A stretch of 64,000 nt of DNA from a virus. Shown piece by piece: positions 1-64,000 of the stretch (position 1 is its first letter; every line of letters begins with the position of its first letter). The position numbers were made by a program, and so were the translations under genes. The DNA is taken from the IMG/VR virus record IMGVR_UViG_3300047094_002472. One strand, written 5' to 3'. A model generated the notes under the pieces. The model was not told the DNA's origin and made no database searches. It saw only the letters and a program-made list of their open reading frames with translations.

Positions 1-3000
1 TGCCTATGGCATGTCCTAGTTCATGAACAAGAATTACTATTTTTTGAGCATTATTATAATTATTCCAGAATGCCGTATTTATCCATATATCAAACTCCAC
101 AGAGGTTCTTTTTATTGGATTATTTCCGATAGGACCTGTTTCGCTAACAACAGCACAAGAAGCTATCCAGTTGTCTGTGGGATTATTGACCGCTTGAAAG
201 TCTACTAATTCTATACCATTCCAGTCTGGTCTAAAATTTCTAATATAGTTTGTATTTGCACCAGAAACACGCAAGTTCTGCATCCATCTGTTTGCGGCTT
301 GAGTTAGTTGGTTTCTGATAGTTGTATTAGCAATGAGACTAAAAGAGCCGGTATTGAATGCCGGGGCAGGTGGGGGTGCGGGGGTTGTTGTTGTTGGACG
401 GGATAAGAATAGTTGTCCAGGCATTGCTACCGCTGAATATGGGCTATATCCATTTCCGATGCGGTTAACGCTGATTCTAAAACTGAAACTACCAAATCCT
501 ATATATTCTGTTAGTCCTACTAAAAAGATGGTTCCTTGAGATCCTGGAGTGACACAAAGAGTGTACCCGCCAGAACAATTCGATGTTGTACTGAAATCAG
601 TCTCTCTATAAAGGATAATTCCACCTAAATTATTCAGGCTTGTCCATGCAAGAGCAACAGCTCCGGGTTTTGGTTGTTCTCCGACAGCTGGAGTATAGTA
701 GTATTGTATGTCAACGTCTGGAGGTCCGCTGTACGCATATGACTGATTTACAGGATAATTAAATGTCAATTTGGCTTGTGTTGGATAGGCTGCTCCGCTG
801 GGGATAAGATTTGATGTTGACCAAACTAGATTTTGAGGAGTGGGACTTGGGGTGGTTGTTGGGGGAATTGTAGTTGGTGCTATCGTTGTTGTAGTTGTTG
901 GACGAACAGTGGTGGTCGGGGCTACTGTGGTTGTTGGCGTTGCTGTGGTTGTGGTTGTTGGCGTTGCTGTGGTTGTGGTTGTTGGCGTTGCTGTGGTTGC
1001 TGGGCCACTAGTTGTGGTTGGACTGCTTGTGGGCTGGCTTGTTGGTCCGCTTGTGGGCTGGCTTGTTGGTCCGCTTGTGGGCTGGCTTGTTGGTCCGCTT
1101 GTGGGCTGGCTTGTTGGTCCGCTTGTGGGCTGGCTTGTTGTTTCTATTAATTTAACGCAGTACCAAGCTGGTGGATCTATAGTTGTGGTTGGGCCAACCG
1201 TGGTGGTAGCTTGGCTGCAATTAGACTGTGAACAAGAAACACCTCTAATGTAATTGGTTTCTATGGTATCTGGGAACGGAGAATAGCACTGCTGCTCTGT
1301 TATATTGTTTATGCAGTCGATAAATGTTCTTTGTCCTGTACCTAGATTAACGCTGAAATAACAACAGGCGCTTCTCGGGTCTAGTGTTGTGGTGGGACCA
1401 CCCGTAGTGGTTGGACCGCTTGTGGTTGGAACGCCCGTTGTGGTTGGACCGCTGGTGGTAGTTGGACCGCTGGTGGTAGTTGGACCGCTTGTGGTTGGAA
1501 CGCCCGTTGTGGTTGGTCCGCTGGTGGTAGTTGGACCGCTTGTGGTTGGAACGCCCGTTGTGGTTGGACCGCTGGTGGTAGTTGGACCGCTGGTGGTAGT
1601 TGGACCGCTTGTGGTTGGAACGCCCGTTGTGGTTGGACCGCTGGTGGTAGTTGGACCGCTTGTGGTTGGTCCGCTGGTGGTAGTTGGACCGCTTGTGGTT
1701 GGAACGCCCGTTGTGGTTGGTCCGCTGGTGGTAGTTGGACCGCTTGTGGTTGGAACGCCCGTTGTGGTTGGACCGCTGGTGGTAGTTGGACCGCTTGTAG
1801 TTGGTACGCACCAATTAATATCTGAGCAAGACTGCTGGGCGTAGAAGGTTTTTCCGTTCTGTGGTCTACATCTAGGAGCGGTCTCATTATTTGTGCAATT
1901 ATTTTCTCCTTCACAACACGCTCCGAAACATGCGCTTGTTGGTAATGCGGACTCGCATTCGGCCTGAGAAACATATTCTCCATTGCTGTTTACATAACTT
2001 GGCAGCTCGTAGCAGTGTGGTAATACCTCTATTGCATCTCCACAGGTTATTGACCATCTTTTTGGTATACTTGTGGTGGTCGGGCCGCCCGTGGTAGTTG
2101 GACCAGTCGTTGTGGTTGGACAATCTGCGCATTCTAGTTTAAAACAACCATTAATACTTACTAAATTATATCCGCAATTATTAATGCATGGTGGAACACT
2201 AATTGGCGGACAGGGGGTACTTGTGGTAGTTGGGCCACTGGTAGTTGGAACGCTCGTGGTGGTTGGACCGCCAGTTGTGGTTGGGCCACTGGTAGTTGGA
2301 ACGCTCGTGGTGGTTGGACCGCCAGTTGTGGTCGGGCCACTGGTAGTTGGAACGCTCGTGGTGGTTGGACCGCTGGTTGTGGTTGGGCCACTGGTAGTTG
2401 GAACGCTCGTGGTGGTTGGACCGCCAGTTGTGGTTGGGCCACTGGTAGTTGGAACGCTCGTGGTGGTTGGACCGCCAGTTGTGGTCGGGCCACTGGTAGT
2501 TGGAACGCTCGTGGTGGTTGGACCGCTGGTTGTGGTCGGGCCACTGGTAGTTGGAACGCTCGTGGTGGTTGGACCGCCAGTTGTGGTTGGGCCACTGGTA
2601 GTTGGAACGCTCGTGGTGGTTGGACCGCCAGTTGTGGTTGGGCCACTGGTAGTTGGAACGCTCGTGGTGGTTGGACCGCCAGTTGTGGTTGGGCCACTGG
2701 TAGTTGGAACGCCCGTTGTGGTTGGTCCGCTGGTTGTAGTAGGACCGCCAGTTGTTGTGGGACATTCACAAATTTCATGTTGAGTTGGATCAAAATCGCA
2801 AAGACTAATTGCTAGACAGGCTGATTCAGAACTAAGAGTGTTAACAGATTCTGAAACTATAGATAAGTTATTCTCTGTTAAGATAGAAATTATGTCTCTA
2901 ACACAAACTATTTGTCCTTCGCATGGAGAAGGAGTCGTGGTCAGACTTACACAGCCTACTTGTTCACAGGTCTCGCCTGGAGTGAATTGTGTAATTATTG

Positions 3001-3961
3001 AGGATGGTCTTGGAACCAACATGCAGTTTTCGTATGTGGTTATGTTGCATCCTAAAAATGTTCCGTCTGATAGGCGGAAACAACAAGCTCCGGTTTGCGG
3101 TTGTTGTGTAGTAGTGGCACTACCACACGGAGAGCCGTCTAGATTTAAACATACTAATTCTGGACAACCACTTTCCCCTATAGTTGTTGTACGATAACAT
3201 GGAGCTTCGCAATCGCCTGTTATAAACAGGTCTGCGCATTTTGGAATAATTAAAACAGTACCACTAGTTGTAATAGAGTCGTTTGTTGTAATAGTAAAAG
3301 TAGAAGAATTTGATATTGTCGATACATTATAGGTTCCAGATATTGATAATCCAGTAATAGTCTCGAACTGTACTATAGACCCGGCAGAAAGTCCGTGATT
3401 TGGGAGAGTGACCTCTATCGTATTTCCTTGCTGACTATACATTGCTTCGTTTGCGTTGTATGGTTTATACAAAACGTATGGAAGCTCTTCTGTTTTACTT
3501 AAAATAATATAGGAGGTATTATCTGTAAAACTAGATAATGAATTAAAAATATTGGAAGGAGAATAGGAGAGATAGCCTGTGCCGTTGGCATTTGTTGTAT
3601 ATGCTGTTATTAGCTTATCTTTAAATGCAGACTGAGATAGATTTACTGAATCTCCAAAATATTTTACGGTCCTTAGTGGCTCTCTGACTATATAAAAAAT
3701 AGGAGCATCATAGTCTGGAGGGGTAGAAGGTATGTTCAGACTATATGGTAGTTGATTTGAATTACTTTCTATGAGATAAACACGATCTCTACTAAGAAAA
3801 GAGAGAGAATTGAAGTTACTACTAGAAGAATAGGATACGTAGCCAGACCCCACACTATTAGTGGAATAGATATTCTTGATTCCCTGGCCTTGTAGATCGA
3901 AGATATTTGTTTGATCTCTTAACCACTGTAGAAATATAAGGGGTTTATTTACTAACATCAT
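1..3961 (-). CDS. Large mucin-like surface/virion protein (>1320 aa, runs off the left edge): duplicated N-terminal domain, Cys-rich modules, Thr/Pro/Ser/Gly repeats, C-terminal HExxH zinc metallopeptidase
   Basis: Absent from the ORF track (no stop found in the window). Manual translation from ATG 3961 (MMLVNKPLIFLQW...) stays in one frame through the TTSGP repeats and reaches ...KIVILVHELGHAIG at the edge. The plus-strand VVVGP ORFs are its antisense shadow. Confidence 0.85.
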   Translation of the reverse strand, partial: MMLVNKPLIFLQWLRDQTNIFDLQGQGIKNIYSTNSVGSGYVSYSSSSNFNSLSFLSRDRVYLIESNSNQLPYSLNIPSTPPDYDAPIFYIVREPLRTVKYFGDSVNLSQSAFKDKLITAYTTNANGTGYLSYSPSNIFNSLSSFTDNTSYIILSKTEELPYVLYKPYNANEAMYSQQGNTIEVTLPNHGLSAGSIVQFETITGLSISGTYNVSTISNSSTFTITTNDSITTSGTVLIIPKCADLFITGDCEAPCYRTTTIGESGCPELVCLNLDGSPCGSATTTQQPQTGACCFRLSDGTFLGCNITTYENCMLVPRPSSIITQFTPGETCEQVGCVSLTTTPSPCEGQIVCVRDIISILTENNLSIVSESVNTLSSESACLAISLCDFDPTQHEICECPTTTGGPTTTSGPTTTGVPTTSGPTTTGGPTTTSVPTTSGPTTTGGPTTTSVPTTSGPTTTGGPTTTSVPTTSGPTTTSGPTTTSVPTTSGPTTTGGPTTTSVPTTSGPTTTGGPTTTSVPTTSGPTTTSGPTTTSVPTTSGPTTTGGPTTTSVPTTSGPTTTGGPTTTSVPTTSGPTTTSTPCPPISVPPCINNCGYNLVSINGCFKLECADCPTTTTGPTTTGGPTTTSIPKRWSITCGDAIEVLPHCYELPSYVNSNGEYVSQAECESALPTSACFGACCEGENNCTNNETAPRCRPQNGKTFYAQQSCSDINWCVPTTSGPTTTSGPTTTGVPTTSGPTTTSGPTTTGVPTTSGPTTTSGPTTSGPTTTSGPTTTGVPTTSGPTTTSGPTTTSGPTTTGVPTTSGPTTTSGPTTTGVPTTSGPTTTSGPTTTSGPTTTGVPTTSGPTTTGGPTTTLDPRSACCYFSVNLGTGQRTFIDCINNITEQQCYSPFPDTIETNYIRGVSCSQSNCSQATTTVGPTTTIDPPAWYCVKLIETTSQPTSGPTSQPTSGPTSQPTSGPTSQPTSGPTSQPTSSPTTTSGPATTATPTTTTTATPTTTTTATPTTTVAPTTTVRPTTTTTIAPTTIPPTTTPSPTPQNLVWSTSNLIPSGAAYPTQAKLTFNYPVNQSYAYSGPPDVDIQYYYTPAVGEQPKPGAVALAWTSLNNLGGIILYRETDFSTTSNCSGGYTLCVTPGSQGTIFLVGLTEYIGFGSFSFRISVNRIGNGYSPYSAVAMPGQLFLSRPTTTTPAPPPAPAFNTGSFSLIANTTIRNQLTQAANRWMQNLRVSGANTNYIRNFRPDWNGIELVDFQAVNNPTDNWIASCAVVSETGPIGNNPIKRTSVEFDIWINTAFWNNYNNAQKIVILVHELGHAIG
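1020..1140 (-). repeat. 24-bp coding tandem repeat (PTSQPTSG), about 5 copies
   Basis: Unit ccgcttgtgggctggcttgttggt repeated. Confidence 0.9.
1390..1810 (-). repeat. Coding tandem repeats of 15/18-bp units (TTSGP/TTTSGP/TTTGVP)
   Basis: Visible directly in sequence. Confidence 0.9.
2220..2760 (-). repeat. 51-bp coding tandem repeat (17 aa, Thr-rich), about 10 copies
   Basis: Unit ccactggtagttggaacgctcgtggtggttggaccgccagttgtggttggg. Confidence 0.9.
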
Positions 3962-4030
3962 ATCCTTGTTTTTTTTAGGAATGCTCTATAAGCTTTACTT
4001 ACACCCCCAACTTGAGTAATGCTGTTTTTT

Positions 4031-4267
4031 TTACCATTTACCAACTGGGCATTTCTGATCGCCCCAAGCCAGTTTGTTCAGAAACACCTTTTTATTATTC
4101 ACATTACAGCCACATTGTAAACATTGGCTATTTTTTCTATCAAAAAACTCACACGAAGAACATATTGTAAATCTGCGACCTATTTCGCCTTGAGAGCTTT
4201 TTGGCGAGCCAGAGTAGATATGCCAAAATAAAGATTTAAGAAATGTGGCTATTCTGAGAAAGGTCAT
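4031..4267 (-). CDS. Small Cys-rich Zn-binding protein (DUF6171-like)
   Basis: R-x3-CxxC...CxxCGC...K...CPxGKW pattern. Confidence 0.7.
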   Translation of the reverse strand: MTFLRIATFLKSLFWHIYSGSPKSSQGEIGRRFTICSSCEFFDRKNSQCLQCGCNVNNKKVFLNKLAWGDQKCPVGKW

Positions 4268-4496
4268 TTTTAGGAAAATCCTTTAGTGGTAAAATATTCC
4301 CATCTATATCTCTATAATATAGATCAAGATACTCCACTATAGTATTCCCATCAAACCACTGCACAAATCCATTAGATATATTAACACACATCTTTTGAAC
4401 ATTCTTATTCTTATGTCTAAAATCTGCACTTAATGCAAACTTATTATCATTAAGGGCAAAGATATCCCCGTTATTTAACTCCTCTAAATATTTCAT
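4236..4496 (-). CDS. Hypothetical protein
   Basis: ORF translationally coupled to its neighbours. Confidence 0.6.
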   Translation of the reverse strand: MKYLEELNNGDIFALNDNKFALSADFRHKNKNVQKMCVNISNGFVQWFDGNTIVEYLDLYYRDIDGNILPLKDFPKNDLSQNSHIS

Positions 4497-4675
4497 TCTT
4501 CATCTGTCTCCCAATCTTCCCACGCTTCGTCTGCTCTTGTATCTTCCATTTTCTTTTTAAGCTGTTTCTTAGATTTGTTGAGAAACCTTTGTTCTTCGGA
4601 AACTTCTTGCTTGGAACGAAAATTACTTTGTAGATTTTTTCTACGACTATCTTTTCTGTTTTCTGGATCTTTCAT
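4493..4675 (-). CDS. Hypothetical charged protein
   Basis: ORF with ATGA overlap to the next gene. Confidence 0.55.
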   Translation of the reverse strand: MKDPENRKDSRRKNLQSNFRSKQEVSEEQRFLNKSKKQLKKKMEDTRADEAWEDWETDEE

Positions 4676-4850
4676 TTTTTTTATAGGTGAGAGTGCGAAG
4701 CTATTGTGTATCTTATACTATGGCCGGTTTTGTTTTTGTCAAGGCTAAAATAAAAATTTCTTCGCTTGACTAATCGAATACCGGGGATAATATTGTGCAG
4801 GTCCGGGGTTATTCTACTACTCTCTAGACAATATCCATTAGGAAATATCA

Positions 4851-6407
4851 ATGATCCACCCCAAAGTATCGTGTCTTTGCCCAACAAGAGGTAGATTTGA
4901 CACCTTAAGGGAATCTTTGGCGTTTTTTCTTTTACAGGACTATTCCAATAAGGAAATGATTGTATTTAATAATCATCCAGAGCCAATGGCAATTCATCCA
5001 AAGCTAATAAAGCATAATATTAAAGTTATTAATGCTGGGGACTATAGTGGAAAGTCTATGCAGAAAATATATAGCGACGCTCTACAGTATGTTTCTCATG
5101 ACTCAGAATACATTGCGATATGGGACGATGACGATATGTATTTCCCATGGCATTTATCTGACAACATGAATAAATTAATATCCTCTAAAGAAAAATTAGC
5201 TATAAGACCTGCTGCTGGATATTGGCAAGACATAAATAATGCTACGGGAATAGAGTATAGCTTCATGCAAAACAATCTTGAAGCTGGAATGATAGCCAGA
5301 AAAGACATTGTCTTTTTTAACTCCGGGATCAATGACACCAAATCAGAGCACTACACGCACCCGCATCTGCTATGGACAGGTACAGCCAACTCAAATAATC
5401 ATTTTATACTAAACGACAAAATAACCGCCGTGTATAGATGGGGATATGGAAAATCCTATGCTCACCTACAGTCTGCTGGCCCGCATAGGAATAATTCTGA
5501 TACAGGTATTAATAAAGCTTTAACGCCAAAGGGCGTAAGTTCTCTTTTTTTTGATTTTTTACATAAGTGTAGCTATGATTTTTCATCTAATAAAGTGTTA
5601 AACTTTGATAGTGACAGAAAAGCCGAGTTTCTGCTAAAACTATTATCTAATAATATTTATATGTATGATCATGTCGATAAATACAAAGCTTGGCTATATT
5701 GGGATAGTAAAAATATCCCACAGTTTATAAAAGAATGTAACAGAAGCATACAAGAAAACACATTTGCCAAAGTAGAAATTACAGATGATGATTATATCAA
5801 TAATGTTTTAAAAATTAAAATACCCGATAAGATCCTATCTTGTGGACCACAGCAAAAGGCCGACTATATCAGAATATACTTATTAAATTATTTTGGTGGC
5901 TGGTGGTTTGATGCTGACACATATGTTGTTGGAGACTTAGACAAATATTATTTTAACTTTTTGACACATAATGAGACTGTTTTTCCTTGGGAATATAATA
6001 TTGTTGGTAATATCACGACCCCTATTTTAAGTTCTAAACCCCACGGCTTAATAATTAGGGAAGCATATAATAATATACATGAATTTTTAAAAACAGACCA
6101 ACAAATAGGGTGGTCTGGACTAGGAATCAATGGCATCATAAAGTCTGCCCAAAAATGGAAAGACAGAATAGGATGGAATTTATTTGGTCTAAAAGATATA
6201 GCAACCTATGGATATAATAATAACTTAATAGACAAATGGGATTTTTCTAATATGGAAGCGTCAAAACTACAAATGATAATATTTCACTGGAGTCAAATAG
6301 GTGCCGAACTGAATGGAAAAATAAAAGAAAATCCCACAACAAAAGATATCATTGACACCTATCCTAATTTAGAAAAATTATTTAATCTGTCAAAACAAAG
6401 GTACTAA
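4851..6407 (+). CDS. Bifunctional glycosyltransferase: GT2-like N-domain plus DxD (GT32/capsular synthesis-like) C-domain
   Basis: VSCLCPTRGR...LLQDY...WDDDD (GT2); KADYIRIYLLNYFGGWWFDAD (GT32-like). Confidence 0.85.
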   Translation: MIHPKVSCLCPTRGRFDTLRESLAFFLLQDYSNKEMIVFNNHPEPMAIHPKLIKHNIKVINAGDYSGKSMQKIYSDALQYVSHDSEYIAIWDDDDMYFPWHLSDNMNKLISSKEKLAIRPAAGYWQDINNATGIEYSFMQNNLEAGMIARKDIVFFNSGINDTKSEHYTHPHLLWTGTANSNNHFILNDKITAVYRWGYGKSYAHLQSAGPHRNNSDTGINKALTPKGVSSLFFDFLHKCSYDFSSNKVLNFDSDRKAEFLLKLLSNNIYMYDHVDKYKAWLYWDSKNIPQFIKECNRSIQENTFAKVEITDDDYINNVLKIKIPDKILSCGPQQKADYIRIYLLNYFGGWWFDADTYVVGDLDKYYFNFLTHNETVFPWEYNIVGNITTPILSSKPHGLIIREAYNNIHEFLKTDQQIGWSGLGINGIIKSAQKWKDRIGWNLFGLKDIATYGYNNNLIDKWDFSNMEASKLQMIIFHWSQIGAELNGKIKENPTTKDIIDTYPNLEKLFNLSKQRY

Positions 6408-6414
6408 AGACATA

Positions 6415-6912
6415 ATGCCTGGATCATATAGTGATTTCAAAGAAGAGATCAAGAGACATCTCTGTTCAACTCTCGACCCAGATTCAAATATCTTAGATGT
6501 TGGCGCCGGACTAGGAACGTATGGTCTTCTACTAAGAGACTATTTTAATAAAATAGACGCTATTGAAATTTTTGAACCATATATAAACCACTATAACTTA
6601 AAAAATATCTATTCTAATGTTTTTTTAGCCGATATAAAAATATTTAATATTTATAAACATGATTATATAATTATGGGTGATGTATTTGAACATCTTTCTC
6701 AATATGATTCTATAAAAATTCTTGACAAAATTAATGGCTTAAATAAAAAATGTCTTATAGCTGTTCCATATATGTATCCTCAAGGAGAGTGTTATGGCAA
6801 TATCCACGAAACACACCTACAGCCCGATCTGACAGAAGATAAAATGATTAAATTTTATAGCTTAAATAAATTATTTGGAAATAATAGATACGGTTATTTT
6901 ATTAATTATTAA
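6415..6912 (+). CDS. Class I SAM-dependent methyltransferase
   Basis: ILDVGAGLG motif I; DYIIMGDVFEHL. Confidence 0.85.
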   Translation: MPGSYSDFKEEIKRHLCSTLDPDSNILDVGAGLGTYGLLLRDYFNKIDAIEIFEPYINHYNLKNIYSNVFLADIKIFNIYKHDYIIMGDVFEHLSQYDSIKILDKINGLNKKCLIAVPYMYPQGECYGNIHETHLQPDLTEDKMIKFYSLNKLFGNNRYGYFINY

Positions 6913-6916
6913 TTTT

Positions 6917-7864
6917 TTATAGTACAGGATATAATATTCCATAGCCCTCATATTCTTTTTTACCAGAATACTTTGGATTGTCTAAAGACCTAGACTTTTT
7001 CTTAAATACATTTATATAGTCATCTGCTGTTTTTAGCATCCCGTCCATAGCAGAGTACTTTATTTTGCGACTATATGAAAGCAGCAGACTAGCACATCCC
7101 ACAGCAAATGGATTACTCATGCTTGTGCCACTCATCATAGCATATTTATTACCCGGAACAGAGCTAACTATCTCATGTCCAGGAGCTAAAAAGTCTAGCT
7201 CTTCTCCGCTACATGTAAAGCTGGTTCTTTCCAGATTCTTGTCTATCGCACCAATACTAACAACATTAGAATATTTACCAGGATACATTATAGAGGATCT
7301 TTCGCCAGCGTTACCAGCAGCAGAAAAGACTACAACATTTTTAGAACACGCATAATCTATTGCTTGCTTAATCGCCTGACTTGACGAAGGAGAACCAAGA
7401 GACATCGTGATTAGATCCGCACCATTATCTGCTGCCCAAGATACCGCCTCGGCTATGGCCCTAGTATCACCCAGACCATCATCATTCAATGCCTTGAGAG
7501 GCATTATTTTAGTTTTAGGGGCAACACCCACCATACCTAAACCATTGTCTGTGGCGGCGATTGTACCGCTAACATGAGAACCGTGACCATTACCATCAAT
7601 GGGATCTTTATCTTCTAAAAAATTCTTACCTTGAATTAAGTTGTCTTTAAGATCGTCGTGATATAAATCGCAACCAGTATCTATTACTGCAACAACAACG
7701 CCTTCACCTTTAGAATATTGCCATTGATCTTTTATATTAAATTTTGTAATTTCCCAACCACAATACTGACCACTAGAGGTTGATAAGCCATAAACGTTCT
7801 CTCTATCATATGGAAGAAGACCACAATCTTTTTTATTACGTCTATTTTTCATCATTTTCTCCAT
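6917..7864 (-). CDS. Subtilisin-like S8 serine protease
   Basis: Catalytic motifs VIDTG, HGSHVSG, AAGN, GTSMS. Confidence 0.92.
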   Translation of the reverse strand: MEKMMKNRRNKKDCGLLPYDRENVYGLSTSSGQYCGWEITKFNIKDQWQYSKGEGVVVAVIDTGCDLYHDDLKDNLIQGKNFLEDKDPIDGNGHGSHVSGTIAATDNGLGMVGVAPKTKIMPLKALNDDGLGDTRAIAEAVSWAADNGADLITMSLGSPSSSQAIKQAIDYACSKNVVVFSAAGNAGERSSIMYPGKYSNVVSIGAIDKNLERTSFTCSGEELDFLAPGHEIVSSVPGNKYAMMSGTSMSNPFAVGCASLLLSYSRKIKYSAMDGMLKTADDYINVFKKKSRSLDNPKYSGKKEYEGYGILYPVL

Positions 7865-8591
7865 TTATTGTTTTGTTTATCCAATCAATATACAAGCTGA
7901 CTCTAGTATGTCCACTCTCGTCCCCATATGTTGAGTCTGGCTTTCCATCCATAGCCATAACACAAGAATTAATACCAGCTAATTTATTTCCAATAAATAA
8001 TCCACCGCCACTATCCCCACTACCTATAATAAACTCTAGTTCTGTTCTATTATGACGAGAAGGAGTGCAGACTAATAGTTTTCTATCTATAGATTCTATT
8101 ATGTTAGAACCAGCCCGTCTTTTATCGTCACTGTATTTTACGCCTGTATTAAAAGTTCCATGTAAACCAAATCCTGATATGGAACACACCTCTCCTACCT
8201 CATCATCATCACTATAAAATTCTGGATAAAAATCCAATCCAAGATCTTCTTCTGTATTGCCTAAAGCAATATCATATTCACCAAAATTATTTTCGTGATA
8301 GTTCTCATGATATGTTACTGTCTCGACACATATTTTTTTGTCCCCAGAAGTAACATAGCAAGTCTCGCAGTTCTGTACAACATGGGCCGCTGTCATTACC
8401 CATCTTGGTTTTATTGCCACAGCAGAGGCACAAAACGGCTTTCCATCCTTATATTTTCCGCAAACCTTTAAAACAAACTTGAATTTTGACCCATATTCCA
8501 CATACTTTTCGTCTGGCGTATTTGGATCTATTGTGCCACCAAATGAGATAGAAGCTACCATAAATATGGCTAAAGCTAAAAGGAGTTTCAT
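7842..8591 (-). CDS. Secreted trypsin-like S1 serine protease
   Basis: Signal peptide; TAAHV, DIAL, GDSGG. Confidence 0.9.
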   Translation of the reverse strand: MKLLLALAIFMVASISFGGTIDPNTPDEKYVEYGSKFKFVLKVCGKYKDGKPFCASAVAIKPRWVMTAAHVVQNCETCYVTSGDKKICVETVTYHENYHENNFGEYDIALGNTEEDLGLDFYPEFYSDDDEVGEVCSISGFGLHGTFNTGVKYSDDKRRAGSNIIESIDRKLLVCTPSRHNRTELEFIIGSGDSGGGLFIGNKLAGINSCVMAMDGKPDSTYGDESGHTRVSLYIDWINKTINGENDEK

Positions 8592-8606
8592 ATACCACCC
8601 CCGTGA

Positions 8607-8918
8607 TCATGGCTTATTTTTCACCTTACTATAGTACACCGCACAGTCATGTTCGACATCTTTATTCCAGCTCTTATAATCCATAAAATGCCCAAATGTT
8701 AAATGACACTGATTATCGCATAATGTTATCAAATTTAATGGGTCTAATTCTAGTTCGGGGTATTTATGTACTGGTTTTATATGATGAACCTCTAACCCTT
8801 TTGTTTTTCCACAAGCGGAACATTTAGGGTATTTTGCTAAGTGTTCTCTTCTTAGATCTTTCCATCTAGGAGATCTACTTGCATATCTGATTTCTTTTGG
8901 TTTTAAAAAATTAAACAT
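8607..8918 (-). CDS. Small HNH endonuclease
   Basis: CSACG...EVHHIKP...NLITLC..CH. Confidence 0.85.
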   Translation of the reverse strand: MFNFLKPKEIRYASRSPRWKDLRREHLAKYPKCSACGKTKGLEVHHIKPVHKYPELELDPLNLITLCDNQCHLTFGHFMDYKSWNKDVEHDCAVYYSKVKNKP

Positions 8919-8990
8919 TTCGCTATACTTTTATCGTGTATAATATAATTGTAATACGCTCACAAAAAGAACGCTTAAGAAGGAGAATCC

Positions 8991-9353
8991 ATGATTTCCG
9001 GCAAGGTATGGGGAACTACTCAGTGTATTTTTAAACATAATAATGTATCTATACACAGAATAGACATAAAAAAGGGAGGAACCTGCTCAAAACACTATCA
9101 TTTACACAAATATAATAGGTTTTTTGTTGAGAATGGAAATCTTAAGATTCTAGTCTGGCAGAAAGACTATGACTTAGTTGATGAAACCATACTATCTCCA
9201 GGTCAATCGACAGAAATCAAACCCGGACTATTTCATCAGTTTGTAGCACTAGAAGACACGATAGCTTATGAGATATATTATTTAGAACTAGAAGATAATG
9301 ACATTATTAGAGATTCTTGTGGTCATTTAATAAGTCCTAATAGAAAGAATTAA
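8991..9353 (+). CDS. Cupin domain protein (sugar isomerase-like)
   Basis: KVWG...CSKHYH...FFVENG...PGLFHQF. Confidence 0.75.
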   Translation: MISGKVWGTTQCIFKHNNVSIHRIDIKKGGTCSKHYHLHKYNRFFVENGNLKILVWQKDYDLVDETILSPGQSTEIKPGLFHQFVALEDTIAYEIYYLELEDNDIIRDSCGHLISPNRKN

Positions 9354-9355
9354 TT

Positions 9356-10909
9356 ATGAATTCATGGGATTGTTTCGACACTTTGATAGCTAGATCTTTT
9401 CATAGTCCTAAATCTATTTTTGATATAGTGGGTAAAAAAATTGGAGATTTATCCTTTACGCAAAAAAGAATAGACGCTGAAAGACTCTCTAAGCACAAGA
9501 CATACGAAGATATATATGCACACTTACCACAATATGACTCCACACTAGAGATACAAACAGAAAAAGAGTATTCTTTTCCTATTTTAGAAAACTGGAATCG
9601 CGTAAAAGATGGAGATATTATTATCTCAGACATGTATTTATCGTCTTCGCAGATTCGAGACCTGCTAGACCATCACGGTTTCAATAAGGATATAAGAATT
9701 ATATCTACATATGGTGGTAAACATTCTGGAAGAGTATGGTCTTCTCTAAAAAACTCTAAAATTAATATTGAAAATCATTATGGGGATAATTTACATTCTG
9801 ATATCAAAATGTCTAGAAGTTTTGGTTTCAATAGTATTTTTTTTGGTGGCAATGAATTTACACAAGAAGAGCGGTACTTGAGCGACAATAATCAATATTT
9901 TTTAGCAGCTCTTATGCGTAGGGCTAGACTATCGAATCCATATTTTGCACCAAAGTCTTCGTTTATTCATAGTGCTGGTTCTTTTCAAAATATAGCTGGT
10001 CATGACTGGATTGAAGAAATCCATGGCCAAGTATATCTATATACTTTAAATAAAAATTTTGAAGACCATTTTCTTTTAAGAAACAAAAAATATAAGAATA
10101 CTTTTGTGAAACTATATTTCGACGGCACCAGTCTTGTTTGTCACGACGCACACACCTACACTCCTCTTTATAAAGGAATTTGGACTGAAGACCCATTAAA
10201 CTATGAATCCCCAACCCAGAGATTGATTTGGATAGATCAATCACAATTTAATTTGCCTATTTTAGTTTTAACAGCATTAGCCCTACCGACAGATAAAAAT
10301 TTAGTTTTTTCACAAAGAGATTGTTTATACCTTCGTCAAATATATAACATTCTGTTAGAAAAGAACTCTCCAATGCTAGAGGTTTGTCGCAGATCTTATC
10401 TTAAACCATTCAGTCAAGAATATATAAACTACATTATATCTACCACAAAAAATTCTACTATAGTTGATTCACATGGTAGCGGATACTCATCAAATATGTT
10501 CCTTCAAACATATAATCATACTTGCGATGTTTATCATATATTTAAACATTATTTAGACATGACACAAAAAAAACGTCTTGGATTCTTTGAAGACTTTGAG
10601 ATAGGACACCAAATGGAGTGTACTTCTTTAGGCGGAAGAACATGGTTTTGTCCTGGAAGATCATTTGAAAAATACAATATCCATGACACAGGAAGACTTA
10701 TCGGCTGGCAAAGCAATGCTCCTGTTAGAAATGTTCCCGAACATGATAAAATTATTGCCACAACTATTGAAAAAGCAATAAATAATACCTGCTCTTTCCT
10801 TCATCTGTATAAAGATTTGCTTGTAGTCAACAATGAAATACTGCCAACTCTAGCTAAAAAACTTAAGAATACTTTTACTGATATAGTGGTGAATACTATA
10901 GGAAAATAA
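9356..10909 (+). CDS. HAD-superfamily hydrolase-like protein of the type found in glycan loci
   Basis: SWDCFDTL motif I, ISDMYL, HYGDNLHSD motif IV. Confidence 0.75.
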   Translation: MNSWDCFDTLIARSFHSPKSIFDIVGKKIGDLSFTQKRIDAERLSKHKTYEDIYAHLPQYDSTLEIQTEKEYSFPILENWNRVKDGDIIISDMYLSSSQIRDLLDHHGFNKDIRIISTYGGKHSGRVWSSLKNSKINIENHYGDNLHSDIKMSRSFGFNSIFFGGNEFTQEERYLSDNNQYFLAALMRRARLSNPYFAPKSSFIHSAGSFQNIAGHDWIEEIHGQVYLYTLNKNFEDHFLLRNKKYKNTFVKLYFDGTSLVCHDAHTYTPLYKGIWTEDPLNYESPTQRLIWIDQSQFNLPILVLTALALPTDKNLVFSQRDCLYLRQIYNILLEKNSPMLEVCRRSYLKPFSQEYINYIISTTKNSTIVDSHGSGYSSNMFLQTYNHTCDVYHIFKHYLDMTQKKRLGFFEDFEIGHQMECTSLGGRTWFCPGRSFEKYNIHDTGRLIGWQSNAPVRNVPEHDKIIATTIEKAINNTCSFLHLYKDLLVVNNEILPTLAKKLKNTFTDIVVNTIGK

Positions 10910-10938
10910 ATTATTCTATACAACATAGATTCTTTTAA

Positions 10939-11784
10939 CTAAAGAATAGGCTTTCTATCAAATCTATCCAAAATATTCTTAAGACTACCGTTTGATCTGT
11001 CAATATTGAGAGCTAAAGCCCCGGCCAAGACTTGTTCCAATTTATCCTTTTTATTTATTCTTACCGGATGATCACCCAGCGCTACCACTGGAACACCTAA
11101 GATACCCGCCTCATATAAGCAAGTAGAGGATATTGATACTACAACAGACGCCTTAGAGGCTAGTTCTAAGAAGTCTGTACAGTCGGAATACTCCGCTCTG
11201 TTAAAACTTCTTTTTCTTTTAGAGTTTGGGTGTGCCTTGACTACAATCTTATTGTTTGGGTACATATATTCAACATGAGCAACAAATTCTTCCATATTAT
11301 TATAATGAGAATTATGTAGCACTTGGGTGTCGTTTTCTATTTGCATAGGAACCAGCACATATCCCTCATCTCTTAAAGGATATTTTGTTTGCAGTTCTTC
11401 TCTTTTAGAATACATAGAGTCGATATCTTGCTTGGTTATCCAAGATAAATCTTTACACAGAATAGAACTTCCACAGAATCCTAAAGGATCAACAAAAAAA
11501 TTGTCTGACTGTGGTAGCATACCCCATTCTAAATAGCATTTTGGTATACCTCTGAGTTCGCATATTTTAGATACTGATAATGCTGTATGCTGATAGCCAT
11601 TCCAAATAACAGCAAAATTTGCATACTTGATCTTATCTGCTGATTTAAAGACCTCATTCTTAATACCTTCCCACCAGTAATCGCACTCGTATTCATTAGC
11701 AAATCTCTTAATAAGATTTACTTCTCTCTCATTATTAAAACCACAATGAACAACAAATGGCTTTTTGGTAGATTTATCTTCCAT
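10939..11784 (-). CDS. Capsule polysaccharide KpsC/KpsS-like (GT-B) protein
   Basis: LEWGMLP, VPMQIENDTQV, VKAHP, SSTCLYEAGILGVPV. Confidence 0.8.
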   Translation of the reverse strand: MEDKSTKKPFVVHCGFNNEREVNLIKRFANEYECDYWWEGIKNEVFKSADKIKYANFAVIWNGYQHTALSVSKICELRGIPKCYLEWGMLPQSDNFFVDPLGFCGSSILCKDLSWITKQDIDSMYSKREELQTKYPLRDEGYVLVPMQIENDTQVLHNSHYNNMEEFVAHVEYMYPNNKIVVKAHPNSKRKRSFNRAEYSDCTDFLELASKASVVVSISSTCLYEAGILGVPVVALGDHPVRINKKDKLEQVLAGALALNIDRSNGSLKNILDRFDRKPIL

Positions 11785-12673
11785 ACGATCCTATGACTCT
11801 TCCCTTTTGAGTTCTGACTACAAACCCCATCCTAACTAGAAATGGCTCTATACTATTCTCTATAGTCTCTATTGCAATACCAGTCAAAGAAGAAATACTC
11901 TTAAGTCCAAGGGGATTACCTTTATGCTTGACTAGTATATCTAAATACATTCTATCATAAAGATCTAGCCCGTTCCCATCTACCCCCTGACTATTAAATA
12001 TATCGTCTACTCCCATATTCTTATCTTTATAGTATGCGACACAATTTTTGTACCACTGAAGTCTACCATTAAGGATTCTAGGAGTTCCCTTGCTTCTTTT
12101 CGCTATTTCTAGTGCGGTATCCTGGTCTAAATCTATTCCTAGCTTTTTAGCGTTCAATTCGGCTAGTTTAGCAAGATCATCGTGGCTATAAAAAGAAAGA
12201 TGTTCCTTAATCTGAAAACGATCATAAAAGGGCTGACTAAGACTACCACCACTTGTTGTGGCTCCAACCAAAGTAAATGCCGGAATATCTATTTGTTCTG
12301 GTTTATCTTCTACCATTATACTAAGAACAAAGTCTTCCATTACTGGATATAGAAATTCTTCTACTAGTTTTGGTAATCTATGAATCTCGTCTATAAAAAG
12401 AACAGATCTTGGTGCCATACCCATTAAGTACGGAAGTATATTCTTTACGCTTCTTACGTTTGCCGCGTTGAGAGTATATAGGTTGACTTCCATCTCGTTT
12501 GCTATGGCACTCGCTATAGTGGTCTTGCCTAGCCCCGGAGGGCCGTCTATTAAAACATGAGGCATCACACCACCAGAGTTTTTACAACCCACCACAGAGA
12601 CTCTGAGCCGCTCCACAACATCTTGCTGACCAACAACATCATCAAATCTCGTTGGTCTAATAATACTAGCCAT
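11774..12673 (-). CDS. ruvB: Holliday junction branch-migration ATPase RuvB
   Basis: RPTRFDDVVGQ, GPPGLGKTT, FIDEIHRL, LVGATT, GTPR, EPFLV...RTQKGR; ATG 12673 follows GGAGGA. Confidence 0.93.
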   Translation of the reverse strand: MASIIRPTRFDDVVGQQDVVERLRVSVVGCKNSGGVMPHVLIDGPPGLGKTTIASAIANEMEVNLYTLNAANVRSVKNILPYLMGMAPRSVLFIDEIHRLPKLVEEFLYPVMEDFVLSIMVEDKPEQIDIPAFTLVGATTSGGSLSQPFYDRFQIKEHLSFYSHDDLAKLAELNAKKLGIDLDQDTALEIAKRSKGTPRILNGRLQWYKNCVAYYKDKNMGVDDIFNSQGVDGNGLDLYDRMYLDILVKHKGNPLGLKSISSLTGIAIETIENSIEPFLVRMGFVVRTQKGRVIGSYGR

Positions 12674-13112
12674 GCTTTCCTCCAAATGTTTCCAATGTAT
12701 ATTTAACTAAGTTGCCAATATCTTCGGTCTTTATTTTGTCATATGCGTCTACCAGAAGTTCTCTAGCCTCTTTATCGGTAAAACCATACGTACTTAATAT
12801 TTTAGCAGACCTGTCTAGTAGGTCAATCGGAATTTTAACAACTTCTCTATCCTCTGACTCTGGCTTTTTGTTAACGATCTCCGTATCGACAGGGATTTCT
12901 TTTTTGGTTTTAGGTTTACTATAAAGGATCTTTATCTTAGATATTCTTTTTGGTTGAAAAACAGTTCCGCAATCACAAACAACTTTGAAGTTTTTTGTTT
13001 GAGTCTCTTTAAGAGATAGCCAGTGCTGTATGGTACATTCTGTGTTTGGACACTCATATTTAAAATGAGCGTCTAGACTAATCGGTTTCAGGCTTCTCTT
13101 TTTTGTTTTCAT
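12666..13112 (-). CDS. Zn-ribbon protein with a RuvA C-terminal (domain III)-like helical bundle
   Basis: CPNTEC...H...CDCG at N-terminus; LSTYGFTDKEARELL...EDIGNLVKYTL resembles RuvA_C; overlaps the ruvB start. Confidence 0.6.
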   Translation of the reverse strand: MKTKKRSLKPISLDAHFKYECPNTECTIQHWLSLKETQTKNFKVVCDCGTVFQPKRISKIKILYSKPKTKKEIPVDTEIVNKKPESEDREVVKIPIDLLDRSAKILSTYGFTDKEARELLVDAYDKIKTEDIGNLVKYTLETFGGKHG

Positions 13113-13500
13113 CTTTTGTCCAAAATACGAAGTCATTAAGTTCGTCATCATACGCAGACTCTATCAGACCTTGCTTACTTAAGTTTGCCAACAGGTTGCT
13201 GACAAGTCTAGAGTTTAAAGCCTCAAGAATATCAGCAAATATTTTCTCATCAATAATATATCTTACCTCTTTGGTATTCTTGTTTACCTGCTTTTTAGCA
13301 TTTTGCTCAACAATAACCAAAGATTCTTTTTGTGTTAAAACAGAATTCAGTTCTTTTATATCTTCCTCAGAAGCGCCTGTTAGAAGTTCAGTAAAATCAT
13401 CTGCATTTTCTATCATGTCCTTACCGAAACTATTAAAAACAACTAACCTAGCACTATCTGTAAACTTTTCTATATTGTCGATAATAAATTTTTGACTCAT
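13078..13500 (-). CDS. Hypothetical protein (paralog of 28943-29344)
   Basis: Shared YI.DE..F...L.L...G..E.A.DDE...FW. Confidence 0.7.
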   Translation of the reverse strand: MSQKFIIDNIEKFTDSARLVVFNSFGKDMIENADDFTELLTGASEEDIKELNSVLTQKESLVIVEQNAKKQVNKNTKEVRYIIDEKIFADILEALNSRLVSNLLANLSKQGLIESAYDDELNDFVFWTKDENKKEKPETD

Positions 13501-13733
13501 AATGAGTACGTGCCTCCTTCATTAGTATACTCCGTCCAGTTCAAAGCGGCAGAATATATTGGCTTATATACTATGGTCTCAGAACCATTATACTCGATAA
13601 CTTGCATAACACAATCTTGTAGTTCGTTAATTCTAACTTCTATTTCTTTTATTGCTTCTTGTCTAGATAGTACAGTTATCATATCCCCAGACGAGAAAAA
13701 TAGTTTAAACTTCACATTAGTTGAGTATGTCAT
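13497..13733 (-). CDS. Hypothetical protein
   Basis: ORF with SD-like AAGGGA, coupled to the next gene. Confidence 0.5.
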   Translation of the reverse strand: MTYSTNVKFKLFFSSGDMITVLSRQEAIKEIEVRINELQDCVMQVIEYNGSETIVYKPIYSAALNWTEYTNEGGTYSL

Positions 13734-14169
13734 ACAGTCCCTTGTAATAGTTTGGTTGCTTGACAAAATATGCTGCATATTGCTGTATATGTTTAGTATA
13801 AATATTTAGCAGTTTATCTTCCACGAAATGCTTTGCTTTATATATTGGTTCGTTGTACTGATTGTTCCCCAAATACAGGAGGGAGTTTCCTCCACCCACT
13901 GTATTGGAGACCCAATCAGTCACAGGTAACGAAACAAACGGAAAGTCTGTAGTATTATTAATTTTATACCAATCATTTGAGTGGCCCGGTGGATTGTTAA
14001 TTAGATTGTCTATCATTTTCTGAACCCACTCTGATATAGGGCCACTACTAACATCAAACTTAAAATAAAATTTATTCCAGTCTGATTCTTGCTGACCCTG
14101 ATCATAGTCATGACTATCATCGTAGTCATCTTCATAATAGTCTTCATAATCATCATATGGTTCGTGCAT
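13717..14169 (-). CDS. Hypothetical protein, acidic N-terminus
   Basis: ORF in operon context. Confidence 0.6.
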   Translation of the reverse strand: MHEPYDDYEDYYEDDYDDSHDYDQGQQESDWNKFYFKFDVSSGPISEWVQKMIDNLINNPPGHSNDWYKINNTTDFPFVSLPVTDWVSNTVGGGNSLLYLGNNQYNEPIYKAKHFVEDKLLNIYTKHIQQYAAYFVKQPNYYKGLYDILN

Positions 14170-14172
14170 ATA

Positions 14173-15240
14173 TTATCCAATACAAAATTTATCACTAATT
14201 TGAGCAGCAAGATCTTTGGCAGAACTAGCCAAAAAACGATTGTTACTAAAGTATAGTGCTGTGGATGCTTGGTTTAGGTACTCGACAACTGTTTTTAAAA
14301 GTTTGATCTGTGATCCATCAAGGTTTATATCCTCTTCTGGCAGAGCATCGTGTGCATCCTTAGACCCGTCCTCATCGCCTACAAATCTGTCACCATAAAC
14401 AGACTGAACAAGCATTGGATCGCCATAAGCCCTCATCTGATTCAGAATATCTGTTGCAACATTTACTGATACAGGAACACCGGTAATATCGGACTTCTTA
14501 TAAGCCTTGGAATATTCCTTAAACCATTCGTCACTAGTCTTATTGGCTACAAGATTAACAAGAGCAGAAACACCATCAAGAGCTTGTTTAAGATGTTCAA
14601 TATTTACCGGGTTACCATTTGATCCCGACAAAATACTAGTAAAATAAGGCTGCTTTCCCTCCCAGGCTTTTCTCCACCAAGTATATGGGATTCGATAAAT
14701 CTGATTAATTTTGATGGCTCGGGCATCACCCTCAAAGTGGTTTACCAGTTTCTTTTGAATACCACTCCAATAAGTCTTGTTAGGACTATTAGCGTTTGGG
14801 TTTAGAATCCAATAGCACTGATAACCATTGCGAGTATCAACAACCCAACTTGGCTTGACAGGAAAGTTATTAATCTTATTCAAGAATTCCTTCTTCTTTC
14901 GCATAACAATACTAGGCTTGAAATAAGACCCCTTATCGTCTCGTCCAGCATCCATATCAACAAAACAAGCACGAATCCTGCTAATAGCATATTGCTTGCG
15001 ACCACCATTAACATAAAAATAAGCATCGGCACCCTGACTATCATTTGCAATAGCAACAGTAGTAAGATGATCCGTATGATTCATACTACTGATCTTCTTG
15101 CGAGGATCACCGTTATAACAGAAAATATGCTGACCACCAAAAGAAGCCAAAAACTTATTTCTCAATGCTATCTGAGTATCTGTTCCAATAGCACTATGAG
15201 TCTTATCGAACGGATTAAAAGCCAAAGTATCGCTAAACAT
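14173..15240 (-). CDS. RepB-type DNA primase (AEP superfamily)
   Basis: RACFVDMD, PSWVVDTRNGYQCYW, D.RA...NQIYRIP. Confidence 0.75.
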   Translation of the reverse strand: MFSDTLAFNPFDKTHSAIGTDTQIALRNKFLASFGGQHIFCYNGDPRKKISSMNHTDHLTTVAIANDSQGADAYFYVNGGRKQYAISRIRACFVDMDAGRDDKGSYFKPSIVMRKKKEFLNKINNFPVKPSWVVDTRNGYQCYWILNPNANSPNKTYWSGIQKKLVNHFEGDARAIKINQIYRIPYTWWRKAWEGKQPYFTSILSGSNGNPVNIEHLKQALDGVSALVNLVANKTSDEWFKEYSKAYKKSDITGVPVSVNVATDILNQMRAYGDPMLVQSVYGDRFVGDEDGSKDAHDALPEEDINLDGSQIKLLKTVVEYLNQASTALYFSNNRFLASSAKDLAAQISDKFCIG

Positions 15241-15319
15241 CTGTTTTCCCTTTTCCAAACTACTAACTACATTTTCGATATTGGGATAGTGAACATCGCT
15301 ATCAAGAGCAATATCTAAA

Positions 15320-15396
15320 AGATGGCCGAGAGAATCGAACCCTCGTTATTAGCAACACAAACTATTAGATACTGCTAATAAGATCCACACGCCACC
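15320..15396 (-). ncRNA. tRNA-like element (acceptor stem and T-arm, no D-stem, long stem in place of the anticodon arm)
   Basis: GGTGGC/GCCATC; GAGGG-TTCGATT-CTCTC; TTATTAGCA/TGCTAATAA with an 18-nt loop. Confidence 0.55.
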
Positions 15397-15407
15397 TTGA
15401 CTATTAA

Positions 15408-16268
15408 TCAATACTGATTATCGTAATCCTCGTCCTCGTAATCTTCTTCATCTTCTTCGTCGAACTGACCCCAATAACTTTCATCATAGTCATTAAGATA
15501 ATCATCCTCATCATCCTCATACTCGTCCTGAGTAAAATCGGCTGAATAAAGAGGCTTGAGTAGTTCGCCTTCGTATTCCCCAACCACTTCATATCGACAG
15601 GTACGAAGTTTTTCACAATTACAGTCGCTTGGAACGCTTACCACATCCTTGGGATTGATTTTAACAATCACGATACGATCACCGCTTTCCACACTACCAT
15701 AACTAGCAACATAATTTAATGCACCAGCATGGAGACCATCAGAGCATCCACGACTACGATTATCGTCCACCTTTGCTCGTTGCATACTAACTACCTGACC
15801 AACACTGTTATCAAATACCCCACGGTACTTATCCTTATAATCTGAACGAACAGCCTTATAGGCGAGGAAGTGACCGTCCTCCGTAATAGGCAGATGTTCA
15901 TGCTCCAAGAAATCATAGAGTTCCTTTTGACTCTGCATACTTGGATTCTCCATAAGATTATTTAGAAAGGTCACAAGCGGTTCAAAGGGCAGACCCTTGC
16001 TCATAAACTCAAGGATACGCTTACTGATACTGCCGTGAACAACTTCACCCTCATAAGTAACTTGTCCATTCTTGATCTCGACCAAACCATCACTAAAATT
16101 AGCAACAGCCTTTTCTACATCAACAATATCCAAGAGTTCTTCTGCGGTTGCTGTGGGCAGAGCCTCAAGGATCATCTTGTAGTTAATATGATCCGGCAAC
16201 ACCTGATAACTCTGGTTATTAAGAACCAGCGTCAAATTACCATCGACAAACATAAAAGGAACAGCCAT
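15408..16268 (-). CDS. rIIB: rIIB-like protein
   Basis: FLAYKAVR...VDDNR..GCSDGLHAG...KINPKDVVSVP.D...KLRTCRYEV; directly after rIIA. Confidence 0.88.
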   Translation of the reverse strand: MAVPFMFVDGNLTLVLNNQSYQVLPDHINYKMILEALPTATAEELLDIVDVEKAVANFSDGLVEIKNGQVTYEGEVVHGSISKRILEFMSKGLPFEPLVTFLNNLMENPSMQSQKELYDFLEHEHLPITEDGHFLAYKAVRSDYKDKYRGVFDNSVGQVVSMQRAKVDDNRSRGCSDGLHAGALNYVASYGSVESGDRIVIVKINPKDVVSVPSDCNCEKLRTCRYEVVGEYEGELLKPLYSADFTQDEYEDDEDDYLNDYDESYWGQFDEEDEEDYEDEDYDNQY

Positions 16269-16293
16269 TTTAATTCTCCTATTACCTGTGAAA

Positions 16294-18981
16294 TTACCTA
16301 ATTAAACTACTCAACTGAATCTTAAACAAATCAACATTGTCTTGACTCATTTGACTAAACCAATCTTTACCATTATTATTGTAATAACTATTTCGCTCAT
16401 CAAGTTGATTGATCGGGTTCTTGTTAGTTTTGAGTTCTCGCAGGTTCCCGCTAACTTGGTGACTACCAAGAATATACTTTAGCATCGGGTTCTTGTCAAC
16501 CTCCGCTTTAATATTTTCTCTAATCTCACTAATTTTTGGCAGAGTATACTTCTCGGATACTTCCGTCTTGATTATTTTGGCATACTCAATAGCCAGAGTA
16601 GCCTTGTCCCCACCGTATAGTCTGTTTTCGATAGTTTGTAGCAGATAATTGTACGCAACATTACCATTACGAATCTGGTTACTGTCAACGTCTTTAATGC
16701 CAAGATCACTCAACAGTTTTGTCATATGGTTTAGGTAATCCGTTTCATTGAATCTGGTTATAGCAAACTTAGAATCATGAACAGTATGGGCAAAGAACTC
16801 CAAAATCATGGTATTATCAACTGCTTCTGACAGTTTCTTGTTGCTAATAAATTTACCATAGTCTAACCCAAAGATATTGAGCATATGGAACATAAACTGT
16901 CTATCCACAGACCCATAGTTATAGTACCTATAGGAGTCGGACTTTTCTTGCTTTTCATACTCTCTCTTGGCATACTCAATAATAGCGTTGTACGAGGCAA
17001 TATTTTTAAAATGCTTCTGTGCAACAACCTTGAGTTGACGCTTTAGAAACTCATTGAAATTAGTAAGTGTATGACCATCGTTTTCAAGTTTAGCGACAAA
17101 CGCACTCTTGATAGCATAGATCTTATTTTTTCCAATCAAGTCCTTCATTATATGCTTGATATGATCGTCATGTAGTGTGAGAGAAATATCTGCGATCTCT
17201 GGAAAGCCAGAACCCTCTTGAGACTTATATCTTACCATAGGCACATAAACAATCTCGTCTGTTTCCAGAAAGTCATTCAACTGATCTTCCGATAGCATCT
17301 TAAGACACTGAGCATCGTTATACGGATTACTAATGCTCTTGCTCTTGGCGTCTGCCCCATAGATGAAAAATACATCTTGGTCGCTGACACTACCCTTGCT
17401 ATTTCTAGCGGACTGCTTTCTTGGGCCGGAATTTTGGGTTAGATGCTTATAGTCAGAGACTTTAAGAATGTTATCCTCGCCCACATCCTTTCGCAACTTA
17501 TCAAAACCTTCGTGACTTTGGGTATAATCCTTACTATCAAGCATCATATACGCAAAGCAATCGTTCTGATTACAATATCTTGTGATAATCTTTTTGGCTG
17601 TTTCTTCGCTCTTAACATCACAAACAAAGAAAGCCATGCTACCATTCTTCTTGGTGGAATTCCAGTAAGAATATCCCTTGCCAGTCAAGGTTTCGTGATG
17701 AATCTTATCTGTGAGAGCAACAAGCCTACGAGAACGGTAGCCGCTGCTCTTATAGTTAAAGACATACAGACTCTTACCGGCTGGGATTTTATACTCAAGA
17801 TCATTACCAGAATTAATCTGATGCTCCTTGCCGGTATCATCCTTCCAAGATGCACCAACACCCCAACCGCCCGCCAATTCATTCATTGTATAATACAGAC
17901 TGATGGCTTCTACCTTGGTTTTGGCGGCGGCGATCTTTTTGGAGAATTCCTCCTTCATTTCCATATAGATGTCTTGAGTCTTTTGACGCAGCGTTTTAAT
18001 AACCTGCTTCGTATACTGCAAGCCTTCTCTAGAAACGTCCATTTCCAATTCGCCAATTCCAAAATCCAGTTCAAGATAGAGACCCGAGTGAATGATCTCT
18101 CCAATAAAACTCTTCCAACTATCAATATCCGCCTTCTGGAAAGCACGATTCCACCTCTGGATATGATCTGGAGTATCCTCTTTCTCTTGCCCAACAATTT
18201 GTGCAGTATGCACAGGATATGCGATATTGCCCATGATAGCCACAACGCCGCTATCAATACGATGATAATTATTAGGATAATACTGACTATCGTTATTAAG
18301 TCTACAGACTCTCCATCCAGTACCACTGATTACAATATTGGTATTGCTATACTTATGGTCTTGGAGATTTGGTGCAACACCACCCTCAATAATAGGCTTC
18401 ATTCGGAAATAATGAAAAATCCTCATAGCCTTGTTAGTAAACTCAGCAAAATCCTGCTGCTTAACAGCAAAACTAATTTCAAGACCGTTTGGTTCTTTTG
18501 TGTCGGAAGTATTAAAAAGATTCAGAGTAGGAACACCACTATCATCAATAGCAGCGATATACGTATACTTCTTGCCGTTAAAATAAGACGCAGTAGTAAA
18601 ACTTTTTGTATATGCAAACGGACTCTTAGACCCTAGACCCAAGCACCCCACAAAATCATTGCTATCGTTCTTATTTGAAGCACCGTAGGTAGTATACAGG
18701 TTCTCCATATCTTCCTGACTAAGACCAGTGCCATAGTCTCGCACCATAAAAGTAGGATTGGCAGCGGTAGGAAGAAATACCTTAAAGGGATTCTTATTTC
18801 CGGCAGAAATATGGCTATCATAAGCATTGGTTGAAAGTTCACGAATAGCGGCCATTACTTTATCGGAATAAAGAGAGTCCGACAAAATCTTAAACATCTT
18901 GCTCGTCTGAGCGATATTAAACTGGTTCTTGCTAGAAACTCCAGAACTGTGAGTTTCGATTGTACGATCTGCCAACTTCAT
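16294..18981 (-). CDS. rIIA: rIIA-like protein with N-terminal GHKL ATPase
   Basis: ILSDSLYSDK, IRELSTNAYDS, RDYGTG, GLGSKSPFAY, SREGLQY. Confidence 0.9.
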   Translation of the reverse strand: MKLADRTIETHSSGVSSKNQFNIAQTSKMFKILSDSLYSDKVMAAIRELSTNAYDSHISAGNKNPFKVFLPTAANPTFMVRDYGTGLSQEDMENLYTTYGASNKNDSNDFVGCLGLGSKSPFAYTKSFTTASYFNGKKYTYIAAIDDSGVPTLNLFNTSDTKEPNGLEISFAVKQQDFAEFTNKAMRIFHYFRMKPIIEGGVAPNLQDHKYSNTNIVISGTGWRVCRLNNDSQYYPNNYHRIDSGVVAIMGNIAYPVHTAQIVGQEKEDTPDHIQRWNRAFQKADIDSWKSFIGEIIHSGLYLELDFGIGELEMDVSREGLQYTKQVIKTLRQKTQDIYMEMKEEFSKKIAAAKTKVEAISLYYTMNELAGGWGVGASWKDDTGKEHQINSGNDLEYKIPAGKSLYVFNYKSSGYRSRRLVALTDKIHHETLTGKGYSYWNSTKKNGSMAFFVCDVKSEETAKKIITRYCNQNDCFAYMMLDSKDYTQSHEGFDKLRKDVGEDNILKVSDYKHLTQNSGPRKQSARNSKGSVSDQDVFFIYGADAKSKSISNPYNDAQCLKMLSEDQLNDFLETDEIVYVPMVRYKSQEGSGFPEIADISLTLHDDHIKHIMKDLIGKNKIYAIKSAFVAKLENDGHTLTNFNEFLKRQLKVVAQKHFKNIASYNAIIEYAKREYEKQEKSDSYRYYNYGSVDRQFMFHMLNIFGLDYGKFISNKKLSEAVDNTMILEFFAHTVHDSKFAITRFNETDYLNHMTKLLSDLGIKDVDSNQIRNGNVAYNYLLQTIENRLYGGDKATLAIEYAKIIKTEVSEKYTLPKISEIRENIKAEVDKNPMLKYILGSHQVSGNLRELKTNKNPINQLDERNSYYNNNGKDWFSQMSQDNVDLFKIQLSSLIR

Positions 18982-19021
18982 CTTTGTTCTCCAAAAGTGT
19001 TATCGTTCCTGTGATAGCGTA

Positions 19022-19056
19022 AGTATAGCATCGGCAATCCGGCTTGTCAACCTTTA
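19022..19056 (-). promoter_or_regulatory. Composite sigma70 / sigma28-like promoter for rIIA
   Basis: TTGACA-17-TATACT overlapped by TAAAG-16-GCCGATGC. Confidence 0.7.
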
Positions 19057-19074
19057 ATCGTTCGCCTCGTCAAA

Positions 19075-19314
19075 TTATTTCCTTATCCGGTTATTAATAG
19101 ACAAGACTCCTAATAATAGAGATAAAATACCAACATATCTTACTGCTGGTATTGGCAATAGAAAAAACCATAAACCAGAAAATATGGTTATAATAGAAAA
19201 TAAGACTACAAACCAAGTTGGTATAAAAGAACAGCCACTAATAACAAAACAAAATGGCCCAGAAAATAAAATCCATAAAAAAATGATTGATACGAATAAT
19301 GCCAAACTAAACAT
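19075..19314 (-). CDS. Small multi-pass membrane protein
   Basis: Three hydrophobic segments. Confidence 0.55.
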   Translation of the reverse strand: MFSLALFVSIIFLWILFSGPFCFVISGCSFIPTWFVVLFSIITIFSGLWFFLLPIPAVRYVGILSLLLGVLSINNRIRK

Positions 19315-19325
19315 TTATATATTCA

Positions 19326-19646
19326 TTAGTTATCTAAATCATCATCCTCTAATGAATTCCTCCATTCTTCATTGTCGTGAATCCAACCCTCATTTGATTC
19401 GTATTCTTCATCTTCGTTCATATCTTCTTCGCCTATCTCTGCTGCGTCCTCTAGAAATAATGTGATTGTCATCATCATTTCCATAAGAGTATCTAACTTA
19501 TTGATCATTAAGTTGATCTGTTTTTTCATAGCGTCAACATCTTTGCTTAACGCCGCTATTTCTTTAGAGTTTTTTGTTTCCACTTGGGATATCTCTCTAT
19601 GGTTTTTGTTGATTTCTTTCAGAATATCATTAATTTCTTTAGACAC
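19326..19646 (-). CDS. Coiled-coil hypothetical protein
   Basis: GTG start after AAGGAG; heptad pattern; acidic tail. Confidence 0.65.
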   Translation of the reverse strand: MSKEINDILKEINKNHREISQVETKNSKEIAALSKDVDAMKKQINLMINKLDTLMEMMMTITLFLEDAAEIGEEDMNEDEEYESNEGWIHDNEEWRNSLEDDDLDN

Positions 19647-19655
19647 AGTATCTCC

Positions 19656-19985
19656 TTAGCCTAGCCTTTTGTATTCTTTTATATCTCCATTTTGGGATAT
19701 TTTTTGATCTTCATATGTTGATGCGACCCTACGATAATACTCCTGTTTTATGTTTTCTAATACACCAGTTATGATCGCTATTTTAGGATAGGATGGAGTA
19801 CCCATTAAACCAGCACTAACTCGGCTAAAAACATAGTTAATATTACCCGCGATCTTTAATAGTTGTTCATTACTCAGTTCGGTTGTATCAAAAGGCTTAT
19901 CCAGAACCGTATTTTTAAGACAAAGAATGAGTTCGCCTACGCACTCGTCAAGTTTACTTCTATTAGATTCATCTATATATGGCAT
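19656..19985 (-). CDS. Conserved phage hypothetical protein (MPYI...YEDQKI..NGD family)
   Basis: Motif pattern recalled from phage proteins. Confidence 0.7.
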   Translation of the reverse strand: MPYIDESNRSKLDECVGELILCLKNTVLDKPFDTTELSNEQLLKIAGNINYVFSRVSAGLMGTPSYPKIAIITGVLENIKQEYYRRVASTYEDQKISQNGDIKEYKRLG

Positions 19986-19988
19986 TTT

Positions 19989-20522
19989 TTAGTCCTCGCT
20001 GCATCTACATTGATACTTATTACAATAACAACATTTAGGCCCAGGGCTTGAAAAACCCCAAGCATTAGCATAACCATCAAAACTTTCTTTCCCGGTATCT
20101 ATACATACTAGTTTAGTTTTGCCCTTTCTTTCTATTAGTCCAATGTTCCAATAGTGGCAATCCCAAAACTTTAATTTGGTTTTTTGATATATTTTATTTA
20201 CTAGATTTTGTATAGACCTTAAAGAATGTGGCCTATCATTAGTACATATGGGCATCTGTGCTTTTTCGGTAATATACCCCCAGCCACTAGTCATAGAAGG
20301 ACAATCTATATCAGAGCAGAATTGTAGTTGACAAACATCTCCAAGAACTTTTGGGGCTAGGTCAAAAAGACTCAACTTCTTTTGTCTCCAATATGAATCT
20401 AAAGCCTTTTGCTTATTACGAAACTCTTTAAATCCAAGATCGTTTTGGCTTACTATGCTATAGAATTGAGCATAGCCTCCTTCATCGTATAGATTTATAT
20501 CTATAAGATAGTTTTTACTCAT
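19989..20522 (-). CDS. Minimal protein-kinase-like fold protein
   Basis: EGGYA, GFKEF, LAPKV, GYITE, DCHYWNIG, VCIDTG. Confidence 0.7.
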   Translation of the reverse strand: MSKNYLIDINLYDEGGYAQFYSIVSQNDLGFKEFRNKQKALDSYWRQKKLSLFDLAPKVLGDVCQLQFCSDIDCPSMTSGWGYITEKAQMPICTNDRPHSLRSIQNLVNKIYQKTKLKFWDCHYWNIGLIERKGKTKLVCIDTGKESFDGYANAWGFSSPGPKCCYCNKYQCRCSED

Positions 20523-20839
20523 TGTTTTTCTTCAATGGGATTTCCGGTTAGCATTTCAACAAGACGAACCGCATCACTAAGATTATCAAAGGTTCCTATG
20601 TGCATACCAGATTGAACATGATCCGCTTTAAAAGACCCAAAAACCACATAGAATGGTTCCCCAACCGTTTCATCTCTAGAAAAATAGTCTTCTGCATCTT
20701 TTACAGCATCGAAGATAACCCCGCCCTCATAATCCTTAATTTCTTTTACGGTGTCTATAGCAAAATACTGAAAATGAGATCTAGGATTTCCGGTATTCAA
20801 CCCAATGCCTCTAAAAAACCTATTACTAATTGTTGTCAT
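20519..20839 (-). CDS. Hypothetical protein
   Basis: Coupled ORF. Confidence 0.6.
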   Translation of the reverse strand: MTTISNRFFRGIGLNTGNPRSHFQYFAIDTVKEIKDYEGGVIFDAVKDAEDYFSRDETVGEPFYVVFGSFKADHVQSGMHIGTFDNLSDAVRLVEMLTGNPIEEKQ

Positions 20840-20841
20840 GT

Positions 20842-21093
20842 TTAATCTTGCCTATAAAGAGGAACTACTGTTTTTTGGTCGTTATATGGATTATTTTGTA
20901 GTCTCAGATCATACAAATCTCCATACTGGTTTATTTTAGCCCAAGCAACTGGTTGGTCAAGTTTTTCATACTTGGCTTTTAGTCTTTTGAGTTCGTCTTT
21001 GGCATTGTTAACCACAAAACGATCAGCACCATTAGCCCACGCAAATTCAATTAAATATTCTATCGGATTGGCGTGTTGTTCCATTTTATGCAA
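20842..21093 (-). CDS. Hypothetical protein
   Basis: Coupled ORF. Confidence 0.6.
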   Translation of the reverse strand: MHKMEQHANPIEYLIEFAWANGADRFVVNNAKDELKRLKAKYEKLDQPVAWAKINQYGDLYDLRLQNNPYNDQKTVVPLYRQD

Positions 21094-21301
21094 ATCCTAT
21101 TCTAGTTTTTTCGGAAAGTGTTACTTCTATCTCATTGGCAGAAAATGTTTGAGTTGTATAAGAGCGACTATTCCACCAGCCACACTCGTATGTAATGTGG
21201 TTTTCGCCCCTAATATTTATTCCAACTATTGTACCAAACACATCATCTGCCAACTTTACTTGGCTACCAATCTTATATAGTTCTATAGTATTCTTACTCA
21301 T
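21086..21301 (-). CDS. Small beta-barrel (SH3/KOW-like) hypothetical protein
   Basis: YKIGSQVKL...YECGWW; SD AAGGAG. Confidence 0.6.
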   Translation of the reverse strand: MSKNTIELYKIGSQVKLADDVFGTIVGINIRGENHITYECGWWNSRSYTTQTFSANEIEVTLSEKTRIGFA

Positions 21302-21318
21302 ATATCTCCTTTGTATTT

Positions 21319-21618
21319 CTAGCGATACCTAACACAAGCATACCATCCTCTCGCCCCTCTGGCAACCCCAATTTCTACCGGAGTCTTTTGTCCCCAATAG
21401 CAACAATTTTTAATAGCACGATCCGCACTAATGGGAGAAAAACCCACCCCTTCATAGCCTCTATTTCCACCACAATGACCCATAGAATTTCTTTGGGCCT
21501 GAATATTTGCAACCCCTTGTGCTGATGACGTTGTATATGCGTATGTTTTATTCACATTTTGAGCATTAGCAACTACGGGGCAGACCAAGAACAGACCAAT
21601 AATAAAAGCCTTCTTCAT
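21319..21618 (-). CDS. Secreted Cys/Gly-rich small protein (reduced CAP/SCP-like)
   Basis: Signal peptide ending ANA; MGH, EGVG, CCYW, IGVARG..GWYAC; SD AGGAGG. Confidence 0.65.
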   Translation of the reverse strand: MKKAFIIGLFLVCPVVANAQNVNKTYAYTTSSAQGVANIQAQRNSMGHCGGNRGYEGVGFSPISADRAIKNCCYWGQKTPVEIGVARGARGWYACVRYR

Positions 21619-21648
21619 AATTTCCTCCTTGAAAGTTATAGATGGGAT

Positions 21649-21696
21649 AAAAAGATCCCCCGAAAGTGTGCATTATTAAGAGGCATCGGGGGTTTC
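21649..21696 (-). terminator. Hairpin with U-tract (possible terminator/attenuator)
   Basis: CCCCCGA...TCGGGGG followed by ATCTTTTT. Confidence 0.5.
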
Positions 21697-21709
21697 TTTT
21701 TCATAAAAA

Positions 21710-21928
21710 TTATCGGATAACAGTTACGTTACGGGTGCGACAAACACCGTTAGCACAACCTGAAACAATTCTCTTTGGTAGAACTACGGTTTCACGAACA
21801 ACACTCTTTGTAACAGTCACAACTTTTCGACCGCGAACAACCGCACAATTACCAGACTGGCAATCTCCAGCAAAAGATAGTGCCGGAATCGAAAGAGCAA
21901 CAACTAGAAACAGAACAATATTCTTCAT
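21710..21928 (-). CDS. Secreted basic peptide with two CxxGxC motifs
   Basis: Signal peptide ending SFA; CQSGNC and CANGVC; SD AAGGAG. Confidence 0.65.
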   Translation of the reverse strand: MKNIVLFLVVALSIPALSFAGDCQSGNCAVVRGRKVVTVTKSVVRETVVLPKRIVSGCANGVCRTRNVTVIR

Positions 21929-22039
21929 ATTAGAATCTCCTTGGTGTTTAAAAAATAAAAGGTCAAATCCATTCGACTCAGTTAACTGAGTATCATAGTC
22001 CGCTCAGTATCCACTGTCAACATACAAAATTGTATGCAG

Positions 22040-22112
22040 TAGGAGTGGTGGGAGTCGAACCCACACTTGCAAAATTTTAAGTTTTGTGACTCTGCCATTG
22101 GTCTACACTCCC
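22040..22112 (-). tRNA. trnL: tRNA-Leu(TAA), short variable loop, no encoded CCA
   Basis: Cloverleaf GGGAGTG/CACTCCT; CAAAA-CTTAAAA-TTTTG; GTGGG-TTCGACT-CCCAC; A73. Confidence 0.85.
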
Positions 22113-22208
22113 ATAAAACACACCGACTACACAAACCATTGATTTGAGGTTGACTATAACTTTGTGCCTCTCGTTTAGTTTGTGTAGCCAGTGCATCTTG
22201 GGTTTTAA

Positions 22209-22496
22209 TCAGCCGTTGGCATGAGCCTTAAGACGGGCCACAATCTGAGCCATCTGCTCAACATTGTCCACCGTCTTGATTGGCTTCGCACGTTCCATTG
22301 TGGGCAACTCAATACCCTTGGCCTTAAGAGCCTCCTTGGTACGAGCAAAACGAGCCATCGTACTAGCGACCTTCTGACCCGTCTTAGTAGCAATCTCAGC
22401 ATAGGTCTTGCTAGAAAACACCGCCTCAAGAAACTGCTCGTCGCTGCAACGAACACGCTTCTGCTTTTCCAGAGTAGTAACTTCAGCCATAATCAA
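22209..22496 (-). CDS. Basic HTH-like DNA-binding protein
   Basis: TYAEIATKTGQKVASTMAR; SD GGAGG; own promoter. Confidence 0.6.
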   Translation of the reverse strand: MIMAEVTTLEKQKRVRCSDEQFLEAVFSSKTYAEIATKTGQKVASTMARFARTKEALKAKGIELPTMERAKPIKTVDNVEQMAQIVARLKAHANG

Positions 22497-22658
22497 CCTC
22501 CAAATCTTAATCCAAACTCACTCAGCAGGATTCGATCACGCGACCGATTAACTCCTGCCTTGTCCTTTCATTGTACAACAGTGTATCGTCACTGTCAATA
22601 CGCATCCTTGAAAAATTTTTGCGTTCCAACTCGTTTTTTGAAAAAACTAAATTGTGTC

Positions 22659-23057
22659 CTAGTTAGACTTTCTTCGCAACCAGCGAGAATATTCTGGTGC
22701 TTTATATCCTGTTTTTCTTGACATCTCATTATTATTGATTTGATTTATAATAATAGACGTTGGCAAACTTTTAACACCCATCTTTGCCTTAAAGTCTGGA
22801 TTCGCTTCTATGTCTATAATACATACAATATATCTATCTATGTCTTCTATGTTTGATAGATCTTTTTTAAGTTGCTGACAGTATCCGCACCAATCAGCAC
22901 TAAATATTAAAAGTATTGGCATATCGGCTTCTTTTGCCAAAACCTTTGCTGTTTCATAATCGTCTTTAATGACGTATGAAGTTTCAGAAACTTGAGCGTT
23001 TGCTAAAGTGGAGATAAATAAACACAATAGAGTAACAACTGTGGACAATCGTTTCAT
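22659..23057 (-). CDS. Exported thioredoxin-fold protein
   Basis: Signal peptide; FSADWCGYC; SLPT. Confidence 0.85.
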   Translation of the reverse strand: MKRLSTVVTLLCLFISTLANAQVSETSYVIKDDYETAKVLAKEADMPILLIFSADWCGYCQQLKKDLSNIEDIDRYIVCIIDIEANPDFKAKMGVKSLPTSIIINQINNNEMSRKTGYKAPEYSRWLRRKSN

Positions 23058-23078
23058 GGTTTACTCCACCATATCGAC

Positions 23079-23348
23079 TTAATTATTTTCTAGTGTGACT
23101 TTAATAATAGCATAGTCTTCTCTATCGCTATCTATGATTTGTATTTCTGTGACCCTTCCTTTTCCAAAAAAATCATAACCAATATGCAAAAATGGGCCAC
23201 CCTCAAAATCTGCATATGTTGGACTACTTGGGTCTACTTCAAAGCCTATTCTTAAAAACCCGCTATCTCCTTCGACTATAAACTGATTATCATTTATTTG
23301 AGTTACAGTTCTTTTCCTTCCATATCTAGATTTTATATTACTAGACAC
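23079..23348 (-). CDS. Hypothetical phage protein
   Basis: IKSRYG..R...DFEGGPFL..G pattern. Confidence 0.65.
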   Translation of the reverse strand: MSSNIKSRYGRKRTVTQINDNQFIVEGDSGFLRIGFEVDPSSPTYADFEGGPFLHIGYDFFGKGRVTEIQIIDSDREDYAIIKVTLENN

Positions 23349-23532
23349 AAACTACCTCTTGAGTACTAACATGATCTTCTTTATTTACAGACGCTAGACC
23401 ATTAAGAACGTCTTTTAGAGTTTTATTTTCTTCTTGTAGTATTTGAATAATTCTATCAGCATCCGAAAGTGCCATACTTAGAACCTTGACTTTCTTAGCC
23501 AACTCATCACCCACATAATTATTCATGCTCAT
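23341..23532 (-). CDS. Small coiled-coil protein
   Basis: SD AAGGAG. Confidence 0.55.
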   Translation of the reverse strand: MSMNNYVGDELAKKVKVLSMALSDADRIIQILQEENKTLKDVLNGLASVNKEDHVSTQEVVCV

Positions 23533-23574
23533 GATAAACTCCTTTTTAGGAATATACTACATATATTAAATACA

Positions 23575-23859
23575 CTATTTGATATCAATTTCGACCAGAA
23601 ATCGCCTCAAGTCTTTCAACTGGGCATGTGTTAAAACTATTTGATCTGAATATGGTTTCGAGTGTACCAAAACCTGCCAGATATATCTTAATTTTTGCCA
23701 TAATGACAGGCTTCTGGCATATGACGGGTAGGAGTAAATAGATAGGTCTGCTATTTGGCACTCATGGTCATACTCTATATATAGAATCTCGCCTTTACAA
23801 TCACAAGGCACAAATACCGATGTTGTTTTATCTTTACTGTATTTTGTCACGCATCCCAT
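23575..23859 (-). CDS. Hypothetical protein
   Basis: SD GGAGG; CDC motif. Confidence 0.6.
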   Translation of the reverse strand: MGCVTKYSKDKTTSVFVPCDCKGEILYIEYDHECQIADLSIYSYPSYARSLSLWQKLRYIWQVLVHSKPYSDQIVLTHAQLKDLRRFLVEIDIK

Positions 23860-24052
23860 ATAGGTGCGATCCTCCTTGATCTTCCTTTATTTCAGTAAAT
23901 TCTTGTGGACTTAATAGATATGTGACTTGAGAAGATTCTCCCCAAATCTCATACAGTTGAGAGTTTAGCCTTCTGGTAATATAGCCATATTCTGTTATGG
24001 CGTGGTTATTCCCATCATTAGTATCAATTAGAACCCTTACTCCTGCTGACAT
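23834..24052 (-). CDS. Hypothetical protein
   Basis: SD AAGGA. Confidence 0.55.
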   Translation of the reverse strand: MSAGVRVLIDTNDGNNHAITEYGYITRRLNSQLYEIWGESSQVTYLLSPQEFTEIKEDQGGSHLYGMRDKIQ

Positions 24053-24155
24053 TTTTTGGTTCCTTTTTCTTAAAGATTCTATCGTAGTTATCAGCCCATG
24101 TTTTTGGGTCTACGCTCTTTGGTCTGCGTTTCGACCCCTTACCATTTTCACTCAT
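24024..24155 (-). CDS. Small phage protein (GKGSKRRP...NYDRIF), 43 aa
   Basis: Manual translation below the track cutoff; SD GGAGG. Confidence 0.6.
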   Translation of the reverse strand: MSENGKGSKRRPKSVDPKTWADNYDRIFKKKEPKNVSRSKGSN

Positions 24156-24854
24156 TTATTCCTCCAATACGAATGACCAGTAACGACTATCTTCCTTCTT
24201 CTGAAGATCGTCCCAATAAATAGAACGGGCAATATAAGAAGGAATCTTATGCTTGCCACAATTTATCATCCAGTGACGCTCCATTTGCTTATATACGAAC
24301 GAACCAGACTTACTCTTATTATACTTCAGACTTTCAACATCGTACAGCCTCAACTGGTGAATATCCCCACAGAGTACTCTGGCCTCATTGGGATGAATCA
24401 TTTCAAGAGCAAAACTAATCTTAGCCAAACCAATACCGCTAATCTTATTTAGGATACTGTCTCGCTTCTTAACGTGATACTTCTTAGTTGTAAGATAAAA
24501 GTCTTTAGGATTGGCCCAAAACTTTGTGCTAAAGTCCCAAATATAATTGGTTCGGTTATTGTGCAGACCGACTCCGCTCTTGTGGAGTTTTTCAAGAAGA
24601 ACTTCTTTGCTATCAATCCATTCGTTAAAATTTTTGATGGCATTATAACCCTTGACATTACCCTGCCAAGTGGTATGGACGCTGCAATATGCGAAAAGAT
24701 AACGCCGAAAAATATCTTCATTGGTTTTCGGGCGAACGCTCTCCCAATAATCCTTATAGGCTACAATCTTATCCTTGGGAAAGTTCTTAAAGAATTCGTC
24801 GGCCTTAGACGTATTAATAACTACGGGCTTTTTCTCAACTACTGCTTCGCTCAT
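24156..24854 (-). CDS. HhH-superfamily DNA glycosylase-like protein (8-oxoG glycosylase-like)
   Basis: ISGIGLAKISFAL (HhH with Lys) and downstream DIHQLR. Confidence 0.65.
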   Translation of the reverse strand: MSEAVVEKKPVVINTSKADEFFKNFPKDKIVAYKDYWESVRPKTNEDIFRRYLFAYCSVHTTWQGNVKGYNAIKNFNEWIDSKEVLLEKLHKSGVGLHNNRTNYIWDFSTKFWANPKDFYLTTKKYHVKKRDSILNKISGIGLAKISFALEMIHPNEARVLCGDIHQLRLYDVESLKYNKSKSGSFVYKQMERHWMINCGKHKIPSYIARSIYWDDLQKKEDSRYWSFVLEE

Positions 24855-24930
24855 ATTTACTCCAATGTTTGTTCCAAAGTGTATGCTCCGATTCTACACT
24901 AAAGGTATCGGCTTGTCAAGTGTCATTACT

Positions 24931-25239
24931 TCAATCAAATGGACAAGCGTTTGGATCGCCACCATTGTTAATAAATTCCTGATGTTTTTCTTGATATAAA
25001 ACACCAGTATGAAACCCCTTTTTTTGAGATTTTTGTTTTTCTTCTTGTTTCTTTTTTTTATTCTGGAATTTTCGTTGTTTTTTTAGGGTTTTCTTTGTTT
25101 CTTTTTGCTCTTGAATAGAATCTAATGCTCCTATTCTTTTTGCTTCTTGTAAACCATACTCTTGAATAATTCTACGATTACCTCTAAATTGTGAACTTTT
25201 ACTATATCTATTTGCTTTATATTTCACGACTACCTCCAT
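24931..25239 (-). CDS. Lys-rich hypothetical protein
   Basis: ORF; low complexity. Confidence 0.45.
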   Translation of the reverse strand: MEVVVKYKANRYSKSSQFRGNRRIIQEYGLQEAKRIGALDSIQEQKETKKTLKKQRKFQNKKKKQEEKQKSQKKGFHTGVLYQEKHQEFINNGGDPNACPFD

Positions 25240-26524
25240 GTAAAATTTTGAAAGTGGGAAATCTTAAAGAGATACCGCCATCTTGATTCTCACTCTCGCT
25301 AAAGTACTGGACAGTAATAATCTTACCAAGAATCTTTTTGGGATGCTTATGAAAGTCCTGTCTTTGTTCGATACTAAAGCCGCTGCCGACTCTAACATCA
25401 TAGCCTTTATGCTTAATGGTTACGCAACTAAGCATAGTTTCTTCTGTTTCTTGACCATCTTTAACATAACGAAATGGCCCCATTTCAACATCAACAACCT
25501 CATATTCATCATCAGAAAATGACTTATACTTAAGCAAATCTTTCGATCTTTTTCCCTTATATGGTTCGTCCGCTCTCAGCATCAGTCCTTCCCAGCCATA
25601 TTCATTAGACAAGGATACCCATTCTTCAAAATGAGCATCATCCTTAACCTTATCTTGAGCCAAAACGCTCAAACATGGACAGGTATTCTTTCTCATTACT
25701 TCTCTAAGATTATTATACCTATGAGAAAACAGTTTGCCCTTAGTACCCTTTTGACTATAGAATTCGTCATGACTAATCATGTCGAATATTTTGTACGAGG
25801 GATTTGGAATAGTGTGGTCTTTCTTACGAAGTTCCTTCATAACTCCCTGGAAATCCTCGTTACCATTTTCGTCCACAAGGCAAAGTTCACCGTCGAATAC
25901 TACGTTAGAAATACCCAAATTGCGTATACCATCAGCAACAACAGAGAGAGTATCGAAAACCTTACCTGTTCTTGAAAAGAAAATGGTTTCGCCTTTACTA
26001 TCCACAACGCCAATACACCTAGCGCCATCAATTTTACGACTAACATACCAATCGTCCTTCCAGTCTACAATTTTAGGTTCATATTTTTCAGCGAGTGCAA
26101 CGCTAAATGTGGGAATAAAATCTGGAATCGCTTTATTAATCAACTTATCGCCAGCACGAGTTTTTAGGTCTTTATCAATAATACAATGGATAAGTTCTTT
26201 ATGCTCTGGATGAGAATCGACGAAACTATTTACCGCACCAATAGCATCGTGACCAGTAATCTCTCTATTTTTAAGAGCATCAAGCAAATCAAAAATACTT
26301 TTATAAGCATGACCTCTCAGATGAGATTTTTTCTTAAGATTATCGCTTGTCACAAAATATTGCCAAGTTGGATGATAAGTATAAAGCAGAATGTTCTTAA
26401 TAAAATTTGCACCAGCACCATTACCAGAAACATAGTCTGTAATAATGTCCACTTTATCGTTTGTGCTACTGGTGGCACGAAGATCACGAACAAAACCATC
26501 AAGATGTTCAAAACTATCGGTCAT
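25217..26524 (-). CDS. lig: ATP-dependent DNA ligase
   Basis: KIDGAR (motif I), FDGEL, IFD, EGLMLR, LLKYK, VGSGF, SLRFP. Confidence 0.95.
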   Translation of the reverse strand: MTDSFEHLDGFVRDLRATSSTNDKVDIITDYVSGNGAGANFIKNILLYTYHPTWQYFVTSDNLKKKSHLRGHAYKSIFDLLDALKNREITGHDAIGAVNSFVDSHPEHKELIHCIIDKDLKTRAGDKLINKAIPDFIPTFSVALAEKYEPKIVDWKDDWYVSRKIDGARCIGVVDSKGETIFFSRTGKVFDTLSVVADGIRNLGISNVVFDGELCLVDENGNEDFQGVMKELRKKDHTIPNPSYKIFDMISHDEFYSQKGTKGKLFSHRYNNLREVMRKNTCPCLSVLAQDKVKDDAHFEEWVSLSNEYGWEGLMLRADEPYKGKRSKDLLKYKSFSDDEYEVVDVEMGPFRYVKDGQETEETMLSCVTIKHKGYDVRVGSGFSIEQRQDFHKHPKKILGKIITVQYFSESENQDGGISLRFPTFKILHGGSREI

Positions 26525-26575
26525 ACCAAATCCTCCTGTGTTATCCCAACATTCTAGCATAAGCCAATCGTCTTG

Positions 26576-26824
26576 TCAAGTATCGTCAATTTGTTTGCGT
26601 TTCTTGAACACCCTAGCCATAATTTGTATTAGGTCGCTACCAGCAGTCTGATAAAATGCCGGGCAAATAGCATGAATAATTAATAGAGCCCCCGATAAAA
26701 AACAAACAAATCCATAAAAAACAGCAAACTTAAAGTGCTGTAAATACGTCATCCCATTTTCTTCTAAGTGTTCAATCCACCTTTTCTTTAAATTCATAGA
26801 AATAAACCTCTTCGTCGCTTTCAC
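26576..26824 (-). CDS. DUF6356-like membrane protein
   Basis: HLEENGMTYLQHF...IHA..P. Confidence 0.65.
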   Translation of the reverse strand: MKATKRFISMNLKKRWIEHLEENGMTYLQHFKFAVFYGFVCFLSGALLIIHAICPAFYQTAGSDLIQIMARVFKKRKQIDDT

Positions 26825-27425
26825 TCACCCATCTGCTTCCAGTGTTTTCACAACTAAATTCCAGTCCAAACACCTTCCAGTCTGGTTTTTTATCAAACCT
26901 TTTGCTGATAAAGGAACCACCATCCATCCACAAGATTCTATTATTTGGTTGAATAAAATACTGACCACCATTTCCTTCAAAAACATGACCGCATTTATGT
27001 CCAGCCGCTATTTCACCATAGCCATTTTGATACTGAGGCCCAAAACACCAGTCTATAGTAAATAGATATTTAGCCTTGTGTAGTGTTTTATTCTTTAGAA
27101 GAATATTTGCTGCTCTATTTTTAGTATATTGATCAATTTTTATACTAGCGTAATAACTCATACTATCCCATAATTGAATCCAGTCCAAAGGATAGTCTGA
27201 GCCTCCACTTTCATTTGCTCTTAAATAGTGGATTGGAACTCTGGCGTGTTGACTGCCATACTCTGTCATAACAGAAAACAAGCCGCATCTTTGTGGAATA
27301 CTCGTAAAGTTAAATACTTCTACTGGTATTCTATCTGAATTTATGTCTGGAGATTTGTTATATAGGAAATTTGTGTCAAGATACGCTATGAAAATAGGAG
27401 TATCAATATTCAGATAGTTGCTCAT
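26772..27425 (-). CDS. Conserved phage hypothetical protein
   Basis: QLWDS, YLFTIDW, HKCGH, QPNNRILW. Confidence 0.75.
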   Translation of the reverse strand: MSNYLNIDTPIFIAYLDTNFLYNKSPDINSDRIPVEVFNFTSIPQRCGLFSVMTEYGSQHARVPIHYLRANESGGSDYPLDWIQLWDSMSYYASIKIDQYTKNRAANILLKNKTLHKAKYLFTIDWCFGPQYQNGYGEIAAGHKCGHVFEGNGGQYFIQPNNRILWMDGGSFISKRFDKKPDWKVFGLEFSCENTGSRWVSESDEEVYFYEFKEKVD

Positions 27426-27760
27426 TTAGATCTCGACAATAAATAGTTCATAGCATTAACAATTCCAGTTAAGTTGTCCCCTAGTTTGCCTATGCCAGTA
27501 TTACATCTGTCGCATATCCAACCCCTAAAACTATCATCCGTATGGTCATGATCTAATACCCATTTTATTGGTATCTTTTTGCAGCACTCACAAATTTCGG
27601 GTCTTGGTGGAGCCTCTTTATGTAGTTTGCCTCTAATCTTAGAATGTTTTTTAACGCACTTTTTACATCTACTATCCAATTTATCTTTGTACATACTGTG
27701 TTTAGGAAAACTTTTCCTATTTTTCCTTTCGCCACAATACGAACAAATTTTTCTTGGCAT
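27422..27760 (-). CDS. Endonuclease VII-like (His-Me finger) nuclease
   Basis: CECC...LDHDH....RGWIC..CNTGIG.LGD. Confidence 0.85.
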   Translation of the reverse strand: MPRKICSYCGERKNRKSFPKHSMYKDKLDSRCKKCVKKHSKIRGKLHKEAPPRPEICECCKKIPIKWVLDHDHTDDSFRGWICDRCNTGIGKLGDNLTGIVNAMNYLLSRSK

Positions 27761-27933
27761 CTTAACTTACTTCTTTTTCTTTTTGACTTTCTTTTCTAGT
27801 TTAGCCATTCTTTTTTCTAGAAGTTTAAGATACTCCATTTCTTTTTGGCGATGCTTGTTGTTTTCTTTTTGGGTTTTCTTAAAAAGTTTCTTCCATACGC
27901 TCATAATAATCTCCTATTAATATTAGTTTAAAG

Positions 27934-28289
27934 TGGACGAGTCGGGAGTCGAACCCGAGTCTTGTGATATTTCTAATTACATCTTCTACAAGTTTATTTT
28001 GTTCATGGGTTAAATAGGATTACAGAACAAACAAGATTCATTCCTATCTTACCAACTGCTCTTAACCTACAACCCGTTGGACATTGTAAGTGCAGAGGGA
28101 TTTAACGACAGACTTTTGATCGCTACCCTCATTCGCAATCGCAGTCTGTTACTGCCCGTTTTTATTAGGCAGCAAGTGCTAACTGAGTTGTGCCAGTTAA
28201 AGCATTTGATCCGGTTTTAAAGTGGCCTCCAGATCAACCACTACTTGCTTACATAATTTTCCATATCCAATCGAAACCTTTACTCGCCC
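27934..28289 (-). ncRNA. ssrA: tmRNA; predicted tag (A)GTTQLALAA*
   Basis: GGGCGAG/CTCGTCC-A acceptor with G3.U70; GGTTTCGA D-loop analogue; T-arm TCGGG-TTCGACT-CCCGA; tag ORF 28194-28165. Confidence 0.92.
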
Positions 28290-28316
28290 GTAATTTTATA
28301 TACACCTAGAGTCTTT

Positions 28317-28520
28317 TTAGGTCTCATTCCCGGCATTTATATCCGTATTAGATAGATTTTTAATTTCCTCCATAAGTTTTTGTAGATCATCATCACCAAC
28401 AGGCATGATTATCCTGGTTAGTTCTGCTCTAAAATTCTCCATTTCTTGCCATAGCACAATATTGAGCGTAGCAGAAAATACGAGAGACAAAAACAACATT
28501 ACAATAAGTGCATTTTTCAT
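28317..28520 (-). CDS. Single-TM hypothetical protein
   Basis: N-terminal hydrophobic helix. Confidence 0.6.
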   Translation of the reverse strand: MKNALIVMLFLSLVFSATLNIVLWQEMENFRAELTRIIMPVGDDDLQKLMEEIKNLSNTDINAGNET

Positions 28521-28522
28521 AA

Positions 28523-28595
28523 TAGGGCGTGAGAGAATCGAACTCCCTTAACTACCTTATAAGAGTAGCGTCTTAGACCATTAGACGAACGCCCC
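28523..28595 (-). tRNA. trnI: tRNA-Ile(TAT)
   Basis: GGGGCGT/ACGCCCT; CTACT-CTTATAA-GGTAG; T-arm; A73. Confidence 0.85.
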
Positions 28596-28660
28596 GCATT
28601 GTTCTGTTATTCTACATCATCGACCATCGGTTGTCAACACTTGAGCCTAAAAAATAAATG

Positions 28661-28882
28661 TCAGAGAACACCAAAAACTTTCATCATAATAATAGAACTC
28701 ATAACTAAGCCCACAATACTAGTAAGTGTGCGAATAAGTTCAAACTTATGGTTGTGTTTATCTACCCATAACTCAAAACTATCCCTGAGTTTACCCTGCC
28801 TCTTAAGTTTATCAAGCCTTTTTTGGCTGAGTCTTTCCATTATTCGTCCTTTGATTCTAGCGACCTTAGTATTCTTTGGCAC
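28661..28882 (-). CDS. Basic protein with C-terminal TM helix
   Basis: ORF composition. Confidence 0.55.
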   Translation of the reverse strand: MPKNTKVARIKGRIMERLSQKRLDKLKRQGKLRDSFELWVDKHNHKFELIRTLTSIVGLVMSSIIMMKVFGVL

Positions 28883-28942
28883 TCTTGTAGTTTAGAATCC
28901 ATATCCATACATTTTTTGCATAGTTCGGAGTCTACATATTCT

Positions 28943-29344
28943 TTAATCTTGTCTATCTCCGCTTTTAGTTCGATTATTTGGTTGATGTTCATTATTGGAT
29001 ACCTCAGTATTGTTACCTTTATTTTGCGGCATCCAAAAAATCATTTCGCCACTTTCATCATCCCATGCACACTCAAGTTTTCCAGCCGCAGCAAGTTTCG
29101 CTAAACCAACTTCGTGTAGCCAAATGCTAACCTCTTCAAATGTGTCATTAAAACTATCTTCATCGACTATATATCTATCGTTCTCGTCAATACCAACAAT
29201 ATGATTTGAGATAATATCCTTAACTTGATTGATGGTTATAAAGTCGTCCAGATTTTCTGTATAGTTTTCACACAAAGAGGATGCTGCTGCTGATCTAATA
29301 CTATCGGCATAAGCATCCAAATCTAACACGCTGTAAGTTTCCAT
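28943..29344 (-). CDS. Hypothetical protein (paralog of 13078-13500)
   Basis: Shared C-terminal motif. Confidence 0.7.
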   Translation of the reverse strand: METYSVLDLDAYADSIRSAAASSLCENYTENLDDFITINQVKDIISNHIVGIDENDRYIVDEDSFNDTFEEVSIWLHEVGLAKLAAAGKLECAWDDESGEMIFWMPQNKGNNTEVSNNEHQPNNRTKSGDRQD

Positions 29345-29360
29345 ATTAATACCCCTAAAA

Positions 29361-29642
29361 CTAGATAAATCTTTTAATACTTGATGAATCCTGATTATTA
29401 GCCATTTTCTCTAGCAGTCTATCTATGGTTTGCTGTAAATTATAGTTTCCTCTTGGGAGCCACTTACTATCTTCATAAAGAGCGGTCATTATTTGAGGAA
29501 TATAATGCTGGTAGGCTATTTCAAATTCCTCTGGAAAATAATGCTTTAGGATACGCTCAATATGAAACATACTATTGGTAATTTCATCCCTATAGTCTAT
29601 TAGTTTATTGAATTGATCCCTTTGTTCTTGTGTAAAATTCAT
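29361..29642 (-). CDS. Hypothetical protein
   Basis: Coupled ORF. Confidence 0.6.
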   Translation of the reverse strand: MNFTQEQRDQFNKLIDYRDEITNSMFHIERILKHYFPEEFEIAYQHYIPQIMTALYEDSKWLPRGNYNLQQTIDRLLEKMANNQDSSSIKRFI

Positions 29643-30052
29643 GTGACTTGTTCTCGGGGCTTAAGTTTCATCATTTTATGTTTGGTTTTCCAAACTCCAG
29701 TTTCCTTGTTTTGAATATCCCCATTCATCCAAATATGACAGAAACCGGCCTGCTTGTCAATACCCCATGCGAGAATACCATTTTCATCTACCTTTTCCAC
29801 AACAAAACGTCCGCGATAACCCATTGGGATAAATTCACCCCGGCTTACATAGAATGGGCCGCCAGCAACCTTGATCCTATCCCCCTTAATCAGTTCTCTC
29901 CAATTAAAGTCACGAATAATCTTTGTATTTTTTGATTCCTTGCTTTTTGCCTTAAAAACAAATGGATGATTACAATTCTTGCACATATATGCACGGGGGC
30001 CAGTAACCGTGCCGCACTTGTCACAAGCCTTCTTACCTTTACCAAGACCCAT
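29639..30052 (-). CDS. Zn-finger protein
   Basis: KACDKCG...CKNC; ATG 30052 after AGGAG and a composite promoter. Confidence 0.7.
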   Translation of the reverse strand: MGLGKGKKACDKCGTVTGPRAYMCKNCNHPFVFKAKSKESKNTKIIRDFNWRELIKGDRIKVAGGPFYVSRGEFIPMGYRGRFVVEKVDENGILAWGIDKQAGFCHIWMNGDIQNKETGVWKTKHKMMKLKPREQVT

Positions 30053-30128
30053 AATCTGATCTCCTGTGATTGAGTAACTGATACGCTCTAAGTATAACAT
30101 ACCAATCGGCACTGTCAAGCCATAGTCT

Positions 30129-30548
30129 TTAAGAATTTCTATGAGCCTCACAACGAGTTGAAATCCAACCCTCTTTATTGGGCTCTCCTTTGTTTCCACA
30201 AATATCGCAAATCTTATAACTCATTGCTTCTGCCATGCTCACTAAACCTTCTATATATTCATCCCCACCACTAAAATAAACTCTAAGACCACCGTACTTT
30301 TCTTTAATTTGGTCAAATTTTACAGGAAAATACTCAGTAATAGTAGCATATTCTGGATTATATTTTGTTCTGGCTTCAATGTTTCCTTCATGCTGGTTAA
30401 TCATCCAACAAAGAGAAGATAGAATGTCATACCAACCTTCTCCGCACTCTATGCCAAAACACATAGGGCTTTCCATAGGAGTCTTGTTTTTATTGACAAA
30501 AAGTTGTGGATATTTTTCGTATAACTGATTTTGTAATTCGCTGTTCAT
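30129..30548 (-). CDS. Conserved phage hypothetical protein
   Basis: GEGW, QIKEKYGGLRVY, CDICG...C..H. Confidence 0.75.
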   Translation of the reverse strand: MNSELQNQLYEKYPQLFVNKNKTPMESPMCFGIECGEGWYDILSSLCWMINQHEGNIEARTKYNPEYATITEYFPVKFDQIKEKYGGLRVYFSGGDEYIEGLVSMAEAMSYKICDICGNKGEPNKEGWISTRCEAHRNS

Positions 30549-30793
30549 AGTCTTTGTTTTCTTTTTTGTTCTTCTGATTTATAATCCGGTTCTGGTATGA
30601 TAGTAAGTTTACCGGGGCTATAGTGACAAAAGTAACTTTGCTTAATCTTTCGTTTAATTAAATTGTTTTCTTCGATTTCAACATAGATATTAATGCGATA
30701 GCGGTTTTCAAAAACATTAATAATTTTAATCATCAAATAGTTTTTGGGCTTATCTACCTGCTTAAACAATAAACTCTCAATCTCTAAATCCAT
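30545..30793 (-). CDS. Hypothetical protein
   Basis: NVFENRYRINIY; coupled ORF. Confidence 0.6.
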   Translation of the reverse strand: MDLEIESLLFKQVDKPKNYLMIKIINVFENRYRINIYVEIEENNLIKRKIKQSYFCHYSPGKLTIIPEPDYKSEEQKRKQRL

Positions 30794-31011
30794 TACCTAG
30801 CCCTCCGATTTGCTCTATGAAGAATACGAATAGTTTCTTTGGCGTTACTTGGAACCATAACTAAACTTGGTGCTGTTTTATGTCCCCAATCCATAAAACC
30901 AACAGCACGATGCTCAACACTACATTCTGTGCAAATGATTTTGCGTCCAGTCTCAGTTAAAAACTCATACCGATCAATACCAACGCAGTTTTTACAATAG
31001 ATACAGTTCAT
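30793..31011 (-). CDS. TraR/DksA-like C4 zinc-finger protein
   Basis: CIYC...DRYEFL...CTEC; SD GGAGG. Confidence 0.55.
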   Translation of the reverse strand: MNCIYCKNCVGIDRYEFLTETGRKIICTECSVEHRAVGFMDWGHKTAPSLVMVPSNAKETIRILHRANRRAR

Positions 31012-31031
31012 GGCAACCTCCGTTTAGCGGA

Positions 31032-31490
31032 TTATACCATAGTCATCGGCATTGTCAACTCGTCTACTGTAATCAAATTTCCAATACTGTCACTAAAATT
31101 GCCGCCATCGGTACTATAATAAATATCTTTCAATCCAACAGCACTTAAGAGTTTATTACAATTTTCGCAAGGTTTACTTCCAAGTATTAGTCCCTTTCGA
31201 TTAATTCTAAGAACACATAATGTCCAATCAGAACGAATGGTATTGTATTGATCCAAAAGTTTAGAAATAAGATGAGATTCAGCGTGTACATATGGATATT
31301 CTATATATTTAGGAAGATTAAACTGCTCACCTATACGATAGGCTCTGGTATTAGTTTTTATCGGATTGTTTTTGGTGAAACAAATCATTTTGTTACCATG
31401 AAAAGCAGCGGCATAGTGGTAACACCTAATAAGAGGACTTGGATTCCAATTAGCGTATGCTTTACGTATTGTCTTGTTTATTATTTTCAT
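31032..31490 (-). CDS. Zn-dependent cytidine/dCMP deaminase-fold protein
   Basis: HAE and PCENC motifs. Confidence 0.8.
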   Translation of the reverse strand: MKIINKTIRKAYANWNPSPLIRCYHYAAAFHGNKMICFTKNNPIKTNTRAYRIGEQFNLPKYIEYPYVHAESHLISKLLDQYNTIRSDWTLCVLRINRKGLILGSKPCENCNKLLSAVGLKDIYYSTDGGNFSDSIGNLITVDELTMPMTMV

Positions 31491-31652
31491 TATCCGTATT
31501 ATCCAATGTGCTTTGATATGTTTTGCTATAAGTATCGTCTATCACTGGCTCTGGATATAACTTATCGGCAGATGACAATGGGACAAGATTTACCCTCTTA
31601 CTTTGTGGAGAGTCTGTTAGTTTGATTTTTTGTGGCTCTTTCATATTATGTC

Positions 31653-31799
31653 CTATTTAGTAGCAAGCATATATAGGCCGCAGTTAGCAAAAGAGTAGCC
31701 AGCATACGCTATGCCAAGACCATAATTGCCTTTACAAAACTGCTCTATACTAACATAAGCATATACGCAGCCAGTTAGTGCTATTAGCCATCCACTCAT
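31653..31799 (-). CDS. Small 2-TM membrane protein (48 aa)
   Basis: Manual translation MSGWLIALTGCVYAYVS...; ATGA overlap with uvsE. Confidence 0.6.
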   Translation of the reverse strand: MSGWLIALTGCVYAYVSIEQFCKGNYGLGIAYAGYSFANCGLYMLATK

Positions 31800-32710
31800 G
31801 TTAATACTCCTTTACAAATTTCTTCGTGCTTCTCTATAGCGTAGTCTTTTGCTTTTAGTTCCATATCTACATCAAAATCTAGTCCATAGGTTTCAAACTT
31901 ATTATAGGCATAATCTGCATGGGCTCTAGGATTATTACCTTCTCTTGATTCACTATAATGAAATAGTGGTTTGTGTCCATGCCAAGTGTCGTGACACGCA
32001 ATAATGGCTGTATTTTCATTAAGCATATCAGAATGGCATTTGTGATGCAAATAGTCGAACGTGATAGGGATATTGGTTTTAGGATGAAAATGAGTGATTA
32101 GTTCACGAACACTCCAACAATTCAATTTGTCATCATTCTCAATAACAAGTCTTGCCTTGCAATTATCGTCTAATTTATCAAAGTTGCGTTTAAATCGTTC
32201 AATGATTTCATCATACGTTCCATTTTTATTATGAACGTGCAAATTCATTGGGTTGTAGTAATTTGCTTTACAGCCAATCCTGTCGAGAAAACTGCTATAG
32301 AAATTAAGTTCTGTAATAGTTTTTTCTACTGCTTTTTCATTGGTGGATGCAAGAACATTAAACTCTGATGGGTGACAAGATATGCGAACACCCTTATCTT
32401 TAATGGTTTGTTCTATATTGTCCATTTCATCTTGAATATCGTCATAATTAGGCAAATCTTCTAGAGAAATATTAGCCTCATCAAAAGTGATAAGAGGAAA
32501 TAGATCACTACTAACTCTATAAGAGTAGCCATTATCACCGCAAAACTGGATTGTTTCATTGGTTACAACCATATTATTGTGGATACGATCACCAAGGATA
32601 CTCAACGCTTCCACTCTTGGAAGTGAAGCGAAACGCTTGTAGGTCATTGTTTTAAATCCATGACCCTGTTCCTTAAGTTTTAAAGATATGCAGCACAGAC
32701 CGTAAGCCAT
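31796..32710 (-). CDS. uvsE: UV-damage endonuclease UvsE/UvdE
   Basis: GLCCI, YRVSS, HPSEF, NLHV, IENDD, FDYLHH, HYSES, HAD, ELKAKD. Confidence 0.92.
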   Translation of the reverse strand: MAYGLCCISLKLKEQGHGFKTMTYKRFASLPRVEALSILGDRIHNNMVVTNETIQFCGDNGYSYRVSSDLFPLITFDEANISLEDLPNYDDIQDEMDNIEQTIKDKGVRISCHPSEFNVLASTNEKAVEKTITELNFYSSFLDRIGCKANYYNPMNLHVHNKNGTYDEIIERFKRNFDKLDDNCKARLVIENDDKLNCWSVRELITHFHPKTNIPITFDYLHHKCHSDMLNENTAIIACHDTWHGHKPLFHYSESREGNNPRAHADYAYNKFETYGLDFDVDMELKAKDYAIEKHEEICKGVLT

Positions 32711-32755
32711 AGATTCTCCTAAGATAGCATCAGTATACTACGCTATCGGCATCTG

Positions 32756-33379
32756 TCAACGCGATTCTTGAGTTTCTTCGTATTCTTGCAGAAGTGCTGC
32801 TCTCATAGGCTCTGTGATATTATTAGAATCTAGATAATAGGCAAGATTCATATGAAATGTATTAGGCATATGACTGAGAACCCTATCAGAATAGATGGGA
32901 TTCTTTGGTCTTTTGCGTAAAGAGCGATTAATGTGATAATGAAGCAGATATGCGTTAACTGCACGAATATACTTATCAACACTTACATCTTCTATAGGGT
33001 TATTGTGCAGCAATCTTAGTGCCTTGTTCTCACAATCATGTTCTAATTCTAGAATATCATGAAGACTTTGGTTTAATTCCTCATCCGTATAATTAGACTC
33101 TGGCTTATCTATCCATTCAAATAAAGTGTCATATGTTAATAACGACCTATCCCATAGGTCACGATTATTTTTCCACTGTAAGTAGTGACAATATTCATGC
33201 AAGAATACTTCAAAACCCATATCATGGTCTAAAGCAACAACCAATTCCCTCTCACCATCTTCTGCACCAAACCATCCTCCATAACCATCTAATTCCTTTT
33301 TTCTATGTATCAACACAGAAAATCCATTGGCTAAAAGTTCTCTGGTGCATTTGGTGATAAAATTTAGTTTAGTATCCAT
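32756..33379 (-). CDS. Zincin-like (HExxH) protein
   Basis: FLHEYCHYLQW and downstream ELEHDCE. Confidence 0.65.
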   Translation of the reverse strand: MDTKLNFITKCTRELLANGFSVLIHRKKELDGYGGWFGAEDGERELVVALDHDMGFEVFLHEYCHYLQWKNNRDLWDRSLLTYDTLFEWIDKPESNYTDEELNQSLHDILELEHDCENKALRLLHNNPIEDVSVDKYIRAVNAYLLHYHINRSLRKRPKNPIYSDRVLSHMPNTFHMNLAYYLDSNNITEPMRAALLQEYEETQESR

Positions 33380-33857
33380 ACTTATGCTCTGTTTTCGGTA
33401 ACGTCTATCGCAGAATAAATTCTCATAACTTTATGGGTGGGTTCAAAATATTGCTGAAAAGCCAGTTGTGCTTCTAGTTCGGTTGTTGTAAAAAAAGTTT
33501 CATGCAGCAAAATAGTTTGCTTATACTTATCGTTTTTTTCGTATCCCTGACCAGTAACTAAAAATTCTAACATTATATTTTTTCTTTCTTGTTATAGTTT
33601 TCTTGTCTCAGTTTATCTTCCTTCTGCATATAATAGGCCGTAGAAACTAAAAAGAATAATCCACCAAAGAATACTACCAGTCCAACAAGTAAATATATGG
33701 CGAACAAAGATAGCACAAGATTTATTAACATATCTAGTCTTTCGTTATTTTAAGTACAATTCCAAAAATAGTAAACATTATACAGCATATTCCTATAAAT
33801 ATGAACGGGAAAGCGAACAATATGTCGCTATATTCACTAAGTCTAAAGTTTACCATA

Positions 33858-34484
33858 TTATAGTCCAAACGCTTCAATAGTATATTTAAATGGCTTATCT
33901 GGTATATTTTTCACTAATTCTAACATTTGTTGTGCTATTTCTCTGATTTCTAGTTGAGCGTTGTCTTTATTTCTTAAAGATTGAAAATGATAAAAACTTC
34001 TCCAATTAAAACTCACATCAGCGGTAATTTGTGTATTATATCCTCTAAAAAATCGAGCAGATTCTTTGGCTCTTTTTCGATCAACACCATAATTATCTGT
34101 TAAATCTTTAATACAATCATGGTATAGTCTCAACCCATTTTCCGTATAATGCTTTAATTGTTCTTTCCATAGTTCGGGCCAGTCTTCAGGGACTAAATAT
34201 TTATCTTCTTTGATCTCTTTATATCTTGCAGATTCTCCGTTGACACTAACGCCGATACGATGTTTGATAATATGTATATGAGAGGCTATATCTGTGGTTA
34301 CAAGAAAGTGTAGATAAGATTTTTCAAAAGGAGTATGATGCCCTTCATCCGCTAACATTTTTAACAGTTTGGGGATTCTATTGATTTTATCTTCTGATAA
34401 ATCTCTAGAAGTGCTAGTCCAAGCAGAACAACTTATAATTTTATCATCACCGTAGTATCCTACCAACTCAACATTATTTTGCAT
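33858..34484 (-). CDS. thyX: FAD-dependent thymidylate synthase ThyX
   Basis: GHHTPFE, KHRIGVSVNGESARY, ESARF, NWRS, LR...AQLEIRE. Confidence 0.92.
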   Translation of the reverse strand: MQNNVELVGYYGDDKIISCSAWTSTSRDLSEDKINRIPKLLKMLADEGHHTPFEKSYLHFLVTTDIASHIHIIKHRIGVSVNGESARYKEIKEDKYLVPEDWPELWKEQLKHYTENGLRLYHDCIKDLTDNYGVDRKRAKESARFFRGYNTQITADVSFNWRSFYHFQSLRNKDNAQLEIREIAQQMLELVKNIPDKPFKYTIEAFGL

Positions 34485-35088
34485 ATTTAGTCCTATATTG
34501 TATGAGGTCATTTATCCATTCTAAAAATAGTTCCTGGCTCATATCTCGTTTTGCTTTATTGCAGATTTCACAACAAGTTACGGTATTATTTTTTGTATAT
34601 CCTTTACTAGAATCAATTCTATCTAAACCATTATATGTAAAAGAGCCATTTCTTTTTCTTTTTCCTATGTTGGTTTTTATTGTTGTTCTAGGCAATCTGC
34701 CACAATAATAACATTGTTTTTGTGTTAATTCTAAAAATTCTTCTTTTGTAAATTCAAAATCTATTTTCTTGTTTTGGCTTCGATTTACATAGCCCTTATA
34801 GCAACAGTGTTTTGCCGCTTCACCTAAAGGCTTAGTATTTCTTTGTGCAGTTTTTTCTGGAAGAATATTTTTTCTAAACTCATCTAACAAACATCCGCAA
34901 CTCTTGGTTCTTTTTAAGCAACCTATTCTCAATATTTTTTCTTGACCACAAACACATTTAACTTTCCAATAACTTTCCCTCCTATCCTTCCAAAATACTT
35001 TAAAACCCATAAATTCGGTAACTGTTAATCTGCCAAATGTTTTACCTATCAAATTTTGTGCTGGTTTGTTTTTCATAGTTATCTCCAT
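34474..35088 (-). CDS. Free-standing HNH homing endonuclease
   Basis: GKTFGRLTV, KSCGC, CYYCG, NGLDRIDS..GY...N...CC..CN..K. Confidence 0.85.
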   Translation of the reverse strand: MEITMKNKPAQNLIGKTFGRLTVTEFMGFKVFWKDRRESYWKVKCVCGQEKILRIGCLKRTKSCGCLLDEFRKNILPEKTAQRNTKPLGEAAKHCCYKGYVNRSQNKKIDFEFTKEEFLELTQKQCYYCGRLPRTTIKTNIGKRKRNGSFTYNGLDRIDSSKGYTKNNTVTCCEICNKAKRDMSQELFLEWINDLIQYRTKYAK

Positions 35089-36090
35089 AATAAATGGTTA
35101 TATTATCTAATACACCAATTACCATAGAAATAGTAAGAATATTTTATTTTTTTTTGGCCTATTGATTATATGGTTTTCTGCATCTGGAGTTACGCTAACT
35201 AGTTTTACATTACTTATAATTTTTGATTTCCATGTTTAGTAAATATGTTTGTTGATGATCCAACCATTTATTATCTGTCATGTCATTATAAATTGCTTTG
35301 GCTAATTTGCTAACGCTCTTTGCAACTCCGCTACGGTTTGAATCATCTGCTTTTGACCAGTAATATTGTACAGGCTCTCCCTTTTCTTCGTCACCCTTTT
35401 CCTTGAGGGTTTCGTACCCCTGTTGTTTTGCCCACTTTTTTATTTCTGACCAAAGCATCCAGTTTCTCCCTAGAGTTACGCTCATTATACAACTTGTTCA
35501 GCATCCTGTCAATGTCAGATATTTGTTCTTGGTCGAGGCCATAGCCTTTTCTCAACGAATATTGACAAATTCTAATAAGCAAATCATAATCATTTTTTGT
35601 CATATCTTTTCCACGCATCCTTATGCTTAATCGCTATAATTTCTGCTCTTTGCTCTTTAATAACATGATACTGATAAGAAATTAACTCTTTAAGACCATC
35701 AATATATGTTTGTATGGCGGAGTCTTGTATGTCAATATTCTCTTCTAGTATTCTATATTTCAGAGGGTTGGGTGTTTCTTTCATTGGTTGTGTTCTATCT
35801 TTGGTATTAGGTTTGTATCGTCCAATACTTCTTTTAGTTCTATGGTAAGTAATGATAGGTTTTTATTGCTTGAGTTTTTGGATACTAGCATTTGAATTAG
35901 TTGACATATTTTTTCGCAAGAAATCTGTTGTTGGGTGAGAGATATTGCTATTTTAGTATCCATAAATTATTATTCTTGCACCTTGGTTCCCATATCGTAT
36001 GGGTATCCATCTTTGGGATCGTCGCTATAAACTCCTTCATATTCATTATCCCACCAAGGAATTTTGCTGTCTGGTAGTTGTTCACTCATA

Positions 36091-36501
36091 TTATTCCTTT
36101 TCTACCATCGTACCATCTTTTACCACATAAATCTTAACATTAATGCTTGATCGAATATAGTCTCTACCACCATCAATCATATTGCCGTTTTTGAAACTCT
36201 TATAGTCGTGACGAAATTGAGAATATTGTAGATCACCATTATCATCTTCTACCATACCGAAAGTTAAATCCTCTATGCTATCGGCATTAAATATTACATA
36301 TTTCTCTCTATCATGGTCATAACCAAAACCAAAATATCTATTGCCAAATTCTGGATGTGGTGTTTCTCTATAAAAAATATCCGCAGGAGTATCACTTCGT
36401 CTAAAGTCTGTGGTACAAACATAGTTCACTGGAACACCATCTTTTACAGAATAATATTCTGTGATGTTGTTTGTATTTGTCATTGGGAAATGTTTAATCA
36501 T
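36091..36501 (-). CDS. Hypothetical phage protein
   Basis: S..RHDY...MIDGGRDYIR motif. Confidence 0.7.
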   Translation of the reverse strand: MIKHFPMTNTNNITEYYSVKDGVPVNYVCTTDFRRSDTPADIFYRETPHPEFGNRYFGFGYDHDREKYVIFNADSIEDLTFGMVEDDNGDLQYSQFRHDYKSFKNGNMIDGGRDYIRSSINVKIYVVKDGTMVEKE

Positions 36502-36772
36502 TTTAGGTTAATACCTTTCACCCTCTAGGGGGTCTTTACTATAAGGATAGTTGAACGGGCCAAGATTTTGTTTACGCCTTTTCTTTATCCAGTCAAGAGT
36601 ATCGTCAAAGCATTTTTCGCAAATTTGAATATCAAACTTTGTGCCATCATATTTCGATCCATAGCCCCATATTGCTTCTAATGTAGCATATTCATTACCA
36701 ATTTGTTCTATGGAACAAGGATTTCCACAAACGTCACAATAAACTCCATCTTCAACTTTTCTTTCAACAATC

Positions 36773-37258
36773 TTATATGTTTTCATCGAATATTTCCATA
36801 TCGTCAAAATTATATGGTTCGACAGTCCAGCCTAGTTTTAGTAGATCTAACCTAATCTCATCTGTAACAAAACCCTCACCAGCATAACCTTCTACATTAT
36901 GTTGTCCTATGCCACTACAATACCAATCAATATAGTCTCCCTTTTCATTTAGATCAGCAACAATACCACCAGCATATCTCCAAGAGCAAGTCCATTCTTT
37001 TTTGTTTTGTAAAAATCTATTGTTGCACAAAGCAGCGTATAGGTTTTGACTGTAAGTATTACTATTCTTGCATTTATTAGCAATCCACTCACACCCCCTC
37101 AAATCCCAACCTAGATCATTATCTTGAGGCATTTCTTTATGCGACAACATCTCTTTCATTGAATCATACTGCTCTTGAGTAATATCGCCTTTATCTAGGG
37201 ACTTTTTATAATGGTTCATCATAAAACTTCCCCTATCGGGACTTGTGAAGTATTTCAT
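36773..37258 (-). CDS. Conserved phage hypothetical protein
   Basis: QNLYAALCNN, WTCSWR, GDYIDWYCSG. Confidence 0.75.
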   Translation of the reverse strand: MKYFTSPDRGSFMMNHYKKSLDKGDITQEQYDSMKEMLSHKEMPQDNDLGWDLRGCEWIANKCKNSNTYSQNLYAALCNNRFLQNKKEWTCSWRYAGGIVADLNEKGDYIDWYCSGIGQHNVEGYAGEGFVTDEIRLDLLKLGWTVEPYNFDDMEIFDENI

Positions 37259-37447
37259 GCCAGTTCTTCTCTAAATGGTTCATAATATCTGGTATTTTAC
37301 GATCATTATAAAAACAGTCAAGGTGCGAGCCTGTTAATTCTCTATATTTATCGGGCCAAACTTTATTTAAGCAATTCATAATATTTTGACCTTCTCTAAT
37401 GCCTAAACGGTATTGACTATCAATATGGTTTTTGAACTGCTGAAATG

Positions 37448-38206
37448 TCATGTCCAAAGACTTCCTCTGATCTTAATAAGTTCAATAAGCATCTTTGTAT
37501 CTTCTTTTTCGTAATCGTCTTGCATTTTACTAATTTTCTTATAATAACTCTTGCCGTGCTTTTCCTCAGAGAAAATTTCGTAAGGGTCTGGTCTGTTGTC
37601 TCTGTTTTTCCACCAGTTATATAACTCTGTTGTTTTACGAGCGGCGACTGCCTGTTCAGTTGGCTCACCAAACCCCTTATCTCCCTTTCTAAAGCCATAA
37701 TCTTTGTTATAGGTCAAACCACTAGCCCATTTTAAATAATCAAGCCCAGCCTCAACGCAGCGACCGTGAACAAATTTATACTTCTTTTCCTTATAACACT
37801 TGAATAAATGGGCGTATTCTATTTCTACAAGATCAACAAGTTCATTAAAAAGACCATGAATAATTCTATAGTCTAAGTCATAGTAATTGCCCGGCTTTAA
37901 TCCCGTATTAAGACAATGAGTTTTGTCTATAAATCTATTGCGAACGTAAGCCTCTATGGTATAGTAAATATCACAGGGTAAATAAATTATATCCTGCAAA
38001 CGATCAAGTAGTTTTTCTGCCACCCAATATCTATAAGGATGCTTATTTTGAGCCTCTTTACGCCATTCGTCCCAACCTTCCCATGCTAGTGCATATGGTT
38101 TATCTGTTCCCCTAATCCAGTCTGCTAAACTAGAGCAACTCCAATAATTTATTCTACTTCTTTTGCTTAATTTAAACATATTATTCCAGTTCCACCCCAT
38201 GTTCAT
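37448..38206 (-). CDS. Conserved phage hypothetical protein
   Basis: YWSCS...ELYNWW...EDTKMLIELIKIRGSLWT. Confidence 0.75.
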   Translation of the reverse strand: MNMGWNWNNMFKLSKRSRINYWSCSSLADWIRGTDKPYALAWEGWDEWRKEAQNKHPYRYWVAEKLLDRLQDIIYLPCDIYYTIEAYVRNRFIDKTHCLNTGLKPGNYYDLDYRIIHGLFNELVDLVEIEYAHLFKCYKEKKYKFVHGRCVEAGLDYLKWASGLTYNKDYGFRKGDKGFGEPTEQAVAARKTTELYNWWKNRDNRPDPYEIFSEEKHGKSYYKKISKMQDDYEKEDTKMLIELIKIRGSLWT

Positions 38207-39105
38207 TCACCAACCTATAGAATTCTTCACGAATTTTATCAAGAGCATCATCAGCATCTTTAAAGTCATTACCATGTTTCTGCCAAGAACGAAGTTGTTG
38301 AGCAAAATACCATAGCATACTCTTGGCTTTCGCCGCATTAATAGCGGTATCAAATTCGCTCTGTTCTTCTGGTAAGTTAAATCTCAACGTAACTATTGGC
38401 ATAATTATTCTTTATGGTTATCAAGTTTAAGTGCTTGGGTAAAAGCCTCAAAGGTATCATCGGTATGAAGTTCGATCAAAACGGCCAAACCCTCTAAAAC
38501 ATTAGCGAGTTTATCATTATTCATCTTATTTTCCAGCACAGCATTTGTCACAGACCGCAGATGATCCGCAAAAAGTGCTGTTTGATTAATCTTGTTTTCT
38601 AGATCGAACCTATCCATTAGCAATCTCCTTTTCATATTCCTCAATATCTGTCTTAAATTCATCCGCTTGGCCTAAAACAACAGCAGCATGATACAAGATA
38701 TGATCTCTAGGATCGCTACCATCCTGAATAAATTCTTGATAACTAATTTGCTCACTATCACAATCAAAAATATATCTAGCACACTCCATAGCGGCTTCAG
38801 TATAATTCACTTCAGTTTGTGTACGCATATTTATTGCTCCTATTTAGGTAAGTTCCTTGATAATCTTGTTAAATTTATTTTGAATCTTCTTATTTTTCGG
38901 AGCATCGCAAAACCCAAGCCCCTTTTTAGTTTCTTCAACGCTTTCAACAATAGGAGGCTCATATTCTGTAGTTGTCCACTGACAATTCTTCTCAAAGAAA
39001 GTAAAGTCTAGTTCTCCAAGACCATCGTGAACGTCATCCTTGTTTTCAGCCTCAATAACAAAAGAGGTACTCTTAGCCTCAACGTAATTCATAGTAACCA
39101 GATAT

Positions 39106-39525
39106 TTAGGCATGATTCGTCTCCAAAAGAGTGATGTTGCTAGTAAACACTATACCTCGTCTTTGAGAAATGTCAAGAGGCTTCTTAAACTTTTTAATAT
39201 TGCTCACTACCCATCCGTATTTAGGTTTAGTTGAATTCCATCCATATAATTTATTGCTATCTTCTACCTTGTGCCTACTATAATCATCAACCCAATCTTG
39301 CTTAAACACATAAAGAAAACTGTGGCTAAAAGTAATAGTCCCTATAATCCGAGCCTTAAACTTACCCCTCTTTCCCGGCGTTTCAATCAATGCTAATTCA
39401 ACTCCCTCATGCTTTTTTGGTAAAGCATATGAGCGGGTTTCGACAGTTTTGGTGCCGTTTATTAAAAGATTAGACCAAGGGGCTTGAATATTTAAACCAG
39501 TCATTGTGTAACTTCGATATGCCAC
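39106..39525 (-). CDS. ASCH/PUA-like domain protein
   Basis: LNIQAPWSNLLINGTKTVETR. Confidence 0.8.
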   Translation of the reverse strand: MAYRSYTMTGLNIQAPWSNLLINGTKTVETRSYALPKKHEGVELALIETPGKRGKFKARIIGTITFSHSFLYVFKQDWVDDYSRHKVEDSNKLYGWNSTKPKYGWVVSNIKKFKKPLDISQRRGIVFTSNITLLETNHA

Positions 39526-41626
39526 TTATTGCCATGAAGTTCAGCCACAACCCCCATATTCAACTTAACAAGTTCTGCTACGATTTCGGCCAACTTTTGT
39601 GTTTCATTCAGATAAAGGTAAATCATCTTGTTTCTCCGTTGTGAGCATTTAGCATAACTCACTTATCGGCTTTTGTCAAGAGCCACCTTTAGTTTTTACT
39701 TGACCCACTCATAAAAACCATGACTCATAGCCATTTCAATACTAGCGTCTGGATTTTTTTGTAAATACTTTAGAGCGAACAAAACAACTTCCGGCTCTAA
39801 TCCATAAGGTCTAGCATCTTTCAAAAAAGAATATACAATATCTAGTTCGGTACTAATATCCATTATAATTCCAATTAGATAATATCCGCTTCCATAAAGT
39901 CCATATCCAGATTTAGTTCACTCCAATCTTCCTTGGTAACATTACCAATCACCAAATAATTATCATCCTTAGAATAATCTTGATCTTTATCATATTTGAT
40001 ATAAAAGTCCTCAGACAAACTTGATTTCATCTGGTTAAGATCAGTAACGATCTCTTGAGCCTCTTTATGCCCGATAACATTACTAAAACACTGAATAAGA
40101 CTCATTAGTTGTTCTCCAAAGTGTTATTTAATTGTTCAATAAGATTTTGTACTTCGTTTTCAGTCCAAACATACTCATAGCCATTCTCGTTGCCGTGTTC
40201 AATATCTAGTTGATAACTTTCAAGAGCATCAAGAATAAGGCCAATTTCATGCTTATCAAGATTAATATTCATTTTTTTTCCCAAGTTCTTCACCAGTATG
40301 GTAATCAATAATTGGTTTATTACAACACTCCATCATTTTTTGTAATCGCCACCGTAGACTTTCAGCATCATCCGCGATAGGATATGCTGGCTGTTCGGAT
40401 ATATTAACAATATCTCCACTTTCATCACTATAAACAATATGAATAGAGTAAGTAGTGTCAGTATCTCCAAGAGGAATTTTAGTTACAGTTTTTACTACGC
40501 GATAATTCCAAGACATTACTTATTCTCCAATAATTATTAAAATAAATCCCCATATCCATTCCACCAATCATAAATTCGTATACAAGCCATGTATCCTAGT
40601 ATACCAAACAATACAAGTCCAGCCATTATTTATTCTCCAAAATCATCGTTCCATCCTTGAGATGATAATACTAAAAGCAATCGACATAATTAGTCCCACA
40701 AGACTACCACCACACCATGCTCCTAAAGTCCAGATAATTGCCTCTCTACTAATCATTGTTATTCTTCAACTATAAATATTTGTTTTCTTTAAGAAACTTA
40801 TACAGATTGTCTATCTTAGATTTATCCACTCTAATTTCTTGTGGATCATGGCTGTTATAACTAAAAATTCTAACTAAATAGGGATTATTCTTGAGAATAG
40901 GGTTGTAGTGAATTTCTATCAGATCATACTCTAGTTCAATTACTCTGATTTTTGTCATTGTCTAGGATGGTATAAATAAAATCGGCTAACCCCTTTAGTT
41001 CCTCCCTAGTCATAGGAGGATTAACAACATTCTTTGTTGGCCCAAATATAAGTCCAAACTCATACTTGGTTAAATTATCAGTAAATCCCCCAAACATATC
41101 TTGAATGATATGAAAGTTTAGATAGTCGCTAGAGTAGGTAAATTTTTTCATCACTTTGATTTGGTCAAATTTTTCAAAATACCCAAATACCTCTCAGCAT
41201 CACTCTTAGTATCAAAGACCGTAACAATAGACGATCCGCTGCTACTAGGAAGATTGATAGGTTGACCATTTTTAGTCACCACAAACTTACCATTCTGCTC
41301 AATCACGCCATAACTAGTCATTAACATTCTCCTTATTATAAGACCTACTAATTCTAAGATAATGAACAATCTCATTAGCCACATTACTCACACAACCATC
41401 ATAATGATAATGGGCCACCATCATATTATAAATGGTTTGCTTTTCATCTTCATTTAGCCCCTCAAACTCTGAGTCGCCATATTCAGCATCAATATAGTCC
41501 GCAACACTAAGAGCATATTTGTGGAAACTGTCGGAATTTGATTCTTTGTTCATTTGTGGGTTATGGTTGAATTTGTGGGTTTCGGTGTATTGTACCATAA
41601 GGCTATCGACAGTCAAGGAGAAAATC

Positions 41627-42250
41627 ATGAGTAAAACGACAAAAAATTGCTTAGATTGTGACAAAAAGTTGGTAGATGTTGGAAATGCTAAAAAGCGTTG
41701 TGATTCTTGTCAAGAAAAATATCGTAAATTATATTTCAGAATAAGAGAAAAAGACCCGAAAAGGAAAGAACAACATAAACAAAGTATTGCAAAATTTCGT
41801 AAAAACAATCCCGATAAAATAAAAGAATATGGGAAAAAATACAGAAATGGAAAAAATAGAAAATACTATTTAGAGAATAAAAGAAAATCTCACAAAGAAT
41901 ACTATCATAATAATACTCAATATAAATTAGGTCATTTATTAAGAGTACGACTTTGGCAATCTATCAAAAAATCAGACCTTAGAACAGAGAAATCTACTAT
42001 AGAACTATTAGGGTGTTCAAAAGAAGAATTTATGCAGTATCTTGAGACCAAATTCAGTGAGGGCATGAATTGGGATAATTGGTCATTAAATGGTTGGCAC
42101 ATTGACCACATTCGCCCCATATCTTCGTTCGATCTTTCTGATCCTGAGCAAGTTAAGGAATGTTTTCATTACTCCAATTTACAGCCCTTATGGGCTATTG
42201 ATAATCTCAAAAAATCAGATTTGTGGGACACAGGCCCGAACAATATCTAA
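41627..42250 (+). CDS. HNH homing endonuclease inserted against the local gene orientation
   Basis: LLGCS, GMNWDN, WHIDHIRP, CFHYSNLQPLWA.DN..K; SD AAGGAG. Confidence 0.85.
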   Translation: MSKTTKNCLDCDKKLVDVGNAKKRCDSCQEKYRKLYFRIREKDPKRKEQHKQSIAKFRKNNPDKIKEYGKKYRNGKNRKYYLENKRKSHKEYYHNNTQYKLGHLLRVRLWQSIKKSDLRTEKSTIELLGCSKEEFMQYLETKFSEGMNWDNWSLNGWHIDHIRPISSFDLSDPEQVKECFHYSNLQPLWAIDNLKKSDLWDTGPNNI

Positions 42251-43358
42251 TTATTTTGATTTCTGTGGGATTTCATCCTCATTTGCCATAAAAGGTTATT
42301 TGATTAATGTTTTCTGTGGGTTGTTTACCACTTATATGACGTAATAGAATATGAGCATTATTGATTTGAAAGCCGGGATTGGTCTTTTTTCCATCAATAT
42401 AAGACTGAATTATGGAGGCTAAAAGTTCCAGTTCCTTATCGGTTAGTAGAATCTGTTTATACATCATTTTCCCGACAAATACCTAAAACCTCCTCTTACC
42501 ATCCATACCAGTATACAACCTATCCATAGGGTTGTCAATAGAGAGTATCGACCATTCGTAATCTTTGACTTTAGCCCTTTTCTTCACCGTATTAGATTAC
42601 CGGCAAAAGCAATAAGTTAAAATGCGTTCATTTTTATGAAATATAGATAAGAAAAACGCTATAAAAGCCAACATTACCCTTAACGTGGGAAATGCAAAGT
42701 GAAAAAGTGATAGGTTTTATGGGGTGTAGAATAAAGAAAAAACAAAAAGTCTCACAGCAATCATAAGAAACAAGGTACTTGCTCCTACAAAAACTATGCT
42801 TCTATATGTTTTGGTACTAATTTCTTCAATTTTTTCCATGTCCATAAAAATGCTACTTATGAGATGTGGGGTCTTTTATTTTAGCAGAGTGAAAATAGTA
42901 TGTGGTGAAAACTATAAGTGGCCAACTAAAAGCGCAAAATAAAATAGCCAATATTTGTAGAGTTGTCATGAGTTGTTGAAACATTTGAGTATGTTGTATA
43001 GGACTATGGATGCTATTACTATTCCCAAAATTGATATGATTATTCTTGTGGGATCATCATGCACAAATGTGGGGCAGAGTGGGCGTTTAACTATAGAGGG
43101 GATTTGACCAATTATATTTATCATAATTAAAAAAAGAAATCATATATTCTTTGTAGAAGAGTCTTGGGTGTTGATGATTCAAAAGATACAACTGGTTCTG
43201 GACTATCTATTACATTAGTCTTCTTTGTACAAACCCTCTTACATTTCTTTGCACAAACTTTCTTAACTGCTTTTTTCTTTGCCATAACTTATTCCTTGTA
43301 AAAAACTCGCTGACTATAACACTAAAAACCGAATCTGGGGGTTAAGGTGAGACAATTT

Positions 43359-44213
43359 TTATAGGCTCAACTTTTTTGCTTCCTCTAATAGTTCGTCTAT
43401 TCTGCCCGGGATCTTATCCTTAAAGTGATCATAAGCAGATTTAACCATTTCATGATTTGGGTCTTTGGTAATTTCTAACCACCCAACAAAATAATTAAAA
43501 ACTCTGTGCTCTGTTAAGAGTGGATACTTAACCCCGTCTGGTCTGCCAAATCTATGAACCCACTTAAGTTGTGGTATACATATAGCCTTGCCTCCGGCTC
43601 TCCTAAACTTCTCATGAATATATCCTTCTTCTCCACCGAACCCTCTAAAGTGTTCATTAAATCCAAGCCAGTTTTTGGTTTCACATGAGAATAATCCCAG
43701 GCCCATCATTGGAATTTCAAAAGGTTGGCCACTATTATAGCCTTGTTGATTAGTATCCCAAGTTCCATACATATTATCTCTCCACACCGGAGAAAATTCT
43801 GTGGAGAAATTTTTCAGATCATCATACCATAAAGGTCCCTGGACTATATCCTTACAATCTGGATTATTGCTAAAATATTCTAATAATTTATCTATTCCGC
43901 CAGACCTAATCATTACGTGACAATCAATAGAGATGGTATACTTGCCAGTTGCATTTCTAAAGATTTCATTTCTAACAGCGGTACTGGTTTTATTCTTATA
44001 AGGAATATATTTTGCTGTATGACCAACCCACCCTCTAACAAGATCATGAACTGCTTTGCCATGAGCACCATCGGGATTATTATCTATAACTAAAAATTCC
44101 ACCCGATCTGTTGAACAGATATGGTGGTACATTCTTAGTGCTTGAAGGCTAAAATAAACCCCATGAAAATCATCATAGGTTGCCATGCCGATTGTTAGAA
44201 GTTTGTTGCTCAT
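43359..44213 (-). CDS. GT2-like glycosyltransferase
   Basis: LTIGMATY, VIDNN, RNE....ATG, IDCH, GFGGEE. Confidence 0.85.
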   Translation of the reverse strand: MSNKLLTIGMATYDDFHGVYFSLQALRMYHHICSTDRVEFLVIDNNPDGAHGKAVHDLVRGWVGHTAKYIPYKNKTSTAVRNEIFRNATGKYTISIDCHVMIRSGGIDKLLEYFSNNPDCKDIVQGPLWYDDLKNFSTEFSPVWRDNMYGTWDTNQQGYNSGQPFEIPMMGLGLFSCETKNWLGFNEHFRGFGGEEGYIHEKFRRAGGKAICIPQLKWVHRFGRPDGVKYPLLTEHRVFNYFVGWLEITKDPNHEMVKSAYDHFKDKIPGRIDELLEEAKKLSL

Positions 44214-44312
44214 ATTCCATAATAAACAACAAATCATTCATGGCAAGTTCGCTGACCACCAAAACCCGCTGACTACGACCACTAAAACCAATCTTATTAT
44301 ATTAGCTGAAAC

Positions 44313-44340
44313 AAAAAACCCCCGAGTTTGTTCGGGGGAG
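44313..44340 (-). terminator. Intrinsic terminator
   Basis: CCCCCGA-ACAAAC-TCGGGGG followed by TTTTTT. Confidence 0.8.
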
Positions 44341-44350
44341 TTCTTCTTTA

Positions 44351-44593
44351 TCACATATTTAAAAAGAATTCAGTATCTGGTTTTTTCCATCTATGAATCT
44401 TTGGTAGCTTTGTCATCTTAGTTATCCTGCCCCGATTATCTTTGTGTTGAGCAGAAATAAAGAAGTGGTTGTCATCGGAGTTATCTTTATAAGTCCAATT
44501 ATAATTTTTGATAATATCTTCGGGTTTTGTTTCACGATCATAGATTTCTCCTTCAACATGAAACGTTAATACCCTATTAAATAATCTAGGCAT
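44351..44593 (-). CDS. Hypothetical protein
   Basis: SD GGAGGT. Confidence 0.6.
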   Translation of the reverse strand: MPRLFNRVLTFHVEGEIYDRETKPEDIIKNYNWTYKDNSDDNHFFISAQHKDNRGRITKMTKLPKIHRWKKPDTEFFLNM

Positions 44594-44816
44594 TTGACAC
44601 CTCCTCTACTATTTCTTCGATATAAATATCGGATAAGAGTTGTGGGTCGTGTCTAGCTATTTCATTTTCTAGTTCATCATTTGTTAGTTGCAATTTTTCA
44701 GCCAACAAATAATCTTTTAGTCTTGCTTTAATATCTAGAAAATGCATGCCCCCTACAATATCATCAACATATCTTTCTATAACATAATTCCTATTAAAAC
44801 TATCAATCTTATACAT
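44586..44816 (-). CDS. Hypothetical protein (paralog of 46033-46224)
   Basis: NR..I..Y...I...M...LENEI....P..L. Confidence 0.65.
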   Translation of the reverse strand: MYKIDSFNRNYVIERYVDDIVGGMHFLDIKARLKDYLLAEKLQLTNDELENEIARHDPQLLSDIYIEEIVEEVSNA

Positions 44817-44965
44817 AACTCACCTCATGGTAAAAGTAATAAATACATTTGCCCATGATTCCATCGGCCCATCATTTTCACGAGTGGCCTTTGGCCCCGT
44901 TGACTTTCCCATTTTACCACAGGTCAACAGTTTGTCCATCAACTTTTTAGAGTGTTCTTATAAAC

Positions 44966-45003
44966 TCGCTGACTATCGCCAAGACCGCAAATCCGTAGGA
45001 TTA
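44966..45003. repeat. Dispersed bipartite repeat TCGCTGACTA-N13-14-AAATCCGTAGGATTA (also 46262, 54147; degenerate 43307, 44249-44275)
   Basis: Direct sequence comparison. Confidence 0.8.
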
Positions 45004-45021
45004 GGAATAACATATTCTAAC

Positions 45022-45519
45022 CTATTTTAACTGTGGTCTATAGTAAATAATTTTACCAAAAACTAAGTCCCTAGGATTACAATAACCACGAATAACATAT
45101 CTTTTTCCGGCCCAGTTTTGATGTAGCATGGTTATCTGTCCGCGATAAACACTCTCGACTATTGCATAATGATTTGCTCCTGTGCGTGCGTATATTCTGC
45201 CACGACTAGCGAATGTAGCAGATTCAAAGGCGATAATGTCACCGGGCCTTAATTCATTAAGACTCACTACTCTGCCAAAAACTGTAGTTCTATAACTTCC
45301 TCGAGGCCCCGGAAATCTACCTCCAGCGTAGAACAAAGCGTCCCTAGGAAAAACCCAGCAATTACCATTATTAATACTTCTACCAATACTATTATTAGCA
45401 AAAGATAGTACTCTATTATTTAGAGACCAAGAGTCCTGTGCATGGCACAGGCTTGGAGAAATAGACAAGCAACAAATAGTGAATACAATAACCTTAGACC
45501 ATATTTTTTGTACCTGCAT
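45022..45519 (-). CDS. Secreted CHAP/NlpC-P60-like cysteine amidase
   Basis: Signal peptide; GNCW, RPGDII.F, HYAIV, HQN. Confidence 0.7.
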   Translation of the reverse strand: MQVQKIWSKVIVFTICCLSISPSLCHAQDSWSLNNRVLSFANNSIGRSINNGNCWVFPRDALFYAGGRFPGPRGSYRTTVFGRVVSLNELRPGDIIAFESATFASRGRIYARTGANHYAIVESVYRGQITMLHQNWAGKRYVIRGYCNPRDLVFGKIIYYRPQLK

Positions 45520-46032
45520 TATTATGTCCTTCCTAGTCTTCCTTAATCAAGACAGACTCTAATGTTTTATTTAGATCATAAACATTCTCATTAGTAATTA
45601 AATCATTAACGGTAACTTGACAATGTGTTGGCTCATGGTATACTTTATTAGATAATTCCACAGACCAACTACCATTAATCCAAACGTAAAAATACAAGAT
45701 AGCTTCGATTGGTTTAATCATGCTTGCTCCCTTGACAAATTGAACCTGTGTTATAATATTATGCAGGTCCGGGGATGTTATATATCTCTTATACAAACAC
45801 TAACAAATCTCTACTTGACCCAGTACCCACCCAGACTATGATAGCTTGTTGGCTACCTTGCCATAGCCATATTGCCGTGAACCAGACCAACAATCATACT
45901 AACAAGAATAATAATAGTAATAAAATCACCTAATGGGTTGAGAGGATTGACCGGACAAGAGACACAAGTATACCACAGTTATCGGTTGCCGCAAGTCCTT
46001 GACTATAAAGGATTTACATCAACCCTGCACAA

Positions 46033-46224
46033 TCAATCTTCCAGAATCTCAGGGTAATATTCTTTAATCTCATTTTCCAAAGGCTCATTATCCATAAGAC
46101 TCTTACTCTCCACCAACTGTTCATAAGCAAAACTATATAGAGTATCAAAGTCCATATGATCCAAGATGTTAGAAGCATAGACCCGAATAATATCTTCTCT
46201 ATTTTTATCCGTAACAGTCACCAT
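46033..46224 (-). CDS. Hypothetical protein (paralog of 44586-44816)
   Basis: SD AGGAG. Confidence 0.65.
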   Translation of the reverse strand: MVTVTDKNREDIIRVYASNILDHMDFDTLYSFAYEQLVESKSLMDNEPLENEIKEYYPEILED

Positions 46225-46469
46225 TTCTTTTCTCCTGCTAAATTAATTGACCCCTAGAAATTCGCTGACTATCGCCACGACCGCCAAATCCGTAGGATTA
46301 CATTGGACAATCAAGGGGTGGACTTAAATAGACTTAGAATTATACCAGTAGACATAACTCTAAATCTTTCTTATCCTAAACCCTTACCATTACTAGCCTT
46401 ACACCCCATTGTATCGTCACTTAGGGCAGTTGTCCATGACGTAAGTTGAGATTCTTTGAAAAAATTTGC

Positions 46470-46551
46470 CGTAACCCCTTACCAGCATTAAACTTACGAC
46501 TAATTTTCGGGGCCCGGCTTGCCCTAAGTCCTTACGTATTAAAGAGTTACG
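46470..46551. repeat. 82-bp double-palindrome module, copy 1
   Basis: 29-bp box + 24-bp GC-rich spacer + 29-bp box. Confidence 0.85.
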
Positions 46552-46570
46552 TCTAGTGGTCAATGAATTA

Positions 46571-46607
46571 AAAGAAAAGGCCGCAGCCGGTTTCCCAGCC
46601 ACGGCCC
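46571..46607 (-). terminator. Intrinsic terminator after the DUF932 gene
   Basis: GGCCGTGGCTGG-GAAA-CCGGCTGCGGCC followed by TTTTCTTT. Confidence 0.85.
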
Positions 46608-46634
46608 TTCCCCTTTTCATCGTGACACGAAAAG

Positions 46635-47585
46635 TTAGATAGCGTTCGCAAACTCCAGAGCAGTCGTTAACGCCTTGCTGTTATCGTTCGCGTTCTGACC
46701 GAACCAGAGCGAATCGAGCCGGTTATCGGTCGTGCGACCCTTGTTATAGTTAAGGTATTCATTGTAGCCGTTATAAGCAGCCCACCAAGTACCCCTAACA
46801 CCCGTTGCTGATTGCTTCGGCCCTTCGACCAGAGCAAGAATCTCGTCCATGATATTTCTGGTGCGAGTCTTAACATCTTCGTCGGGCGTACCTTCGATGC
46901 CCAGCATCGACTTAACATATCGACGAATATCACCCTGATTAAAGTTCTTGCTAGCGAGGAACCGAAACTGTTCCGCAGTAGCCTCGAACTGGACATTGAT
47001 ATTATCCATAATATCTCGAACCTGTTCCAGATTCTTCTGGCTGGAGCGAGTGTGTCGAATCCGAATCAACTGCGAACCGCTACCCTTGCTATGGGCCATT
47101 GCCATCGTGTTAGCACACACAACACGAATCGGGGTGTAGCCGACGCGAATTGCAGTTGTACCATCATGGCTGTTAGACAGAAGGATAAACTTGGAAACCT
47201 CATCACCCTTCACGATCTCGCTATTGTCGCGGTTGAGTTGAGCGAGAACCCACACCTTTTGACCGCTATGGAGCGATCCGGCAGTATGAAGTTGGCACTC
47301 GTTAGCATCAAGAAACGGCTGAAACCAATCGAAAGCATCGCTGTTTTGCAGCGGAGTATATCGCGGGCCAACAACACCCAAGATAGAGTTGTCGGTTTTG
47401 CGATAGGTTGCACGAGCCGGAACCGGAGTACCTTCGCTCGTAAACAAATCCTTAAGACCAACCTCCCAGTCCAGACCAGCGGCGGTAATTGCCTCGCTAA
47501 TCGTGGGAGCCTCATCCAACTGATTGCCAAGACCATGCCACGGAGTAGCACCAACAAACATCATCTGTTCAACTGCATGAGCCAT
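46635..47585 (-). CDS. DUF932 phage/plasmid-like protein
   Basis: PWHGLG, AGLDWEV, YTPLQN, LSNSHDG, TPIRVVCANT, GTWWAAYN. Confidence 0.9.
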   Translation of the reverse strand: MAHAVEQMMFVGATPWHGLGNQLDEAPTISEAITAAGLDWEVGLKDLFTSEGTPVPARATYRKTDNSILGVVGPRYTPLQNSDAFDWFQPFLDANECQLHTAGSLHSGQKVWVLAQLNRDNSEIVKGDEVSKFILLSNSHDGTTAIRVGYTPIRVVCANTMAMAHSKGSGSQLIRIRHTRSSQKNLEQVRDIMDNINVQFEATAEQFRFLASKNFNQGDIRRYVKSMLGIEGTPDEDVKTRTRNIMDEILALVEGPKQSATGVRGTWWAAYNGYNEYLNYNKGRTTDNRLDSLWFGQNANDNSKALTTALEFANAI

Positions 47586-47628
47586 CTCATTAACCTTTCG
47601 TGTTATCGTACTTCGTTCAACTCCACCT

Positions 47629-47669
47629 ATTCTACAGTATGTTATCGGCTTGTCAATAGGAAATCTTGC
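47629..47669 (-). promoter_or_regulatory. Composite sigma70 / sigma28-like promoter
   Basis: TTGACA-16-TAGAAT with GCAAG-15-GCCGATAA. Confidence 0.7.
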
Positions 47670-47685
47670 GAAAAAATTTTCTCGT

Positions 47686-47767
47686 CGCAAGGTGTTGATA
47701 CGTAAGGAGTTACGTCACGCGGGGCCGCCCCGCCTCGCCCTAAGTTCTTGGCGGGCCTGGATTTAAG
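47686..47767. repeat. 82-bp module, copy 2 (right box degenerate, overlaps the PRTase stop)
   Basis: Same 29-24-29 geometry. Confidence 0.8.
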
Positions 47768-48246
47768 AACAGTGTGCCAAAGTCACGTTCAAAAAGTTTA
47801 GCGTTCTCGGTGTTGTACGCACACTCATCTGGCATATAACAATAAACGCCAACACACCTAGATTTAGGGCATTCTTCGTAGATAGTATTCTTAATAAATT
47901 TTATAGTAGAACCAGAGCAAACCAGATCATCAACAATAACGTACCTAAAAGGAATCACGCCCTCTATAGCAAAACCACTATATGATTTTGTTTCTGGCTT
48001 TCTAATTACAACAATATGCTTATCTAGCAATTCTGCTATTTGCGGAACAACCATTAGTCCGCTAGTTCCGCAGCAAACGATACTATCAAACTGATTGCTA
48101 ATTCTACGCAGATCGCAAATTGCCTTAATGATAGCCTTATTACGAATCTTATGATTCAATACCATACAGGTGTGGCTAGCACCTTGGATAACCTTACCGT
48201 CTGCCATTACCCTGAAATCGTCTACGTTCTGATTCAGCGTATTCAT
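47740..48246 (-). CDS. Type I phosphoribosyltransferase-like protein
   Basis: GTSG, VIRK, VIVDDLVCSGST (PRPP-binding motif). Confidence 0.8.
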   Translation of the reverse strand: MNTLNQNVDDFRVMADGKVIQGASHTCMVLNHKIRNKAIIKAICDLRRISNQFDSIVCCGTSGLMVVPQIAELLDKHIVVIRKPETKSYSGFAIEGVIPFRYVIVDDLVCSGSTIKFIKNTIYEECPKSRCVGVYCYMPDECAYNTENAKLFERDFGTLFLNPGPPRT

Positions 48247-48249
48247 AAG

Positions 48250-48336
48250 AGTGGATGGTACGATTCGAACGTACTACTTGAGATAAGAAAGAAAGGATTT
48301 ATAGAAAAGAGTCTCGTCCCACCGAGAGGCATCCAC
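48250..48336 (-). ncRNA. tRNA-like element with a large pyrimidine-rich loop in place of the anticodon loop
   Basis: Perfect GTGGATG/CATCCAC acceptor; perfect GTACG-TTCGAAT-CGTAC T-arm; GAGA/TCTC stem with a 28-nt loop. Confidence 0.65.
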
Positions 48337-48340
48337 ATTA

Positions 48341-48529
48341 TTACTCGTCAACAATTTCATCTTCTACATTATTGTAGGAGTTAACCCATTCGTCAACGTC
48401 GTTCTCGTCGTTAACTTCATACAGTTCATCGTCGGTGTAATCTTCTTCCTCCAGAAGATCATCAAACCCACCGCTCATCATATTTTCGTAATCAAACGGA
48501 TAATCTGTTTCTTCGTCATAATAACGCAT
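48341..48529 (-). CDS. Very acidic small protein
   Basis: D/E-rich; SD AAGGAG. Confidence 0.6.
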   Translation of the reverse strand: MRYYDEETDYPFDYENMMSGGFDDLLEEEDYTDDELYEVNDENDVDEWVNSYNNVEDEIVDE

Positions 48530-48578
48530 AGGCTTACTCCTTTCTAGATTCTTATCTTACACCAAAGCGGTCAAACTG

Positions 48579-48992
48579 TCAAGACCCAAGAATTTTTTCA
48601 ATCTCGTAATCAGAAGCAAGATTAATTTTATCTTTTTGATTATTTTTTGGAAATTCTTTTCTTAGGTTAAACAAGGTATTGTTTTCTGTCAGTATATCTG
48701 AGGATACTAGGTACACCTTACCATCCTCTAGATCGTATGCGGCAAAGTAGTCAAACATTGAAGCATCATAATAAAACTGATAGTTTGGGCCACTCTTTTT
48801 TAGAGGTATTTTAATACAACCATCCACCGGTGTTATTGCCTTAGATTGTATTTTTATTAGGTTGCCATCTTTTTCGGCAATAATATCTATTTTAGAAATG
48901 TCTCCTTCTTCTGTGAATACGGAGTACCCCAGTTTAGTTAATGCTAAACCAACACCGAACTGCCCTATATTACCTTTTCTTTTACTGTGCAT
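48579..48992 (-). CDS. PD-(D/E)XK endonuclease (group I intron-associated family-like), free-standing
   Basis: KGNIGQ, GYSV, IDIIAE, KIQSK, FDYFAAY. Confidence 0.8.
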   Translation of the reverse strand: MHSKRKGNIGQFGVGLALTKLGYSVFTEEGDISKIDIIAEKDGNLIKIQSKAITPVDGCIKIPLKKSGPNYQFYYDASMFDYFAAYDLEDGKVYLVSSDILTENNTLFNLRKEFPKNNQKDKINLASDYEIEKILGS

Positions 48993-49050
48993 TATTATCT
49001 CCTAGAGTAGTTTACTAGTAATCTGCTACTCTAGTTATACACCATACTAG

Positions 49051-49123
49051 TGGAGGCGGTGGGACTCGAACCCACGGTTTTCGGTTTAAAAGACCGCTAC
49101 TTTAGCCACTAAGTTACGCCTCC
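49051..49123 (-). tRNA. trnK: tRNA-Lys(TTT)
   Basis: GGAGGCG/CGCCTCC; anticodon loop CTTTTAA. Confidence 0.9.
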
Positions 49124-49361
49124 AAATCGGCCAACCACTGAACCATCTTTTTAGGCTATATTTTCATACTTAAAAGAACACACATCACACCCAGTTTCCC
49201 GATTTAACATATCAAAAGCATCGTTCAGATCAAAATCTTGGGGCAGTTGTAGACGCAATTCATTCTCAAGTTGTCGAGTTGTCTCAACGCCATTCTCAAA
49301 ACAATCAATAACCATATCGTAGAAGCGAACAGTTTTCATATTGGTTTCCTTTCTTTCCAAT

Positions 49362-49403
49362 AGTCTACACTACTGTTATCGGCCTGTCAAGAGCAAAACT
49401 TTA
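49362..49403 (-). promoter_or_regulatory. Composite sigma70 / sigma28-like promoter
   Basis: TTGACA-17-TAGACT overlapped by TAAAGTTT-12-GCCGATAA. Confidence 0.75.
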
Positions 49404-49405
49404 AG

Positions 49406-49476
49406 CAAAGGCGGAAGGAATCGAACCTTCATCTACGGTTTTGGAGACCGTCATTCTACCGTTGAACTACGCCAAT
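49406..49476 (-). tRNA. trnW: tRNA-Trp(CCA), two U.U mismatches in the acceptor stem
   Basis: ACGGT-CTCCAAA-ACCGT; G73. Confidence 0.8.
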
Positions 49477-49502
49477 GTCCGCAACTCTGCGTCAGCCTCC
49501 GA

Positions 49503-49589
49503 CGGAATCTGAGGGATTCGAACCCCCGGAGGATTTTAACCCTCGGCGGTTTAGTAAACCGCTGCCTTAAACCACTCGGCCAAGATTCC
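49503..49589 (-). tRNA. trnS: tRNA-Ser(ACT)
   Basis: GGAATCT/AGATTCC; GCGGT-TTACTAA-ACCGC; long variable arm; G73. Confidence 0.85.
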
Positions 49590-49592
49590 AAA

Positions 49593-49664
49593 CTGCCCGA
49601 CTAGGACTCGAACCTAGAACCTACAAATTAACAGTTTGCCGCACTACCATTGTGCTATCGGGCA
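49593..49664 (-). tRNA. trnN: tRNA-Asn(GTT)
   Basis: TGCCCGA/TCGGGCA; loop CTGTTAA. Confidence 0.9.
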
Positions 49665-49669
49665 AAAAA

Positions 49670-50092
49670 TTATACCGCCACTTCCCTTGGCATAATCTTA
49701 TAAGTCTTACTACGAATATCAGTGCTTGTCATATTATTCTCTATCTCAAAATCCAAAATCTTTGCCATAACTGTCAAGTCATCTGCTATTCTATTATAGT
49801 CTTTTTCGCAAGAACCAAATGCTACATTACTATTATAGGTCAAACAAGAAAGCAATTCGGCCGATATGTTCTCTATAGCAGCAAATTTCATTTTATAACC
49901 ATACAGGTTAGATCTACTGTTATTAGTCATAAACTCATACATCATTATCCCCATATCGCTAATAGAATTATTAAAAGAACGAATAGTAACTTCATTCTTT
50001 TTGATAGTATCTATTCTTTGAGCCTCGTCCATCTTGGTGAGACCCCAACTGCCGATTTCTCTTGCCAAGTATATCGCATTACTTCCAAGCAT
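49670..50092 (-). CDS. Hypothetical protein within the tRNA cluster
   Basis: ATG 50092 after AAGGAG. Confidence 0.6.
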   Translation of the reverse strand: MLGSNAIYLAREIGSWGLTKMDEAQRIDTIKKNEVTIRSFNNSISDMGIMMYEFMTNNSRSNLYGYKMKFAAIENISAELLSCLTYNSNVAFGSCEKDYNRIADDLTVMAKILDFEIENNMTSTDIRSKTYKIMPREVAV

Positions 50093-50110
50093 AATTATCT
50101 CCTTTATTAA

Positions 50111-50181
50111 TTCCGGGGCTAGGATTCGAACCCAGACAAAGAGAACCAAAATCTCTGGTGCTACCGTTACACTACCCCGGA
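50111..50181 (-). tRNA. trnQ: tRNA-Gln(TTG)
   Basis: TCCGGGG/CCCCGGA; loop TTTTGGT. Confidence 0.88.
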
Positions 50182-50182
50182 G

Positions 50183-50255
50183 AGCCGATGATAGGAGTCG
50201 AACCTACAACCCACGGTTTACAAAACCGTTGCTCTGCCATTGAAGCTACATCGGC
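50183..50255 (-). tRNA. trnT: tRNA-Thr(TGT)
   Basis: GCCGATG/CATCGGC; loop TTTGTAA. Confidence 0.9.
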
Positions 50256-50290
50256 AATCCTACATATCATACTCTTGCTGCCAACCCCTG

Positions 50291-50659
50291 TCAATGTCTC
50301 GTCGTGTTCGCTGTCGCTTGGGCCTGCTGTCCATAGTAGTATCCCGATACTCCTTGTGTCCCGTAGGAGCCTCCCAAGGCTGCTTGGCCTTGACTTTGAT
50401 CTTGCCGTACTTGCGGCGTGGTCGGGTATCGTCGTTGTTGTGGAGCGTAATCATGCCATTGTCCATTTTCGTGTAAGTAAAAAACCTTGTCAACATTAGG
50501 GTCGTAAGCCATTAAGCAGTATTGTACCGGATAAACCACCTTTGTCAATACTTCTTTTTTTGGTAGTTTGGGTATTTTTATATCACCCTTTTGATAGTCT
50601 TTTACACCATTATAGGCCAAACCTAACAGGGCAATTATCACCCCTATCCACTGGATCAT
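50291..50659 (-). CDS. Single-TM hypothetical protein
   Basis: SD AGGAG; N-terminal TM. Confidence 0.55.
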   Translation of the reverse strand: MIQWIGVIIALLGLAYNGVKDYQKGDIKIPKLPKKEVLTKVVYPVQYCLMAYDPNVDKVFYLHENGQWHDYAPQQRRYPTTPQVRQDQSQGQAALGGSYGTQGVSGYYYGQQAQATANTTRH

Positions 50660-50727
50660 TCTTTCTCCTCTGCGTCTGATTAGCATATCATACTTATCGG
50701 TATCCGTCCACCCATTCTTTAATTTTT

Positions 50728-50809
50728 TCTAAGTGGTTGAAGTATAAGGAGTTACGAAGAATCGGAGGCGCCCCGCTAGCCCTAAGTGCTTACGCCCAAA
50801 GGGTTTGCG
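50728..50809. repeat. 82-bp module, copy 3
   Basis: 29-24-29. Confidence 0.9.
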
Positions 50810-50816
50810 GTTAGTT

Positions 50817-51059
50817 TTACTCGTCTTCTCTATTAATTTCCCAGCCCGCTTTTCTACACACCTTATTCAATTTGATTACCTGAGTTTCTTTATCTGCTGT
50901 CGCATAGTCTCTAAAACCACGCTCATCTATATAGAAGTATTCATCTAGAACATCGAACTTATTGCTTTCACCAAGAGTAGTTACTGCTGCCTCAAGAGGA
51001 TTTTTACTTGTTGAGTAGATTAGTTCTAGCGTACCACATTTGACATAATATTTAGACAT
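50817..51059 (-). CDS. Hypothetical protein
   Basis: MSKYYVKCG...DERGFR. Confidence 0.6.
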   Translation of the reverse strand: MSKYYVKCGTLELIYSTSKNPLEAAVTTLGESNKFDVLDEYFYIDERGFRDYATADKETQVIKLNKVCRKAGWEINREDE

Positions 51060-51645
51060 AACATTCCTCGCATTTAGGGCAGTCACAATAAGCATCATCA
51101 ACGCCTTGATAGCAAACTTCTGGAAACATATCATCGTCCGTATATCCGATACTTTCTCGTCCAAAGTCAATCGGAACTAATATCCTAGATTTGCCACGCC
51201 TAACATATCCAAAATTACCCTCATGGCAATCAGAGTATTCCACCCCGTAGTCGCTGATTTCTTCCAACAAATCAGATAAAACATAATAGTTAGGGCAACA
51301 TCCAGAATCTATGCAAGACCCCTCACATTCACTATTTCTACACACAAAAGGCTTTGCAATTTCGGTTAAGTAACCCCAATCACTCAAAACCATTTCGGTT
51401 CGATATTTAATCTTGTTATTCTCTATACCATCCACAAAATAGTTAGCAATACGGATTTTGCAAACCGAACTGTAAACCTTTGGGGCAAGATATGGGGCTA
51501 AATGACTTTGAACAGCATGAGCAAACTCGGCCAAACTCTTATTAGGAAAACTCTTGAAACCATATGGTTTTCCAGACAGTTTATAGAAAGAGTTCCTGCT
51601 ACCACTATTCTCATACTTTCCAACATAACTAAATTTAGTAGCCAT
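51052..51645 (-). CDS. Minimal protein-kinase-like fold protein (paralog of 19989-20522)
   Basis: GFKSF, LAPKV, GYLTE, DCHEGNFG, VPIDFG; Cys-rich tail. Confidence 0.72.
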   Translation of the reverse strand: MATKFSYVGKYENSGSRNSFYKLSGKPYGFKSFPNKSLAEFAHAVQSHLAPYLAPKVYSSVCKIRIANYFVDGIENNKIKYRTEMVLSDWGYLTEIAKPFVCRNSECEGSCIDSGCCPNYYVLSDLLEEISDYGVEYSDCHEGNFGYVRRGKSRILVPIDFGRESIGYTDDDMFPEVCYQGVDDAYCDCPKCEECYV

Positions 51646-51653
51646 GATTATTC

Positions 51654-52361
51654 CTAGTGAGCGGGAAACAGTACGTTAGCCAAACCCTTGACGCACATAT
51701 CACAACTTATACTATCCTTCGTGCCGGTGCAAGTGATAACCGAACGACCGCGACGAATTTCTGGACAAGTCACAAACTTCTCACCGTTCAGCACGACCAG
51801 TTTGGGCAACGCTTGCCGCCAAGCGTCGGCCTTAGCCTTGTTCTTTGGTCGCTTCGGGGCAATTTTCATATCGCTATCGCACCACGCAAACATTTTGAAG
51901 CCTTGATTCTTAGCCTCATTCATATCGTTATCGTCGTGAACACTAGCATAGACTGCCATATACTTTTCCAGAGCCACGAGCCGACTATCGTAGATATGAG
52001 TATAGAACCACATATCGGGCAGACTATCGCCACTAGCAAGAATACTCTCGCAAGCCCACGTTACATTATCAACGTAGTCTGTGTCAAGTTGACCGTTGAG
52101 AAACCAATCGCCGCGTTCATGCCAGCGGATAGATTTCTCACGCTTTTTTGCGTCAAGAATCATGGCACGGATTTTGTTTTTCTCCGTGACTACGTTAGCA
52201 AAACCAGCGACACGGGCGTTTTTGTACTGCCGTTCAGTACCTTCGGCATAACAGCCGTTTCCAAGATAATCGCAATCTGACGGGCAGGTATCGCCAACCG
52301 GACGCGAAACCACAATGCAACCCTTACCCAACTTATCATTACCGTCTGCGGTTTTCATCAT
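51654..52361 (-). CDS. GP88-like Cys-cluster phage protein
   Basis: TCPSDC...CYA, IRWHERGD, YTH, CPE...C..C. Confidence 0.65.
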   Translation of the reverse strand: MMKTADGNDKLGKGCIVVSRPVGDTCPSDCDYLGNGCYAEGTERQYKNARVAGFANVVTEKNKIRAMILDAKKREKSIRWHERGDWFLNGQLDTDYVDNVTWACESILASGDSLPDMWFYTHIYDSRLVALEKYMAVYASVHDDNDMNEAKNQGFKMFAWCDSDMKIAPKRPKNKAKADAWRQALPKLVVLNGEKFVTCPEIRRGRSVITCTGTKDSISCDMCVKGLANVLFPAH

Positions 52362-52383
52362 TCTTCTCCTAGCGTGTCTGATG

Positions 52384-52425
52384 ATTCTACACTAGGTTAT
52401 CGGTACTGTCAAGGCATTTTCTTGA
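52384..52425 (-). promoter_or_regulatory. Composite sigma70 / sigma28-like promoter
   Basis: TTGACA-17-TAGAAT with TCAAG-16-ACCGATAA. Confidence 0.75.
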
Positions 52426-52440
52426 AGAAATTATTTTTGA

Positions 52441-52522
52441 CGCAAGGTGTTGATGCTAAAGGAGTTACGTCAAGCCGGGCCGCGCCGGTTCGCCCTAAGT
52501 CTTTATCCTCAAAGAGTTTAGG
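52441..52522. repeat. 82-bp module, copy 4
   Basis: 29-24-29. Confidence 0.9.
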
Positions 52523-52577
52523 AGCAGTTCACACATACTCAAAAACTGTTCAGTAGTTTCTGCTTCGTTTTTCATAG

Positions 52578-52649
52578 TAGCCCCAAGAGGAATCGAACCT
52601 CTAACTAGACTTTAGAAGAGTCCTGTTATATCCATTTAACTATGGGGCC
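52578..52649 (-). tRNA. trnR: tRNA-Arg(TCT)
   Basis: GGCCCCA/TGGGGCT; loop CTTCTAA. Confidence 0.88.
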
Positions 52650-52712
52650 GAAAGACCGATAGCCGCTAGATTACCAGCGGCATATCGGCTTATTATAGCA
52701 TATACGCTAGGC

Positions 52713-52961
52713 TCAGGCAACAGTCTCGGCAGTCACCTTCGCGTTGTGAGCATCTCCTGCCTGCTCGGCAGTCACGCCCGTCACCCTAGCACGCCACACC
52801 TTGTAGCCCTGCTCGCTAAAAGCCTTGATTTCCCCAGCCTTCACATTCGCGTGAACATCGCCAGGAAGCGAATCACTCAGGCACGAACGAATCGAGTCAA
52901 CCACACCTTCACGGTCAAGTTCATCGGCAACAACGTCAACAACAAAACTAAACTTCTTCAT
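52713..52961 (-). CDS. Hypothetical protein
   Basis: ORF behind its own promoter. Confidence 0.65.
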   Translation of the reverse strand: MKKFSFVVDVVADELDREGVVDSIRSCLSDSLPGDVHANVKAGEIKAFSEQGYKVWRARVTGVTAEQAGDAHNAKVTAETVA

Positions 52962-53162
52962 TTGTAAACCCTTTTCCAAAGTGTTATCGAACCAAGTAAA
53001 CCAATTTTACCTAATCAGTCATCACTTGTCAAGAGTCTGCCAGATGGTTTCTGCTGTTTGGCATCTGCTGTCGTCTTGTCGTGTGATGCTATCAGTATAC
53101 AATAGTTATCGGCACTGTCAACCCCATTCGTGAATCATTTTTTGAGATTTCCAAAAATTTGT

Positions 53163-53244
53163 TCTAAGTCATTGGTACATAACGAGTTACGTCGAGCCGG
53201 GCCGGCCCCGTTTACCGTAAGTGCTTACGGCGTAGGGGTTTAGG
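53163..53244. repeat. 82-bp module, copy 5
   Basis: 29-24-29; abuts the stop codon at 53245. Confidence 0.9.
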
Positions 53245-53616
53245 TTATGAGAGAAAACCCTGACAACCCAAAGCCACAAGATCACGCAGCAACTTCTCGG
53301 CCGCTGCTGGCGTGGGCAGAGTCACGCTATTACGACCCTTGCCGTTTACAAAACGACACAGGGTGTAATCATACGCACCCATCAGTTCATCGCTCCAATC
53401 CTTCGACTCCTTCAAGCCCCATCCGGTAGCAAGCCGAATAGCCTTGATGGAAGCGATCCGGTTGTCGGTGGTCATTCCACCGGTAATGGTCACCGTTCGG
53501 TACTGATTCACGCCGAGAGCAACCTCAAAAGCGTTCACGATCCGCTCGTAAATATCCAGATTGCAGTTAGTCGCAAGATTCATGGCCTCACGAACCGTCA
53601 GTTCCAACTTAATCAT
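53245..53616 (-). CDS. Protein with a ribosomal L7/L12 C-terminal domain
   Basis: NRIASIKAIRLATGWGLKESKD...AAEKLLRDLVALG matches the bL12 CTD pattern. Confidence 0.75.
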   Translation of the reverse strand: MIKLELTVREAMNLATNCNLDIYERIVNAFEVALGVNQYRTVTITGGMTTDNRIASIKAIRLATGWGLKESKDWSDELMGAYDYTLCRFVNGKGRNSVTLPTPAAAEKLLRDLVALGCQGFLS

Positions 53617-53617
53617 C

Positions 53618-54031
53618 TCAAATCCTTTCTTCCAAAACGTAAACTTGTTTGCCTTGTGTAATTAAAGTAGCGTATTCGCTATCGTCCCAAATAAACTCGT
53701 TGCTATCGCTTTCTCGTCGCCAGTGTGGGTCACGAATCGGATTATAGTATACCTTTTCAAGATTGTCAACACCAATCTCGTTATTTATTCTAACATCCTC
53801 ACATTTCACCCACCCACTAACATCATGCACACCGGCCTCATGAACCTTCTTAGCCTTATTAGGCTGATTCACCAACTTACAACCAATCATTTCCAACTGA
53901 TAGTAGGCCGGATTATAATAATAAACATCGACCTTCCTTCTTCCCTGCATAATCTTGATTTGCCAGTGCATATAATGCTGGCCTCGTCCAAGATGGAAAC
54001 GGACTTCGGCGTGTAGTGGTTTCGGTTTCAT
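53618..54031 (-). CDS. Conserved phage hypothetical protein
   Basis: RFHLGRG.HYMHWQIK, YNPIRDPHW. Confidence 0.7.
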   Translation of the reverse strand: MKPKPLHAEVRFHLGRGQHYMHWQIKIMQGRRKVDVYYYNPAYYQLEMIGCKLVNQPNKAKKVHEAGVHDVSGWVKCEDVRINNEIGVDNLEKVYYNPIRDPHWRRESDSNEFIWDDSEYATLITQGKQVYVLEERI

Positions 54032-54080
54032 ACTTATACTATACCTTATCGACCAACTCTTGTCAATACCTTTAGAAAAA

Positions 54081-54282
54081 GATACCTATACTGGCCTACG
54101 TCCAGTAGCGTTTTAGACTTCCACCGCTTATAAGGTACCCCAATATTCGCTGACTATACCCACTCAGCCCAAATCCGTAGGATTAGGTCAGACAGATAGA
54201 TTGGGTTATGCCATACTCGGCCTTGCATTTAACCGCGGCTTCTTTGATATCATTCTGCCAGCGGCCCTCATCTATCGTCTTG
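54081..54282 (-). ncRNA. Candidate structured ncRNA (two three-way junctions)
   Basis: Own promoter (54288-54328); no credible ORF; stems GATAGAT/ATCTATC, GGCCGC/GCGGTT, GGTACCT/AGGTATC, TACTGG/CCAGTA. Confidence 0.5.
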
Positions 54283-54342
54283 AGTTAAATATACATCTAT
54301 TATCGGCTAAGTCAAGAGAGAAACTTGAAAAAATTTTTTAGT

Positions 54343-54424
54343 CGTAAAGTGTTGAGAAATAACAACTTAGAACGAATCGGCCCCGCCGCCCTGTTCGTAA
54401 GTCCTTTATTTCCAATCACTTAGG
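54343..54424. repeat. 82-bp module, copy 6
   Basis: 29-24-29. Confidence 0.9.
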
Positions 54425-54686
54425 TGCCACCAGCCACAAGTTCCACACCAATACCACCACACACCACGATCATCTAGCCTATAGGCCATATCGTTGTTCT
54501 CGCCACACTGACAAATATCACTAAGAATTTTCATAAACTAACTCCACATATTTATTAACAAGTTCAGGTAGTGAAATCTCATGAGTACCGATTAGTTCTT
54601 TAGTCTTATCTACATTGTTTTTATTCACAGCGGCCATTCTATTTCTGAAAAAACTCAGAATATAGATCATGGCTTTTTCTCTATCT

Positions 54687-54953
54687 TCAGTCATAAGATG
54701 GATAATCCTTCGGGTATGGGTTTTTAGGCGGTTGTGGTTTGTCTTGTCCCTCGTCTGGCATCCACCACGGAGCATCCATACGATCTACCACACCACCAAT
54801 AGTTCCTTCGCCACAAAAAATAAGATGCTCACAATATGGATCAGATCGGTCTATCTTATATGTTCCACGCCACACCCCAATAGGCTCACCATAATAAATA
54901 ATCTTCTGGCCATTAATAGGGCGACGATAACCAAAAAAACTAAGCCACTCCAT
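54687..54953 (-). CDS. DUF551-like hypothetical protein
   Basis: MEWLS....RP..GQ...WWMP. Confidence 0.6.
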   Translation of the reverse strand: MEWLSFFGYRRPINGQKIIYYGEPIGVWRGTYKIDRSDPYCEHLIFCGEGTIGGVVDRMDAPWWMPDEGQDKPQPPKNPYPKDYPSYD

Positions 54954-54956
54954 TAT

Positions 54957-55181
54957 TTACCTACCCCTTCCAACAATCACACATTTCATACTAATATCAC
55001 TATCAGTATACTTAACACACTCATGAGGGCCATAATACCATTTATCTTCATCATTCACATTGAATACAATATCCTCAGTTCTCAGGCTAAGGTCATTAAA
55101 CCCACCCTCATACCCAAGAGTCAATACTGTCATATCGCCGGGATAGTTCTTCAACTGCTCAATAAGTTCGTTAACGGTCAT
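54957..55181 (-). CDS. Hypothetical phage protein
   Basis: MTVNELIEQLKNYP.D...GYEGG. Confidence 0.7.
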   Translation of the reverse strand: MTVNELIEQLKNYPGDMTVLTLGYEGGFNDLSLRTEDIVFNVNDEDKWYYGPHECVKYTDSDISMKCVIVGRGR

Positions 55182-55184
55182 TAT

Positions 55185-55322
55185 TTAATCCTCTGTGGCA
55201 TCATCAATATACCACTCGTATCCTAGTTCGTCAATAGTATCTTCTAAAACTTCGATAATCTCGTCTGCTTCTTCACAGTCTGGATCAATTCCCGGCATAT
55301 CAAAAACAACATAAACCTTCAT
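55185..55322 (-). CDS. Small acidic protein (45 aa)
   Basis: Manual translation MKVYVVFDMPGIDPDCEEADEIIEVLED...; SD AAGGA. Confidence 0.6.
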   Translation of the reverse strand: MKVYVVFDMPGIDPDCEEADEIIEVLEDTIDELGYEWYIDDATED

Positions 55323-55334
55323 CTGCTTTCCTTG

Positions 55335-55819
55335 TATTAAAACCAGCGAATCTTTTACGATCCGATTCTATAACCCACCAATACCCCGATATTCTGAACC
55401 CTTGGAGCAAGGTAAAAATTGATGGAAACCGCCCACGCTGCTTCACTGCTTTCGGGTACCTAATATCAGGCAGTTTATCAGAGGCAACGGTTACTGGTTG
55501 TATTATTCGGACAGGCCGGGACACCTATACGATGAAGCGCCTCAGTTACTCCGCCTATCCGATTGTATTGGTCGTGGTGAGGACGCTATCCCCCATAGAT
55601 TGGCATTACTATACAACGTATAAGCCCGTTGTCAACCCCGGCGATTGCTTCGCTGAACGAGAGGTTTATCGTAATGGCTTATCCCAATCTAGTCCCTGAG
55701 CATGGACCCACGAAAGTTTGTATTGTTAGGACCGATTGTAGAAGACGTTTCCTAGGACATCAACTACCGCTTTTACCGGCTGCTCGGCCCGACACAACCA
55801 ACAAGCGTTTGCTTGTTCT
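55335..55819 (-). ncRNA. Large multi-branch structured ncRNA, family unassigned
   Basis: Behind a composite promoter (55826-55866); long closing helix and many nested stems (see findings). Confidence 0.7.
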
Positions 55820-55881
55820 TCAATCATTCTACTATCTATTATCGGTTTGTCAATAGGGTTTCTTGAAAAAATATTTTTTGA

Positions 55882-55963
55882 TGTAAAGTGTTGCAGCATA
55901 AAGAGTTACGACGAGCCGGGCGGCGCCCCTCGGCCCTAAGTGCTGCCGTAGCAACAACTTAGG
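55882..55963. repeat. 82-bp module, copy 7
   Basis: 29-24-29. Confidence 0.9.
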
Positions 55964-55996
55964 GTGAGGGTTTCACCGATTGGCGAAGAAGACAGT

Positions 55997-56401
55997 TTAG
56001 ATAAGATGAGCCAGACCCGTAGCGAACAGAGCCTGAGCCCCAACCGGCCTACGGCACTTTTCAGTACGTTCCGCATAGAAGTTGCGAACCGTACCATTGG
56101 GCATTTCGCAAGTCACAAGGTGGCGAGTACGCTGAAACTCGGGATCATTCGCACGATAGCGACTACGAGCATTGAGCCTACGAATAGAGTAGTCATCCAG
56201 AGTGTGAACTTCCACAACCTTCGCAAGATAACGCTCCGGTTCGCCCTGCAAAGGCTGCTTGTAGATGAAATTGTAGATTTCACCCGGCTTAGCAGATGCA
56301 AGCGTACCGTGAACACCACCATAAACAGCATAGGCAAGAGCAGCCACAATAACAGCAGTCACACCAGCCAGAATACCACCAAACAGAAGAACATCGTTCA
56401 T
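55997..56401 (-). CDS. Membrane-anchored hypothetical protein
   Basis: N-terminal TM; own promoter. Confidence 0.65.
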   Translation of the reverse strand: MNDVLLFGGILAGVTAVIVAALAYAVYGGVHGTLASAKPGEIYNFIYKQPLQGEPERYLAKVVEVHTLDDYSIRRLNARSRYRANDPEFQRTRHLVTCEMPNGTVRNFYAERTEKCRRPVGAQALFATGLAHLI

Positions 56402-56468
56402 AAAAACCCTTTCAGTTAGAAAACCCTCAATCAACATATCACAAGTCTACACTATGTATCGACTGTTG

Positions 56469-56720
56469 TCAAGCCTCAACATTAGAAAAATTTTCGGCCC
56501 AAAAGTCGTGCATTTCCTCAAGGTTTATGGCACTATCACTCCATGCCACACCATCCTGTGTCTCATATGCAAAAGACGAATTTTCGTCAATTTCACGCAA
56601 GCCAGACTTGAAAGCATCATAATCTTTGCAAGAGGCCGCAAAATCGTTCAGACCTTCATCATTAGCAATCCACAGACAAACATTCCAAGTCTGGTAATTA
56701 GAGTAGCCATTGTAACTCAT
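56469..56720 (-). CDS. Conserved phage protein (YNGxxNYxTWNVxLW family)
   Basis: Motif pattern; SD AAGGA. Confidence 0.7.
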   Translation of the reverse strand: MSYNGYSNYQTWNVCLWIANDEGLNDFAASCKDYDAFKSGLREIDENSSFAYETQDGVAWSDSAINLEEMHDFWAENFSNVEA

Positions 56721-56801
56721 AATTGTTCCTTTCATGTCTGCTGTAATCATACCATATAGATCGGCAAATGCAAGAGGAAATCTTTAAAAAATTTTTTTAG
56801 A

Positions 56802-56883
56802 CGTAAAGTGTTGCTGTGTAAGGAGTTACGACGAGGCCGGCGGCCCCCGCTCGCCCTAAGTGCTTATGCACAAAGGGTTTGCG
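56802..56883. repeat. 82-bp module, copy 8
   Basis: 29-24-29. Confidence 0.9.
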
Positions 56884-56890
56884 GAGAGTT

Positions 56891-57118
56891 TTATTCGAAG
56901 TCTACGAAAATTACTTGATTGTAGCCGCGAGGCTTAATCTTGAAACTATCGCCATAATCTTCGGTTTCAGATTTCACACCCGTAAAGCCAGCCAAAGCCT
57001 TGGCCTTGCGAATAATGCTACGCTGAGAATCATACTTGGGTACAAACTCCCAACGCTTGACCCAGCCGTAGTTAGCCTCACCAGCAAAAGTATCAGTATG
57101 GGTTACAACGCACTTCAT
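56891..57118 (-). CDS. Conserved phage protein (TDTFxGEANYxWV family)
   Basis: Motif pattern. Confidence 0.7.
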   Translation of the reverse strand: MKCVVTHTDTFAGEANYGWVKRWEFVPKYDSQRSIIRKAKALAGFTGVKSETEDYGDSFKIKPRGYNQVIFVDFE

Positions 57119-57140
57119 TTCTTTTTTCCTTAAAGGTAAA

Positions 57141-57383
57141 TTAGTAATCTTCATTCATTTCGGTATCATCACCATAATATCCGTAATCCTCATCGGTTCC
57201 CCATCCAGCGGAAGATAGGCCACTCTCATGATCCCCATCCATACTATCATCATACGAATCATCCCAACTGTTCTCCAGTTCATCAGCGTCAACTTCACCG
57301 TAATTGAAATCATTGTAATCGTCGTAGTTCATATCGTCCTCGTAAGAGTTGTCAGGATCATAGCACGGGTCAGGATGGCTCAT
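57141..57383 (-). CDS. Very acidic protein (DGDHESGLSSAGWGTDEDYG)
   Basis: D/E/Y-rich; SD GAGGA; own promoter. Confidence 0.7.
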   Translation of the reverse strand: MSHPDPCYDPDNSYEDDMNYDDYNDFNYGEVDADELENSWDDSYDDSMDGDHESGLSSAGWGTDEDYGYYGDDTEMNEDY

Positions 57384-57445
57384 TTCTTTTTCCTCTTTAC
57401 TAGTGTTATCGGGATTCTATCCTAAAAACTTTAGGCTGTCAAGCC

Positions 57446-57643
57446 CTATTCCACAATCCACGTTTCGCCGTTTTCATCCATCATCTCGACAGGAGCAAAA
57501 TCATCCACACAACCCACAACATCTGCCCAATCCCAAAAGTTGACTTCCACGCTAGGATCGTCAATCGGCTCGACCATAGGCTCAATCGTACCCTCTTGGG
57601 CCATTTGATCCAGAATCGAGTTGATTTCTTCGAAAGAATACAT
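57446..57643 (-). CDS. Acidic small protein
   Basis: SD AAGGA; own promoter. Confidence 0.6.
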   Translation of the reverse strand: MYSFEEINSILDQMAQEGTIEPMVEPIDDPSVEVNFWDWADVVGCVDDFAPVEMMDENGETWIVE

Positions 57644-57744
57644 TTTTGACTTCCTTTGGGGTTTCACTTGTGATACTACCATTATACAGAGTATATCGGC
57701 CAAGTCAATAGGGTATCTATAAAAAATCTAAAAAAAATTGTCGA

Positions 57745-57826
57745 TGTAAAGTGTTGCAGCATAAGGACTTACGACGCGGCGGGCGGCGCGGCCTCGCCCT
57801 AAGTTCTTTAGGGACAAGGCTTTACG
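57745..57826. repeat. 82-bp module, copy 9
   Basis: 29-24-29; abuts the stop codon at 57827. Confidence 0.9.

Positions 57827-64000: not shown

What the first reader, a model, noticed from the sequence alone, without database searches (positions are those of the whole stretch)
55335..55819. Unassigned ~480-nt multi-branch RNA with its own promoter, heading a cassette
Seen on the minus strand, starting about 7 nt after TAGAAT: a closing helix TTGTTGGTTGTGT/ATACAACCAGTAA (13 bp, three G.U) plus CGGGCCG/CGGCCTG encloses about 310 nt. Nested stems include TCGTGG/CCACGA, TAGATTGG/CCAATCTA, CATTAC/GTAATG, ACAACG/CGTTGT, AACCTC/GGGGTT, GCGA/TCGC, GTCC/GGAC and TGGGGGAT/GTCCTCA; TACAATCGG occurs twice. 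A second domain (TGATATT/AATATCG; TAGAATCGG/CTGGTTTTA) ends at the SD of the next gene. G.U-rich pairing favours minus-strand RNA structure, and there is no credible ORF. I did not find RNase P, tmRNA, group I or group II hallmarks. Known: phages carry large ornate RNAs near tRNA clusters (GOLLD, ROOL). Inference: a possibly new large phage ncRNA or ribozyme.
Basis: partly seen in the sequence, partly recalled or inferred. Interest (0 to 1): 0.8.

Follow-up and report, generated by a model that had tools for sequence, protein, structure and literature searches.

The report
Modular structured RNA of uncultivated phages
The region is a real, strongly conserved non-coding RNA locus of a clade of uncultivated large phages, but it is a string of four separately folding RNA modules, not one closed 480-nt RNA; two modules form a family that Rfam lacks, and its function is unknown.

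Summary
The promoter is present. There is no ORF and no Rfam match.

Through flanking proteins and DNA patterns I collected about 90 IMG/VR phage contigs that carry the element. It occurs once in each of five genomes rated complete (154-244 kb).

The core (window 55713-55572, minus strand) is a four-way junction. Its long arm holds a three-way junction locked by a pseudoknot. Over 67 distinct sequences, 94% of cells pair, against 37-41% when partners are slid. 35 of 50 pairs show double changes.

Their strands pair locally, and the local pairs co-vary.

The locus reads: early promoter, optional 5' module, core, optional hairpin, then a second conserved junction module (55499-55343). Each module is flanked by AAUACAA. 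In relatives the optional slots hold other hairpins, tRNA-like genes or duplicated modules. The 3' module may be followed by a new promoter, a terminator, further RNAs, or unrelated ORFs.

Most likely it is a stand-alone, trans-acting stable RNA pair. The closest analogue is the species 1/2 RNAs of the T4 tRNA cluster, which are not homologous. Function is inferred, not shown. The element is new relative to Rfam 15. Interest is moderate to high.

The parts
55826..55853 (-). Early sigma70-type promoter (-35 at 55853-55848, -10 at 55831-55826). The predicted start of transcription is near 55819.
   Evidence: 11 of 12 matches, 16-nt spacer. The same promoter, with a CGAT box in the spacer, stands upstream of the RNA in all relatives printed. 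In the simplest loci it lies 7-25 nt before the core.
55728..55819 (-). Optional 5' module M1. It has a hairpin, then pseudoknot-like pairing: S1 is 55799-55794 with 55783-55778, and S2 is 55790-55784 with 55735-55729. An inner hairpin follows.
   Evidence: 18 distinct versions, and S1 co-varies in 17 of 18. S2 is invariant, so it is not tested. M1 is absent from many loci that keep the core.
55714..55727 (-). Linker 1, with AAUACAA at 55724-55718.
55572..55713 (-). Core module, a four-way junction with a pseudoknotted arm.
- P1: 55713-55708 / 55577-55572
- P2 hairpin: 55707-55692
- P3: 55691-55684 / 55603-55596
- Pseudoknot: 55682-55677 / 55625-55620
- P4: 55676-55671 / 55609-55604
- P5 hairpin: 55666-55634
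- P6 hairpin: 55632-55613
- P7 hairpin: 55595-55578
   Evidence: Alignments A1 and A4 and model R1 (188 bits in the window). Covariation. The MFE fold of the isolated core gives the same helices.
55563..55571 (-). Linker 2, with AAUACAA at 55569-55563.
55507..55562 (-). Optional hairpin module M3, with a local 8-bp closing stem.
   Evidence: The same module sits between the core and the 3' module in L025, L033 and L046-L048, and is absent from 28 contexts where the two conserved modules abut. One stem position is seen as U.G, C-G and U-A.
55343..55499 (-). Conserved 3' module, a junction RNA.
- H1: 55498-55493 / 55347-55342
- H2: 55492-55486 / 55433-55427
- Variable arm A: 55485-55434
- Variable arm B: 55425-55375
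- H5 hairpin: 55368-55348
   Evidence: H5 has compensatory changes. H2 changes only through wobble pairs. H1 is invariant, so its pairing is inferred from complementarity. Arms A and B are filled by several unrelated hairpin classes. The module lies downstream of the core in 65 of 72 evaluable contexts.
55323..55342 (-). Linker 4 (AAUACAA at 55338-55332) followed by the ribosome-binding site of the next gene.
   Evidence: One search shows what follows the 3' module in 57 distinct contexts.
55185..55322 (-). 45-aa ORF directly downstream. In this window it has no promoter of its own and is probably read through from the RNA promoter.
   Evidence: no family. It is the downstream neighbour only in the closest relatives.

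Best explanation
Window 55853-55323 (minus strand) is a phage early transcription unit that encodes a string of separately folding structured RNAs.

Two modules are the conserved heart of the locus and form a family of their own. The first is a 142-nt core: a four-way junction whose long arm carries a three-way junction locked by a 6-bp pseudoknot. The second is a ~110-190-nt junction module that nearly always follows the core. Around and between them lie swappable modules: here M1 and M3, and in relatives other hairpins, tRNA-like genes, or second copies of the core or of the 3' module. Every module is bounded by the single-stranded motif AAUACAA.

The most likely mode of action is as a stable RNA acting in trans. 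The transcript, or the modules released from it by cleavage in the linkers, would bind a host or phage protein of the tRNA/translation or RNA-processing machinery early in infection. The closest analogy is the species 1 and 2 RNAs that follow tRNA-Arg in the phage T4 tRNA cluster.

Shown: conservation, fold, strand, modularity, independence from the downstream gene, and one copy per genome. Inferred: stability, processing at the linkers, action in trans, and a protein partner.
For: - **Conservation.** nhmmer finds the region in about 45 of 54 loci fetched through flanking proteins that are only 51-97% identical. A relaxed motif finds 86 IMG/VR stretches. There is one copy in each of five genomes that CheckV rates 100% complete, 154-244 kb, two with terminal repeats.
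- **Fold of the core.** 94.1% of cells pair, against 37-41% with slid partners. 35 of 50 pairs have double changes. The pseudoknot is 99.7% paired, with C-G in 38 and G-C in 28 sequences at one pair.
- **Strand.** Many conserved G.U pairs would be A.C on the other strand, for example G.U in 52 of 67 sequences in P7. The promoter points the same way.
- **3' module.** H5 has compensatory changes and 99.5% of cells pair. The module follows the core in 65 of 72 contexts, directly in 28 and after 56-359 nt of inserted modules in the rest.
- **Independence from the downstream gene.** In 57 distinct contexts the 3' module is followed by a new consensus promoter (16, plus 3 that overlap the module end), by a palindromic terminator or further RNA modules, or by a ribosome-binding site. 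Those sites belong to at least six unrelated ORF families.
- **Company of tRNAs.** tRNA-like genes or low-scoring tRNAs lie between the promoter and the core, or just after the 3' module, in several relatives. The window carries 9 tRNAs and a tmRNA.
- **T4 parallel.** T4 has two tandem stable RNAs after tRNA-Arg, one of them with a T arm.
- **No coding potential**.
Against: - There are no expression data.
- H1 and most of H2 of the 3' module never vary. Their pairing is therefore not proven, and such invariance could instead mean a sequence-specific role.
- In this window and in about 20 other contexts a ribosome-binding site follows at once, so a cis effect on the next gene is not excluded there.
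- The likeness to tRNA is weak. P7 abuts the 3' strand of P1 as a T arm abuts an acceptor stem, but only 5 of 67 cores have a T-loop-like 7-nt loop. No CCA is encoded. ARAGORN and the Rfam tRNA model score nothing.
- No partner protein is evident. Neighbouring genes vary and have no known function.
- The phage genomes lack a CCA-adding enzyme, Ro and RtcB.
Confidence: 0.5

Rival explanations
1. It is a cis-regulatory leader, such as a riboswitch or a protein- or tRNA-sensing leader. The core would be the sensor and the 3' module the expression platform. H1 closing next to a U run would act as a terminator controlling the early genes downstream.
For: - In the window the RNA runs straight into a ribosome-binding site and ATG. 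About 20 of 57 contexts do the same.
- The P3-P6 sub-domain, a three-way junction with a hairpin loop docked by a pseudoknot into an internal bulge, is the kind of architecture many aptamers have. This rests on my knowledge of riboswitch structures.
- Cores occur in tandem in L025, L038/L073, L075 and L097, as some riboswitches do.
- A terminator-like site is called at 55364-55347.
Against: - The downstream genes belong to at least six unrelated families. In about a third of contexts a complete new promoter follows the RNA. In others a terminator or more RNA modules follow.
- Unrelated modules of 56-359 nt are inserted between the core and the 3' module in more than half of the contexts. That would uncouple a sensor from its platform.
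- The junction nucleotides conserved in most cores are missing from the short variants that lack P5 (L012, L014, L022, L026, L034).
- No riboswitch family matches.
Confidence: 0.15
2. One of the conserved modules is a ribozyme. It might be a self-cleaving or processing RNA that cuts the precursor at the AAUACAA linkers, or a catalyst acting on tRNA-like substrates.
For: - The fold is complex, pseudoknotted and highly conserved.
- Identical short linkers flank every module: AAUACAA occurs four times in about 400 nt and is not enriched elsewhere in the window.
- Relatives of this phage do use small ribozymes. Pistol ribozymes score 52-54 bits in L012, L020 and L025, a few hundred nt upstream of tRNA-Arg in the two loci checked with ARAGORN or Rfam (L012, L025).
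Against: - No known ribozyme family matches the region, even at E<=10.
- The linkers lie outside the covarying helices. In the simplest loci the 5' linker overlaps the promoter's -10 region, so it would not be transcribed.
- Nucleotides that might look catalytic vary. The pseudoknot swaps G-C for C-G in half the family, and J4/5 is absent from the short variants.
- Nothing here tests catalysis.
Confidence: 0.08
3. One reading: a single ~480-nt closed, multi-branched RNA. Its 5' and 3' parts would be joined by a 13-bp helix plus a 7-bp helix enclosing about 310 nt.
For: The MFE fold of the whole region in this one sequence contains long-range pairs of this kind.
Against: - The 5' strand of the helix pairs locally, with covariation in 17 of 18 sequences.
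- Changes in that strand are never compensated in the invariant 3' partner.
- Many loci lack the 5' module altogether yet keep that 3' sequence.
- The second helix joins two optional modules that occur independently of each other.
- The z-score of the whole fold is only -1.7.
Confidence: 0.03
4. The element acts at the DNA level (an origin, a recombination or packaging site) or encodes small proteins.
For: Short ORFs of 57 and 74 codons overlap the region. The DNA is highly conserved.
Against: - The pattern of change is compensatory base pairing with strand-specific G.U pairs.
- No frame is conserved and there is no codon periodicity.
- Hairpins are swapped as whole units.
Confidence: 0.02

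Closest known systems
Phage T4 species 1 and species 2 RNAs (rnaC, rnaD; AF158101 70908-71171)
   Same: Both are two tandem, non-coding, structured RNAs of about 120-140 nt. Both are encoded in or next to a phage tRNA array and co-transcribed with tRNAs, and neither has a known function. rnaC ends in a T arm stacked next to a terminal stem, as P7 abuts P1 in the core.
   Different: There is no sequence or structure homology: model R1 scores at most 8.7 bits in the T4 region. The RNAs here are larger, pseudoknotted and modular. They usually have their own promoter and encode no tRNA-type 3' end. The five complete genomes lack a Gp23-type capsid match (that search's control genomes hold no Gp23 gene, so it is uninformative).
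Large ornate phage-associated RNAs (GOLLD RF01998, ROOL RF03087)
   Same: They are complex-fold ncRNAs of unknown function found in phages and prophages, often near tRNA genes.
   Different: Neither Rfam model matches. Here the conserved units are about 140 and about 110-190 nt and fold independently, rather than forming one RNA of 500-800 nt.
tRNA, tRNA-like structures and the tRNA-like domain of tmRNA
   Same: The core has a cloverleaf-like four-way junction. The last hairpin (P7) lies next to the 3' strand of the closing helix. A minority of cores have a T-loop-like 7-nt loop. The genomic company is tRNAs and a tmRNA.
   Different: There is no D loop, no anticodon loop and no CCA. Junction linkers are 0-1 nt. 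The long arm carries a pseudoknotted three-way junction. ARAGORN and the Rfam tRNA/tmRNA models give nothing here.
Candidate structured RNAs catalogued from IMG/VR (Fremin, Bhatt and Kyrpides 2023, PMC10690425)
   Same: Same data source and same kind of object: covarying intergenic RNA motifs of uncultivated phages, including tRNA-like ones.
   Different: I could not check whether any of the 10,006 candidates overlaps this locus, because the supplementary tables are not held. The paper's text describes nothing like it.

Membership tests
Any Rfam 15 family (including RNase P, tmRNA, tRNA, group I/II introns, GOLLD, ROOL, riboswitches, small ribozymes) | Match to the family covariance model at or near its gathering score | tested here: not met
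   The whole window at gathering scores gives only 9 tRNAs and 1 tmRNA, all elsewhere. Region 55200-56050 at E<=10 gives three chance hits of 13-18 bits.
tRNA / tRNA-like structure | 7-bp acceptor stem followed by a discriminator base and CCA (or a CCA-less end matured by CCA addition) | tested here: not met
   P1 is 5-6 bp. The 3' tail is variable (3-5 nt) and then AAUACAA. No CCA-adding enzyme was found in five complete phage genomes.
tRNA / tRNA-like structure | T arm with a 7-nt T loop stacked on the acceptor stem | tested here: inconclusive
   P7 abuts the 3' strand of P1 with 0-1 nt between them. The loop is T-loop-like in only 5 of 67 distinct cores. The rest have a longer stem with a triloop.
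tRNA / tRNA-like structure | Recognised by tRNA detectors | tested here: not met
   ARAGORN and Rfam RF00005 at E<=10 call nothing in 55323-55830.
T4 rnaC / rnaD | Homology in sequence and structure | tested here: not met
   cmsearch with R1, filters off, over T4 68000-76000: best score 8.7 bits, and not at rnaC or rnaD.
T4 rnaC / rnaD | Stable small RNAs processed from a tRNA precursor | not testable with these tools
   This needs RNA data.
Riboswitch / cis-regulatory leader | Constant association with one class of downstream gene | tested here: not met
   57 downstream contexts: new promoters, terminators, other RNAs, and at least six unrelated ORF families.
Riboswitch / cis-regulatory leader | Sensor domain directly coupled to an expression platform | tested here: not met
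   Unrelated modules of 56-359 nt separate the core and the 3' module in 37 of 65 contexts.
Bacterial Y RNA (YrlA) with Ro | Ro (TROVE) protein, often with RtcB, encoded with the RNA; YrlA model match | tested here: not met
   No TROVE and no RtcB in five complete genomes, with positive controls ringing. No YrlA hit in the region.
New family defined here (core, model R1) | Four-way junction P1/P2/P3/P7 plus a pseudoknot between the P3-P4 bulge and the P6 loop | tested here: met
   The window scores 187.9 bits, E 5e-58. Every helix is supported in 67 distinct sequences.

The most novel reading that the evidence does not exclude
The core and the 3' module are a new class of phage-made mimics of tRNA architecture. 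Each has a closing helix with a terminal hairpin stacked beside it and a pseudoknotted arm in place of the anticodon arm. They would be cut out of a bead-string precursor at the AAUACAA linkers. Early in infection they would titrate or redirect a host factor that handles tRNA. Candidates are RNase P, an anticodon nuclease or another tRNA-targeting defence, or a modification or translation factor. On this reading the swappable modules and duplicated cores would be a record of an arms race.
Probability: 0.15. Interest if true: 0.85.

Novelty: new variant of a known kind. Interest (0 to 1): 0.62.

Why it matters
Complex-fold RNAs with several junctions and pseudoknots are rare, and most that have been studied turned out to be ribozymes, riboswitches or parts of RNA-protein machines. 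This is a clean, well-supported new example, with two conserved modules and ready-made covariance data. It sits in the early region of large uncultivated freshwater phages that also carry tRNAs, a tmRNA, tRNA look-alikes and, in relatives, pistol ribozymes.

It offers a second, independent case of the fifty-year-old puzzle of the T4 species 1/2 RNAs: why phages place stable structured RNAs of no known function in their tRNA clusters. The bead-string layout with a fixed linker is unusual in itself. It suggests a defined processing or recombination rule that can be tested.

Tried and rejected
- **Rfam.** Gathering scores on the window, and permissive E-values on the region, on 47500-55400 and on 14 related loci. 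Nothing matched the element.
- **blastn against 50,697 GenBank phages.** No match.
- **Whole genome of the window.** Not held.
- **Genome collection (GTDB species representatives).** The strict 22-nt motif hit four MAG contigs. Two (Acidobacteriota) are chance matches inside a glycosyltransferase ORF. Two are real copies, in a Planktophila MAG and an alphaproteobacterial MAG. I take these to be binned phage DNA, so no host can be named.
- **RNase P idea.** The pseudoknot strands resemble the P4 strands as I recall them. I rejected it because there is no model match, the topology differs (the 3' strand lies in a hairpin loop), and the 'conserved' G-C is C-G in half the family.
- **Mimicry of 16S rRNA helix 45 by H2.** This rests on an 8-mer recalled from memory, which is expected by chance for sequences of this size. 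I dropped it without a test.
- **Targets complementary to the H5 loop in the window.** No more than chance.
- **Partner protein.** The upstream and downstream genes are not the same from locus to locus and have no known family.
- **Literature.** No description was found. The IMG/VR catalogue paper could not be checked at the level of loci.
- **Thermodynamic z-scores.** Uninformative; the antisense strand of the core even scores better.

Full report
**What is at the coordinates**

On the minus strand a near-consensus sigma70 promoter (55853-55826) is followed by about 500 nt without a credible ORF, up to the ATG of a 45-codon gene at 55322. Rfam 15 finds nothing here, either at gathering scores over the window or at E<=10 over 55200-56050. 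blastn against GenBank phages finds nothing either. The fold of the whole stretch is not significantly more stable than shuffles: z = -1.7 on the sense strand and +0.25 on the antisense strand. The single sequence therefore cannot settle the matter.

**Relatives**

Using the two flanking proteins I fetched 54 loci from IMG/VR. nhmmer with the window's non-coding stretch hits about 45 of them with E-values down to 1e-106, although the flanking proteins are only 51-97% identical. The hits break into blocks:
- a ~165-nt block that is nearly always present (the core);
- a 3' block that is nearly always present;
- stretches between and before them that come and go.

A strict 22-nt motif finds 55 IMG/VR stretches and a relaxed one finds 86. 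The contigs reach 244 kb. Five genomes that CheckV rates complete (154-244 kb, two with terminal repeats) each hold exactly one core.

In the species-representative genome collection only two MAG contigs of unrelated phyla carry real copies. Two further motif hits are chance matches in a glycosyltransferase gene. No host can be named. The window also encodes an rIIA homologue, a DNA ligase, RuvB, UvdE and subtilases. The nearest cultured phages are at most 32% identical in rIIA. The complete relatives give no Gp23-type capsid match, but that search had no positive control.

**The core (55713-55572)**

Its structure is a four-way junction:
- P1 closes the module and P2 is a short hairpin.
- P3 leads through a 7-nt bulge into P4, which opens into a three-way junction with P5 (a variable hairpin) and P6.
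- Six bulge nucleotides pair with the P6 loop, forming a pseudoknot.
- P7 is a hairpin that abuts the 3' strand of P1.

I wrote this structure on a MAFFT alignment of 37 distinct sequences, and then on a model-based alignment of 67 distinct sequences. In the larger alignment 94.1% of cells form standard pairs, against 37-41% when the 3' partners are slid by 1-3 columns. 35 of 50 pairs show changes on both sides, and no shuffle reaches the observed values (smaller set). The pseudoknot is 99.7% paired, and one of its pairs is C-G in 38 sequences and G-C in 28.

The alignment was fitted to the model, which favours the structure. The MAFFT alignment gives the same picture, however, and the MFE fold of the isolated core reproduces every helix.

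Conserved G.U pairs fix the strand, because they would be A.C on the other strand. No frame is open through the core in most sequences, and variability shows no codon phase. Five loci have a short form without P5. Five of 67 cores have a 7-nt, T-loop-like P7 loop in place of the usual longer stem with a triloop.

**The 3' module (55499-55343)**

It starts with an invariant 14-mer and ends with an invariant hexamer that is complementary to part of that 14-mer (H1). Inside H1 lie:
- H2, which changes only through wobble pairs;
- two slots filled by several unrelated hairpin classes;
- a last hairpin, H5, that abuts the 3' strand of H1 and shows compensatory changes at four of its five pairs.

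Overall 99.5% of cells pair, against 16-47% when slid. H1 never varies, so its pairing is inferred, not shown. The module lies downstream of the core in 65 of 72 evaluable distinct contexts. In 28 it is fused through a shared linker, and in the rest it is separated by 56-359 nt of other modules. L036 has two 3' modules in tandem. L025, L038/L073, L075 and L097 have two cores.

Printing the flanks of all loci shows how the locus is built.
- In the simplest phages the promoter's -10 box is followed within 7-25 nt by P1 of the core.
- Other phages insert one of several things between promoter and core: the window's 5' module M1, a different hairpin module, or a tRNA-like gene that ARAGORN does not accept.
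- Between the core and the 3' module some phages insert the window's hairpin M3 or larger modules.

Each module is bounded by AAUACAA. This motif occurs four times on the minus strand within 55724-55332 and is not enriched elsewhere in the window.

- **The 13-bp closing helix.** Its 5' strand pairs locally inside M1, with an A/G change matched by U/C in 17 of 18 distinct sequences. Its 3' strand is the invariant start of the 3' module and is present where M1 is absent.
- **The second closing helix.** It joins M1 to M3, two optional modules that occur independently and have local partners.
- **The 'second domain' pairs.** They compete with H5 and with a local stem of variable arm B, and both of these co-vary.

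**What follows the RNA**

I examined 57 distinct downstream contexts.
- In 16, plus 3 where the -35 box overlaps the end of H1, a complete consensus promoter follows.
- In about a dozen, the phage's palindromic terminator module or further structured RNAs follow. Some of these are low-scoring tRNAs.
- In about 20, including the window, a linker, a ribosome-binding site and an ATG follow.

The ORFs belong to at least six unrelated families. The upstream genes differ too, and none of the neighbours has a known function. This argues against a gene-specific cis-regulator and for an independent RNA gene.

**How it most likely works**

*Shown:* an early-type promoter; a string of compact, independently folding RNAs; two of them under strong structural selection and kept together in a fixed order; one copy per genome; frequent company of tRNAs and tRNA look-alikes.

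*Inferred:* the RNAs are stable. They are separated by cleavage in the single-stranded linkers or act as a string. They work in trans by binding a protein.

Both conserved modules share one layout: a terminal hairpin placed next to the 3' strand of the closing helix. A tRNA acceptor/T-arm stack has the same geometry, and this makes factors that handle tRNA the most attractive partners. The resemblance stops there (see the membership test).

The nearest precedent is the pair of species 1 and 2 RNAs after tRNA-Arg in T4. One of them has a T arm, but they are not homologous to the RNAs here. The phage genomes hold no CCA-adding enzyme, Ro or RtcB, so those particular partnerships are not encoded by the phage.

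**Rivals**

- A leader or riboswitch fits the window's own layout, the aptamer-like pseudoknotted three-way junction and the tandem cores. It does not fit the variable downstream partners or the insertions between the two modules.
- A ribozyme is suggested only by the complexity of the fold, the fixed linkers and the presence of pistol ribozymes in relatives.
- The single closed 480-nt RNA is contradicted by the comparative data.
- A DNA-level or coding role is contradicted by the pattern of substitutions.

**Novelty**

No Rfam family matches, and no paper I could search describes the element. A 2023 catalogue of 10,006 covarying motifs from IMG/VR may contain pieces of it, but its tables are not held. 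I rate it a new variant of a known kind: phage-encoded structured RNAs associated with tRNA clusters, of unknown function.

The functional reading therefore carries only moderate confidence. I put the claim that this is a real, conserved, structured RNA family at about 0.97.

Noticed in passing
L012:7250-7312, L020:6624-6686, L025:6900-6962: Pistol self-cleaving ribozymes (52-54 bits; gathering score 34.5) in relatives. In L012 and L025 they lie about 200 nt upstream of the nearest called tRNA, which is tRNA-Arg in L012. None is found in the corresponding part of this window, even at E<=0.5.
   Followed up: partly
L012, L022, L026, L034 (about 120-220 nt upstream of the core) and L023 (directly upstream): A ~100-nt tRNA look-alike sits between the promoter and the core. 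It has an acceptor stem, a D arm and a canonical T arm, but about 40 extra nt in place of the anticodon loop. ARAGORN does not call it a tRNA.
   Followed up: partly
L027:3469-3546; L018:3263-3337; L075:4173-4245: Low-scoring tRNA-like genes (38-46 bits) lie about 90 nt after the 3' module. ARAGORN reads the one in L027 as a tRNA with a two-base anticodon.
   Followed up: no
window 55332-55724, minus strand: AAUACAA flanks every module as a direct repeat, four times in about 400 nt. In some relatives it overlaps a -10 or -35 box of a promoter. Its role is unexplained: it could be an RNase site, a protein site, or a recombination joint for module shuffling.
   Followed up: partly
window 27931-28289, minus strand: A phage-encoded tmRNA (108 bits). 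ARAGORN reads the tag peptide as GTTQLALAA.
   Followed up: no
window 49501-49590, minus strand: ARAGORN calls a tRNA-Ser with anticodon ACT. This is unusual, since A34 is normally confined to tRNA-Arg.
   Followed up: no
window 53245-53616, minus strand: A 123-aa protein has a weak match (23.1 bits, just below the 25.9 cut-off) to the C-terminal domain of ribosomal protein L7/L12. This would be another translation-related item in this early region.
   Followed up: no
window 57827-58138, minus strand: A 103-aa protein matches PF23790 (Kyanoviridae Gp96) at 43.9 bits. This is one of the few links to cultured phage families.
   Followed up: no
promoters in window 55826-55853 and in L001-L048: The early promoters of this phage clade share more than the two hexamers. 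They have an A/T-rich upstream stretch and a CGAT(A) box just after the -35 hexamer. Two sub-types are seen, with -10 TAGAAT and with -10 TATAAT.
   Followed up: partly
L110:5637-5658, L112:3770-3791: The 22-nt P7/P1 string of the core matches exactly, by chance, the coding sequence of a glycosyltransferase motif in two Acidobacteriota MAGs. This is a caution for motif-only searches.
   Followed up: yes
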